Shown piece by piece: positions 1 through 64,000 of a stretch of 64,000 nt of DNA (positions are counted from its first letter, which is position 1; every line of letters begins with the position of its first letter). A program made the translations under genes and the position numbers. The stretch is from Mustelus asterias. Lineage: Eukaryota. The DNA lies in the NCBI RefSeq assembly GCF_964213995.1, contig NC_135817.1:30070001-30134000 (forward strand). Reading direction: 5' to 3'. The notes beneath the pieces are model-generated. The model did no database searches and was not told the DNA's origin. It worked only from the letters and a program-made list of their open reading frames with translations.

Positions 1-116
1 TTGCTTGTTATTCCAGTTGTACAAAGCTTGTCGGTTAAAAAGACCAGCTTCTCTCCCAGTATTTCTCCTTTCAACCAATCAGAAATAGCAGCATATTTAA
101 CTGGATCCACACATGC
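1..116 (-). CDS. LTN1: Listerin exon 12 (truncated by window edge)
   Basis: tttcag|ACVDPVKYAAISDWLKGEILGEKLVFLTDKLCTTG...; WLKGxILGEKLV resembles vertebrate listerin. Confidence 0.9.
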
Positions 117-217
117 CTGAAAGAAACAGGTTGGAAACGGGTAAGGATAAATATTATCATGGAATATAACTAGTGTAATTAGTTATTTTGAAAAAAGTAA
201 TGTTTATAAACATGAAT

Positions 218-648
218 ATTGCTGAAGAGAGAGACATGCTGCCATTGCTTTTCATTTTGCACGCATCAGAGCAAATGTAAGTTTCAAATGATCCCAACAA
301 TTTCTACTACAGGAGAAAGGGGCAAATAAACTCTGATTGGCTGAGTTGTTGCCATGGAGAAAGGATTGAAGAACTATAGGCTTCCCAAGATCCCGGATTA
401 TGCAAAAACATGCAAGGGCTTAGAATATTCCTTTTGTTTGCAGAGAAGGGCAACTAGGGATGGGCAATAAATGTCGGCCTGGCCAGCGACGCCCATGTCC
501 CGTAAAATGAATTTAAAGGAACTGATCCCTGCATTTCCAATCAGCACTTGTAGTATAAAATGTTGTGATCATTTGAAATTTTACATTCCAGCAATTGTCC
601 TGATAAATATAAAGCAAAAAGCTTCAGCAATATGTCTCCTTCAGCAAT
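218..648. mobile_element. Old inverted-repeat element, possibly a third PLE-terminus family
   Basis: Arms attgctgaag..gagacat (218-237) and atgtctccttcagcaat (632-648); each arm has a decayed CTGATG/A...GAAAAGC-like motif. Confidence 0.5.
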
Positions 649-1357
649 TTTCCAGTTCTGTACTACCAAGCGATTGTTTATAAACTTCTGAATATCTTGT
701 TGTAAATTAAATCAAATAGTTACTTAAGTTTAGTTTCTTGGTTTTGATGATCAAAAAACACATTACCTACGGCACCAGTTCCTTCTACCTCTAAATATTC
801 AACATTGGCACAGAAATAATACCATCTTTTTTACGCAAGTTAAAATTGTTGAGTGCGTTGCAAGATTTCATTTCATCTCTATCAATGGGGAAAACCATAG
901 TAAAACTGTCAACATGTGCTTGTAATACCAGTTATGTCTATAGGGATTGATGAAAATGGCCAATTTCCAACTTAAATGTGTCACATGTTAACAAATGAAG
1001 CAGATGTTGAAGACAAACAGCTTCTTCGGTCCTCAAAGTACAAACCAACTACAAAGAATTTTAATTAAAATTCCCTGAATTCAAATATTTTTACACAGTA
1101 TGCTACGTACATAATCAAATGACTTAGAAATTTTCTGAACCTTACATTTTGAAAGCTGAATGAATAGCAGCAGATTCAAAATTAAATCAACATTACCCAA
1201 ATATGATACTGTTGGACATGGAAGTTAAATTTATGATCATGCAAGAAAATCTGCACTTCTATTTTCAATGAAGTGAGAAATGTGTGAACTCCCAAAGAAC
1301 GAGTGTTTCTGACACTCTTAAACTCTGTAAATAAACATCAACAGTATGAAAAATTAC

Positions 1358-1399
1358 CTTTTGTATAATGAGAGACAAGATGAGCCATCCTTTTTCCAT
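1358..1399 (-). CDS. LTN1: Listerin exon 11
   Basis: ttgtag|MEKGWLILSLIIQK|gtaatt; 42 nt, phase 0/0. Confidence 0.85.
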
Positions 1400-1567
1400 C
1401 TACAAAGAAAAAAATAATATTCTTCAGTGAAGGGGTAACATTATAACCAACTTGCATTTGTATGGCACCTTTAACACCTGAACTATACCATGGTGCTTCA
1501 CAGAGATGTCAAACAAAATTAGATGTTGAGTCAAAGTATTTATTAGAAGTTGTGACTAAAAGTTTGT

Positions 1568-1801
1568 GGTGTCGATGTGGAGATGCCGGTGTTGGACTGG
1601 GGTGGACAAGATGAGACAAGATAACCTGGTGTCATGTGACCACATGACACCAGGTTATAGTCCAACAGGTTTATTTGAAATCATAAGTTTTTGGAGCACT
1701 GCTCCTTCGCCAGGTGAAGTGACGAAGGTGCAGCGCTCGAAAGCTTGTGATTTCAAATAAACTGGTTGGACTATAACCTGGTGTCATGTGACCTCTCACC
1801 T
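1568..1801. mobile_element. Palindromic PLE mini-element (two inverted hammerhead-bearing termini plus tail)
   Basis: ~70-bp inverted arms at 1641-1712 and 1720-1790; tail at 1574-1608; 15-bp TSD tgactaaaagtttgt at 1553-1567 and 1802-1816. Confidence 0.85.
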
Positions 1802-3681
1802 TGACTAAAAGTTTGTTAGATTTAAAGGAAAGTCTTGAAGGAGATGAGAGAGGCAGAGGGATGCTGAGATTTAGGGAGGGAATCCAGAACTCAAGTCCAA
1901 GGCAGCTGTGGTAGGGTGAACAAGATTGAAGAGTCCTGCCCGATATCTTCTGAATGTTTAATGAAAAGAAATAGGAGCTCATCCAAAACTCTATGTTGGA
2001 CAAGCAAATTGACAACACAGAGGCAGCAGAAGGATTTAGAGGTTCTCGAGAGATTTAATTAAGTGCCTTTGTAATTTTGGTAAGTACCTTGGAAAGGAGA
2101 GAAGCGCAGAAAAAGATGATACATAAGCAGAAGCTCAGAACAGGTCACAGTACTGACTTGTCACTTGGGTACATGATAAGCACTGTGAAGAGTGGGAAAT
2201 TAAATAATTCAAATAGGGTAGAGGAAGCAAATAACAATGAAGATAGAGAAATTAAAGGTCAATATTAAAGCTTTCACAACTGAGAGAAGACTTGATAGAA
2301 GAACATCCATACTGTTTCCAGCTAGAACCTCATGTCACCGTATTTGGACGAGCCAGATTTCCACTACATACAATAAGGACACTACTACATTAACATCTCC
2401 GTGGCTCTGAAAGCTCTGATCTGTACTATCCTGAAGCAATTCATTCATTGGAACTCAATCCTTCTGCATCTCTGAGCCAGAACTACAGAAGACAGGGTTT
2501 AAACTGTGACCTGTAATTTAGACTCAAATTATCAGATGCTGGGATTCCACTTTTACTTTGAATTTGATAAGATCTGGTATTACTATTGCTAATATAGTGG
2601 GCTCAATTTTACAGCTGGATTTGGGACCTCGATGTTCCCATGTGCCAGGAATTGGAATGGATCAGCAATTTTCCTGGAGGCCATTTTCTAATTAGCTGCT
2701 TTGGGGCTTGGTGTCCAATTAAGGATGGCAGGCATGATGGAGAGGCTGCAAAACCAATTTAGAAAGTTGGAAGCTCTAAAACATCTTCCCCATTAACCCA
2801 GGTGGAAGGAACTTTGCTACAAAGCTAAAAATGAAGTTGTACTGTCAACCATTAGAGAGCACAACTTGCATTTGTTGCAGTTGATTTAATCCCATGGTCC
2901 TTAATTTATAGACATGCCTCAGTGCTACGTTATTTTAGACTTGGCCAGATGGGCCACAAGACTGGGAGATCCAGGATCAACAATTTATGAACCTAAACAC
3001 AGATGGTACTGCAATGTTTTTTTCCCTGTTTGACTATAAACCACAGTAATTACACATAGCTCTTATTTTATAACTCAACTTTCCACTTATTTCAAACACT
3101 CTGAGCTCCAATAGCAGCCTGTTCCTTCCCACCTCTGTTGCCCCTTTCGTTCCAACTCATTTTACTTGTACTCTATATTCACCAGTTTTCACAATTGGCA
3201 CCATGAAAGCTGCAAGAAGGAAGAGGATAATTGTTGCAGAAACAAACCGATGTGAAAATAAAGGAAGTTACGGAGAAGTGGGAGAAGAACATGGCACTCT
3301 AACTGTTGCAGATGTGAAGAAGAACTTTATCCACACACTGAGTGTTCATGATCACGAAGGTGATGGAAATAGAGATTATAACTGATTTCAAAAGAAAGTT
3401 GGACGGACGCTTGAAGGAAATAAACCAGTAGAGCTTCGGGGATAGCGCTGGGGACTAGGTCTGATTGAATTGCCCTTTGGAGGGCAGACATGAAGTTGAT
3501 GTGCCGAATGCCCCCCTTCAATGCTGCAGTGGCTCTATGTTATGCTGGGATCAGAGTCCATTGCAGGCAAAGCATGAACAGCTGCAAAACTGTCTTGAAC
3601 ATGTTTCAGAACTATTGATCGAATGCTTTAACAACAGTGGTAAACAGAATTGCCGTTTATTTATTATATTTATTCACCTAC

Positions 3682-4473
3682 CTCAGAGATTTGATTCAGT
3701 ATTATTTTCCTTTCATTGTTATTGCAGCAATGAAAAACACTGTAGAGCATATCAACCAAAAAACTTAAGTCAGTTCTAGATTCTTGCACCCAGATTAGGA
3801 GTTTGTGAATCAGAAACTGTATAGCAGGGTTACTTGCTATCGCTTTCACTTCATTATTTGTTTCAAGGAAAGATACAGCATTCGCTGGGTTGTCATTTTC
3901 CAGCAAAATAGTAAATAGCTTCCTTGATGGAAATGAGCTAACCAGTGTGGACAAGAATGTAAGATGCATTTCAGAGTTCTGTTCATTAATAAAGGTCATG
4001 CTCAGTTTGGCAAGTTCACAGACAAGGCCTTCCAAAGGCACTGTTCTGGCAGGATGGTTGTCCCCCAAATATTCAGATTCCAATGCATTCTTAGTTCCGA
4101 AAGTTAATTCTGTCAGATGATTGGTAACATTGTTATCACGATTCTCAGTTTCTTCTTCGTCAATAAATCTGATTTTTCCTTTCTTTTTCACTGATTGTTT
4201 CGTAGTGCTGTCAGGCTTTCTCAAGAACTTGAGCAAAGATGAGACTCCTTCCAACAAATTTTTGTCAGCTTCTGCACTGCCTACCCGAGACAGGCAGGCT
4301 TGAGAAAGACCAACCCAAAAATCAGATAACAGTCTTCTGTATGCATCAGCCCACTCTTCTATATCTGAATTATCAGTTCGTTTTTCCCACGAGGCAAGAG
4401 TGTCTGCGAGTTGGGAGAAAGTGCTGGCTTGCAGTTTGGGATACTTCCAAGCAGAATGTATAAGAGGTAGTAG
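3682..4473 (-). CDS. LTN1: Listerin exon 10 (large HEAT-region exon)
   Basis: ttcag|LLPLIHSAWKYPKLQ...KIILNQISE|gtaggt; 792 nt open frame containing ORF 3670..4257. Confidence 0.93.
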
Positions 4474-4740
4474 CTGAAGGAAATAAGAAGTTCAACTTTA
4501 TTCTTTCTGAAATTACACAATGTAAAACATTTTTTCTTTATTCTATATACTCTCAGCCTGTATCTGTTCATGTTCTCCTTTCCATATGTCACATACATAA
4601 CTTCAACTGTTTAAAATATCTGACAAGCAAGCTATAGCTTGGCTATTTGCCAAGCTGTTGGCAATCACAAACCCGATATTCAGGCACTCTAATGTGTAAA
4701 ATGTTAGCTATTAACAAATAAAAAGACTAAAAATAATGTT

Positions 4741-4837
4741 ACAAAAACAAAAATGCTGGAAAATCTCAGCAGGTCTGACAGCATCTGTGGAGAGAGAACA
4801 GAACTAATGTTTCAAATCTGAATGACTCTTCATCAGA
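4741..4837 (-). mobile_element. Second-family PLE-terminus-like repeat with a hammerhead-like core
   Basis: Minus strand CTGATGA-AGAGTCATTCAGATTT-GAAACATT...gatgctgtcagacctgctgagattttccagc; similar to 25481-25580. Confidence 0.68.
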
Positions 4838-6489
4838 TAGATATAATAATGTTGCTATCTCCACAAAGGCTCCTAACTTTGACAAGGATACTTAAATTTC
4901 TAGTAACTGAAAAGATCGCATGGCAAAAGTTCAAGTTTTAAAACATTCACTGTAACAAACAAACTAAAAGCAACATTGAACTAAACACTATTTGGTAGAC
5001 AACTTGTACTTTAAACTACAGAAAAGATCCATGTGCTTACGGCCGAGATATCCCCGGCAATGGTTATACTGCAAGCTGTTCTTTAAACGGACACTTTATT
5101 CTTCTGGAGCCAGTCTGAAGTTATTCTCCAATCCCAATGGCCTGTTTCCATTATTTCTTTTGCAGCTTGTAACATCTAATCCCAAAACTGATTTGTACTG
5201 AGGGTTATGCTGGAAATTCCATCTCTCTACCCAAGGTGAGGCAAATCTATGAGCCTTTCTTAAATCCTCACAAACTTAGTCTCTTTAATCTGAGCGCAAG
5301 CTTCCACCTGCATTGAGAGTAGTGAACAATAGAAGCCATATTTTCCCTGCTTTCGATGCTGGAATAGCTGCTTCTATCTTCTGCTCTCTCTCAGATTCTT
5401 GCAGACTGATGTGTCCATGAGGTTCAGTGATATCTTAAGAATTCTTTGACTCAATACCATAATGGCTTTCTGTGGATTTGCCTTCCCAAAGCCCATCTCT
5501 ATGACAATATAAATCACTTGGGCCTTCTATCCAGTTGGAAATGTTAATTCGCTATTGTCTAGACCGCTAACTTCGTTCTGCGCTGATACCTCAAAGTATA
5601 GCCTTTTATAAAACATGGCATTCCTAACACCTCCCTGTGATTTTACCCAGTCACTGCTCTTACCAATGTTTACAGATGTGAACATCGAACAATTTCTTCT
5701 TACTAAGACAACCTGAGCTTGCCTTTAATCTTCAATAACCAAGATTTGTTATTGGGCATAATTCAGAGCAGATCACATGACAACCTTCATTCTTCCATTT
5801 TATCTTAAAGTAAAGAGACAGTCCAAAAACATAACAATCTTGCAGCCTTTGTATTTGTAACAATAGTTAAAGTAAATGATGACTTGCATTAAAGCTAAAT
5901 TCAAAAGGCATGATGGTGTTTGTTATTTCCTAAGCATGCTATACAAAAGAGTGATAGGATGAAGATTTGTGTCCACAATTCTCCACACAGCAAGTTACCA
6001 ATCCCATCTTTTGAACAGAACTACCAGTGGCCAGATACTCTGAGCAGTTTTGAATCAGCAGGGAAATTAAGGGTTATAGCAAGAAGGCAAGAAATTGGAC
6101 TTCGAGAGTGTTAGATCAGCCATGATCTTATTAAATGGTGGAGTAAGCCCAACGGGCTGAATGGCCTACTCCTGTTCCTATTTCTTATGGTCTTATGGTT
6201 TAATGGAAGGGAAAGATGCCATAGCCTGTTCCTTGTGTATATGCATAACTATTCTCTTAGACAAGGATATTACACAACTCAAGGAAATTCCAGAATGGGA
6301 ACAGAATGAGAAAAACTCTCAAAAAAAGAAAACAAGGAAAAATCATCACTGGTGAAATGGTACCACAGTACAATAAAGTGCATAATGGTGTTGATTAATG
6401 GGCTAGATTCCCAGACTCTTTTGAGTTTTCAATTTTAGCATGCAAATTCTCAACATTTTAATGAAATGTTAGCGTAGCTTTTCATATAC

Positions 6490-6637
6490 CTGTTCATTTA
6501 TGAGCATTTGTTGGAGTTTCTGCTGATCCTCGGCCTTTCCAAGATTCTGGTGTAGAGTGAAATGCAAACATTCCATAAAAGCTGATACAATTGCTGAACT
6601 TTCAGTGCAGCTCATCAAGGCACGCTCACTCAGTATT
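6490..6637 (-). CDS. LTN1: Listerin exon 9
   Basis: ccttag|ILSERALMSCTESSAIVSAFMECLHFTLHQNLGKAEDQQKLQQMLINEQ|gtatat; 148 nt; phase consistent. Confidence 0.92.
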
Positions 6638-8374
6638 CTAAGGAACAATAAAAGTACATTTTTTTAAATCACTTGAGAAATTAGTTCTCAAAATTATTGC
6701 TACAGAAAAATTGTAAACATTTTGTCCTCAAAAAGAGTTTATATATTCAATAATCTAAATTTTCCAAATAATTTTTTGCACCACTTTTGGGTCACATGAT
6801 TAAAAGGGTAACAAAATGAGGTTTCTGAGACATGATAAGGCAGTTTTCAAACTCTGCGTCAGCATTAGAAAGGGGAAAATATTAAAAATTCACACGGTGT
6901 CCTTTGATGAATTTATTTTTGAAGCTACATTCAATTACCCTTTGATCACAATCTATTTTGACCACTTGCAGCAAGTAACAATCATACAATCTGGGGCCAA
7001 AGCCAACCTTATTGCTTTAGAAATAAGAGAGTTGGACCATTTTTAATAGAAGCAAATATAATCCTACCAAAAATATAAACCTTAAGAAAGACTTATGCAG
7101 TACAATGCAATGTTCAGAAACCAATGGAGAAGCTTTGAAATCAGAGTCACAATTTATGTGGTCAAGAAGTGTTGATTTCCAACATATAGCTCCTTTGTTA
7201 TAAGAGGACTGACCATTCTTAGCAGGGGGAAGGGGTGGGAATAATACAAGTTAAATGCAGGTGACTCCAAGGTGCAAGCACAGCTACAGAAGATAGCAAC
7301 ACCAACTTTCTGTAATAGACCTGGTCATCTGAAACAAGCTCACAACTCAGTAATGGTAGACTTTCCACGTGAACAGGTACTTTTCTCACTTGGCTCCAGA
7401 TAACCTGTAAGCTAACATTTTAACAAGTTGTGTGGTTGTATGTGTGGATCAGCAGTGGGGAAATAGTCAGTGGTATGTAGCAGTATGGTGTGTAGGTTTA
7501 GCTGATTCAATTCCAGCAGCACCCCTGCACACACTTGAAGATGCCTAAGCCTTGATTATTGTTGAAACATGCTTAAGATGACATAAGTGCAGTATATGTA
7601 CTTCATACCAGATAAGCTGAAATTTTAATGTTGCAATAAAGATCTATGTAAGCTAGATAGTAATAAATATATTTAAACAATTTCTTCACCATTGTGTGCA
7701 TATGCATCTTTTCACTGCATGATTTATTGTTAAAATACTTTCACTATTTCTGAAAAAGCAAAATTGCTTTAATTAGCTAAACTGGCCAGGTACTGCATTG
7801 AATTTCTATTTCACACATTTATATACTGCTCTGGAGTTTATTCCACATTAAATAAAAGTGACAGAAAAAACACTTTCAAGGCTCCATATGCTATAGAATA
7901 CAGCTGAAGTATCCGTTTTAAGTAAATCCCTAATTGAAAAGATGATTTTCTGTTTTACTGTGAAGAGAAACATCCTGGAATAAAACTGTTAATTCTATAT
8001 TGATCAATCAGATTCCAATCGCTCTTTCAAGATTGTTCTAGTATAATAAGCCCATTAAAAATCTGGACAGGAAAATTCCTAAAAACAGTATATGAAAGGA
8101 ACAGATTGGATAGCAGTGCAAGAAAATTAGAGTTTTTTTCTATAACCTCCCCCACCTGCCCAACGTTGTTTCTATTCAGGCCACTTCCAAACACTCCATT
8201 TCTTTAACTTTGGTATTTTGTACATATCCTTTACCCTTTGTTCACAGCAGAGCTCTAAGCCAACTGGATACAACCAGCTGAAAAACCTTTCCACCACTTC
8301 AGCTTCTTCTGCTCCTTAAAAACTACTCAAAACATCTCTCTGCTACATTCCAGACATGCAAATCCATTAAGAAA

Positions 8375-9665
8375 TTCAGGAGTGGTCAGAATGGGGGAGC
8401 ATTGTCAAGTTGGCAAGCTGTGACCAGTGCAGTGCCGCAAGGATCAGTGTTGGGCACTCAGCTTTTTGAAATCTATTTTAATGACTTAGACTGAGGAGAC
8501 AGAGAGTAGTAATGTATTTAAGTTCATTGGTGATACAAAGCTAGGTGGGAATACAAGCTCTGGGGAGGACACAGAGATTTAGACAGATTAAATGAGTTGA
8601 CAACAAGTTGAAAGATATAATGTGGGGAAGTGAGGCTAATCATTTTGGTCACCAGAATAGAAAAACAGAATACTTTTTAAAAGGCATGAAACCCGTAAAT
8701 GTTGATTTTCAGATAGATGAGTGTACTCATACAAGGAACACAAAAAGTTAACAAGGGGGTACAGCAAGCAATTAGGAAAGCAAGTAGCATGTTGGCCTTT
8801 ATTGCAATGAATTAAAGTCCAAGAATAAAGAAGTTGTGCTACAATTGTACAGGGCTTCGACGAGGCCACAGCTGGAATACATTGTGCAGTTTTGGTTTCC
8901 ATATTTAACAAAGAATATTGGAGGCAATATATCAAAGGTTCACTATATTCACTCTTGGGATGAAGGGGTTGTCCTGTTATCAGAGGCTGAGTAAATTGAG
9001 TTTATATTCTCATGAGTTTAGAAGAACAAGAAGTGATCTCATTGAAATATTCAAGATTAGGTGAGCACTTGAAGTGCCATAGCATACAAGTGAAGTGCTG
9101 GAAAATGGGATTAGGACAGGTGATTGATGACTGATGCAGACACGATGAACTGAAGAGCCTCTTTTCATGCTGCAAAACTCAATGGGCAGGATTTTCCGCC
9201 ACATTCGCCCCAAAATCAGAAAATCCTACCTGCGGTCAACAGACATTTGCATGGTCCACTCCCTGCCCACTACGATTCCCATGGCAGGCGGGACAGGAAA
9301 ATTCCACCCTTTGACCCTATGATTATGAAGGGACTTAACAAGGTTGGTACAGAGATTGTTTCCCCTGGGTAGGGAATCTAGACCAGGGGGACACAGTTTC
9401 AGGATAAGCAGTCACCATTTTGAATTGAAATGAGAATTTCCTTCAATCAAAGGGTTGTGAATCTTTGGAATTCTCTACTCCAGAGGTTTGTGGATGTACT
9501 ATCATTTAACATATTTAAGGCTGCGATAGCCAGAATTTGGGACTCTCAAAGGGTCAAAGGATACGGGGAGTTAGTGGGAAATGGAGTTGAAGCCCAAGAT
9601 TAGCCATGGTCATATTGAACAGCGGAGCAGTCTTGTTGTGTGGTCTTCAACTGCTCCAGTTTCTT
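8375..9665 (+). mobile_element. Old CR1 LINE 3' portion with nested inserts
   Basis: gtgccgcaaggatcagtgttggg (GVPQGSVLG-like), ctggaatacattgtgcagttttgg, CR1-like tail near 9600-9665. Confidence 0.82.
9183..9309. mobile_element. Small MITE
   Basis: Imperfect TIRs gggcaggattttcc and ggaaaattccaccc. Confidence 0.6.
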
Positions 9666-10038
9666 ATGCAGTCACAAAGATAATTTTGAATAGCATATAT
9701 TAATCTTGTACATTCACAGTTGTCATTTTTTATACTGGGGTTGTCCTCGCCCCTTTCAGTTTGGACTCTTACAATTCAGAGTAATCAGGGTGGAATGGAC
9801 TTTAACCTAGGAACTAGAAACAAAATAGCAGCATGCTATACCATTGATCCACTCAATGATCCCTTTTTAAAGATTTCTCTTGTCTTCTCTAGAAACCTGT
9901 ATTCCAGGACATTATTTTTTTTAAAAATTGAAACACCAAATTATGTTATGAAAATTGCCCCAGATCACCATATTCTCATTAATAGCTAAATAACATCATA
10001 GAGTTTAATAGTGATGGAAATGATCAAACAAATCATAC

Positions 10039-10229
10039 CCCTTGCTAAAGGTACTGAAGAACAAGGTGAAGAACTCTATCTTTGATCCAATTATTTCTTC
10101 AGGTAACCTGCTGATAAATGGTAAAAGACTTGGATAGACAAAAGTTGCCAAGCCACAGCCACCTTCTTTAAGAACTGCCCATAGTTTTGGCAAAACTCCT
10201 TTCTTCGCATTCACATGGGTCCAGCAATC
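10039..10229 (-). CDS. LTN1: Listerin exon 8
   Basis: ttag|DCWTHVNAKKGVLPKLWAVLKEGGCGLATFVYPSLLPFISRLP...FSKG|gtatga; 191 nt. Confidence 0.95.
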
Positions 10230-11501
10230 CTAACAAAAACAGAAATAAAATAGATCAGTGTTACTAAAATTTACAGTACTTGATGGAAAACATGAAGTTG
10301 GTGAAACCGAAACCTCTGTATGCCAAATAAATTATGGAACCAAATTAGCTACAGTATTACGATATAGCACCAATCTTAAATGGAAGATGCTATTAGAATC
10401 TTTATGGATGCAATTTCATGATTTTTTCACAGCAACTACAGAATTTCAAAGAGTCTCTCCTATCTTCATTTATTTGTATTTCTAATAACATTTTAATAAA
10501 AACAATTATTTGTATTATGATGGTGACCATGAAAATTGTTGGTAACAAAGGACTGTGAGTAACTCAGTGGTGCAAAATCAATATAATGTTCAAATGTGCA
10601 AAATTATAAACTCTAATACAAGAGTGTAATTGAGGTTGTAAACCATTCCACTGAGCCTAAATCAGCAGCTAAGAACAAGGATAGATAGGGGCATAGGGTG
10701 TGGAGTTTTGAGTGTAAACTGAACAGATTTATACCCACAAGGCATTTCACTCGAAATGTTGTAAGATGGTGCTCATCTATCACTGCTTTCAAAAATTCTA
10801 ATAAAAACCAAACCCTGCATCTGTGGCTTCAGTGTCCTCTGCTGTAAACCACTCAGTCTACTTCTTTTACTAATTGAATAGCCAGCTATGCCTTAAAAGG
10901 ACTCTGACTTTTTTGACACAATTTGTTTCTATTACTCAAGACTGTCTGAGGAACATTTCCACTTCAGGCAGTGGCAGCTGGAACAGATGGAAAGCAAAAA
11001 TAAATACATTTTGTTCCAGCAATTTTCCCCTGCTCCTCTTCTCACCTCCTCTAGCTGTGGTTAATGTTCACCAGACATCCTACTGCTATCTATTGAACAA
11101 TAGACATCTATAAATGGCCACTGTTTATATGAGAGTTCGATTAGGTGGCAATAGCCTACGCACTCAACAGCAGTGCCACAGTTGAACACGTTACTATTGT
11201 CATCCGATACTCTCACAGATATAATTCTAGAGCAGGGGTCACAAGACAATGCTCAGAAGCAGATAGCCTGGCAAACTTCCCCTCCTTACCCAGGGGTAAC
11301 TGAGGTATACAGCAGCATCTCAACTGGTATCCCAGCTGAAATCAACTGACTCAGTACAGATCAAATGGTGATGGTGGTAGCCGGGTGGGGGGGCTTCCCG
11401 TGGCTCAACTACTCAGTACTGTAACCCAGTGCCTACTGAGTGTTCCATAGATTCAGGCTGTCTATGTACCTGATTTAAAATAAAACACCAATCATAATTT
11501 A

Positions 11502-11803
11502 GGATGGCATGGTGGCACAGTAGTTAGCACTTCTGCCTCTCAGCACCAGGGACCCGGGTTCAATTCCAGCCTTGAGTGACTGTGTGGAGTTTGCACATTC
11601 TCCGCGTGTCTGCCTGGGTTTTCTCTGGGTGTTCCCGTTTCCTCCCACAGTCCAAAGATGTACAGGTTAAGTGGATTAACGGGGCAAACGTGTGGGGTTA
11701 CGGGGATAGGACGGAGGTGGGCCTGTGTCAGATGGTCTTTTGGAGAATCGATGCAGACTCGTTGGGCCAAATGACCTCTTTCTGCACTGCAGGGATTCGA
11801 TGA
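11502..11803 (+). mobile_element. HE1/V-SINE-type tRNA-derived SINE
   Basis: Head ggtggcacagtagttagcac, V-domain tgtgtggagtttgcacattctcc, CR1-type tail ctgcactgcagggattc. Confidence 0.88.
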
Positions 11804-11896
11804 TAACTTCACCAAAACAATACAATCAACTAACTTTCTTCAATGTTTTTTTAATCTGATTTGTGTCCGAATCGTCTATTTCAGGCTTCACTTTAC

Positions 11897-12070
11897 CTCA
11901 ATGCAGGTGAGCACGTAAAGTGCTGCTGCCCAGACTGGAGGGCAGACTACTGGATCCATATCATCTATGCTCAGTAGCACAGCGGGACACACTCTTGCAG
12001 CTTCAATCTTCATCAGCTCAGGCAAATATTGGCAAAAAGCAATAATTAATTCAAAGAAAGCTGAACGGAT
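11897..12070 (-). CDS. LTN1: Listerin exon 7
   Basis: ttag|[58 protein letters not shown]|gtaaag; 174 nt; absent from the ORF track. Confidence 0.94.
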
Positions 12071-12932
12071 CTAACAAATGAAAGAACAAAAGCTGTAAGT
12101 GTTTCTGATTCTCACCATTTTGATCAAGATATTAACATTTATACTTTGCACTCAGAACAGTATGTGGTTGAATCTGATGTGCAAAGTTCAAATGATCAAC
12201 AAAATGTACTGTGTAGTCATCAGGTTATATTATTTTGAATGAAGGTTAAAAAGTAAGGAACAAACTCTTCTATACAATTAATTTTCCTGTATAAAGGAAT
12301 CAAATTTCCCTCAATTGTCCTACGCTCTTATTCTGCATTGAAAGTTCTAAAAGTAAAGTTTTAAGTTCGGATAAAATTAAGCATTAATTTTGGTGAGGTA
12401 AAGTCTATGCAAGACAATGTTTTGATGTCATGTTTGAGATAAAAATGTATCTATTGATAAGAAATAAAAAGTACACATTCTTCTTAAGACTCAACTAGAG
12501 TCACCATGCTTCCTCCTCCAACCAAGAGGCCCACACTGTCTGATTTGGACTTTGAACATTGGTAATTGCAGACCTGTGGGCTGAACTAATCCTGCCATTA
12601 TTCATTCCTCTTCCCACAGATCCTGAAGTCTTCAAACATGACACATTCAATGAATGGACTATAATATATCTAACATAAGGTAAATTCAAAGTTAGGAACA
12701 CTGATCAGAGGTCCAGTGTTTTACTGCTTTAGCTTCCCAGTATCCTCCTATCTTCAACAAAATTGTTGAAATAAGTACTTCTATGAACATTAATTCCGGT
12801 ACATAATGAAAATGTGGAAAACATTTAAATTTGAAAGCTTTCACTGTTGAGGAGCTTGATTTCTTGTGTAATAGTTGAATTACTTATTGTAATATGTCTT
12901 TTTTTATATATCAGAGAGTGGTTAAGTCAAAC

Positions 12933-13113
12933 CTGTGGAGTTTTATGTCTGCTGTATTTCCAGAACTTGGGCTGTGATACAAGTTCCATCAGTTTGTCTT
13001 TCAGGGCAGCGTTCTCATTTTCAGGGAGAAGATCAAGCAGCTTTTTCAGAGCCAATAGCGAACTTGTAACAACCCTCAAGTATTTGCCTTCCCTTTCTTC
13101 CTCAGGCACACTT
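12933..13113 (-). CDS. LTN1: Listerin exon 6
   Basis: ttag|[26 protein letters not shown]...[12 protein letters not shown]|gtttga; 181 nt. Confidence 0.95.
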
Positions 13114-14985
13114 CTAAGTTTCAACGACAAGTTAGAGTTGTAAATTTACAGTGGTACTGGTAGTATTAAAAGTCATTAACTCTGAAAAATAATTCAAAGA
13201 TCTCCACATTTTTCAAAACGTTTTTGCAGTAGCAAAAAGAATTACAGTGGTAGTAGGCAATCCCCCTTCGGGATTCTCTATGGTTATTTGACTTCATCTT
13301 CCAACCTCCATGGCCAGTAGTCAGGGATCAAAATAATTTTATTTTCTCGAGGGTTCTTTGAGATTTTCTGGAGGCCTAATTTTTGATTTTCGGGGTCTCC
13401 TTTTTTCCTCCATTCTCATTAACTCCATTATTAAACGTTGCAGTCAAGTAATAACATCACCATCTGTATTTGTGCCTTTTTTTCTTTAGAAAGACAAGAT
13501 AGCACAAATACAAAATGGAAAGAATCTACAATATATAGCAGCTCATCTAATCTAAAGCCAAAGATCAATTAGATCTAAATAATACGCTAGCCACATGTCA
13601 ATGCTATTGTTATTGCCCATTGTCATGTTATTGCCCATCCCCAATTACACACAAGAACCTTGGTGAGCCACCTCCTAGAATTTAACTGAGTGCTTGCTAG
13701 GCCATTTCAGAGGGCAGTTGGAGTTAACAACACTGATATGGGTTTGGAATTACATATAGGCCAAGCAGGGTAAGGATAATTTCTTTCCCTAAAAATCATC
13801 AGTGCATCAGATGTTTTTTATTACAACAATCCAGATTAATTAACTGAATCTAAGTTCCCTTGTGGGAAGGGAGTTCCTGCCTTCCTTTCATTAATTCAGG
13901 TTTCTGTATTACTAGTTGAATAAGGTGACCTACTCTGCTACCGCTCCCTGTCATGAACTGAACTAGTGTCAAATGTAAAAGCATCTTAGCACATTCTTAT
14001 CTTCACTACTCCAGGTCATATGTCCTGATACCCACTTACTTTAATGCCATATCAAATCAGGACCCAGGAGCCATTTACTCTTCAGTACTCTCCCCAAACA
14101 TAGGCTTCATTCACAGTGCAAACTGGAGTCAACTTGAAGGGATTTGGACACGAGTCACAGCGCAAGATATAGCTCAAAGTTGAGCTGACACTGGCACAAA
14201 GTGTGGTGAAGCATTCTGCAGGAGGGAGTTTTGCTCCCCATTCAATCTGGAGGCAATGTGGACTGCAGATTTTAATCCATTGAAAAATGGAAACTGCTTT
14301 CCAAAAATATTACAGTAGTAAATACAAATACAATTTTAGCAGCAACATAACTAAGGCCAGTAACACGCTTAGGGGTTAATGTAACAGGTATAAATAAAAA
14401 AGTTTAGTGGTTTAAAGAATGTAATCTGCAAGCATTTCAAATTAACAGTTCGAAATGATGGGGCTGAAAGCTTTGAAACAGTTCCCTGACAGGAATTGTG
14501 ATGTGGGTGTATTGCTCACATAAGCTCTTAATCTTCGTGGCCTCTCACTTTCTTCCCTGCTCAAGCTTGGACTCATGACTGCCGTAAGTTCCATAATGAA
14601 ATCTGTTTACCAGGAACTGGGCCTCACGTGTGTGCCATCCTTGTTCTGTCTCTCTCATATAAGAGGGCGACCTTTTTTTCATTTAGAATCTTAGAAACCC
14701 GACAGCATAGCACAGTCACCCCTTTTCCAAGGGTTTTGATGGCAATTTGCATGTTGTCTCCATATATTTTGAACCCTGCCACTAGTGTACTAAGCAAAGG
14801 CATTTGCAATTATCAAGTGATGTATTTCTGAAATTAGATACCTTTGAATAATTCCAACAAATATCTGATTTGGTGGCTTATAATGGTCCACCAGAGAAAA
14901 TAAAAGCTCAATGAATTAAAAATGTGGTTATTGTAGCAAACCTGTCCAAGGGGTCACTGCATCTCAAAGTCCATCATACAAACAG

Positions 14986-15170
14986 GAGAGGCAGTGGCAT
15001 AGTGGTATTGTCACTGGACTAGTGATCCAGAGACCCAGAGCAATGCTCTGGAGACCTGGGTTCAAATCCCACCATAGTAGATAGTGAAATTTAAATTCAA
15101 TAAAAATCTGGGAAAATTAGGGATGGGCAATAAATGCTGGTCCAGCCAGTAATGCCCACATCCCTGAACA
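14986..15170 (+). mobile_element. tRNA-derived SINE of a second family (internally deleted)
   Basis: A box gtggcatagtgg, B box gggttcaaatccc, tail gggatgggcaataaatgctgg, also seen at 448-510, ~13625-13945 (minus) and ~26240-26430 (minus). Confidence 0.7.
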
Positions 15171-15334
15171 AATAACATAGCCGCAGAGGTGTGGGTGAAG
15201 TAAGGTGTATAACCCACAGGATAAAATGTAATTGTCTCGATTAGACAGATTTTTAATCTAAAATGCAAATTGGAATATGTTTTAATTTTAGTCTATAGAT
15301 TACTATATAAAATTCATCACAATAATGTTTTTTA

Positions 15335-16815
15335 ACATAAGAAACTGGAATTAGGCCATTTGATCTGTTGGGTCTGCTCCACCATTCAATAAGATCATGG
15401 CTGATCGGATTGTGGCTTTAATACCATTTTCTTTCCTGTCTGCCAGAACCCTTGTTTCCCACATGTACCAAATATCTGTCTAATTCAGCCTCAAATCAAT
15501 AACCCAGCCTCCACAGACGAACAGCTCTTGGAGAATAAATTCCTCATCTCCATTTGTATGGGAGATTTTTTTAAAAAACTGTGTCACCATGTTCTAGCTT
15601 GTTCCACGAGGGGAAACATCCTTCCAGCATCTACTGTGTCAATCCCCTCAGAATCTTACGTGTTTTAATTAGGTCATAAATAATTGCAACCTCAGCACTG
15701 TTCCTTGTGGCATTTCACCAGTTGCAATTTGCCAAGCTGAAAATGACCTATTTTTCCCAACTCTGTCTCCTGTTAATTAGCCAATCCTCAATCTATGTTA
15801 AAAATCACCCCACCACCATGATCTATTTTATGCTGCAATCTTTTATGTGACATCTGATCAAATTCTTTTTGAAATCCAAATACAATACATCTACTGGTAC
15901 CCCTTTATCCAGCCTGCTTGTTACATCCTCAAAAAACTCTTAACGAACCATGTTGAATGTGCCTGATGCTATTATGATTTTCTAAATGTCCTGCTACATC
16001 CTCCTTCATAATGAATTCCAGCATTATCCCAATGACAGCTGTTAGTTAGGTTAACTGGCCTGTACCTTCCTGCTTTCTGTCACCCTCCTTTCTTGAGTAG
16101 TGGTGTTACATTTGCAGCTTTCCAGTCCTCTGGGATCTTTCCAAAATCGACAGAAATTTGGAAGATTACAACCAATTCATCCATGATCTCTGCAGCCAAT
16201 TCATCTAAGATTCTTGGAAGCAGGCCATCAGGTCCAGGGGAGCAGTCTTTAGTTCCATTACTTTTACTAGTACTTCCTCGCTGGTGATTGTAGTTGTTTT
16301 AAATTCCCCTCTCCCTTTTTACCACTGATTATCTAGTATTCTTGGATGCTTTAAGTGTCTTCTACTGTGAAGGCAGATACAAAATACTTGCTCAAATCCT
16401 CTGCCATTTCTTCGTTTCCCATTATTAATTCTCCAGTCTCAATATCTATGGGCCCAATGCTCACCATTGCCACTGTTCCCTCATGAAGCTTCAATCATCT
16501 GTTTTTAAATTTCTTGTTAATTTTCTCTCATACTCCAATCTTCATTTTTTTTTAGTTATCCTTTTGTGGTTTCTCAAATATTCCCAATTTTCTGACTTAC
16601 AGTTAATATTTACAGCATTGTATTACTTTTCTTTCAATTTGACACCATCTTTATTTAATATGCCATGGAAAGCATTTCTCCATGTGATATATTTTACTTG
16701 AATAATCTTAAATGTCTGCCATTGTTTTCTACCATCCTACCTGTTAACTTATTTTTCCAGTCCACTTTAGCCAACACTATGTTTATACCCTTTTAAAGGC
16801 CTTCATTGAAGTTTA
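15335..16815 (-). mobile_element. Old CR1 LINE, fragmented
   Basis: Reversed tail aacataagaaactggaattaggccatt; ccagtcctctggga (PEDW) and ccatcaggtccagggg (SPGPDG) on the minus strand. Confidence 0.78.
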
Positions 16816-16885
16816 AGATGCTAATTGCAGACTCAAGTTCCTCACCCTCACTGTAAAGCACTGCGGATTACACTTCGATATTGTA

Positions 16886-17101
16886 ATCATAGAATCCCTA
16901 CAGTGCAGAAGGAGGCCATTCGGCCCTTTGAGTCTGCACCGACTCTCCGAAAGAGTATCTTACCCAGGACCATCCTCCTCCCTCCATCCTATCTCCGTAA
17001 CCCCACGTATTTACCATGGCTAGTTCACCTTACCTGCACACATTTGGATGCTAAGGGGCAATTTAGCACGGCCAATCCACCTAACTTACACATCTTTGGA
17101 C
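16886..17101 (-). mobile_element. HE1/V-SINE 3' part
   Basis: Reverse-complemented tail atcatagaatccctacagtgcagaaggaggccatt. Confidence 0.82.
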
Positions 17102-17451
17102 TGGTGATGATCTGGTCAACAGAAATTGACATGCGCATTCACACCGATGTATTACGATCACAGATGAACCATTTGGGCAAAACATGAGATGGGTGGTACA
17201 TTCTGAAGTGTATCCCAACAACGGTTCTACAGCAACATTGGTACAGACAGACTTAATGTTTTACTATAAATGTAGCAGTTGGCTTTAGCAAGAACAACAC
17301 TGCAATTACGCTCAGGGAGTGTTTCTAAATCACAATAATAGAATTTAATGCATCTGGGAGACTGCTTATATAGGAATACATCTTTAATACTATTACTGCT
17401 ACATTCCATGACTATTTTTTAAATAAATTGTCTGCAAGCTAAATAACCTAC

Positions 17452-17504
17452 TGTGGATCACTGAGAGTCTCTGGAGTTTCCTTCAAGATGTAATCATATA
17501 GAAT
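17452..17504 (-). CDS. LTN1: Listerin exon 5
   Basis: cacag|ILYDYILKETPETLSDPQ|gtaggt; 53 nt; phase fits exon 6. Confidence 0.92.
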
Positions 17505-19050
17505 CTGTGAAACAGAAAAATTACAGCTACGTCATGCATCAAAAATAACTAAAGTACAATATCACAAACACATCAACAAAAGATTTATTGTTGGAATACA
17601 GCAAGTTTTAAAAACTAAGCTGAACAATTACATATTTATTTTACTTTCCTGCCAATAAATTTTAATTGTTTTACAACTACTAAAATGCACATACACTTAA
17701 AAACTGTGCTTAAAAGACAAGTCACTCTCCTTTGCATTTTTATTCTGAAATATCATATCCTGCTGACACTAATGACAGAATACATTTAGAGGAATTACAT
17801 AGACAGATGAATTGAATGCATCCCAATTTAGTGGCATTTCTATACATGTTAACTAATGGCTTTCATATTGCTTGGCTCAATGATTTGTATCGAATAACTG
17901 TATAATAATGTAAAGATGTAAGAAGAATTTATTTCCATTTCCCATTTGAAAGCAGTATCAATAAGATTTCATTGGCAGAGGTCACTGCTGCGCAACTCAT
18001 AGGACACAAGTTTGCTTTTGTAGTTCCTCACATAGCAAGTTCAGATCTCTACCATGCACCAAATGGAAAGGAGACATTTTCTCAAGACAAAAAGGAAACA
18101 CAACTGGTTTAAGTTATCAATTAACAAGTAGTCATAAGCTACTAGTATAGACCTAAGCGAACAATTATATTCATAGTTAAAAACAGAAGAGATAGAAAAC
18201 TTAATTTGTCTCTTTGTCTAAGCATTCATTTTTGACTAATTTAGTTACACCCCTGAAGTACATTGGGATGTTTATGTTACAGGTGTTAAAACAAATGCAC
18301 GTTGTTAATGACTTGTCAATCATTGTTCAGCTGTAATATATAATTTTGCCAATAGATGGCACTGGAATCAAATGTTTTAATGATAATTAAAAGTGAAACT
18401 GGAAAAGGGAAGGAGTTTGGCATAAAAACAATCTTAAAATATGTGTACAATAGAAACATGGAATGAATCAGTAGATCTGAAAATAGTTAAGATTTCTACA
18501 CAGGACATTGGGTCGGTACTGAGGAATAGTACATTTTGTAATTTTTGCCAATATGTCAGCATCAATTGCTTTCAGCTCAGCTACAGCACACTTGGATGCA
18601 GGGAAAAATTCCTGCTGCCATGAGGCTATGCCATCAGCCAAAACCACATTAGAATACTCTCAATTGCATTATAGTGATATTTTTAATTTTCCCTTTATGG
18701 ATTCCCAAAGATTCATAACGTAGAGCCAATTTGTGACCTCACACCCACAAGGACTTCAGTTGTCAATACGCAAACATATTTTGCAGAGAGCTTACCAGCC
18801 AATAAAGCAAAGAGACTTTTAAGCCATTAGGGTGTGCTGGATTGAAACACAGATGTCAGAGGCTACATCAATGGACAATCCAGCGCCAACTCCCCAACTT
18901 CCCTCTCTCTCCATACACCCGCCACCCCATGTTCTGGATCAATTTTGTGATCTGACATTTTGGGATGGGTTAAAGAGATAAATGCCCAGCATTTAATAGT
19001 TCGGTCAGTTATGCTACATTAATGGGCTTATTTTTACAATATGCGACAAG

Positions 19051-19388
19051 GGGCGGTACGGTAGCACAGTGGTTAGCACTGCTGCTTCACAGCTCCAGGG
19101 TCCTGGGTTCGATTCCCGGCTCGGGTCACTGTCTGTGTGGAGTTTGCACATTCTCCTCGTGTCTGCGTGGGTTTCCTCCGGGTGCTCCGGTTTCCTCCCA
19201 CAGTCCAAAGATGTGCGGGTTAGGTTGATTGGCCAGGTTAAAAATTGCCCCTTAGAGTCCTGAGATGCGTAGGTTAGAGGGATTAGCAAGTAAATATGTG
19301 GGGATAGGGCCTGGGTGGGATTGTGGTCGGTGCAGACTCGATGGGCCAAATGGCCTCCTTCCGCACTGTAGGGATTCTATGATCTATG
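19051..19388 (+). mobile_element. HE1/V-SINE, full length, young
   Basis: Intact A/B boxes, V-domain and tail; nearly identical to 53076-53416. Confidence 0.92.
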
Positions 19389-20159
19389 CACAAGGCGGCA
19401 AGTGAAAATGAGCATAAACAGTCAGCGCAGGGTTAAATCTGGCAATTTCTGACAACTTTATATAATGAAATAAGAAAATAATTATGTGAAGTTGTACGAA
19501 CTAAGGAATAGCACGATGGGGAAATTGGTCAGCTATTTGGTACAATATAAGCAAGGCTGACTCCGCATAACTTTAAGACTGTATGAGTAAATAAAACAAG
19601 ATAAGGTCAGGGATGACAGAGTCACCGACCTTCTTCTGTTACATCAAAGGACAAGCTAAGGGTATGAATGATGAGACAAAGAGTTCTAGGAGGTCAGCAA
19701 GTTATGACATGATTAATGACATTGCTTATGATTCTATTACTAATCGAATTCCTGAATATGCTCTGGTCACGCAAACTGATAATGATTATGTATAAATACT
19801 GAACTGATTCTTTGTGTAATTGCGGACTTGAGGAGGAATTAGCAAGTTGTACCAACTGCTCTCTGAACTCAAGTTTTCAGCCAAAACTGCATGCAGTCTT
19901 TCATAAATAAAGACTAAGTTATTTAGTCGGAACAAATTTTGTTGAGTCTTTCTATCACAGTCAAGAAGCAGGAAAGTTTCCACTTCAACAATTGGCCTGT
20001 GGCTGCCCAGGAAAAGCACAACAATGCAGCTCATGATGTTGGCTAAAATATAGAAGCCACATCAAACTGTCAATAACACAACTTTTTATATAACTCCTAA
20101 AAGGTCGGCATGCAAAATCTAACAAGAAATACCAAAGAGAAAGTCAGTTTAAAACTTAC

Positions 20160-20390
20160 ATTCATAATTTCTTCTTTACAAAAAGCCACAGCCTCTGGCT
20201 GTTTATTTAATGGAAAAGCAACTTGAAATGCTACTTTTGCTGCAGAGGCTGCTGGATTGTAGGTATCACACTGAGCAATAAGCCAGGGCCCCATAATATT
20301 CTTCAAATAAGGTGCTAAGTTTCGCTTTACTTGAAGGATGAGTAGTTCAAATGCCTGCTGTACTGCTTCTCGAACTCGACGGTCATGGTC
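20160..20390 (-). CDS. LTN1: Listerin exon 4
   Basis: cag|[15 protein letters not shown]...[19 protein letters not shown]...[11 protein letters not shown]|gtaagt; 231 nt. Confidence 0.96.
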
Positions 20391-21298
20391 CTGAAGTTGA
20401 GCAAACAGGAATTAATACCAAGCAGAAATTGCCATTCCCAAGTTTAAGGATGCTGACATTTTTGATAAACAATGAATAACAGCTGGCAGTAAGCAATAAA
20501 GAGTGAATGATTTTTCTTCTGTGCCTTATGCATTATCTAACTAGTAACATGTATTCAGTACACATGGATATTGTACAAAGTTTCAACCTCACCTCACTGA
20601 CCAAACTGAAAATATAAAAATGTTAATAAGTGTGGTGCTATTACTTAAACCTAACTTCCTTCCATGCACCCCTCTCAATAGGTCATCAGCAGGTTTATCC
20701 AGTAGGTAAATGAACCCAAACCAGGAACATCCCAGATGCAATCTGTGCATGGAATCATCTGAACTCAATGGAAGCATTAGGGTTGGGGATAGGGTCTTGG
20801 AGCCCTGAATTAGCAAGGGAGCAATCACCCATAGTTTCCCCTTTTGATTGCTAACCGGGCATATCTGCTCAGATATAGTGTGAATGTCAGGATTAGGATG
20901 ACCAAGTTATCCCGGGGTTGAACACATTCAGTATTCAGGTTCACACGTCAAGAATATCTACTTAAAGTAAGTACTAAAAGTTACTATGGCACAGTATCAT
21001 AGTAAGGAATAGAAAATTGGACGGGAAAAAATTAATGGAGCAAATTTAAGTTTTAAAAAATTATGAAGTATTCAAATATGATGAAATTATACATGGTGCC
21101 CCGGGCCCATTTAGGCCTCTCCACTTTATGCAATAGATTCAGAGAGGGCATGCAGATTACTTGTTTCAATCAACCACCAAGAAATGTGTAAGAACAGGAA
21201 AAGGATTTGCCATCCTTTTAGAAAGCAGCAAATCTCAGAGCCAAGATCGACATCCTGCTACGAATAAATTGCTGATCGACTGTACCTTGATTCAAGGT

Positions 21299-22116
21299 AC
21301 AACATCTTAAAATTAAAGTGTATTGAAAATCTCTTCTGTATTGTATTTTTGAAAACAAATACATTGACAATCTGCGCATTTATACACAAATAGCAATAAC
21401 CCTTTTAAAAAGGTTGCTACATCAATCCTTTGCATCAAGGCAAGTTAACAGACAGTGCAATCCAAGGAATCTTTCTGTTACGAGTTCAGCAAATTTGTAT
21501 TTTGGAATGCATAGTAAACATTGAAAATTTCAGCATTTTAAACAAAATGACCTTTAACAAACAGTGTCAATTTCAAAGAAGAAAAATCTTACAGTAGTAA
21601 GATCCAAGATTTAAGGTAAATGGTATTTTAATTATGTTATTAAGATACACAGGTGAACGGCATTGTTTAATTAAGTACTTTGAGCACTTCTAAAGATAAA
21701 CTTTTTCATTTAATTATGTAAGGTTCTTTTAAAATTCTGTTTTGTTACAATGTCCTTTAAGGGGCTATCAATTGGTTGAATTAGCTGTTTTTAATTTGTT
21801 AAATCGGTACTCAAAAAAGATGAGAGAGAAACTATTGGGATTAGTAGGTAGGAAGCAGATATATGTTGTGCTGCATTCTGTGAATAAACACATTGTCAAG
21901 AAAAGTTTGTGCGTTTGGTTTCATACTTCGCCAACTGGCTTTGGATCAATTTAACATTTATAAGTGTAAGTGCTAAATAAAGGAACAAAAGCACGCTAAT
22001 TGTTTTTAAAAGGGTTATCGCTGTGCGTGTATAAAATGTACAGATTGTCGATGTATTTGTTTTCAAAAATACAATACAGAAGAGATTTTTAATACACATT
22101 AATTTTAAGGTGTTGT
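21299..22116. repeat. Long inverted repeat (~113-bp arms, ~590-bp spacer)
   Basis: 21299-21411 is close to the reverse complement of 22003-22116. Confidence 0.88.
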
Positions 22117-23700
22117 TTCTTAGACAGTGGTAACTTCTAAGTTTGCTGATAAAGTGATTAATGTTTAAGCATGCCAATGTGTAGAAGTGAATATTGAAAC
22201 ACAACGATGCAGTCAGTGATTTGTAGCAATATTAGTGGAAGCTTAAAACAAATCAATTGTCTGTACTTCTGGCTACAGATAGTGCACAGTTGTTGTTTTG
22301 AGAGAATGTCAGTTGTAAAATTGCATTTAGACCAAGAGTCAAGAATATTAAGACACTAAAAAACACAGGAGAGGAACTAAAAGAACACAACAAAAATTCT
22401 CAAAAAAATAAAATTAAGAAGCCTCCTTCTGATAAATTAAATACAATGAAGGTAGGAATTATTTTTAAAAACAGATTTATTACAGATAAAAACATCTGTA
22501 TTCAAGAGACTTCAACAGAATTGTGGAGAATAAAACCCTGAAAACTCAAAATGGATCAATAAATTTTGGTCCACATTAAAAAATTGCAACTATATGACAT
22601 TTACATAAAGGTTTATGAAGAGAAGTAGTTATATTCTGGAATCTTAATACACCACTAGACCCAAGTGACCACAAGATATCTAGACTTTGTTCAGTCACAT
22701 GAAAACGCATGGCAGAAACTCGCAACCTCAGTAGATGTCATCCTCAAATCAAGCGACAGCCAATGACAACAATAACTAGAGTTAAATATGACAAGTATTG
22801 AGAAATGAAATATGTGAGTTACAGGTTAGTAATTAGAAACAATGTGGTTACAAACATTCTTAAATTGGGTTAAAACTCCTTTGCACGGTGGATGTGAACT
22901 ATGATAATACTAGACATTATTGGTGTTGTTTTCATGTTTATTGATTTGCAGACTCTAACTACAATATTAATGGTACTCCACTCCCCACCCCCATCTAATG
23001 ACAGTCTGCAGAGGGGAGGGTTAAATGTTTTAAAATGGGGAATTTATCCCCAACCTGGTTGCATATGCAACCTTTATCAATTTTACAGCAGTAGGTTTTA
23101 TGTTGACTGAGCATCTCTCTCCAGGACACTTCATAAACATATTTAAATCAGGCTCCCACAGTACAATGCAAGTCAATTTAATAGTTGCTACCTGGGTTCC
23201 CAGTGCAGCAAAGAAAGAAAAATGGGAGCTTCAAACTCAAGGCGATAAATGTCTTTTAACAGCACTTCTTATAGCTCAAGAGGAGCAGTACCCTCTAGGA
23301 AGCCTTTGGCCTGCCGATAACAGCCTCTCTCTTCACCAAACTACCCTACCAAGCCCCAACTTCATACTTCCTCCCTCCTGCAAAGGCCTCCCTCCACCCC
23401 AATCTCTCACTCCCTCTCCCCTACTAATTGTCAGGAACTGGCCCCAAGGGTCCCCAGTTCTGCAACTTGTTTTTCATACTCAACAACTCACTTGGTTACT
23501 GCCAGGTGGAGAATGGGAAATAAAAAAATTATAAGGTTAAAATGCAGAAGGAACGCCACACCCCTGGCTTTGTCAGGTTTCTATTGTTACCTTGTAAATA
23601 TTGAACCAAAGTCTCAGTTGTAGGCACAAGAGATATCACTTATTTGTTTGCATCCATTCAGTTTAAAACTTATGGGAATAATGAACACAAAGAAGCTTAC

Positions 23701-23799
23701 CAAGGAAATTTTGCAGTAAATCCTTGACCAATAAGGAAGAACTCCTTTAATACTTTCAGGGTGTTTCTCTTTGCACATTGTCCCAAACTCTTGCGCAGC
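23701..23799 (-). CDS. LTN1: Listerin exon 3
   Basis: ag|AAQEFGTMCKEKHPESIKGVLPYWSRIYCKISL|gtaagc; 99 nt. Confidence 0.95.
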
Positions 23800-24189
23800 C
23801 TTAGAAGAAACAGTGATTGAGTATTTGATGAGTAATTCAAGCATTAGTAAAATCAAACCTACTCCACACTGAAAATAATGTTAGTGAACTTCATAATTTC
23901 ACAGAATACAATTCTGTTCTATCAAATTTCACATGTTAATTGAACTCTACCTTCTATACACTGTACTTTTTAAATGATGGGTAATAAATAATTCTAGAAT
24001 AGCTTGAATCAGAACACTCAATTTACATTTATCTAAATAATTCACCTTTGATGCACTGCAAGACAACTTAAACCACAAAAGTAAATACAGCATTGTTGTT
24101 TCATTCAAAACTCAACTGAATGCAAGACTAAAAAGAACATCCAATATGCAATTTAATTAAAATAAAAAGAATTAACATTAAAGAGAATA

Positions 24190-24530
24190 TTTCATAACCT
24201 CAGGATATAGAACTTCAATTAAAGTACTTTATTAAAATGTAGCCACATTTGTAATGTCAGAAAACATGGCAGTCAATTTGCACATAGCAGGATCCCCCAA
24301 AACAGCAATGATACAAGCAGCCAGATAACCTGTGCTCTATAGATGCTGTAGGTGCTTTCCAAAGCAGAGAAAAAATACCTCCTCTTCTAATGGTGCTACA
24401 GGACATTTTACATCCAACTGAGTGAGCTGACAAGACCTCTGTTTAACATCTCATCTGAAAGATAGTATTTTAGACAGTGCAATATTCCCTCAGTGTATAG
24501 ATTATGTGTTCAAGAGTCTGGAGAACATGC
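24190..24530 (-). mobile_element. Deu-domain (SacSINE1-like) SINE, head interrupted by two PLE insertions
   Basis: Reverse complement of ...gtctttcagatgagatgttaaac...ggatgtaaaatgtcc...; head resumes at 25428-25480 and after 25581. Confidence 0.65.
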
Positions 24531-24534
24531 TGAA

Positions 24535-25427
24535 CATGATGTGGAGATGCCGGCGTTGGACTGGGGTAAACACAGTAAGAAGTCTCACAACACCAGGTTA
24601 AAGTCCAGCAGGTTTATTTGGTAGCAAAAGCCACTAGCTTTCGGAGTGCTTGCTGCTTTCATCAGGTGAGTGGGAGTTCTGTTCACAAACAGGGCACATA
24701 GACACAAACTCAATTTACAAAATAATGGTTGGAATGCGAGTCTTTACAGATAATCAAATCTCAAAGGTACAGACAATGTGAGTGGAGAGTGCGTTAAGCA
24801 CAGGTTAAAGAGATGTGTATTATCTCCGATGTGTATTGCCTCGGATGTCCCGAGGCATGGTACATTGGGGAGACCATGCAGACGCTACGACAGCGAATGA
24901 ATGAACACCGCTCGACAATCACCAGGCAAGAGCGTTCTCTTCCTGTTGGGGAACATTTCAGCGGTCACGGGCATTCGGCCTCTGATCTTCGGGTAAGCGC
25001 TCTCCAAGGTGGCCTTCACGACACACGACAGCGCAGAGTCGCTGAGCAGAGACTGATAGCCAAGTTCCGCACACATGAGGACAGCCTCAACCGGGATCTT
25101 GGTTTCATGTCACACTATCTGTAACCCCTATGACTTGCCTGGGCTTGCAAAATCTCACTAACTGTTCTGTCAAGAGACAATACACATCTCTTTAACCTGT
25201 GCTTAACGCTCTCTCCACTCACATTGTCTGTACCTTTGAGACTTGATTATCTGTAAAGACTCGCATTCCAACCATTATTTTGTAAATTGAGTTTGTGTCT
25301 TTATATGCCCTGTTTGTGAACAGAACTCCCACTCACCTGACGAAGGGGCAGCACTCCGAAAGCTAGTGGATTTTGCTACCAAATAAACCTGTTGGACTTT
25401 AACCTGGTGTTGTGAGACTTCTTATTA
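24535..25427. mobile_element. Penelope-like insertion with inverted terminal repeats and a GIY-YIG C-terminal fragment
   Basis: Left arm ~24575-24827 is the reverse complement of ~25175-25425; middle encodes CPEAWYIGETMQTLRQRMNEH...LNRDLGFMSHYL*; 11-bp TSD aacatgctgaa at 24524-24534 and 25428-25438. Confidence 0.92.
25334..25369 (+). ncRNA. Minimal hammerhead ribozyme in PLE terminus
   Basis: CAC-CTGACGA-A-GGGGC(AGC)ACTCC-GAAAGCTA-GTG. Confidence 0.72.
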
Positions 25428-25480
25428 AACATGCTGAATCCATAGTTGAATGATTGAGAAGCAAGAGTGCCACCACAAAG

Positions 25481-25580
25481 GGTCTTTGACAAAGGGACAT
25501 CTGGATTCGAAACGTCAGTTCTTTTCTCTCCTTACAGTTGCTGCCAGACCTGCTGAGATTTTTCAGTGTTTTCTCGTTTG
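25481..25580 (+). mobile_element. Short repeat of a second PLE-terminus-like family with a degenerate hammerhead
   Basis: TTGACAA-AGGGACATCTGGATTC-GAAACGTC...gctgccagacctgctgagattttt; 14-bp TSD gtgccaccacaaag at 25467-25480 and 25581-25594. Confidence 0.7.
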
Positions 25581-26430
25581 GTGCCACCACAAAGCCAAGT
25601 TTAAAATCCAATGCCAAGATTGAACTTGATAAAACCACACCCAAAAATCAATGTTAGCGGGTAGTCTAGCAATTGATCTTAATTGGTTTGGCATATAAAG
25701 AGGGTGGGAGGGAATGCCATCTTTGACCGGCAATTCATAAATACATTCAATCATATCAATCAGCAAGTTTGATCCCTGCCTGCAGCAGCTTGGCAATAGT
25801 GTGATTTCACCCCAAGTCACAAAGTTGTTCAATAGGTTCAAGGCCCGTTCCAGATGCTTTTGAGCGTATAATCGGAGCTCCAGTAATGAGTAAATGTATT
25901 GTTAAAGATTATATATTTTGAAGGAGAAGTTAAAGCGAAATCCTGGTTGTCTGGTTAGGTACTTGGGAACAGATATAGGTCATTCAGCCCCTCGAGCCTG
26001 CTGTGCTATTCCATTAGCTCAAAGCTGATCTGTACCTCCACTCCATTTGTTCCATATCTTCTGACAGCTTTTACAAAAAATCGATCAATTTTAGCCTTTG
26101 TCAATTTACACAACATTTTTTAGGGACCGGATTCTAAATATCCATAATACCTTGTGAAAAAGTGCCTCGTATTTCACTCGGAACTGGCATAGTTCCAATG
26201 TTAACAACATGTCCATGCCCCATTGTTTTATTTATTCTTTCATGGAATGTGGGCGTCACTGGCTAGGTCAACATTTGTTGTCCAACGCTAATTGCCCTCG
26301 AGAAGGTAGTGGTGAGCTTCCTTCTTGAACTGCTGCAGTCCATGTGGTGCGGGTACACCCACATTGCTGTCAGGAAGTGAGTTCCAGGATTTTGATCCAG
26401 CAAGAGTGAAGGAAAGGCAATATAGTTTCC

Positions 26431-27470
26431 TGAGGAACGCCACTTGTCACAGCCCTCCATTCAGAAATGCACCCTTCCACTACTACCCTTTGTCTTCTTT
26501 GACCGAGCCAGTTTTGTATCCACCTTGCCAGCTCACCTCTGATCCCATGCGACTTCACCTTCTGCACCAGTCTGCCATGAGGGATCTTGTCAAAGGCCTT
26601 ACTGAAGTCCATGTAGACAACATCCACTGCCCTACCCTCATCAATCATCTTCGTCACTTCCTGGAAAAACTCGATCAAATTAGTGAGACACGACCTCCCC
26701 TTCAGAAAACCATGCTGCCTCTCATTAATACATCCACTTATTTCCAAGTGGGAATAAATCCTGTCTCGAAGAATCCTCTCCAATAATTTCCCTACCACTG
26801 ATATAAGGCTCACCGGCCTGTAATTACTTGGACTATTCTTGCTACCCTTCTTAAACAAAGGAACAACATTGGCTATTCTCCAATCCTCTGGGACCTCCCC
26901 TGTAGCCAGTGAGGATACAAAGATTTCTCTCAAGACCCCAACAATTTCCTTCCTTGTCTCTCTCTCAGTATTCTGGGGTATATCCCATCAGGCCCTGGGG
27001 ACTTGTCTACCTTAATGTTTCTCAAGAACTCCAATACCACCTCCTTTTTGATCTCAACATGACTCAAACTATCTACACACCCTTTCCCAGACTCATCATC
27101 CACCAAGTCCTTCTCTTTGATGAATACTGACGCAAAGTACTCATTTAATATCTCGCCCATTTCCTCTGGCTCCATGCATAGATTCCCTCCCTTGTCCTTG
27201 AGTGGGCCAACCCTCTCCCTGGCTACCCTCTTGCTCTTTATATGTATAAAAAGCCTTGGGATTTTCCTTAATCCTGCTGGCCAATGCTTTTTCATGACCC
27301 CTTTTAGCCCTCCTTACTCCTTGCTTAAGTTTCTTTCTACTTTCCTTGTATTCCACACTTGCTTCGTGTGTTCCCAACCTCCTAGCTTTGACAAATGCTT
27401 CCTTTTCTCTTTGAGTAGGCTCACAATATTTCTCGTTATCCAAGGTTCCCAAAACTTGCCATACTTATCC
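26431..27470 (-). mobile_element. CR1 LINE ORF2 internal fragment (RT N-terminal half)
   Basis: VPEDWRIANVVPLFKKG..NYRPVSL..QHGFLKGRSCLTNL..YMDFSKAFDK..VTSGVPQ. Confidence 0.94.
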
Positions 27471-28119
27471 TTACTATCCTGACTTGGAAATATCTTACCG
27501 TTCTTCCACTTTTGCTGTCCTAAGATACTTTCATGTTAACTAACGTAATCGAGATACATGTTACAACTCCTTTTGCTATGCACCACACTTCTGTCAGACG
27601 TATGACTTTACAAGATCCAAACCCAATTCATTCTCAGCTTCCAGCAGGCTCATTTCTCCTTTTCATACCAGGGTCCTATGAAAATCACCCCACTCCCTCC
27701 ATCTGAATAAACTGACTTCCACCAGCAAGGCCCACCATGGCAACTCCATGTTCCATAAATCGCCAAAAGTCTTGTTTGTTCTGCCTTCTTTTTGAACAGA
27801 GAATCAAGTCTCACTAGCATCCTGCTTGACAATTAACACAAGCATCATCTTTCCCTGCTCGTCACAGCAGTTGCATTGCTTCTCTCACTGTCTATCTCAA
27901 AAAGCAGCTGCACCTTTTTTGTGTCAAGGTTTGAAAACAGTCACTTGATTTTCAATAAGTTTCACTTTGGGTTTCTTTCCCATGAATAACAGATCACATG
28001 GGCCTGTCTCCGGGCAGATGCTTAGTATAGATATGATCCCTCTATTCAGAGCACTTTGTTTCACCTCAAGTGAAAATATAGTGAGATTTAAAACATAACT
28101 GTCTCATAAAGTTCCACAT

Positions 28120-28240
28120 TTTTAGCAATATTTTTCAAAATTTATAGTATATTTACAATATATTCCAAAATTTACAATATGTTCCAAAATTTACAATATA
28201 TTTACAACATATTATAAAATTTACAATAAATTTGCAATAA
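28120..28240. repeat. Degenerate AT-rich minisatellite
   Basis: Repeated atttacaata / tattccaaa units. Confidence 0.7.
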
Positions 28241-30524
28241 TGTCTAACATTTTTTTTCTTTTAACTGTTTATCTCTCAGTTGAAATCTGGATTTCACTTT
28301 TGCCACCAGTGTAGTCTACATCATGAAGAACCTCAAAATCCTGTAATCTGGAATTATAACTGATTTTAAAATGCACCTGTATAGGCATGATGAGCTGAGT
28401 GGCCTTCTTCTATGTTGAACGATTCTTTGGTAACCGTATAAAATTAAGCCAAACTTAACTCCTATTAGCAGTTGCACATAGGAAGACTTACTGTAGCTTG
28501 TAATTTAGAATAGTTAAAATGAAAATCACAGGCAGGTCACCTTCAATCACAGAGTATCATCAATTCTCTGAAACTTATAGCATCATTATTGAACCACTTG
28601 TTCAGATTTACCTTTGTTTCGTCTCTATTTTAACTAGTATCATTGATTTTACCTGTTGTTAGTACAGTGCTCACTATGAGATTGCACTGATGCGTTTTTT
28701 CCCTGCAAGCTTTATGTTGGGGGAGAAGACCACCATGCACTAATCACAAAGAAATATTAAAAATTATATCACTCTTCTGTTAATTCTATGAAGATGCACC
28801 AACTCCACAGAGTTTATGAACCAGTAAATCTAATTGTGAGGGGGATTGTTGGATTGGGAGAGTTCAACAACATTAGAAAATATGTTTAATCAATCAAAAT
28901 TCAGTATTCTGAATATTCATAATTTAACTATGGGCACAGCATGCATTTTGTTCACCTTATTTATTGAAGTAGATTACAAAAAAATGAGAACAATTTATTT
29001 AGTAACTTAGACATTTGTCAATACAAGTATTTAAATTGTATCTCAAAGATTATTTTCTATTTTATTTTCATGATATTGGTCAATTAAAATTACATTACAA
29101 AGCACTAATAAAACAAAACACCACCTGTTAAAAATAAAGTTAACTAAGATGCAAAAAAAACTGAAGATAAATACAATAATTATAACCTCCCAGCCATAGC
29201 TGCATCAGTATATCCTTGAATTCTCAACCAAAGGACGAGAGTTCAGATTCCAGAGCACTTGCTTTGGCAATTACTTCCTTACAGTTGTAACACAGGATGA
29301 GTTAAAAAAACTAGTCAACTAGTGATTTTTGTTCATAACAAACAAGCAGTGATGTTAAAAAAAGACACGCAACAGTCTAAACTGACCTACTCTCCTAAAA
29401 AAAAGTTATGGAAAAAAATGCCATAAACAGTAACTGCATCTCTTCCTCTCCATGTCATTGACAGTTGCAAATAAAACTGTAGAGTGTGCTTACAATGTAA
29501 TGTCTTCTGCAGAAGATGATAGTGTCACAATGACATGAAATTGCAACTAAGTGAGATCTACCTATCACTTCAACAACTAGACAAAAACATACTGAACTGT
29601 TTAAAAGAGGACATGTTTTGTAAAAAAAATGCTGACCAAAGATGGTACCATCAGTCACCTGATGTCTGGTGTTGTAACTTGACTACGTAACTAGGAAGTT
29701 CTGATACAGATTGCACTGTAGAACTGCTCTAATGTGTTGCATAGCATTTCACACCTTGGAGGAGGGGGTGGTGATGGCAGTGTCAAGGTCTACTTCAAAC
29801 CGGGACTTTTGAAAAGGAAAGCACTGAAAACGCAAAATGACTTTAATCAATTGTACTTCTGCCATGAAAATGGGAACTGCTAACCAGCCAGATACAATCA
29901 ATAGGGATCCCAAACCCCCTGTGGAGGATGAAATAGCTCCACCTCCTGTTGGTTTCTGCTATATCAAAATATGTCAAAAGTGTCTGAGATGAAAGATCAA
30001 AAATTTGATTGTTTGACAACAACGACTGCAAATCTTGTTAATCAAATTCACAAACAGAAGGCTTAAGAATTGGTTTTGCCAAGCCAAACACAGAAAAATC
30101 AAAGTCATCTGGAAAAACTGCTGAAGGGAACAGTAAACAATCTTCTACTCTCTCTCTGAAGACAAAATTGACTCCAGTAAAGTACTATTACTGAAATTCA
30201 ATTCAGCTCATAAATTTTAAGGAAACGAGCTAACTTCAGATGACTGCAACATTCAACAATCTACATCTCAAGGACAAACAAGGGACTTGATCGTATATTC
30301 TATTAACTTTTCTTAAACATATCTCAGAAGTAGGAAAAGTGTCTAATGTGTGTATCACCACGTTTCATTTTTCATCAGGTTTAGCACTCTGACTCAAAAA
30401 AGCCTGGTTTTATTGGCTCCTAATTAAAAGAAATGTAAAAAACCTTTGTTGCAATCAACCAAGGGGACTGAAAAAAAGGGGAGCCAATTCACTCTTCACC
30501 CGGTTATAAAATAGCAAAACATAC

Positions 30525-30728
30525 TTTTAGTTTTGTGGTTGCATCTCTCTTTGACATTTTGCGTAGGACCATTCGGAAGTCAGCATCCACCAAACTGTCC
30601 ACTTCTTCTAAACCTTGGACTGCAGGAACATAACCCAGTTCATTCTGGTTGGCTCCAAATCCAGTAAAGCCTGGAACTGTTCCCTTGTCTTTAGCCAGCA
30701 GCTCAGCTGCTTTACCACTGCTGGATGG
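30525..30728 (-). CDS. LTN1: Listerin exon 2
   Basis: tttacag|[25 protein letters not shown]...[22 protein letters not shown]|gtatgt; 204 nt; conserved listerin N-terminal domain. Confidence 0.96.
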
Positions 30729-31608
30729 CTGTAAACAAAAACCAAAGCAGATCAAATTAGTCTTATATGAACTTCCTTAGGAGCCAAACTAAGCCTGCAC
30801 AGTGTTTTGACTTCAATTCATTGCAACTGTTGGAGAAGATTTTAAAACTGTATTAGGATAAAAATGGGCACTTGATTTATCAAGAAGTCTAAAAGTTTAG
30901 GGCGGTAGCACCAAGCTCTAGGCAAATACAACCTTCAATCTCTGCTCAATTCCCAACCTGTGATTTTCTAAATGCGGGCTAAAATATCTTGGGAGAACAG
31001 ATTAAAGGACGGTTACTAATAAGCCAAAGCCTTGTACCCTCAAAGTAATGTGAGAATTTCTAACAAAAACATCTACAAATGGACGGACTGCAATTAGAAT
31101 TGTCCAGCACTAGTGTTAGCATTCAGAAAATCAGAAGCAGGAAGTGGCAAAGACATCTGCAGGAAACAATGATGTCTATGATGGGATATGGACAATGTGG
31201 AAGTTTTCAGGGCATAAAACAGGTATACTGAAAAACAAGAAACATTCTCCCACTGACTCCCTCACGAGATGAAGTCAGTCCAACTCGAATAAAAGGGGCT
31301 GCAAATCGTCCACAATGCGCAGGGTTTTAATAACCACTTACCACAAAGCAGCCCAGTATAAATCCCAGCAAAATAGGTTCACAGTTGAAAAGTTTCCTAG
31401 TGGCTCTAAGAAATGTGCATCCATTTTTGAAAGTGGATGATGGCAGTATTTGCAGTTACTCCAGAGCCTTGAGCATATAGACTAGGCTGACATTCAGTGC
31501 AATACAATGGGAGCACTGCACAGTAGAAGTGAGACATTAAAAACGAAGGCCTGGAGAAATAATGCCCTCTCTGGTGGACATAAACAATTCCATGGTACTT
31601 TATTCAAA

Positions 31609-31731
31609 ATGTGGAGATGCCGGCGTTGGACTGGGGTAAGCACAGTAAGAAGTCTCACAACACCAGGTTAAAGTCCAACAGGTTTATTTGGTAGCAAATA
31701 CCATAAGCTTTCGGAGCAATGCTCCTTCGTC
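31609..31731 (-). mobile_element. PLE mini-copy (hammerhead core to tail)
   Basis: Minus strand TGACGAAGGAGCATTGCTCCGAAAGCTT...GCCGGCATCTCCACAT; TSD actt(t/a)attcaaa at 31597-31608 and 31732-31743. Confidence 0.87.
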
Positions 31732-31849
31732 ACTTAATTCAAAGGCAAGGGAGTTCTGGGCATTATTTGTCCTTCACCAACAACACTGAGACATGTTAAT
31801 GGTGATTATTGCATCGTGGTGCACAGATGGACTGTGGAGTTTACTGCAG

Positions 31850-32089
31850 TCATAGAATCCTACAGCGCAGAAAAAAACCATTTGGCCCATTGAGTCTGTA
31901 CTGACCACAATTCCATCCAGGCCCTATCCTCAATACCCCATGCAATTACCCTAGCTAGTCTCCCTGACACTAAGGGGAATTTAGCATGGCCAATCCACCT
32001 AACCCAATCCACACAGTGGCCCAAGGCGGGAATCGAACCCAAGTCCCTGGTGCTGTGAGGCAGCAATGCTAACCACCGTGCCACCCCCC
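31850..32089 (-). mobile_element. HE1/V-SINE with internal deletion, nested in a Deu-SINE
   Basis: Head and tail present, V-domain mostly missing. Confidence 0.85.
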
Positions 32090-32109
32090 CACTATTCAAA
32101 TAGTGACTC

Positions 32110-32760
32110 TTCAAAAGTACTCCCAGGATCGTGAAAAGTGCGACAGAAACCGACACAGGAGGCCTGCGTATGGCTGGGTGACAAGGTAAGTCCTTGAAAG
32201 GGGAGAGGATTTGACAGGGTTACATTGAAAGGCTTGGGATGGCGGGGGTCAAGCGGGGCTAATTGGATAGCTCTTTCCAAAAACGCCGCGGGCCGAGTGG
32301 CCGTTTCATGTGTGATTCCATGGAGAGCAGTGCTCCTGTCCGAGGGCGTTTGGTACAGAACGGGACTGAGCCCCTCTCCCTCTGTGCCTGCCAGCCAGGC
32401 ACTGGTCACATTCAGTCCCTTACCCGCACATTGCCTTTGGTTCGCTGTTTGTTTTTCCCACCCATCGCGTGCCCACTTCTCCAGCTCGAGACACTTCCGT
32501 TACTTTCAAACAGCCACGACACTCCCCGCTCACTGCGCCTGCGCTCCCTGTGTGCACTCCTCTTGAAACGACCGGCCAGAAACAACAGCCCCGTGAGGTG
32601 AGTCTTCTTTCCGGGTGTCACATCCCAAACAGAGCAAGTGCTGGCGCGCCACACACCATTCTGCAGTGATGGATTTGACCTTCTTTGAAGGCGGGTAGTG
32701 GCTGGGTAAACCTAGGTGGCACATCACGGCAAGGAATTTAGATTTTTGTCACGGTTTTGG
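32110..32760. promoter_or_regulatory. CpG-rich LTN1 promoter and first-exon region
   Basis: Local CpG enrichment; ETS/GABP-type CACTTCCG near 32492; NRF1-like TGCGCCTGCGC at 32534-32544. Confidence 0.7.
32424..32465 (-). CDS. LTN1: E3 ubiquitin ligase listerin, coding exon 1 (start codon)
   Basis: ATG, then MGGKNKQRTKGNVR (listerin N-terminus), then donor gtaagg; 42 nt; lies in a CpG-rich region. Confidence 0.95.
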
Positions 32761-34688
32761 TGCATTTTCACAGTAACTTCATTGCAGTGTTAATGTAAAA
32801 AAATAGTAATGGTCTCAACAGTAGTGAGCCCTGGAGCACCCATTCTGTACTTCTTCACCATTCCAACCCCAACATAAGTCCTTTAGCCTGTACCCTTCAG
32901 CCATGAAACAGATTTTAAAATAAGGCTAATTTCCAATTTCTAGTTCACAATGGTTCTATTTATTCTGAGTAAAAACAAGGGTATCTGCCAGTGGATATTT
33001 CTCTTCACTAAACTTATGCTTCAGTTTATTTTAGGCTATTTTCAGTAAATATGAGCTGCTCTTTCCTTTGTAATGTAAACTTGACACACAGAAAAGGAAA
33101 CTTTGCTTTTAGATGTTTGAACTATTGGCATAATTGTAATTATGCTAACAGCAGTCTCACCAACACAAATTGTTGATTATTGTTGAATTGGTACATATTT
33201 ACTCCCTAACTCTTTTTCCTTCCAGAATCCATCAATTACTAATATAATGTCTCTGACATTCAAGAACAGTAGCAGAAGAGGAAACCCAGAAATCCCAGGG
33301 ATGCGATCATAATGCTAAATTTAATGACAGGATTTAATTAACATTTTTAAAAATCCTGTTTCCAATTCAGCAGTTGGACATGTTGACAGATTGACTTTTG
33401 TCAGTGAGAAAGACAACAGTGTAAGACTGCAGCCAAGGGTGGGAGGGTGGGAAATTGAAGCCTGGCAATTAAGAGAGAGTAAAAGATGGACTATGAAAGC
33501 AGGGTTGGGAGTCAGACCCACAATTGGGGGTGGAAGGAAGATAGATTAGGGGTTGGCTGATCTTAGGGCAGGAAGCTTAGGATCTCAGTAGATCAGGCCA
33601 GTGAGGAGGCAGATGATTTGCATGAGGGGCAATTGGGAGCACAGAAGAAACATAGTTTACTAAAATAAGTTACTTCTTGGGAAGGCTAAAAAAAGCAAAT
33701 TCAATATCACCTTTGTTCCACACTATTTATTTAGAAACATAGAAAAATTTACAGCACAGAAAATGCTGGATATACTCAGCAGGTCAGGCAGAATTCTATG
33801 GAAGTTAACATTTCAATTGGTCATTCAGCTCATTGTGTACAGACCAGCCGACAAAGAGAAAAAAAGTTAATCCCATTTTCCAGCTCTTGGTCTGTAGCCC
33901 AGTAGATTACAGCATCTCAAGTGTGTATCCAAATGTTGTTAAAATATGATGACTGTTATCAATCTATAGGTTCTACAAGTGGTTTTGAAAAATAGTCCCT
34001 AAATTGATTTGTTGATAAATAATAATGTAATTATTTTATTTCAGAGTAGCATTATGTCAAATTTCTTCATAACCTAAACATGTGTTCTGGATGATGAAAC
34101 TAATGGGTTTTTTAATGATCATTTGAGCTTTTCTTCTAATTGTTACTACTCACAATATTACTGTCCTCAATGTCATTTAGTTGAAGATAGAACTGGTAAA
34201 AGGTATTGAGAATCATCACTATTCACCCATTTAAGTTTGCTTTTAAGTGGTTTTCTTTGGTAGGAACCACATTTAGTGTTTTTAATACATCTAACTTCTC
34301 TGGTTAATTCATTAACCATGCACCCATTATTGTCATTGCTGGATACATCTGATCATAGGAACCTAAAGATTACAATTAGAATATTGCTAAATTGATACAA
34401 GACATATAAAAGCAACATAAAAAGTTGAGGATTGAGATTCCTAGGTGGAAAAATCAAATTATTTTAAAAGCTATTTAGCCAGCACAGACATGATGGACCA
34501 AATACCCCCTTTTCTACTGTAACCATTCTATGATTCAATACCTAAGTTTTTAATAAATCTAATTAGTTTTCTAATTTCTATAGCTGGATAGGACACTGGA
34601 GTGCACTACTGTATTGTATGACATTTAGAACGTATTTAAACATTATTTTTCTGTTACAATAAAACAATGATGTGAACACAAAAATAAT

Positions 34689-34952
<264 letters not shown>

Positions 34953-35030
34953 TTAGAAAAATGTTAGAAGGACGTGGAAGAGGTGGTGCAGTGTGTCAGT
35001 ACACAAAATTGCAATTTTGGTATGGTGTAT

Positions 35031-35345
35031 GATGGCACAATGGTTAGCACTGCTGCCTCACAGCTCCAGGGACCTGGGTTCTATTCCTGGCTTAGGTCAT
35101 TGTCCATGTGGAGTTTGCACATTCTCCCCGTGTCTGTGTGGGTTTCCTCCAACAGTCCAAACATGTGCGGGTTAGGTTGATTGGCCATGCTAAATTGCCC
35201 CTTAGTGTCCCGGGATCTTTAGGTTAGAGTGATTAGTGGGGTAAATATGTGGGGTTACGGGAAGAGGGGCTGGGTGGGATTGTTGTTGGTGCAGAACTGA
35301 TGGGCCGAAGGGCTTCCTACAGCACTGCAGGGATCCTATGATGAT
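35031..35345 (+). mobile_element. HE1/V-SINE
   Basis: Head, V-domain and tail motifs. Confidence 0.88.
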
Positions 35346-36748
35346 GGTTTGTGCCTATGATGACCACAACACTTAGTTCCCAGTGTTAGCCATATCATTC
35401 TGGGAATGCATCAAAATTTAGGTCAGGAACTACGCTCTTTAACTTAGTCAAGTTAGTCAAGGACTATTTACCTTTACCAAATCCTTACCGAGATTCATTA
35501 TTCGCCCCTAATTTTTCAAATGCCAAAAAATTTTGTCCTGGATTAAAGTCTCTAAAATGTTGTCCACCATTGTCATTGTGCTGACTTGGCCCGTTATTGA
35601 CAGATTGATGCCTCAGTCATTTTTGCTTGAATTGAGCTGCAACATTTATAATCCCCCGGTCCTCTGGCATCACCCCCATATCGAAGGAGGATTAGAGTAT
35701 TGTGGCTAGAGTCTCCACAATTTCCACTCATACTACCCGCAGTAAAGTAGAATGCATTCCACCTGGACTGAGTGACTTTTCTATTTTAAGGATTGTCAAC
35801 ATTTCAAGTCCTCTTCTTTTAGCCAATCTATTATCACTATTCCTATTCCTTTATTGCCACACCGTCAACATCCTCTCTTTGAGGGAAAGATGTAATAAAA
35901 TCATTTAGCACCTCAACCATGCCTGCTACCTTGATGGGAATATATTTTGGTCAATAATTATCAACCCCCACTCTTCCTTTGAATAGCTTTTACCATTTAC
36001 ATATTTATAAAAGTCTTTTGAATTCCTTTTACCCTCTGAGGAAAGCAGAGGATTCTGTTCTGAGATAAAAGAGATACTACGACTGCATGGATCCTGCTGC
36101 AGTGTCAAAGGCTGCAGACAGGCCAACAAGCACAATGAAGAATAGTATGTATACCTTTGTCACAGTGGCATAGGATGTCATTGTAACTTTAATAAGAGCC
36201 ATTTCAGTACTATGGCAAGGACGGAAACCAGATTAGAGAGATTGAACATGGAGTTTAGGGAAAGATAGGCATGGATTTAGGAGGTGACAACATGTACACG
36301 GGCTTTGTGGAGAAAAAATAGGTTGATGATGGGTTGGTAGTTTGCAAAGAAAATTGTGTCAAGGAGAAGGATAATTATGATAGATGTAGAAGAGAGAGGG
36401 ACAAAACCTGAAGAAAGAGAACTATTAACAATATTGGCTAATGTGGGGATGAGGAAGGCACCTATCTATTCTAATCCCATTTTCCAACTCTTGGGCTGTA
36501 GCCTTGTATGCTATTGTGTTTCAAGTGCTCATCTAAATGAACTGGCAATTTCTTGGGAAGGAGTCATGGGACCTTGGAGAGGGCATAGAGGAGATAGAGA
36601 TGCAAATTCAGGGCTAGGGCATATCTGATATATGTATATTGTCTGAATACAATAAAAATTAAACGCAACTTCGTGGATAGAATCCACACTGGGAAAATCT
36701 GTTGGCACCCAGGAGTGCAAATTTAATAATTACAATTCTGTTTACTTA

Positions 36749-37231
<483 letters not shown>

Positions 37232-38334
37232 TTACTCTGCACAGAAAAATCACCTGAACGTATGCTTTCAACTCAACTCTGAGGATTTATGTTTTTTTTA
37301 ATACAGAACTTCTTCTATAATTGTAGAAAATGCTGAAATAGCTGGTATAAAAACATTTGGAAAAAATAAATAATTGGATAAACATTTTGAATGTAAGTGC
37401 TTTAAATGTTTACCTCTGTTTTGGGCTTCCAGATGCTGACAATCATTAATTTTTCATCATTTTCAGTTTTTATTTCAGTACCTGCAGCTTTTCTTTTTTA
37501 AATCTTCCCCTGATGACAAAACCACTTTTGCTGTACAGTGGAAAACTGCAACTGCAAGTTCTCGTTGGAAATCAAAAAGGCAGATCAGGCAACCATCAGC
37601 ATTTTTCTATTACTGGAATCCAGAGAAGCTGTCCCAAGGAGGGCTTCGCTGCTGACCTATGCAGATTGTTTATGCTACTACTCTACTACCAAGATCAACC
37701 CTTGAAGGAAAAGAGGGGGTTAAACATCGACTTTCAGCTACTGGAACATTGACAGTGTCCACATCTGATAATATGACAACACCCATGTCCCAATACTTGA
37801 ATTAAGAAAGAAATTCTAGATCTATCCCACTAACTTCTGGTATCAACAATTCCCTTCCCATCAGAGACATCACAATGGTTATTGCTTCTCAATACAGACT
37901 ATACACATGTACAATCAAGGCGCTGTTTTGCTGGAATTTTCCAACAATCCTATCAGCCTGAATATCTGAGGCACCAAAGTGCATGCACTTCTCCTAGAGC
38001 GGGGATTCTTTTGAGGGCAGGCCACTCACTTATTTACACACAGTTTCTAGCTACCTCCTAGCAACATTTACAATTTACTTACCCAAGGTATGGGAAGTTA
38101 CAAGACAAGAACAGATAAAAGAAGAAACAAATTAAATGGTGAAATTTAAATAGCTTGTCATGTGAATTATGGCAACCCAAACATTTGACACTGAAGATTC
38201 AATTTCTAGTTATATTATAATTTGAATATGCTTTGTTTATAATGTTTCTTTTCCACCAGCTAATTAGAATGATGACTTTATTTTTGCTTAAAATAATCTA
38301 TTGCACAAATCTGCCTTAAGAGCATATACTGTAC

Positions 38335-38402
38335 CTTGTTGATATTTCTGGTATCACTGCTGGATAATTTGGAGGAAAGGCACAAGATAATGCACAAACT
38401 AC
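38335..38402 (-). CDS. RWDD2B: RWDD2B second coding exon
   Basis: ttacag|VVCALSCAFPPNYPAVIPEISTR|gtacag; RWD YPxxxP motif; 68 nt. Confidence 0.92.
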
Positions 38403-38510
38403 CTGTAATAAAAGAAGTAATTCCATTGGAGCAAAGGAAATTACTTTCACATACAATTATTCAAAACAGTCAAAAAGATGTACATAAACATTTGCCAATG
38501 CAGTACTGAC

Positions 38511-38702
38511 ATTAGGAACATCCAGCTGGAGGTGTACAGTGAACTGAAGTCTTGAAGTTGGTGGGTCCAATAACTTCCCTTGTGTGTAGTCTCTGAGATC
38601 TGCTAAAGCCAACTGATCATCCACCTGAAGTTCATTAGGAAACATACTGAACAGAAGTTCCAGTTCAGATATCTGGGCCTCAGCATTAGCAGGACTGGTC
38701 AT
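38511..38702 (-). CDS. RWDD2B: RWD domain-containing protein 2B, first coding exon
   Basis: ATG preceded by an in-frame TAA; MTSPANAEAQISELELLFSMFPNEL...DVPN|gtcagt; exon acceptor at 38747-38748. Confidence 0.93.
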
Positions 38703-38990
38703 TTTTTAATGAATGGTTCCAAAGAGTGTGATAACCCAAAGAAAACCTAAAAAAAGAAAAGTTAACATTTGGCCCTTAATGTGCACAGTGTGTAAAACTG
38801 ATATGGTTAAAATGGCATTTTGTTTACATTTCTTGAGGGAAAATTCACTAAAGTTTTTCCTGTAGAATCAGTTTGGAGATGTCCATGAGTGGTTTCCTCA
38901 TTCCTGGTGGTGAATGCATATAAGTAAATTATAGGGGAATTATATAAAATACTGTATTTACAGCCTGTCATCTAAAGCATATTCTAATCC

Positions 38991-39308
38991 ATCATAGAAT
39001 CCTACAGTGCAGAAGGAGGCCATTTGGCCCATTGAGCCTGCACCGACAACAATCCCACCGAGGCCCTATTCCCGTAACCCCGTGTATTTACCCTGCTGGT
39101 CCCCCTGACATGTAGGGTAAATTTAGCATAGCCAATCAACCTAACCTGTACATCTTTGGACTGTGGGATGAAACCAGAGCACGTGGAGGAAACCCACGTA
39201 GACACAGGGAGAATAAGCAAACTCCACACAGTGACCCGAGGCCGGAATTGAATTCGGGTCTCTGGCACTGTGAGGCAGCAGTGCTAACCACTGTGCCATT
39301 GTGCTGCC
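38991..39308 (-). mobile_element. HE1/V-SINE
   Basis: Reverse-complemented head, V-domain and tail. Confidence 0.9.
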
Positions 39309-40079
39309 ACGCAAATCTTGCCTGTAATCTATAATGAACTGGAAATTTGACCAATTTGTATTCAGTTTGCCCATTGAACCTCAGGTATCAGAAATTCATC
39401 AGAATTATGCCAGGGCTTAAAGGGTTCAATTATTAAGTCAACTTTCATAAATGTGTCTCGTATTCTCTTCCATTGATAGGTTGATGGATAATTTAATCAA
39501 GTGTTTAAAATGGTAAAGGGATATGATATGGTAGATGCAAAGAAGCTATTCCCTCTGGAAGACAACTTCAAAAAGTCAGTGGCAGTTATAATGTTCCAGC
39601 TCAAAAAAAAATGTCTCGTTACACATTCGAGTCTGTCATAAATACCTTCTTAGTTACAGTAACACAAGTGGTTTGTGCATCCACTATTGAGGTCTAATCC
39701 TGATAATATTATCAGAATAACTTTTTTGATTGTATTTAATTTAATTTCAGCTCCATCATCAAGACTTACAGCTCCACAACACTGTCCAACTCTTCTGAAA
39801 CATTCATCTGTGGTTTTGTTACTACTGGATCTCCTGGAGGCCTCCATCAGCCGCACATGCTTTTGTGATATCTGCCTCTAACTCTGGCTCCTTGTGCATC
39901 TCTGATTTTAACCAATACATCACAGGAGACTGTACGTTCAGCTGCCTTGACCCTAAACTCTGGAATTCCCTAACTAAACCTCTCTGCCTCTCCACCACTC
40001 TTTCTTCTAAGATGCTCCTTAAAATCCTGTCTCTTTGACCAGACATTTGGTCATCTGCTCTGATATCTCCTGTGGCTTT

Positions 40080-40333
40080 GGTGACTGTCTGTGTGGAGTT
40101 TGCACGTTCCCCCCGTGTCTGCGTGGGTTTCCTCCAGGTGCTTCAGTTTCCTCCCAGACTCCAAAGATGTGCGGGTTAGGTTGATTGGCCATGATAATTT
40201 GCTCCTTAGTGTCAGGGTAAATTAGCAGGATAAATATGTGAAGTTACGGGGATAGGGCCTGGGTGGGATTGTTGTCAGTGCAGGCTCGATGGGCCGAATG
40301 GCCTCCTTCTGCACTGTGGGGATTCTATGATTC
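40080..40333 (+). mobile_element. HE1/V-SINE, 5'-truncated
   Basis: V-domain through tail gattctatgattc. Confidence 0.87.
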
Positions 40334-40809
40334 CAAGAAAAATGTTTTCATTGATATTGCTTCTGTTAAGAACCTTGGAATATTTTACTATAAAAATGTG
40401 AATTGTTTGAAGGCTGCCAGTAAGAGCAGAAGAGTTACTTAGGGTTTCTGTTGCTAAACTATTTTTTTCTGGGCAAAGAGAGAGACTTTTTGGCTTACTC
40501 ATAAACTGATCTGTTCCAGCAAGGAGGTTATGCTTGTGGAATGAAAAGTGATTGATTTTGTATTAAACTGCAGTGCACATTTGTTCTAAACTTGGGAAGT
40601 AGAGAATTAAGTATAAGCCTTAGCAGTGCAGTTTTAACAGGTATGTATGTCTGTCAATCCACCTTTCAAAAGCCCATCTGTTGAGAATACTGTCAAAGTT
40701 GCTGCTGCTTCTTTTACAGTTAAACTTCACCACTCAATTGGATATTCAAAATACTTTTCATTTCTCAGAGTGCTTAACGAATTTACAAATACATGTGATA
40801 ATGTCATTT

Positions 40810-41524
40810 ATACAGTAAACGGCAGAACCTTTAAGAGTATTGCCAAGCAGAAGGATCTGGGTGCACAGGTACACAGGTCACTGAAAGTGGCAACGCAAGT
40901 AGAGAAGGTAGTCAAGAAGGCATACGGCATGCTTGCCTTCACCAGCCGGGGCACTGAGTTTAAAAATTGGCAAGTCATGTTACAGCTTATAAAACCTTAG
41001 TTAGGCCGCACTTGGAATATAGCGTTCAATTCTGGTCGCCACACTACCAGAAGGATGTGGAGGCTATGGAGAGGGTACAGAAAAAGATTTACCAGGATGT
41101 TGCCTGGTATGGAGGGCATTAGCTATGAGGAGAGGTTGGAGGGAGGTTGGTTTGTTCTCACTGGAACGACGGAGGTTGAGGGGGCGACCTGATAGAAGAG
41201 TACAAGATTATGAGGGGCATGGACAGAGTGGATAGTCAGGAGCTTTTTCCCAGGATGGAAGAGTCAATTACTAGGGGGCATAGGTTTAAAGGAGATATAC
41301 AAGGCAAGTTTTTTTACACAGAGGGTGGTGGGTGCCTGGAACTCGCTGCCGGGGGAGGTAGTGAAATCAGATACGACAGTGACTTTTAAGGGGCGTCTTG
41401 ACAAATACATGAATAGGATGGGAACAGAGGGATATAGTCCCCGGGAGGGTAGGGGGTTTTAGTTCAGTCAGGCAGCATTGTCGGTGTAGGCTTGGACGGT
41501 CTGTGCTGTAATTTTCTTTGTTCT
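40810..41524 (+). mobile_element. CR1 LINE 3' end
   Basis: QKDLGAQVHRSLKVATQVEKVVKKAYGMLAF; tail tgtgctgtaattttctttgttct. Confidence 0.9.
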
Positions 41525-41529
41525 CACAT

Positions 41530-41750
41530 TTTTGATTTGATTTATTATTGTCACATGTATTAGTATACAATGAAAAGTATTGTTTCTTGCGCGCTATACA
41601 AAGCATACCGTACATAGAGAAGGAAAGGAGAGGGTGCAGAATATAGTGTTACAGTCGAGTGTGGAGGTGTAGTGTCGAGAAAGATCAACTTAATAGAAAG
41701 TAGGTCCATTCAAAAGTCTGATGACAGCAGGGAGGAAGCTGTTCTTGAGT
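41530..41750 (-). mobile_element. LINE 3' end with (CAAAT)n tail
   Basis: gatttgatttattattgtcacatgtattag...; near-identical copy at 47895-48135. Confidence 0.72.
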
Positions 41751-42069
41751 CACATAGTGAAATGTGTCATCACTTCACTTACAAGTAATAATAGCCCTTT
41801 TCATTCCACAAGCAAGACCTCCTTGCTGGAACAGGGCAGTTTGTGAGTAAGGCAAAAGTCTCTCTTCTGGCTGCCGTATTTTTTTACTCCTCAAATTCTA
41901 TAATCGAGGAACAAAGCTTGGCCTGTTAGGATACTGTACACAGATGTGGACCTGAATGGAATATTATACACAAATAAATACAACAATGATGCAAAAGACA
42001 GAGGAGGCTTAAATTGATCAACATGAAACGGGTCAACATGTCAGCATAAAAGTAAAACTGCTCTAATTC

Positions 42070-42560
42070 GGTGGGGAGGGCTGGTGATATGAAGATAATG
42101 TCACCGAGGCCTTCCCGGCCGATTATTGGCCATTTTCTGTGGGACACATATCACATCGAGAACACAAAATTCAATGTTGTCATGTACCTGCTCTTCGGCA
42201 TTTGTTCTCCACGTCCGGCTCCCACAGGCCTCTTGGTGAGAGACAGGGACAGACTGAGAGCGCGCCAACGAGCTTTGCCACCTTTCGGCCACCGTCTCCC
42301 GGGCTGAGCCACGCATGCGTGCTGCTGGACGCCATTGGTGACCTGGAGGCACGGCGCGGTGGCGGCTCCCGGGAGCGGAGAGTAGCCGGTGAGAGAGAGT
42401 CAGGCAGCGAGAACTCCGGTAGGGACTGTATGTGAGTGAGAGAAACAGGGTCTGGGTGAGGTCGGCTTCAGCAGCACTTCGGCATTCCAGTTCGGCTCAT
42501 TTTTACTAAATATTTATTCACATATTTGTAAATTCGGTTCATTTGCGACGGGAACTCTCA
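42070..42560. promoter_or_regulatory. Bidirectional CpG-island promoter of RWDD2B and USP16 with non-coding first exons
   Basis: CpG-rich; palindromic NRF1-like CACGCATGCGTG at 42310-42321; minus-strand donor CAG|gtacat after 42188; plus-strand candidate donors at 42389, 42419 and 42432. Confidence 0.75.
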
Positions 42561-42890
42561 GCAGTGCCTTCGTTACCTCCAGGCATGACTAATCCAACAC
42601 ACTCCTAGCTGGCCTTCCATCCTCAGTGTGTGTGTCTTACCTGGCCTTCCATCCTCCATATACATGTACTGGAGGTCATCCAAATCTCGGTTACCTGTAT
42701 CTAAGTCGCACCAATTCCTGTTCATCCACCACCCTATGCTCACTAACATAGTCGAACAGCATCTTGATTTTAAAATTCTCCTCCTTGTTTTGAAACCCTC
42801 CCATGTTCTCATCGCTCCCTATTTCTTAATCGCCTCCAATTAGTCCCTTGAGATATCTATATTCATCTAACTCTGGTCTCTTCCACACAA

Positions 42891-43182
42891 GGGTGGCACA
42901 GTGGCTGGCACTACCTCAGTGCCAGAGATCTGGGTTTAATTCCAGCCTTGGGTGACTGCAGTTTGCATGTTCTCCCCGTATCTGCGTGGGTTCCCTCCAG
43001 GTGCTCTGGTTTCCTCCCACACTCTAAAGATGAGCAGGTTAGGTTGATTGGCTATGCTAAATTGCCAGGGGGACTAGTGGGGTAAATAGATGGGGTTATG
43101 GGGATAGGGCCTGGGTGGGATTGTTGTTGGTGCAGGCTTGATGGGCTGAATGGCCTCCTGCACTGTAGACATTCCATGATCT
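42891..43182 (+). mobile_element. HE1/V-SINE nested in an L2-like remnant
   Basis: Head, V-domain and tail motifs. Confidence 0.86.
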
Positions 43183-43344
43183 AATTTTCATCATTCCACC
43201 ATTGGTGGCCATGCTGTCTGGGCCTCTGGAATTCCTTCCCTAAACCTCTTTGTTTCAATTAAAACACTCCTTAAACTGAACCTATTAGAACATGCTTTTG
43301 ATCAACTGCCCTTTTACCTCAGGAGGTGGTCACACCTGGTAGAT

Positions 43345-43940
43345 TAAGTACCTCTAATTTGGTCAACTGAACCCAACTGTTTGGTCAGCAGGGTGTGACT
43401 GCAAGTGAGGCAGGTAGAGGGATCCTGAATTTAGGAATGGAGGAGCCTCAGCTCTTGACCTTGTCCAACAGGTAGGAGGTATTTGCTTCCTGTGTGGATG
43501 AGGAAAAGGGCTGTACGGAGGATGAGCTAGCTGACCACTGCACAGTGGTACAGGATGCCATTCAAGACGGGAGAGCAAAAGACAAATGGTAGTTGTGGGA
43601 GATTCTATAATTGGGGGATTGATAGCATCCTTTGTCAGCAGGATCAAGAGTCCCGTATGGTATGTTGCCTTTCCGGTGCCAGGGTGAGGGACATCTCTCA
43701 CCAAAAAGGATATTGAAGTGGGAGGGGGAGGATCCCATTGTTGTGGCCCATGTTGGGACAACATAGGCAAGACTAAGAGAGTTTGGGGATTATCAGGCAC
43801 TAGGAACTAAATTAAAAAACAGGTCCTCAAGGATTTATATTCTCTGGATTGCTACCTATGTCATGTGTGAATTGGCGTAGGGATGAGAAAATTAGAGATG
43901 TAAACATGTGGCGAAAGGAGTGGTGCAGGAAAGAGGGGTT
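43345..43940 (+). mobile_element. CR1 ORF1 (SGNH/esterase-like) fragment
   Basis: Reads VVVGDSIIGGIDSIL..DQESRMVCCL(S)GARVRDIS..VVAHVG, typical of a CR1 ORF1 esterase. Confidence 0.72.
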
Positions 43941-43944
43941 ACCA

Positions 43945-44445
43945 CCACATCTCTCGACTCCTCAGGCATATCTAAATTGTCATACTGACTAGATGAGCAA
44001 AAAATTTCTCCAAATAAATATCAGGAAGACTGAAGCAGTTATCTTCTGTTTCCAATACAGACTCCACTCCCTAGCCACCAATACGATCCGCCTCTCTGAC
44101 AACCATCTGATGCTGAACCCAACTGTTCGCAACCTTGGGGTCATATTTGATTTTGTGAGTTCTGATCACGTATCTGCCCCATGAGCTGGAACTGCTCATT
44201 GCCATCTGTGCAACATCTCACAACTCAGAACCTGTCTCGTCTTATCTGCTGCTAAAACTCTCATTCATGCCTCCCTAATCCTCTGTCTCTCTTTCCTCCT
44301 TTAAAATGTTTGTTAAAATCTATATCTTTCACCAAACTTTCTACTCCAATATCTCGTGGCTCGGTATCATATTTTGTTTTCTAACGCTCCTGTGAAGTAC
44401 CTTCTGACTTATGTTAGAAGCACTATATAAATACAAGTTGTTGTT
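43945..44445 (+). mobile_element. L2-type LINE 3' remnant (related pieces at 39815-40075, 42575-43310, 36100-36460, 1430-2010)
   Basis: ctgttcgcaaccttggggtcatatttga; tail gcactatataaatacaagttgttgttg. Confidence 0.62.
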
Positions 44446-44963
44446 GAAATTGAAACTCAATTTCTCACTCCACCTGCTGAGAGTTTTCTAATATTTTCTT
44501 TTTTTAGTTTCACACTTCCAGCTTTCACAGTATTTGGCTTGCTTATATGTACAACTACTCGCATTTTGGATCTTAAAAGCACAATAATTCCTCCTCTACA
44601 AAACTCTTCCATGGGAACTTTATGGATGGAAATCAGAAAAGCAAAATCTACATTATGGAAGGAGGATAAGATTATAAAATGATGAAACAAAGTGGTCTGT
44701 GAATCACACATTAAGAATTAGTCACTCATAAGTTTGAACATATAACTTACTGGCAATACCAATTGATTAAACACCACCCACATATTGAGAGGGCTGCAAT
44801 CCATCTCAAGCCCTGATGACAAACTTGATGCTCTTTATTACCCAAAATCTTTTGTAAACACTTGAACAAGGCTAAATTGAATATGGATCAAAGACTTGCA
44901 CACCAAGGGCACGGTAGTCCTCTGTCCCAAACCTAAACATTGGGCCAAACAACTTATACTTGT

Positions 44964-45293
44964 ATAGAATCATAGGACCCTACAGTGCAGAAGGAGGCTA
45001 TTTGGGCCATTGAGTCTGCACTGACCACAATCCCACCCAGGCACTATCCCCATGACCCCATGCATTTACCCTCGCTAGCCCCCCCCGACACTAAGTGGCA
45101 ATTTAGCACTGCCAGTCCACCTAACCTGCACATCTTTGGTCTGTGGGAGGAAACCGGAGCACCCAGAGGAAACCCACGCAAACATGGGGAGAATGTGCAA
45201 ACTCCACACAGACAGTGACCCAAGCCAAGAATCGGAACCCAGGGACTGGGGCTGTGAGGCAGCAGGGCAAACCACTGTGTCATCGTGCTGCCC
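44964..45293 (-). mobile_element. HE1/V-SINE
   Basis: Reverse-complemented consensus motifs. Confidence 0.88.
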
Positions 45294-46669
45294 CTGATAT
45301 AGCAGAAACATTATCAAAAATTGATACTTAGCTACATGAGGAGATAAGAACATAAGAACGAGGAGCAGCAGGAGGCCATCTGGCCCCTTGAGCCTGCTCC
45401 GCCATTCAGTAAGATCATGGCTGATCTTCTTGTGAACTCAGTTTTGTCTCATCAGCATTCATGTGGAAACTAACGTACTATTTCTGGACGATGTTACCAA
45501 GGGACAGTTTTTGTTTTTGTTTCAGATTTCCAGCATTACAGTATTTTGCTTTAGGCACAATGAGCGTTCAGCAAATTAATGAAAATAGGGTTGAGAAAGC
45601 AGGAAGTAAGTCTCCTGAGCAACATGACCGGATAAGGGGAGATAGAGACTAGAGTAAGATGCAAATTTAGGGCTAGGACAGGGAAATGGAGGAAAGTGGC
45701 AGAGGCAACTGATCGGATTATCTCAAAGAAGCCCACAAACTATTTCCACATGTTGGAGATGAGGGTATAGAAGACAAGGGGGATGCACAGTGGGGAAAAA
45801 AGGGGCTGGGTGTTACATTTGCATTCCATCTTGGAGTAGTGCTCAGTTCTGGCAGATTAGAGCATGATACGTTAGTGCTTTATGTGGGTCCAACCAGATT
45901 TGGTGTTGAATGGCTAAAGCTGCTGTCTGTTCAAATCTGCATCTCTTGGACATAATGGAGTAGGATGAGGGCCATACTGGGGAAATAGCCATCTCCTCAA
46001 AGATCTTTAATATGAAATGTATATTAGCTCTGTTTCTCTCTCTCCCACAGACAGTGATTGAGTTCCTGAATCTTTCTAGCTTTTCTGTTTTTATTTCAGC
46101 TACATACACAGTTTTCAACAGTTTGAGCAGAACCGCACACATTGTCTGTCGACATGCAGATGGAAGCTGAACTTTTGAATGGGAGGGGTTTGGAAAATTA
46201 CATTTAGTTATTTGTCCATCTTGTTATGATCCTTGCAGAGACCAGTAACTTTTAAAAAAGAGATGAATTTTCCAGTGGATCAAACAAGATTTCACATCTT
46301 AAGACTTTTACTGTAACAAACTAAAATCAACACCAATTAAATTACAGAAAAGTATTTCCCTTCAACTTACAATAGAAACCCCGATCATGTTTATACATTA
46401 TACCGCACTCTCCATAGAGCGTAGGTTTAAGTTTAAAGTCCAACTCCTTGCAGCATTAACAAGATCCCTTCTTCATGCACTGCCAAGGTGAATCTTCCAG
46501 TATCCTTTTAAACAAGGTGGTCTTCACTCAACCCTTTGAACAGAGTCCTCAGTGCAAGGTTCCATCTGGTGATTCTGTAAACTCTTAACATTTCACAAGC
46601 CTTGTTTCCTCAAATATTGGCTCCTTCCTGACTACCTCCTCCTGCAATTCTTTGAAATTGTGTCATGGA

Positions 46670-46852
46670 ATCTTTTGCATCCACTTGAGAGGGAGGATGG
46701 AAGCTCTGTTTAATATCTCATCCAAAAGATCTCCGTAGACTCCCTTTGCACAATTCATGTCAGCCTCAATTGTGTGCTCAAGATGTGGAGTTGGACTTGA
46801 AACTGCAATCTTCTGACTCAGAGGCAACAATATCACCACTGAGCCGCAGCTA
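46670..46852 (-). mobile_element. Deu-domain SINE 5' part
   Basis: ttggacttgaaactgcaatcttctgactcagaggcaac...ccactgagcc (reversed tRNA-like head). Confidence 0.62.
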
Positions 46853-47201
46853 ATGTCATATTATCAGTAACCCCCACAGCTTGCCTCCTAGACTTGCAGG
46901 CTGTCCTGTCTGGAGACAATACACATCTCTTTAACCTGTGCTTAATGCTCCCTCCACCCACATTGTCTGTATCTTTAAGATCTGGCTGGCTGTAGGGATT
47001 CGCATTCTAATCAGCATTCTGTAACTTGATGTTGTGTCTCTGTGCACTGTTTGAGAGCACATTTCCACTCCATCTGACGAAGGAGCAGCGCTCCGAAAGC
47101 TAATGGTATTTGCTACCAAATCAACCTATTGGACTTTAACGTGGTGTTGTTAAAACTCTTACTGTGTTCACCCCAGTCCAACGCCGGCATCTCCACACCG
47201 T
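46853..47201 (+). mobile_element. Penelope-like 3' terminal fragment (diverged subfamily) with intact hammerhead core and tail
   Basis: Aligns by eye with 25107-25425 plus tail; agctaa duplicated at 46848-46853 and 47202-47207. Confidence 0.88.
47070..47106 (+). ncRNA. Minimal type I hammerhead ribozyme (PLE-associated)
   Basis: CCAT-CTGACGA-A-GGAGC(AGC)GCTCC-GAAAGCTA-ATGG: core, 5-bp stem II, palindromic AGCT stem III, 4-bp stem I. Confidence 0.8.
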
Positions 47202-47565
47202 AGCTAACACACAGAGCACAGGGTGTTGGGAGTTTCGAATGAATTTGTGAGGATACTGGGGAAAAATTATTTCCCCTAGGGGATGATAAATATAGTGGGG
47301 TTTTGAAGATAATATTGCATATAAGGGAGATGGGAAGTTGGTTTAGATGCGTGCTGATTATTCAGATGTAATCAAGGTTTGTTTATTCCTGTAGATCCTA
47401 TAGTCATTTTGTTCGTAATGCATGTTTGTGAAGTTAGTTTTAACACCATTGCATGTTGTTTTTATTTACTATCTTCAGGCGCACAATTTTCCAGATGCTT
47501 GGTCTTGAAGTTGCCTTTCTTTCTTTGTGGGCACTATAGTTGAAGAATACTGAGAGACCATTGAA

Positions 47566-47626
47566 ATGGGAAAGAAAAAGGAAAGACAAAATTCTCCACA
47601 GGTCGCTGAGACCTCTGACAGCTGTG
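47566..47626 (+). CDS. USP16: Ubiquitin C-terminal hydrolase 16, first coding exon
   Basis: ATG, MGKKKERQNSPQVAETSDSC + G|gtaaga; 61 nt; phase 1 fits next exon. Confidence 0.88.
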
Positions 47627-47894
47627 GTAAGAAAATGTTTCTTTGGTTACAAATTGTGATGTGAGGGCAAGTGAAACTAACAGGAATGTGCTTTGAATGT
47701 GCCAGCATAGATACAATGAGCTGTCTTGTGATGTACTATTCTGTGAACTACGCTTTTTCTACAAAAGTATATTCTTTCACCTCATTTCAGTTTTGTTGAG
47801 AATTTTTTTAAACTATCTTTCATATGTAGAGAGCTGTGGCTCAAATAAATTAGGGTCAAATAAATCAGTAGTCAAAACTATCAAAATAAAAGTT

Positions 47895-48135
47895 GATTTG
47901 ATTTATTATTGTCACATGTATTAGTAAACAGTGAAAAGTATTGTTTCTTACGCGCTATACAAAGCATACTGTTCATAGAGAAGGAAAGGAGAGAGTGCAG
48001 AATGTAGTGTTACAGTCATAGCTAGGGTGTGGAGAAAGATCACCTTAATGCGAGGTAGGTCCATTCCAAAGTCTGATGGCAGCAGGGAAGAAGCTGTTCT
48101 TGAGTCAGTTGGTACGTGACCTCAGACTTCCCATG
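47895..48135 (-). mobile_element. LINE 3' end with (CAAAT)n tail
   Basis: Same family as 41530-41750; 8-bp TSD taaaagtt at 47887-47894 and 48136-48143. Confidence 0.75.
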
Positions 48136-48494
48136 TAAAAGTTACATGGAAAAAGAAAACTGCAAATGTCTGATGGCTTTGGGTGGAACCTTTATTTTAC
48201 TGTAAATGCTCAGTGTTTTCTAAATAGTTATCCATACAAGACATTTATTTTTATTAGTACCACGTAGAGCAAAATGTGTGGGAGATTGACTGCACTAGTT
48301 TTAAAGCACATTGAGGACTCCTTCATGCAACAAGCCTAATTTTGGTTGGTAAATAGACAGCTAGATGTAGCAGGGTAGATACCCGGGTGGTTCTGCATTA
48401 AGCAGGGGAGCATTATTTTATTTCTTGTGCAATATCACTTGATTTCTTTAATTGGTAGAATGCACTACCCTCCAGCTTATCGACCAGGACCCAA

Positions 48495-49015
48495 CTGATC
48501 GCAGTTAGGTCGCTAGCCAGTTTAGAAAGTTTGAAACAAAAGATTTCTAAATTGTGGATGATGCCAACTGCAACAAATTGCAATATGGCATGAATAAATT
48601 GGTAGAATGGGCACATCGTTGTCCAATTTCAACATCATTAAGTATGAGGTATAACGTTTTGAACGAAAAAGGAGGATGTCACATATTACTTGGAAAATAA
48701 GAATCTGAACAGGGCAGAGGAACAAGGGGATCTCTGAGTAGAAATTCAAAAGTCACAACATTACAGCGTTCAATGAGGCCATCAAAAAAAGCAAACTAAG
48801 TACTAAAATTTATTTCCAGAAGGATTGAATTGAGGAATAGAGATATTATGTTTAAGTCTGTATGGAACCTTGGCTAGACCATACTTGGAGTACTGTCTTT
48901 CTTGAAGAAAACCTGAGAGGTAGCTCCAAGAAATAAAACAGAGAATTCGGAAGAAACCTCCAGAGTGGTGAGAATGTGGAACTTGTTACCACAGAGAGTA
49001 GTTGAGGTAATTAAT
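48495..49015 (+). mobile_element. Old CR1 3' fragment
   Basis: ggctagaccatacttggagtactgt; gtggtgagaatgtggaacttgttaccacag. Confidence 0.7.
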
Positions 49016-49264
49016 GTAAATCAGACTTGCCCACCAAGGGTGTCCATTCAATCAGTTTTCAAAATACACTAATAAATCTATCAGCAATAAACATGGAAGG
49101 GTAACAGTGGGAAGGTGAGTGGCAGCCCTCAGCCTGAGACCTGATGACCATATCTCTGAAGGTGGGACAGAGAGAATGTTTGAGTGTTTGTCTGCTGAGG
49201 GTTGGGGGAAATGGAGTGTTTGTCGGCCAGGGATGAATTGAAACTGATCAGTTACCGTGGGAGG

Positions 49265-50780
49265 CAAGGGGCGAAATAGCTGGGGTCTTAACAGATATCT
49301 TCACGTCCTCTTTGACCACAGGTGAAGTCCCAGAGGACTGGAGAATAGCCAATGTTGTTCTCTTGTTTAAGAAAGCAGGCAGGGATAATCCAGGAAATTA
49401 TAGGTCAATGAGCCTCACATCTGTGGTGGGAAAGCTTTTGGAGATGATACTGAAGGACAGGATATATGCACATTTGGAAGAAAATGGACTTGTTAGTGAC
49501 GAGCAGCATGGTTTTGTATGGGAAGGTCATGTCTCACTAACTTGATTGAGTTTTTTTGAAGAGGTGACAAAGATAATTGAGGGATAGGTGGTGGATGTAG
49601 TTTATTTGACAAGGTCCCACATGACAGACTGGTACAAAAGCTAGAATCACATGGGATTTGGGGCGGGCTGGCTAGATGATACAGACCGAGCTTGGTTATA
49701 GAAGACAAAGAGTAGTGATAGAAGGGAACTTTTCATAATGGAGATCTGTAGCTAGTGGTATTCCACAGAGATCAGTGCTGGGACCTCTGTTGTTTGTAGT
49801 GTATATAAAGGGTGGAGTTGCTGATAGTGCCGGGGATACACAGAGAAATTCATCAGGCGAATGAGGCTGTGGGAGTTCTTCCACAAACCCCAAGAGGCCA
49901 ACAGCGAACACAATGAGACAGCCAATGAACCGGAAGAGCCGACTGTGTTTACCCCAGTCCAACGCCAGCACCTCCACATCATGAGTGCCGGGGATTGTCA
50001 GAGGATACAACAGGATATAGATAGATTGGAGACTTGGGCACAGAAATGACAAATGGGGTTTAATCCGGGCAAATGCGAGGTGAAACATTTTGAAGGATCA
50101 AATTTAGGTGTGAATTATACTATAAATGACAGAACCTTTATGAACATTAACACACAAAGATCTGGGTGTGCAGGTCTACAGTTCCCTAAAAGTGGCAACA
50201 CAGGTGGCCAAGGTGATTAGGAAGGCATATGGCATGCTTGATTTCATCAGCCAGGGCATTGAGTACAAGAGTTGGGAAATCATGTTGCAGCTATATAAAA
50301 CCTTGGTTAGGCTGCATTTGGAGTATTGCGTACAATTCTGGTCACCACATTACCAGAAGGACGTGGAAGCTTTGGAGAGAGTGCAAAGAAGGTTCACTCG
50401 GATGTTGCCTGGTCTCGACAGTCTTTGAGAGGCATAGACAGTGTGGATAGTCAGGCTTTTTCTAAGGATGGAAGTGTCATTTACAAGGGAGTACAGGTTC
50501 AAGGTGAGAGGGGGAAAGTACAAGGGAGATGTGCTGGGGAAGTTTTTCACGCAGACATTGGTGGGTGTCTGGAACGCGCTGTCTGAGGAGATGGTGGAAG
50601 CAGACACATTAGCAACATTTAAGAGATATCTGGATGGGTATGTGAAAAGGGAGGGAATAGAGAGATACAGACCGATTAAGGGCAGGAGATTTTTTTTAGT
50701 TTAGTTAAGGCACCGTGATCAGCACAGGCTTGGAGGGCGGAAGGGCCTGTTCCTGTGCTGTACTTTTCTTTGTTTTGTTC
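49265..50780 (+). mobile_element. CR1 LINE 3' portion, decayed
   Basis: GEVPEDWRIANV, LEYCVQFWSPHYQKDVEALERVQRRFTRMLPG, tail cctgttcctgtgctgtacttttctttg. Confidence 0.92.
49838..49983 (+). mobile_element. Chimeric PLE insert (ORF-like fragment + 42-nt tail) inside a CR1 fragment
   Basis: 12-bp TSD agtgccggggat at 49826-49837 and 49984-49995; ends in the PLE tail actgtgtttaccccagtccaacgccagcacctccacatcatg. Confidence 0.85.
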
Positions 50781-51844
50781 TAGTAATTACTCTAGCAAAT
50801 CTAGAATTATTCTGCCAATTTCCTGTAAGCAACAAGCACTGAATTGAAATATCGAGTGTCAGAACAGCAGGAAATTCATAGATTTGTATCAGAATTGCTG
50901 CTGTTTATGCTGTTTGCGTTGGAATTGTGTATGACTTGTGCCTTTCTTTGCTGTTAGAAAACGATGTAGGTTTGCAGCACTGACTCTGGGAGATGCTTTG
51001 GGTCTGCTGTACCATTTCCTGGCTGAATGTGCTCTCACAGATTCACAGACAGTGGTTTAGTTCTTCACCTACTTAATTCCCATTGACGGTCACTGAACGT
51101 CAGTTTGGGCTATCAGATGTAGGTCAACAACCTTGAATCAGCCTTAAAGACACACTCTAGGCAGCTGTTGCAAGTGCTAAACTTGGCAGCAGTGAGTAGG
51201 GTGTTAATACAAGATATGTCTGCTTTAGGGCAGGAGCTTCATTCCATTTTAAAAGCCCTTGAAGAATTAAGTTGGATTGCAGTTGGACTTGATTCCACTG
51301 TTAGGTTGCTTCAATCTTTAGAGCAGGAGAGAGAGAAAAAACAAGAACAATACAGAACTTGCAATCCAGCGCCTTTTACCATCTCGGGACTAACTTGTAC
51401 GAATCCCATTCACCCATCACCTCCTGTGCTTGGTGACCAATATTGGTCCTTGGTCAAGCAACTCCTGTTTCTAAATTCTCAGCAAGTAAGCTAATAAATT
51501 AGTCTTCTCCTTTGAAGCATGCACATTTTTTGCTTTTATTAATAGCAAGATACATTTCTACTGTCTTATCTTTCACTCACCCTGTGAGTGAGAAAATAAT
51601 TGAAATATGGCCCCTGACCTAAGAAAATTAAACACCTCTGATGTAAATGCATTTAAAGGGAACCAAGGTAAGCAAGTGGGTGAGAAGGAAATAAAGGGCT
51701 ATGCTGATAGATGAGGAAGGCTTGAAGAAAACTGCAGTAGAGTTGGATGGCCCCGTTTCTGTGTTGTCATATTCTGTGTCATTCAATATAACAGTGACCA
51801 GTGATATAAATGCACAAAACACAGGGCCACTGTAAAGAAAGAAG

Positions 51845-52215
51845 AACATTAAGTTATATTAGAGCTTTCCACATCTTAAAAGTACTTCACTGTCAAAAAG
51901 CTACTTTAGAAGTGTCATCATTGCAGGCAAATAGAAATGCCTACTTCTGCACAGCAAGTTCCCACAATAAAATAAATGGTTTGGTAATCAGTTTTACTAT
52001 TTGGGATCAGAGTATTAGGAAAACACGTTTGGCCTTCAGATAGCTACACAGGACATTTTATGTACACCTGAATAGACGAATATTGCATCTGCAAAATGGC
52101 ACTCCTTATGGTGCAGCATTCTCACATGAACTGTTGGCCTAAATTTTATTTTCAATTTTTTTGGATTGGGGCTTGAATCCATGACCATGTGATTCAGGTG
52201 AAAGTGCTGCCCCTC
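51845..52215 (-). mobile_element. Degenerate Deu-domain SINE
   Basis: Same motif order as the copies at 24190 and 63405. Confidence 0.5.
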
Positions 52216-52650
52216 AACGAAGACTGGAACCGACATTAATCTAATAAGACATTATAATTTAATAGAAGAGGTATTTTAGTTCCTGCAAAATCGTGATAAA
52301 AAAGTAATTGTGGCAAAAATGTGAGGCTACATAGTTTTTAATTAAAAATGTCTGCCTGACTGCCCCCAATTAGTGTTCTGTATCTCCAATCTCATAGTAA
52401 GATAAGCAGGTGACCTGCTTTCAGATTATTTAAAAGTTGCTGTAATCAACCACTTAGAGGTGCACATGATCATAGCTATATCGGCCAAGATTTGATAGTC
52501 AAAAGTGAAGTGACACTGTTTGCCACTGATCTCAAAGAATGTTGCCCACAAAGAGCTAATGATCATAGGTGTAGATTTTACCTTCTTGACATTAATTCCA
52601 TTCCAGCATCAGCTCTAGCATCTAACACCAATCAGTCCAAGTAACTAATT

Positions 52651-52965
52651 ATAGAATCTACAGTGCAGAAGGAGGCCATTTGGTCCATCGAGCCTGCACC
52701 GACAGCAATCCCAACCAGGTCCTGTCCTATCGCTATAACCCCACATATTTACCCTCCTAATCCCCTGATGTTAAGGGGCAATTTATCATGGCCAATCAAC
52801 CTAACCTGCACTTGAACTGCGGGAGGAAACCGGAGCACCCGGAGGAAACCCACGCAGACACGGGAAGAATGTGAAAACTCCACACAGTCACCCGATGCCG
52901 GAATTGAACCTGGGTCCCTGGCGCTGTGAGGCAGCAGTGCTAACCACTGTACACAGTGCCGCCCC
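52651..52965 (-). mobile_element. HE1/V-SINE
   Basis: Reverse-complemented consensus motifs. Confidence 0.88.
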
Positions 52966-53075
52966 ACAATCACAGACAGCAAGCGAAAGCACTGATTTTC
53001 CTTTACATTTAAATCATTTTGCAGAGAAAAGTAAAGATTGGGATATGCATGTGGGATCAAGGTAGAAGACGAAAT

Positions 53076-53416
53076 ATCATAGAAACCCTACAGTGCAGAA
53101 ACAGGCCATTCGGCCCATCAAGTCTGCACCGAGCACAATCCCACCCAGGCCCTACCCCCATATCCCTACACATTTACCCGCTAATCCCTCTAACCTACAC
53201 ATCTCAGGACTCTAAGGGGCAATTTTAGCATGGCCAATCAACCTAACCCGCACACCTTTGGACTGTGGGAGGAAACCGGAGCACCCGGAGGAAACCCACG
53301 CAGACACGAGGAGAATGTGCAAACTCCACACAGACAGTGAGCCAAGCCGGGAATCGAACCCAGGTCCCTGGGGCTGTGAAGCAGCAGTGCTAACCACTGT
53401 GCTACCGTGCCGCCCC
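53076..53416 (-). mobile_element. HE1/V-SINE, full length, young
   Basis: Nearly identical to the reverse complement of 19051-19388. Confidence 0.92.
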
Positions 53417-54114
53417 TACGTTATGTTGAACGTTAACAAGAAATTAAAGTCTATGGGATATTTAAATCATAATTTAGAAGTTTAACATTCCACAGATACG
53501 AAATCAGTTTTGCAGGCACAGAGAGGTTGTTCAGCAGTAATTATGGTATGATATGCTGTTTAAAAATCCAGTTACACCTCATTCAAGGTATAGGATTTTT
53601 GCAGTGCGACACATGGTGTGTAAAGTGAAAGAGCAGGTAATCATTGGCAGCAACCTCCAGATTTCCAGGTTTAAATACATATATGAATTTGCCAGGAACT
53701 GCTGTCCATTTCAGAGTTGTAATGATGAAAAACACTGACATTATAGCTGCAAACTCCAGACCAGTAATTTATGTCAACTTCATGGGGCAATATTTTCTTT
53801 ATACTTGGTGCACCAACAAAGACCAAGAACTCAATGGGAATATACAGGTATCAGTCTGTCGTCCTCCTACTCCAAAGTATAACACAATGGCACTGCAGCT
53901 TTAACTTTCCGCCAATACATAGCATTACTCTATATTAATATCAGAACATGCTCATCATACGTTTTATCATGTATTTGTATTAGGCAGATAGCACCAGTTC
54001 AAGTTAAATCTTCCTTTAAACTATTTGAATTTAATCGATACCTTTGTGTGTATAACTCGATACCAAAAATGCATTTTCTAAACAACCTGTTGCTTCATTT
54101 CTGGTTTATTGCAG

Positions 54115-54287
54115 TGACACAATGTGCACATACTCGTAAGGGACTGAACCTAAACCAGATTAAAAAACAATTACATCAGCGCTGTTGGAATGCTTGTGAG
54201 GACTGCAAAACAAATGTCAAAACAGAGAACAAACACGAACTTGATGACCATCCAACTGTCTGGTTATGTTTAAAATGTGGGCATCAG
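54115..54287 (+). CDS. USP16: USP16 exon (ZnF-UBP, first part)
   Basis: gcag|TQCAHTRKGL...WNACEDCK...VWLCLKCGHQ|gtaaat; 173 nt. Confidence 0.95.
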
Positions 54288-56182
54288 GTAAATTGCTATT
54301 GTTTTGAACTATTACTCTGTGAAACACATTATCCTGAGATCTATGAAAACTTTTGTCCATCTATTTCAGGCTGCTAATTTCCTTTACTTGATCACGTCTT
54401 CTAAAGAACTTCAAACCTATTGAATGCATTTCATGTTTAGTTTACTTTTGTAGCTAACAGAACAACATTTTTAGAATGATCTGACAAATGCTGAAATTTA
54501 TATTACATGAGGCACAGAGGTAGATAATTGATTTTTTTGTGTGCGTGTGTTGCCTACAATCATAAGATTCAGTATCTGTCATTAAAGACATGTTCAAAAT
54601 GCCAACTAACTACAGGGGACTAGAATCTGAATCACAACAATAACAAATGTAACATTAAGCATCACAGCAGCACAATTGCACAGTTAAGGAGTACAATAGT
54701 GTAACTGAATAATATTCAGTGTGGAAATTCACAGTACAAAATTGTTGTGATTAAGCTCAAAGTCTATACTGTGAGGTGGCATTGATGGCCTTCCATTTTG
54801 ATCCTATCCCTTATGTAACAGGATAAAGGCAAACAGACTGTATCAGGTTAATTATATAATTAACCAGTATTGTATAGCTCCATCTCTTCAGTGTTGCAAC
54901 AGATCTTTTTAAAGTCACTTTTGATGGGCACTTCTATATTTTTTTTTAAAGCCTTCAGCTTTCTTCCTCTTATTTTTCTTTCTAGTTGCTGTCTTGAACA
55001 TACTGTTATTTTGTACCCCTGGGTGATGAGGAAAATTGAATGAGTAGAATTTTTTGGAATATTATTCCCAATTAATACCTGCACCAAGAGGAAATTGGGT
55101 GCTGTGGTAGTTATATCCATTTTCTGTGGCACGTTACCAAGTGGTCTAGAAAAAATAGACATTAAAAATCGAACCGTTCCATCCACAAAACTATGTTGGC
55201 ATTTAAAATAAACTTAATGTATAACCATTTTGTCAAAAATCTCCTGTAATTGGTGAGCCTTTCAGCAGCAATCACAGACTCTGAAAAGCTCACGTTGATG
55301 CACCCTGCAACAACAATGGAGCGGTGACTACAGGAGTAAGTCAATTTATACTACAGTTGCAATTCATAATTCTATTAACCTGCCTACCTTTATCTACCAC
55401 CCTGCTATTTGACCAGTCATCATGGATGCTGGAGACCTGAAATAAAAACAAAAAATGCAAGAAATACACAGCAGATCAGACAGCATCTATAGAGTGAGAA
55501 ACCATATTAACATTTCAGATTGATGACTTCCTGACAACCGCAATGCAATTCAAGTATTGACAGTGTGGTTATACATGTACATACAGTAATTTAATTCATT
55601 TCAGGACTGAGGCAAGCTGGCATCACCTTTTCTAACTATTTTCTGTTTAGAGTCTCTCGCTGTACAGTGCGATCTGGTTGCAGATATTAGCTCATTTCTC
55701 CAGACTGCTTAATACCTTTCTAGTTCAGCATTTTGTGTGTGGGAATATTGTTCAAATTACATTGTAAGTACATATTCTGGTGGGGCGGGAGCACTTGATA
55801 TGCCATCAGCTGTAAGATTAGTTCAGAACAGATCCCCTTTAGATGTTCACACCCAATGTTGTTAATGTCTGCGGAGAAAACTCTTCTCTCTCTACTACCT
55901 AATCCTCTATGCAGGACTTGTATGAATTTTATATACTAAATTCTTGCAAGAAAATTGAGCTCTTCGATTCTGAAATAGAGCATTTTTAAGTTATGTCCAT
56001 AATATTCGCTGGTCATATTTATTTGGTAATCAACTACAAATTATTTCTTTGAAAATTTACAATCATCATACTACAACAGTTAATTCTTCAGTGTGACATT
56101 CACTGAAGTGTCCTAACAATTTACCGCAACACACTAAACCCAAAATTGAGTAGCCCTGGAAAATTAATGTGTTGTGTTTGGA

Positions 56183-56269
56183 CTCAGCTGAGGAAGGAGC
56201 AATGCTCCAAAAGCGCATGATTCCAAATAAACCTGTTGGACTTTAACCTGGTGTTGTGAGAATTCTTAC
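56183..56269 (+). mobile_element. PLE mini-copy (degenerate hammerhead, tailless)
   Basis: CTGAGGAAGGAGCAATGCTCCAAAAGC...ctgttggactttaacctggtgttgtgagaattcttac; 10-bp TSD tgtgtttgga at 56173-56182 and 56270-56279. Confidence 0.82.
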
Positions 56270-56569
56270 TGTGTTTGGAAAAAACAGTTGTTCAATGTAG
56301 TACTCTAACTTCAAGGAACAGATGAAGTGTTCAAAAATCTCAAATGGTTAATAGTGCCTGAATTATTCAATTGCGCGATGCTCTTGTCATCCTCGAAGGC
56401 ATTCTCCATATAACTTCAACTAAAATAATTGTTAGTCAAATTATGTGCTTGAAAATTATAATTCAGTGAAACCTTTGGCCTGCTGCATGTTTCTGTTGTT
56501 CCCTTTGTGTAGTATAAAATGATTTGTTCAGCATTATACAAATGTCCTGGCTTGCTTTGTATTTTACAG

Positions 56570-56673
56570 GGCTGTGGGAGGGATTCAGAAGAACAACATG
56601 CCCTTAAGCATTATGAGAAGCAGCATTCAGAATCACATTGTGTGGTTCTTAATTTAGATTCCTGGAGTGTATG
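56570..56673 (+). CDS. USP16: USP16 exon (ZnF-UBP)
   Basis: tacag|GCGRDSEEQHALKHYEKQHSESHCVVLNLDSWSVW|gtaggt; 104 nt. Confidence 0.95.
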
Positions 56674-56896
56674 GTAGGTTCAATATCTCATATACGGTAG
56701 CATATTCATGGATTATCAATGGAATAAGAGCATGGAATTTAATTAGTTTTTTGAATCAGTTTATGACGTGCTCTTGGTACTCTGATGGTGGATACTGTAA
56801 TTGAGAGTCCTCATTGAACAGTCTGAAACCAAATATCCAACATTAATGAGAATTAGTTACATTTTTTGATGTCTCTAATCCCTGCTGCCTAATAAA

Positions 56897-58665
56897 TATG
56901 ATGTGGAGATGCTGGCGTTAGACTGGGGTAAACACAGTGCGAAGTCTCACAACACCAGGTTAAAGTCCAACAGGTTTATTTGGTAGCAAAAGCCACTAGC
57001 TTTCGGAGCGCTGCTCCTTCATCAGATGAGTGGGAGTTCCGTTCACAAACAGGGCATATAAAGACACGAGCTCAATTTACAAAATAATGGTTGGAATGCG
57101 AGTTTTTACAGGTAATCAAGTCTTAAAGGTACAAACAATGTGAGTGGAGAGAGGGCTAAGCACAGGTTAAAGAGATGTGTACTGTCTCCAGCCAGGACAG
57201 TTAGTGAGATTTTGCAAGCCCAGGCAAGTTATGGGGGTTACAGATAGTGTGACATGAACCCAAGATCCCCGTTGAGGCCGTCCTCGTGTGTGGAACTTGG
57301 CTATCAGTCTCTGCTCAGCGACTCTGCGTTGTCGTGTGTCGTGAAGGCTGCCTTGGAGAACGCTTACCCGAAGATCAGAGGCCGAATGCCCGTGACCGCT
57401 GAAATGTTCCCCAACAGGAAGAGAACACTTTTGCCTGGTGATTGTCGAGCGGTGTTCATTCATCCGTTGTTGTAGCGTCTGCATGGTCTCCCCAATGTAC
57501 CGTGCCTCGAGACATCCTTTCCTGCAGCGTATCAGGTAGACAACGTTGGCCGAGTTGCAAGTGTATGTACCATGTACTTGGTGGATGGTGTTCTCACGTG
57601 AGATGATGGCATCCGTGTCGATGATCCGGCACGTCTTGCAGAGGTTGCTGTGGCAGGGTTGTGTGGTGTCGTGGTCACTGTTCTGAAGGCTGGGTAGTTT
57701 GCTGCGGACAATGGTCTGTTTGAGGTTGTGCGGTTGTTTGAAGACAAGAAATGGGGGTTTGGGGATGGCCTTGGTGCGATGTTCGTCTTCATCAATGACG
57801 TCTTGAAGGCTCCGGAGAAGATGTCGTAGTTTCTCCGCTCCGGGTAAGTACTGGACGACGAAGGGTACTCTGTCCGCCGTGTCCCGTGTTTGTCTTCTGA
57901 GGAGGTTGGTGCGGTTTTTCGCTGTGGGGCATCGGAACTGTCATTCGATGAGTCAAGCGCCATATCCTGTTCTTATGAGGGCATCTTTCAGCATATGGAG
58001 GCGTCTGTTGCGATCTTCCTCATCCGAGCACATCCTGTGTATACGGAAGGCTTGTCCGTAGGGGATGGCTTCTTTAACATGTTTAGGGTGGAAGCTGGAG
58101 AAGTGGAGCATCGTGAGGTTATCCGTGGGCTTGTGGTACAGTGAAGTGCTGAGGTGACCGTCCTTGATGGAGATGCGTGTGTCCAAGAATGCAACCGATT
58201 CCGGAGAGTAGTCCATAGTGAGTCTGATGGTGGGATGGAACTTGTTGATGTCATCATATAGATGTTTCAGTGATTGTTCACCATGAGTCCAAAGGAAGAA
58301 AATGTCATCGATGTATCTAGTGTATAGCATCGGTTGAAGGTCCTGTGCGGTGTAGAGGTCTTGTTCGAACCTGTGCATGAAGATGTTGGCATATTGAGGT
58401 GCGAATTTGGTCCCCATGGCTGTTCCGTGTGTCTGGATGAAGAACTGGTTGTTGAAGGTGAAGACATTGTGGTCCAGGATGAAGCGGATGAGTTGTAAAA
58501 TTGCATCTGGAGCTTGGCAGTTCTGAGGCAGTTGCAGCAATGCCATCGTCGTGGGGGATGCTGGTGTAGAGTGCCGAGACATCCATTGTGACGTGGAGTG
58601 CTCCTGGTTCAACTGCTCCATGTGTGCTGAGTTTCTGTAGGAAGTCCGTAGTGTCGCAACAAAAG
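56897..58665 (-). mobile_element. 5'-truncated Penelope-like retroelement (Poseidon-type): RT + GIY-YIG endonuclease + terminal repeat with hammerhead and tail; frameshifted
   Basis: RT motifs TMDVSALYTSIPH, GTAMGTKFAPQYANIFM, YTRYIDDIFFLW; endonuclease-region (YIGE)TMQTLQQRMNEH; 8-bp TSD ctaataaa at 56889-56896 and 58666-58673. Confidence 0.93.
56993..57029 (-). ncRNA. Minimal hammerhead ribozyme in PLE terminus
   Basis: Minus strand CAT-CTGATGA-A-GGAGC(AGC)GCTCC-GAAAGCTA-GTGG. Confidence 0.8.
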
Positions 58666-59081
58666 CTAATAAACGCACAGGGCAGGATCTTAGGGTTAAC
58701 TAACATCACTGAAGTCAGATGTTTGAGCTTCAGTGTTATCTGTCACTAAATTGTTTTCCATCAACCAGTGAACCATCAAGGTACTAGATAAGAAAGTTTG
58801 TGGTATGATATTGTAAGCAGCAATGAAGTGTTGATTATGGTTTTAGGAAAAATATTGCTAATTAGAGGAGTGGGTGCAGAGATAGTAGTGGTTGTGAGGT
58901 GGGATTGAGCGAGAGGGAAGGGTGGAAGCAGCTGTATAAGAATACTTTTTTAAAAGTACTGCTGCAAGAATTTGTACAAGATTAAAAGGTAGGAGGGATT
59001 TTGGAAAGAATGGTTGTGATGGACGGAGTGTTTGCATTGATTTTTTTTTGTTTTGATTAACTCGTCATTATTTTGATACAG

Positions 59082-59185
59082 GTGCTACTTGTGTGATGAT
59101 GAAGTGCGTTATGAAGTCAAAGATCAGTTAGGTCAATTTATAACTTATATCCAAAAAAAGACAGCTGACAAATGCGCCAAAAGAG
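59082..59185 (+). CDS. USP16: USP16 exon (end of ZnF-UBP)
   Basis: acag|CYLCDDEVRYEVKDQLGQFITYIQKKTADKCAKR|gtgagt; 104 nt. Confidence 0.94.
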
Positions 59186-59551
59186 GTGAGTTACCAAGAG
59201 GTTGTTTGAGTTAAATAGTTATATGAATATATATAAAGTATACATCATTAAGTGCTATTTAATTCTCACTTTGCTGGATGTTACAGTGCAGTTATTACAT
59301 AATGCTCTAAGTTCTCCATAGATTTAACACACACCGATGTAAGAACATAAAGCTGATTTGTACAGTTCCAGTTCCAAAATTAGACTGCTTATCTGACAAA
59401 ATCAACTTGAAATGTGTGCAGATATATTGGCATCTGTGGAATTTGATTAAATTGAGTGCAGTAGCAGGTGTGGTGGTACTTGATGTTCAAGTGATTAATG
59501 TGAGTAACACAGATGCATCTAGTTTAAATTGTGCTATATTTATAATTACAG

Positions 59552-59715
59552 CTGGACTGCCTGAAACAAATGAAAACGGTAAGGGAATGGAAGATAACAC
59601 AACAGAAACTGGGAAACATGAGAAAGGAAAGACTGTGGCACAAAACAGCCAACTGATATCAGTGAAAGGACTCAGCAATCTTGGCAATACCTGCTTTTTT
59701 AATGCTGTCATGCAG
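59552..59715 (+). CDS. USP16: USP16 exon with catalytic Cys box
   Basis: acag|...SVKGLSNLGNTCFFNAVMQ|gtgatt; USP Cys-box motif; 164 nt. Confidence 0.96.
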
Positions 59716-60156
59716 GTGATTATAAAGCCTTAACATGAAACACTGTATCGCGTGGTTACAAAATATCAGCTAACTAGCTCACATTTTATTTAGTTAACAT
59801 TTTAAATTGCATACTAAAAATTGCACTAATGGGAGAACTCGAGACAGTATTGTAATAAGTTGTGGATTTTAATCATAGCACAAAAAGACATTATTGCACT
59901 AAAATGTACAATAACTTGTTTCCTCTATTTTCATTAAGGGACGGGAAGACTAGCCTATAAGAGAATCATTATAAACAGTCATTTACTGCTGCTGCACTCT
60001 TCTATTTAAAGACTATTCTCTATCCTGGTGCTTTATATAGGAATATTTTTGAATGTTATCTGATTGAATTTTGCTCATTGAAGTTATTTTACTTTCTAAT
60101 CACTTCTGATAATTGTAAGAAACAGACGGTATAGTTATCTTTATTCATTAATCCAG

Positions 60157-60252
60157 GTCTTATCACAGACTTACGTGCTGAATGAGTTGATTCAGGGGTT
60201 AAAAATGAATGAAGCTACGATGACCGTTATAACGCCTGACTCTCTAAATCTG
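60157..60252 (+). CDS. USP16: USP16 exon
   Basis: ccag|VLSQTYVLNELIQGLKMNEATMTVITPDSLNL|gtaggt; 96 nt. Confidence 0.9.
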
Positions 60253-60451
60253 GTAGGTGAATATTTGTGACAAAGCACTTGAAAGGCTTCTATTTTATAG
60301 TCTGTAATCTACCATTTTATGAAACTTAACCATTGTATGAAATTAATATTAAAAACTTTTAAGCTTTTATATGCTACCTGTCCTAGTATCTGGAAACCTT
60401 TGAATGATTTACTCTAAGGAACATTTTACAAAGGCTAGCAAAAATCATGAT

Positions 60452-61312
60452 GGCGATTCTCCCCAAAAAATCCTAAGTGTCGCATTTATGTAAAAACTGG
60501 AGTAAATCCTGTTTTTTTTCAGCGGGAGTTTAAAAATGAATCTCCCACACTCTGTGCACTGCAGAGTGCCTCAGCGTGGATCATGCTGAAATTCAGTGGA
60601 TGGGGCCTATTCCCGCTGGAGAGGCTTAACAGCAAAGCGCTGAGCGGGCCACTGTGCATGGGCCGATCTGTTAGCGCCGTGATCGGCGCATGTGCAGTGA
60701 CCTCGTACTGTCGATTTCCCGGTCGCTGGCCCTCCAAACATGTCTGGGCTAGCCTCAACACCCCCCCCCCCCCCCCCCCGGCCGTCACTAGCCCGATAGC
60801 ACAGTGGTAGCAGGGCCCCCCACCAATCTCCTCTTCCCCATCCCCACCTGAAGCACCCCATCCCTTGGTACTGCCTGATGCTCAGTGGGCAATGCCAAGG
60901 TGCCCCTGGGCATTGCCACTTTGCCCCTTGGGCAGTGCCAGGGGGCCCAGACTGGCAATGCCCAGAGGCCCACCCCCCAAGTCTAATGGGGGCCCTTGAT
61001 TGCCCCCCCTTCACTCCAGTGGGGTCGGGCCGCCAGCTCCTCCCAAGTAGGGGGCTATAGTAAACCCCGCTATAATGAACCACTCCTGGGGGGGAGCACT
61101 AATGAGATTTCAATTATAGGGAAATAAAGATTACCATAATTTATTCAGCCGTGCGCCAATTTCTGGCGTGGAGCTGATGGCACTGGATATCCGGCTGCCA
61201 GAGACTTATGGGGGCCGTGGCGCCCAGCGGGGAGCCTGCAAACCCGCATCCGCTTAAGTCTCCTGGCCCGCTGCGCTACAAAAGCAGTGCAGCAGGCTGG
61301 GAGAATCGTTCG
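60452..61312. mobile_element. GC-rich non-autonomous DNA transposon (MITE, possibly PIF/Harbinger-like)
   Basis: TIR-like ends ggcgattctccc and gggagaatcg; internal palindromes (tgcc..ggca); long C-run at 60762-60779; sharp GC contrast with flanks. Confidence 0.75.
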
Positions 61313-61933
61313 CTCCATATGTTATAAGACATGTGAATTGTAGAATTATCTGTAGAAATTGAAGTATCTTTAACCCCTTACACAACCTTAATTTCAACTT
61401 CTGGTCCAACAATGAATGGCTGTTTATTGGAGGTGACAGTCTAGTTGCACCTCAGAATTTAGTTTTTCTATAAAAACGTGTTAGTAGTTCATGCCTGAAA
61501 GTGGATGATTTTCATTTATTAACTGTTACAAAATTGTGATGTTGAATTTATTGTAAATCTGATAATTATGCAATTAACTAGTGGACAATTTAGGTTTGAT
61601 TTCCAGCTTATCTCATGAGGTAGCTTTTCGGCCACTAATTTACCCATGTGTCTACGAAGGCCATGAAAATAAAGTCACTTTATCAGAAAAGAGCTCAGTC
61701 AGATCCTGGTGTAGTACCCACTAGTTGATCAGATATGCAAAATAGTAACTTCTCGAATTGTTTTTAATTCTTTTATGCTGAAGTAGTAGTCACATCATCT
61801 GATAATTATGTTAAATATGCATGTTTCAGACAATTAGCCTCTTATCCATAAACTCTATTGTTATGCTTTGGACTTCATATCGGAATTGGAAATTTTCTTG
61901 TATTCATCACAGTTGGATATGGCCAAATGTAAC

Positions 61934-62598
61934 TTGCAAGTAATTATAGCTCAAAGGAGTGCATATGTAATAATTTTCTAAGTCTGCTCCTCCTAAGTCT
62001 CAAAAACATCATCTTTCAGCAAATGAGTTGCCATTTATTCTGGCTGTAAGCGTAGGCTCTTTCTGATGTCCTGGCTAACATTCCTTCCTCCGCCAACACA
62101 ATGTCAGAGAATAATTGCAGTGTCATTTGGGGACCAAGTTGTGCAAAGTAGCTACTGCATTTGCCCACCTTATAACAACAATGGCATAATGCGATGTGAA
62201 GTGCTGAGATGTTTCTGACCAATAATTTCAGTTTTTCCTTTTTCTCTTTTTGCCTTTCAAGACTAAACATTACACTTTTTAAACCAGAAGAAATTTGCAG
62301 GGCTATGGCAAAAGAAGAGAGAAATGGAACTAATTGGATAGTTCTTTCAAAGAACATACAGATACATTGGGTTGAAGGGCCACCATCTGTTATATGATGC
62401 AATGAAAACGAAAGTAAGGGTAAAGATTTCTAGGCATCAGGCATCTTTTCTCTGAGATTATAGTGTCATGAAATAATGCAGCACAGAATTTCACTTCTTT
62501 TTTTATAGAACCATAAGACAGGTTGAATGGTCTACTTCTGCCCCTATCAAGTTTGCAAGTAATTATAGCTCAAAGGAGTGCATATGTAATAATTTTCT
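61934..62598. repeat. Perfect 46-bp direct repeat
   Basis: ttgcaagtaattatagctcaaaggagtgcatatgtaataattttct at 61934-61979 and 62553-62598. Confidence 0.92.
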
Positions 62599-62661
62599 CA
62601 TTGAGAATATATAATTTTGTTTTATATAATTTTGAATTTGAATTTTACTTTAAATTATCAG

Positions 62662-62792
62662 GGACACCTAGAGATTCACCTTGACCAACCAGGACCACTG
62701 TCTTCAGCAATGCGCCAATTTCTTCTTGATTTTCAAGATACAAAAAAGAATGTTCTCACCCCGAAGGAGCTGTTCACTCAGGTCTGTAAAAA
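62662..62792 (+). CDS. USP16: USP16 exon
   Basis: tcag|[43 protein letters not shown]|gtgagt; 131 nt. Confidence 0.94.
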
Positions 62793-62932
62793 GTGAGTAT
62801 CCACAGTCATTGCTGTGCAGGTATGAAACCAATAGTATTCAGACTAAAACATCTGAGTTTTCAGCACAAACATGACAATTTGAAAATTGTGTTCTCGACT
62901 TGAGAAAGGTAGCCTTACACTGACTAGATAAT

Positions 62933-63226
62933 TCATAGAATCCCTAAAGTGCAGAAGGAGGCCATTAGGCCCATTGAGTCTGCACCGACCACAATCCCAC
63001 CCAGGCCCATAACCCCACATATTTACCCTGCTAATCCTCCTAACATTAGGGTCAATTTAGCATGGCCAATCCACCTGACCTGCACATCTTTGGACTGTGG
63101 AAGGAAACCGGAGCACCCGGAGGAAGCCCACGCAGACACGGGGAGAACGTGCAGTTCCACACAGACAGTGGCCCAAGGCACGGGTTCCTGGCGCTGTAAG
63201 GCAGCAGTGTTAGCCACCGTGCCACC
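62933..63226 (-). mobile_element. HE1/V-SINE
   Basis: Reverse-complemented consensus motifs. Confidence 0.87.
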
Positions 63227-63404
63227 AATTTATTCCATTTATTTAAATGCCCACACCGACTTGCAATAAATTTTGTTGTTTTGTATGTCAGTGAATGGAC
63301 CTCCTTGACCTTATTGATAACGTTCCTTCATAATGACAGCATTCCACTACTATCTTATTTAATCTCTTCTACAATTGAATTATAACTAATGGTGAAAAGA
63401 ACAG

Positions 63405-63778
63405 AAAGATTTGCATTCATTTGGCACTTCTTATATTTGTCAGTATTCCAAACTGCTAATTGAGTTTTTATTCAAATGTAGTCACTGCTGCAGGAAATGT
63501 GGCTGCCAACAAGCAGTTGAACAAGCAGCAAGGTGTAAATAACCTATTTTAGTGTTGATTGTGGGATAGTTGTTTGCCAGGAATATACTTCTCTTTTTCA
63601 AGAAGTGCTTTGGGATATTCTTTGTTTACCTGAGAGGGCCGGCAGGACCTCAGTTTAAAAGCTTATTCTGCTTATGTACTGCAACAAAGTCTTGGCGTAG
63701 ATTAATGTGCTCAATTCTCGAGTAGCGCTTGAGCAAACAACCTCCTAACTCATTGGTGAGAACACTAAATCGAGCCTG
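63405..63778 (-). mobile_element. Degenerate Deu-domain SINE
   Basis: gtagtcactgctgcaggaaatgtggctgcc...tttacctgagagggcc...cttgagcaaacaacc. Confidence 0.55.
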
Positions 63779-63860
63779 ATTTTTAAAAAATGAATGTTTT
63801 ATCTATAGAATATCGGTGTTGCAGATCTGTAAGTTGCATTTTTTATAACTTCTTCCTCAG

Positions 63861-63948
63861 AGCTGTACGATTTAAAGGATTTCAACAGCAAGACAGCCAA
63901 GAATTGCTTCGTTACTTATTAGATGGAATGAGAACTGAGGAAATCAAA
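63861..63948 (+). CDS. USP16: USP16 exon (QQD box); gene continues beyond window
   Basis: ctcag|[29 protein letters not shown]|gtaagt; 88 nt. Confidence 0.96.
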
Positions 63949-64000
63949 GTAAGTGGACTTCGACGTGTTATAAATTAAACTAGATTAGTGCGGAGGATAA

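Follow-up and report, generated by a model that had tools for sequence, protein, structure and literature searches.

The window analysed here, a 64-kb stretch of Mustelus asterias DNA, very probably carries an intact minimal type I hammerhead ribozyme within the truncated end of a Neptune-type Penelope-like element (PLE), whose predicted cut after A47102 would likely be weak and would need a second copy or a protein of the element; the solitary copy itself is likely a passive by-product. This kind of hammerhead has been known since 2014; the motif extends it to a further vertebrate lineage, in which copies are very numerous. The positions at which copies of the family start suggest that uncut RNA was likely the source of most of them, and cut RNA that of a few percent.

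Results

The motif at 47070–47106 resembles the minimal hammerhead of PLEs

The motif (47070–47106, + strand, subfamily B) was assigned from its sequence and the published consensus. It consists of helix I (CCAT at 47070–47073 paired with ATGG at 47103–47106), C3 to A9 (CTGACGA, 47074–47080), an extra A (47081), stem II (GGAGC and GCTCC closed by AGC, 47082–47094), G12 to A14 (GAA, 47095–47097), the palindromic stem III AGCT (47098–47101) and A17 (47102), with the predicted cut between 47102 and 47103. In the hammerhead core numbering, in which N7 and H17 are the tolerant positions, the core C3UGANGA9 ... G12AAA15.1 ... U16.1 H17 is present as in the minimal type I hammerhead of PLEs. The additional base that separates positions 9 and 10.1 is A47081, G10.1-C11.1 was G-C in 15 of 15 distinct aligned rows, and the palindrome 15.1–16.1, which has no loop 3, is AGCU in subfamilies A–E and ACGU in family F. 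Judged by sequence, no feature published for the minimal hammerhead of metazoan PLEs is lacking from the motif. A strict hammerhead pattern gave two exact matches in the window (47074, +, and 57025, −), compared with a mean of 0.00 in 100 shuffled sequences.

A preliminary description of this DNA had proposed a minimal type I hammerhead in a PLE terminal repeat, and core, context and published consensus agree on it; the extra A after A9 and the palindromic stem III that it reported were found again, and its predicted cleavage after A47102 fits the hammerhead numbering of that residue as A17. In a covariance-model search with Rfam, no family matched in the whole window at the gathering score or in 46800–47300 at E ≤ 10, so that the motif is not a canonical type I hammerhead where this is defined by a match to the Rfam hammerhead models. 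Canonical type I hammerheads also have an extended helix I with an internal loop and a tertiary contact between loops 1 and 2.

A possible outer helix I stem (5′ strand at 47056–47062, pairing with 47108–47114) appeared in the minimum free energy (MFE) fold. It has one compensated pair and is possible in subfamilies A, B, D and E and absent in C and F, with majority-sequence mismatches in several subfamilies. The family was also carried by assembled contigs from four runs of four organisms; among contigs at least 80% alike, the interval 47047–47101 was free of listed variants, the first ones being A>T at 47102 and A>G at 47103.

The copy has the same orientation as a ubiquitin-protease gene in which the Cys-box exon matched USP16 best (E 5e-5), and lies about 370 bp upstream of a likely first coding exon (ATG at 47566). 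It is probably located in an intron of this USP16-like gene. Host genes of the window comprise the USP16-like protease (47566, 56597 and 59668, +), an RWD-domain gene (36749–37231, −) and a long exon (3673–4491, −) that we take to be LTN1-like, the gene order presumably being that of vertebrate synteny. Within the window, the nearest intact same-strand partner of the copy is at least 21.7 kb away, so that the solitary motif is probably inert.

The motif sits at the end of a Neptune-type PLE

The motif is part of a 344-bp, 5′-truncated PLE copy (46854–47197, +), which comprises the last six codons of the open reading frame (ORF), the pseudo-LTR (pLTR) with the ribozyme, and a long tail. It is flanked by a 10-bp target-site duplication, the left copy of which (46844–46853, +) has one mismatch to the right copy (47198–47207, +). 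Non-LTR retrozymes, which are head-to-tail tandems of short non-coding units, were ruled out by this solo insertion between target duplications. The copy is 96–98% identical to its 40 other best genomic matches and 78% identical to the end (57255–56902) of a copy encoding reverse transcriptase (RT) and endonuclease (EN).

The latter is a broken, 5′-truncated, 1.8-kb PLE of subfamily A (56898–58667, −) with RT, a CX4CxxC linker, GIY-YIG and an intact-core hammerhead at 57025–56998. Both domains exceeded their Pfam cut-offs (RVT_1, 32.2 bits against 29.6; GIY-YIG, 23.7 against 22.6), and the architecture is a single ORF with RT followed by GIY-YIG. The subfamily of the 47070 copy has endonuclease-bearing copies of its own, its sisters being attached to GIY-YIG sequence. 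The linker, CHSNLCKTC, fits CX2-5CxxC, which marks Neptune or Nematis (PMC8557442, available text), and the PLEs found in vertebrates are Neptune and Poseidon only according to the accessible part of a preprint (bioRxiv 10.64898/2026.07.22.740005). By linker and elimination, we infer that the element is a Neptune-type EN+ PLE. Other traits of the Neptune clade are present as well, namely a partial tandem of pLTR-ORF-pLTR with cores about 3.06 kb apart (genomic locus L031), inverted arms, and an optional tail reflected in two 3′ end clusters.

The preliminary description had listed eight related copies in the window. A related copy was indeed found at all eight places, but only three (47074, 57025 (−) and 25338) retain the whole catalytic core; in the copy at 25338, one stem II position is mismatched. 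This copy belongs to the long arm (24843–25424, +), which holds the end of the endonuclease and the hammerhead, of a head-to-head pair (24533–25424); the short arm (24533–24827, −) corresponds to the copy near 24.6 kb (−), in which G10.1 is lost and stem II damaged. A short head-to-head pair (1573–1799) joins two decayed subfamily C copies just upstream of the core, one of them (1713, −) with A6G, G12A and a broken palindrome and the other (1719, +) cut off at C3. Likewise cut off at C3 is the copy at 31733 (−), a solo subfamily B copy (31609–31732, −) that starts at U4 and lacks C3 and helix I. The copy at 56188 is a decayed solo of subfamily C (56185–56276, +; G12A, U16.1G) that starts 5 nt upstream of C3 and has a 9-bp duplication.

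Several other repeats were observed. At 49838–49984 (+), the tail comes immediately after a stretch from within the PLE ORF, whereas the element has the two in the opposite order; a template jump or a circular template might be the cause. In the long PLE copy of L031, a 59-bp inverted internal duplication (2961–3019 and 4114–4172) interrupts the RT region. Fragments of LINE-type reverse transcriptase unrelated to the PLE occur in the window (26373–26987, −) and in L031 (7687–9387, −), and a repeat family of 300–340 bp with 70–90% identity, probably a SINE, occurs at 19049–19383 and in about ten other places.

Copy number, subfamilies and constraint on the fold

A 28-letter core pattern had 52,093 exact matches in the genome, with none for the reversed control, and a 29-letter marker just downstream of the core had 171,007. 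In 324 kb chosen independently of the element (13 of 26 10-kb stretches taken from the start of one contig, with the window included), 30 copies were found, 13 of them with an intact core, which scales to roughly 340,000 copies and 150,000 intact cores genome-wide.

Seven subfamilies (A, A2, B, C, C2, D and E) accommodated 340 of 429 copies; this classing, the pair scoring, the identities and the duplications rest on a copy search that could pass over weaker copies. Across the subfamilies N7 was C, U or A and H17 was A, U or C, with 3 of the 340 copies carrying G at H17, and the remaining core letters were fixed as the majority. Pairs 2.1-1.1 (U-A in B, C-G in the other subfamilies), 2.4-1.4 (C-G, U-G or U-A, unpaired in C2 and E) and 10.4-11.4 (A-U in D) of helices I and II changed on both sides, in few independent events. 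The first of these is the helix I switch noticed earlier, a real subfamily difference. The stem II loop variation reported with it stood in part: ATT was found again in other copies, but AGT and AAT look like CpG decay. Among the aligned rows, 98% of cells paired, with a score of 0.244 compared with at most 0.104 for slid controls; three pairs changed on both sides were also reached by 42 of 500 shuffles. This scoring used 16 of 23 rows, hand-picked intact copies of which 15 were distinct, and left out E and F because MAFFT misaligned them.

The CpG at positions 7–8 offered a further comparison: its tolerated product U7 was present in 10,160 copies and its core-breaking product A8 in 1,466, indicating that U7 lineages multiplied and A8 lineages did not, although the number of events is small since master lineages are few. 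Outside the ribozyme, the 145 nt upstream were 76–94% identical between subfamilies (B vs C, 76%) and the 47 nt downstream about 90%, so that local conservation alone is not specific for a ribozyme.

Subfamily E made up 37 of the 98 classed copies of the marker-selected sample, more than any other. It is distinguished by two additional bases behind the cut and a 5-nt variable loop II, and includes a GGGGC/GCCUC variant in which G-C replaces A-U at 10.3-11.3 (L157:508–575, L035:861–928). Family F retains the core with a different stem II (GGGUC/GACUC) and the palindrome ACGU, and its pattern had 3,719 matches against 41 for the control. Its elements are about 125 bp long; both window copies (4741–4837, −, and 25484–25588, +) are decayed, and others occur at L154–L183. 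A link to an ORF was looked for in five long copies of F and none was found. At L175:1150–1530, an intronless ribosomal-protein reading frame, which we assume to be RPL37A-like, stands head-to-head with a family F copy and is possibly a host mRNA retroposed by a PLE.

The active fold is predicted to be weak

The MFE fold of the 47070 copy includes helix I and stem II, and its stability was unremarkable against shuffled sequences (z −0.46 and −1.58). Cleavage as a dimer, which the preliminary description had proposed, is a mode known from the literature; in nearest-neighbour calculations the catalytic dimer (−19.1 kcal/mol) was weaker than two monomers (2 × −10.9) and than a dimer with swapped stem II (−29.1). 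For the active helix I register, the probability was 0.5 in the 47070 copy and did not exceed 0.07 when A, A2, D, E and C2 were folded in long context. These unfavourable dimer energies and the weak helix I register agree with the low activity and the protein dependence described in the available text of PMC4209133 and PMC11167929, respectively.

A non-catalytic helix I register slipped four bases upstream folded best in A, A2 and C2 (L003:1975–2040, L035:1481–1546), and C2 changes both strands of this slipped register together (GCAC/GUGC vs CCAC/GUGG). A folding switch between read-through and start-site transcripts was considered and dropped, a clear gain of the active register being seen in D, C2 and F only.

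Copy ends fall at recurrent positions

The 3′ ends formed two clusters about 35 nt apart, which correspond to the known tail. Head-to-head pairs combined one long and one short end in 63 of 74 cases and had a duplication of 10–18 bp in 53 of 74, and solo copies had a duplication of at least 9 bp in 22 of 85 cases compared with 2 of 85 controls.

The 5′ ends were counted relative to C3 in copies reaching it, with a wider copy search that gave the same picture as the earlier one. At −3 to −10, 54 of 92 subfamily C copies started (solo, 14/33), compared with 10 of 60 in A/D (solo, 1/32), 6 of 52 in E (solo, 0/24) and 5 of 90 in B (solo, 3/43). A further 22 of 90 B copies started at −11 to −18, almost all of them inverted arms; with 1 of 43 there, solo B copies showed no pile-up, and neither an upstream-start nor a cut-site signal was clear in them. 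In family F, 23 of 31 copies started within 6 nt of C3, as judged from three long references. Peaks at −153 and −157 were artefacts of truncated subfamily E references and were discarded.

Long C and F copies have a TATA-like box at −38 to −34. The C starts lie about 30 nt below it, the usual spacing from a TATA box to a transcription start, and upstream of the core, from which we infer a start site near −4 to −8 and an uncut template. Transcripts of PLEs start in the upstream pLTR, as stated in the available text of PMC6765202. A set of 156 copies taken without regard to the ribozyme had 7 starts no more than 1 nt from the cut, 21 between −10 and −3, 8 between −18 and −11 and 17 between −50 and −19; another 25 fell within the ribozyme, 10 were downstream and 68 lay further upstream.

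Starts at the cut were analysed with a pattern excluding the core, which matched 1,484 of 131,984 copies. Half of the first 100 rows were dropped (22 with another 3′ strand, 21 point mutants with a core, 2 local duplications and 5 other tails). The remaining 50, all E-type, included 11 that start at position 1.1 and 28 at the four positions upstream, against a filter-expected share of 0.086 (P = 3e-4); the step was also seen in solos (4 at the cut and 10 upstream, P = 0.027). The two positions downstream were about equally frequent (11 rows, P = 0.19), which makes this a step and not a spike. By extrapolation the cut-site class amounts to some 1,070 copies, or close to 2% of E; the test was post hoc, included some non-independent arms and may owe part of its signal to GT microhomology.

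Discussion

Most likely, the ribozyme is weak and dimer- or protein-dependent and is kept in active lineages. The pseudo-LTR would contain a promoter that, in subfamily C if not more widely, places the transcription start upstream of C3 by a few bases. Reverse transcription would usually copy uncut RNA and may begin internally, from either of two sites in the tail that lie about 60 and 95 nt beyond the cut. A minor part of the templates would be cut at the hammerhead site beforehand, and selection on the core would act in the multiplying master lineages, not in inserted copies. It is quite conceivable, and close to an even call, that the hundreds of thousands of truncated copies are a fossil map of germ-line RNA ends, in which one class starts 4–8 nt upstream of the core (uncut and probably capped) and a smaller class exactly at the scissile bond. 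If so, the copies would provide in vivo evidence of cleavage by a minimal PLE hammerhead, and of cut RNA still being open to reverse transcription and insertion. As the shares of the classes differ between subfamilies, the helix I variants would then form a natural series for the role of the ribozyme in the PLE cycle.

The copy ends may instead reflect DNA-level artefacts such as microhomology joins, palindrome fold-back or RT pauses, which we regard as possible though somewhat doubtful, and which would touch the copy-end reading only, the motif still being a PLE hammerhead. The pile-up in B is nearly confined to head-to-head arms and often falls at a GATATC palindrome, A and E have TATA-like boxes and no solo pile-up, and the E cut-site class coincides with a GT dinucleotide and does not exceed the two downstream positions. 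Such artefacts are harder to reconcile with the upstream starts of solo C copies and of F copies, which mostly have unrelated flanks and in several cases target duplications, or with the persistence of the E step in solos.

Two further accounts concern the ribozyme itself. That the motif is a catalytic relic, kept as an RNA or DNA signal (a promoter element, or a protein-binding or packaging structure) and practically never cutting, would suit the weak active fold and the well-conserved non-ribozyme sequence downstream. In the available text of PMC11167929, ribozyme mutants had no effect on PLE insertion in vitro and no Anolis reads started at the cut, and in that of PMC8557442 Naiad PLEs thrive without a hammerhead. 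We nevertheless consider it very unlikely: the variation falls on N7 and H17, which is explained by catalysis only, family F retains the core with different helices, and the starts of E copies step up at the predicted bond. Slightly less probable still is the cleave-and-circularise scheme of PMC4209133 (as given in its available text), in which the ribozymes of the two pseudo-LTRs form an efficiently cleaving dimer and the element is normally copied from unit-length or circular RNA. The palindromic stem III is invariant or compensated, partial tandems such as L031 place two motifs on one transcript, the fragment at 49838–49984 has ORF-internal sequence and tail in a permuted arrangement, and a religated circle would also give whole-core copies. 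However, in the ribozyme-unselected copies starts at the cut (7 of 156) stand against 21 at −10 to −3, and circles do not account for the abrupt 5′ limit that C and F copies show just upstream of C3. We retain the weak, rarely cutting hammerhead of active lineages as the preferred reading.

The in vitro rates published so far for PLE hammerheads are, in the sources available, low. What these hammerheads do could be tested by counting in the shark family, whose seven subfamilies, naturally varying helices and more than 170,000 copies allow RNA start and cut sites to be read from insertion junctions, and about 150,000 intact cores, some of them sense in introns, would allow a genome-wide test of whether solo motifs do harm to host transcripts.

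Comparison with known systems

A literature search found no description of this PLE family, although the preprint supplement or Lunse et al. may list one from cartilaginous fish, and no PLE copy-end map. No cartilaginous fish is named in the available Table S1 and 56-motif alignment of Cervera and De la Pena (2014, PMC4209133), and in the accessible parts of the sources no in vivo cleavage by PLE hammerheads was found reported. In vitro, low activity is described in the available text of PMC4209133, and 8 of 9 tested Xenopus dimers did not cut according to that of bioRxiv 10.64898/2026.07.22.740005.

The very numerous type I hammerheads recall non-LTR retrozymes, with 126,247 in axolotl, and one chondrichthyan genome has both non-LTR retrozymes and PLEs (PMC7229834; bioRxiv 10.64898/2026.07.22.740005; available text of both). 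Retrozymes, as described there, are head-to-tail tandems of 170–400 nt without an ORF, whereas the copies here are dispersed, truncated ends of an ORF-bearing PLE. An expansion of Penelope-like elements is described for the whale shark in the available part of 10.1101/443036.

The Poseidon element of Anolis carolinensis (PAc), as covered by the available text of PMC11167929, likewise has two 3′ end classes about 35 nt apart, a hammerhead near the pLTR-ORF junction and uncut RNA as its main template; its ribozyme needs protein, and its tail reflects two RT start sites. It differs in that its ATG lies inside the ribozyme, compared with about 95 nt past the cut here, and in that no PAc reads began at the cut, as a minority of copies do here. 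To the EN+ PLEs of the Neptune clade, as set out in the available text of PMC8557442, the shark element is alike in its RT, CX2-5CxxC linker and C-terminal GIY-YIG, in partial tandems and inverted 5′-truncated arms, and in an optional tail of 30–40 bp, an assignment made here by motif and elimination, Nematis having the same linker.

The closest likeness of the motif is to the minimal hammerheads of metazoan PLE pseudo-LTRs, whose features in the available text of PMC4209133 are CUGANGA followed by H, G10.1-C11.1, GAAA, a palindromic 15.2-16.2 and UH, together with a short helix I and an occurrence both as scattered solo copies and as pairs on opposite strands. Compared with these, stem II in the Mustelus family has 5 bp and a triloop, and exact copies number at least 52,093, against about 4,000 in coelacanth and 9,000 in Xenopus. 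With the painted turtle row of the same source, the Mustelus family has in common AGCU, U17 and a CCAAAUAAA tract just downstream.
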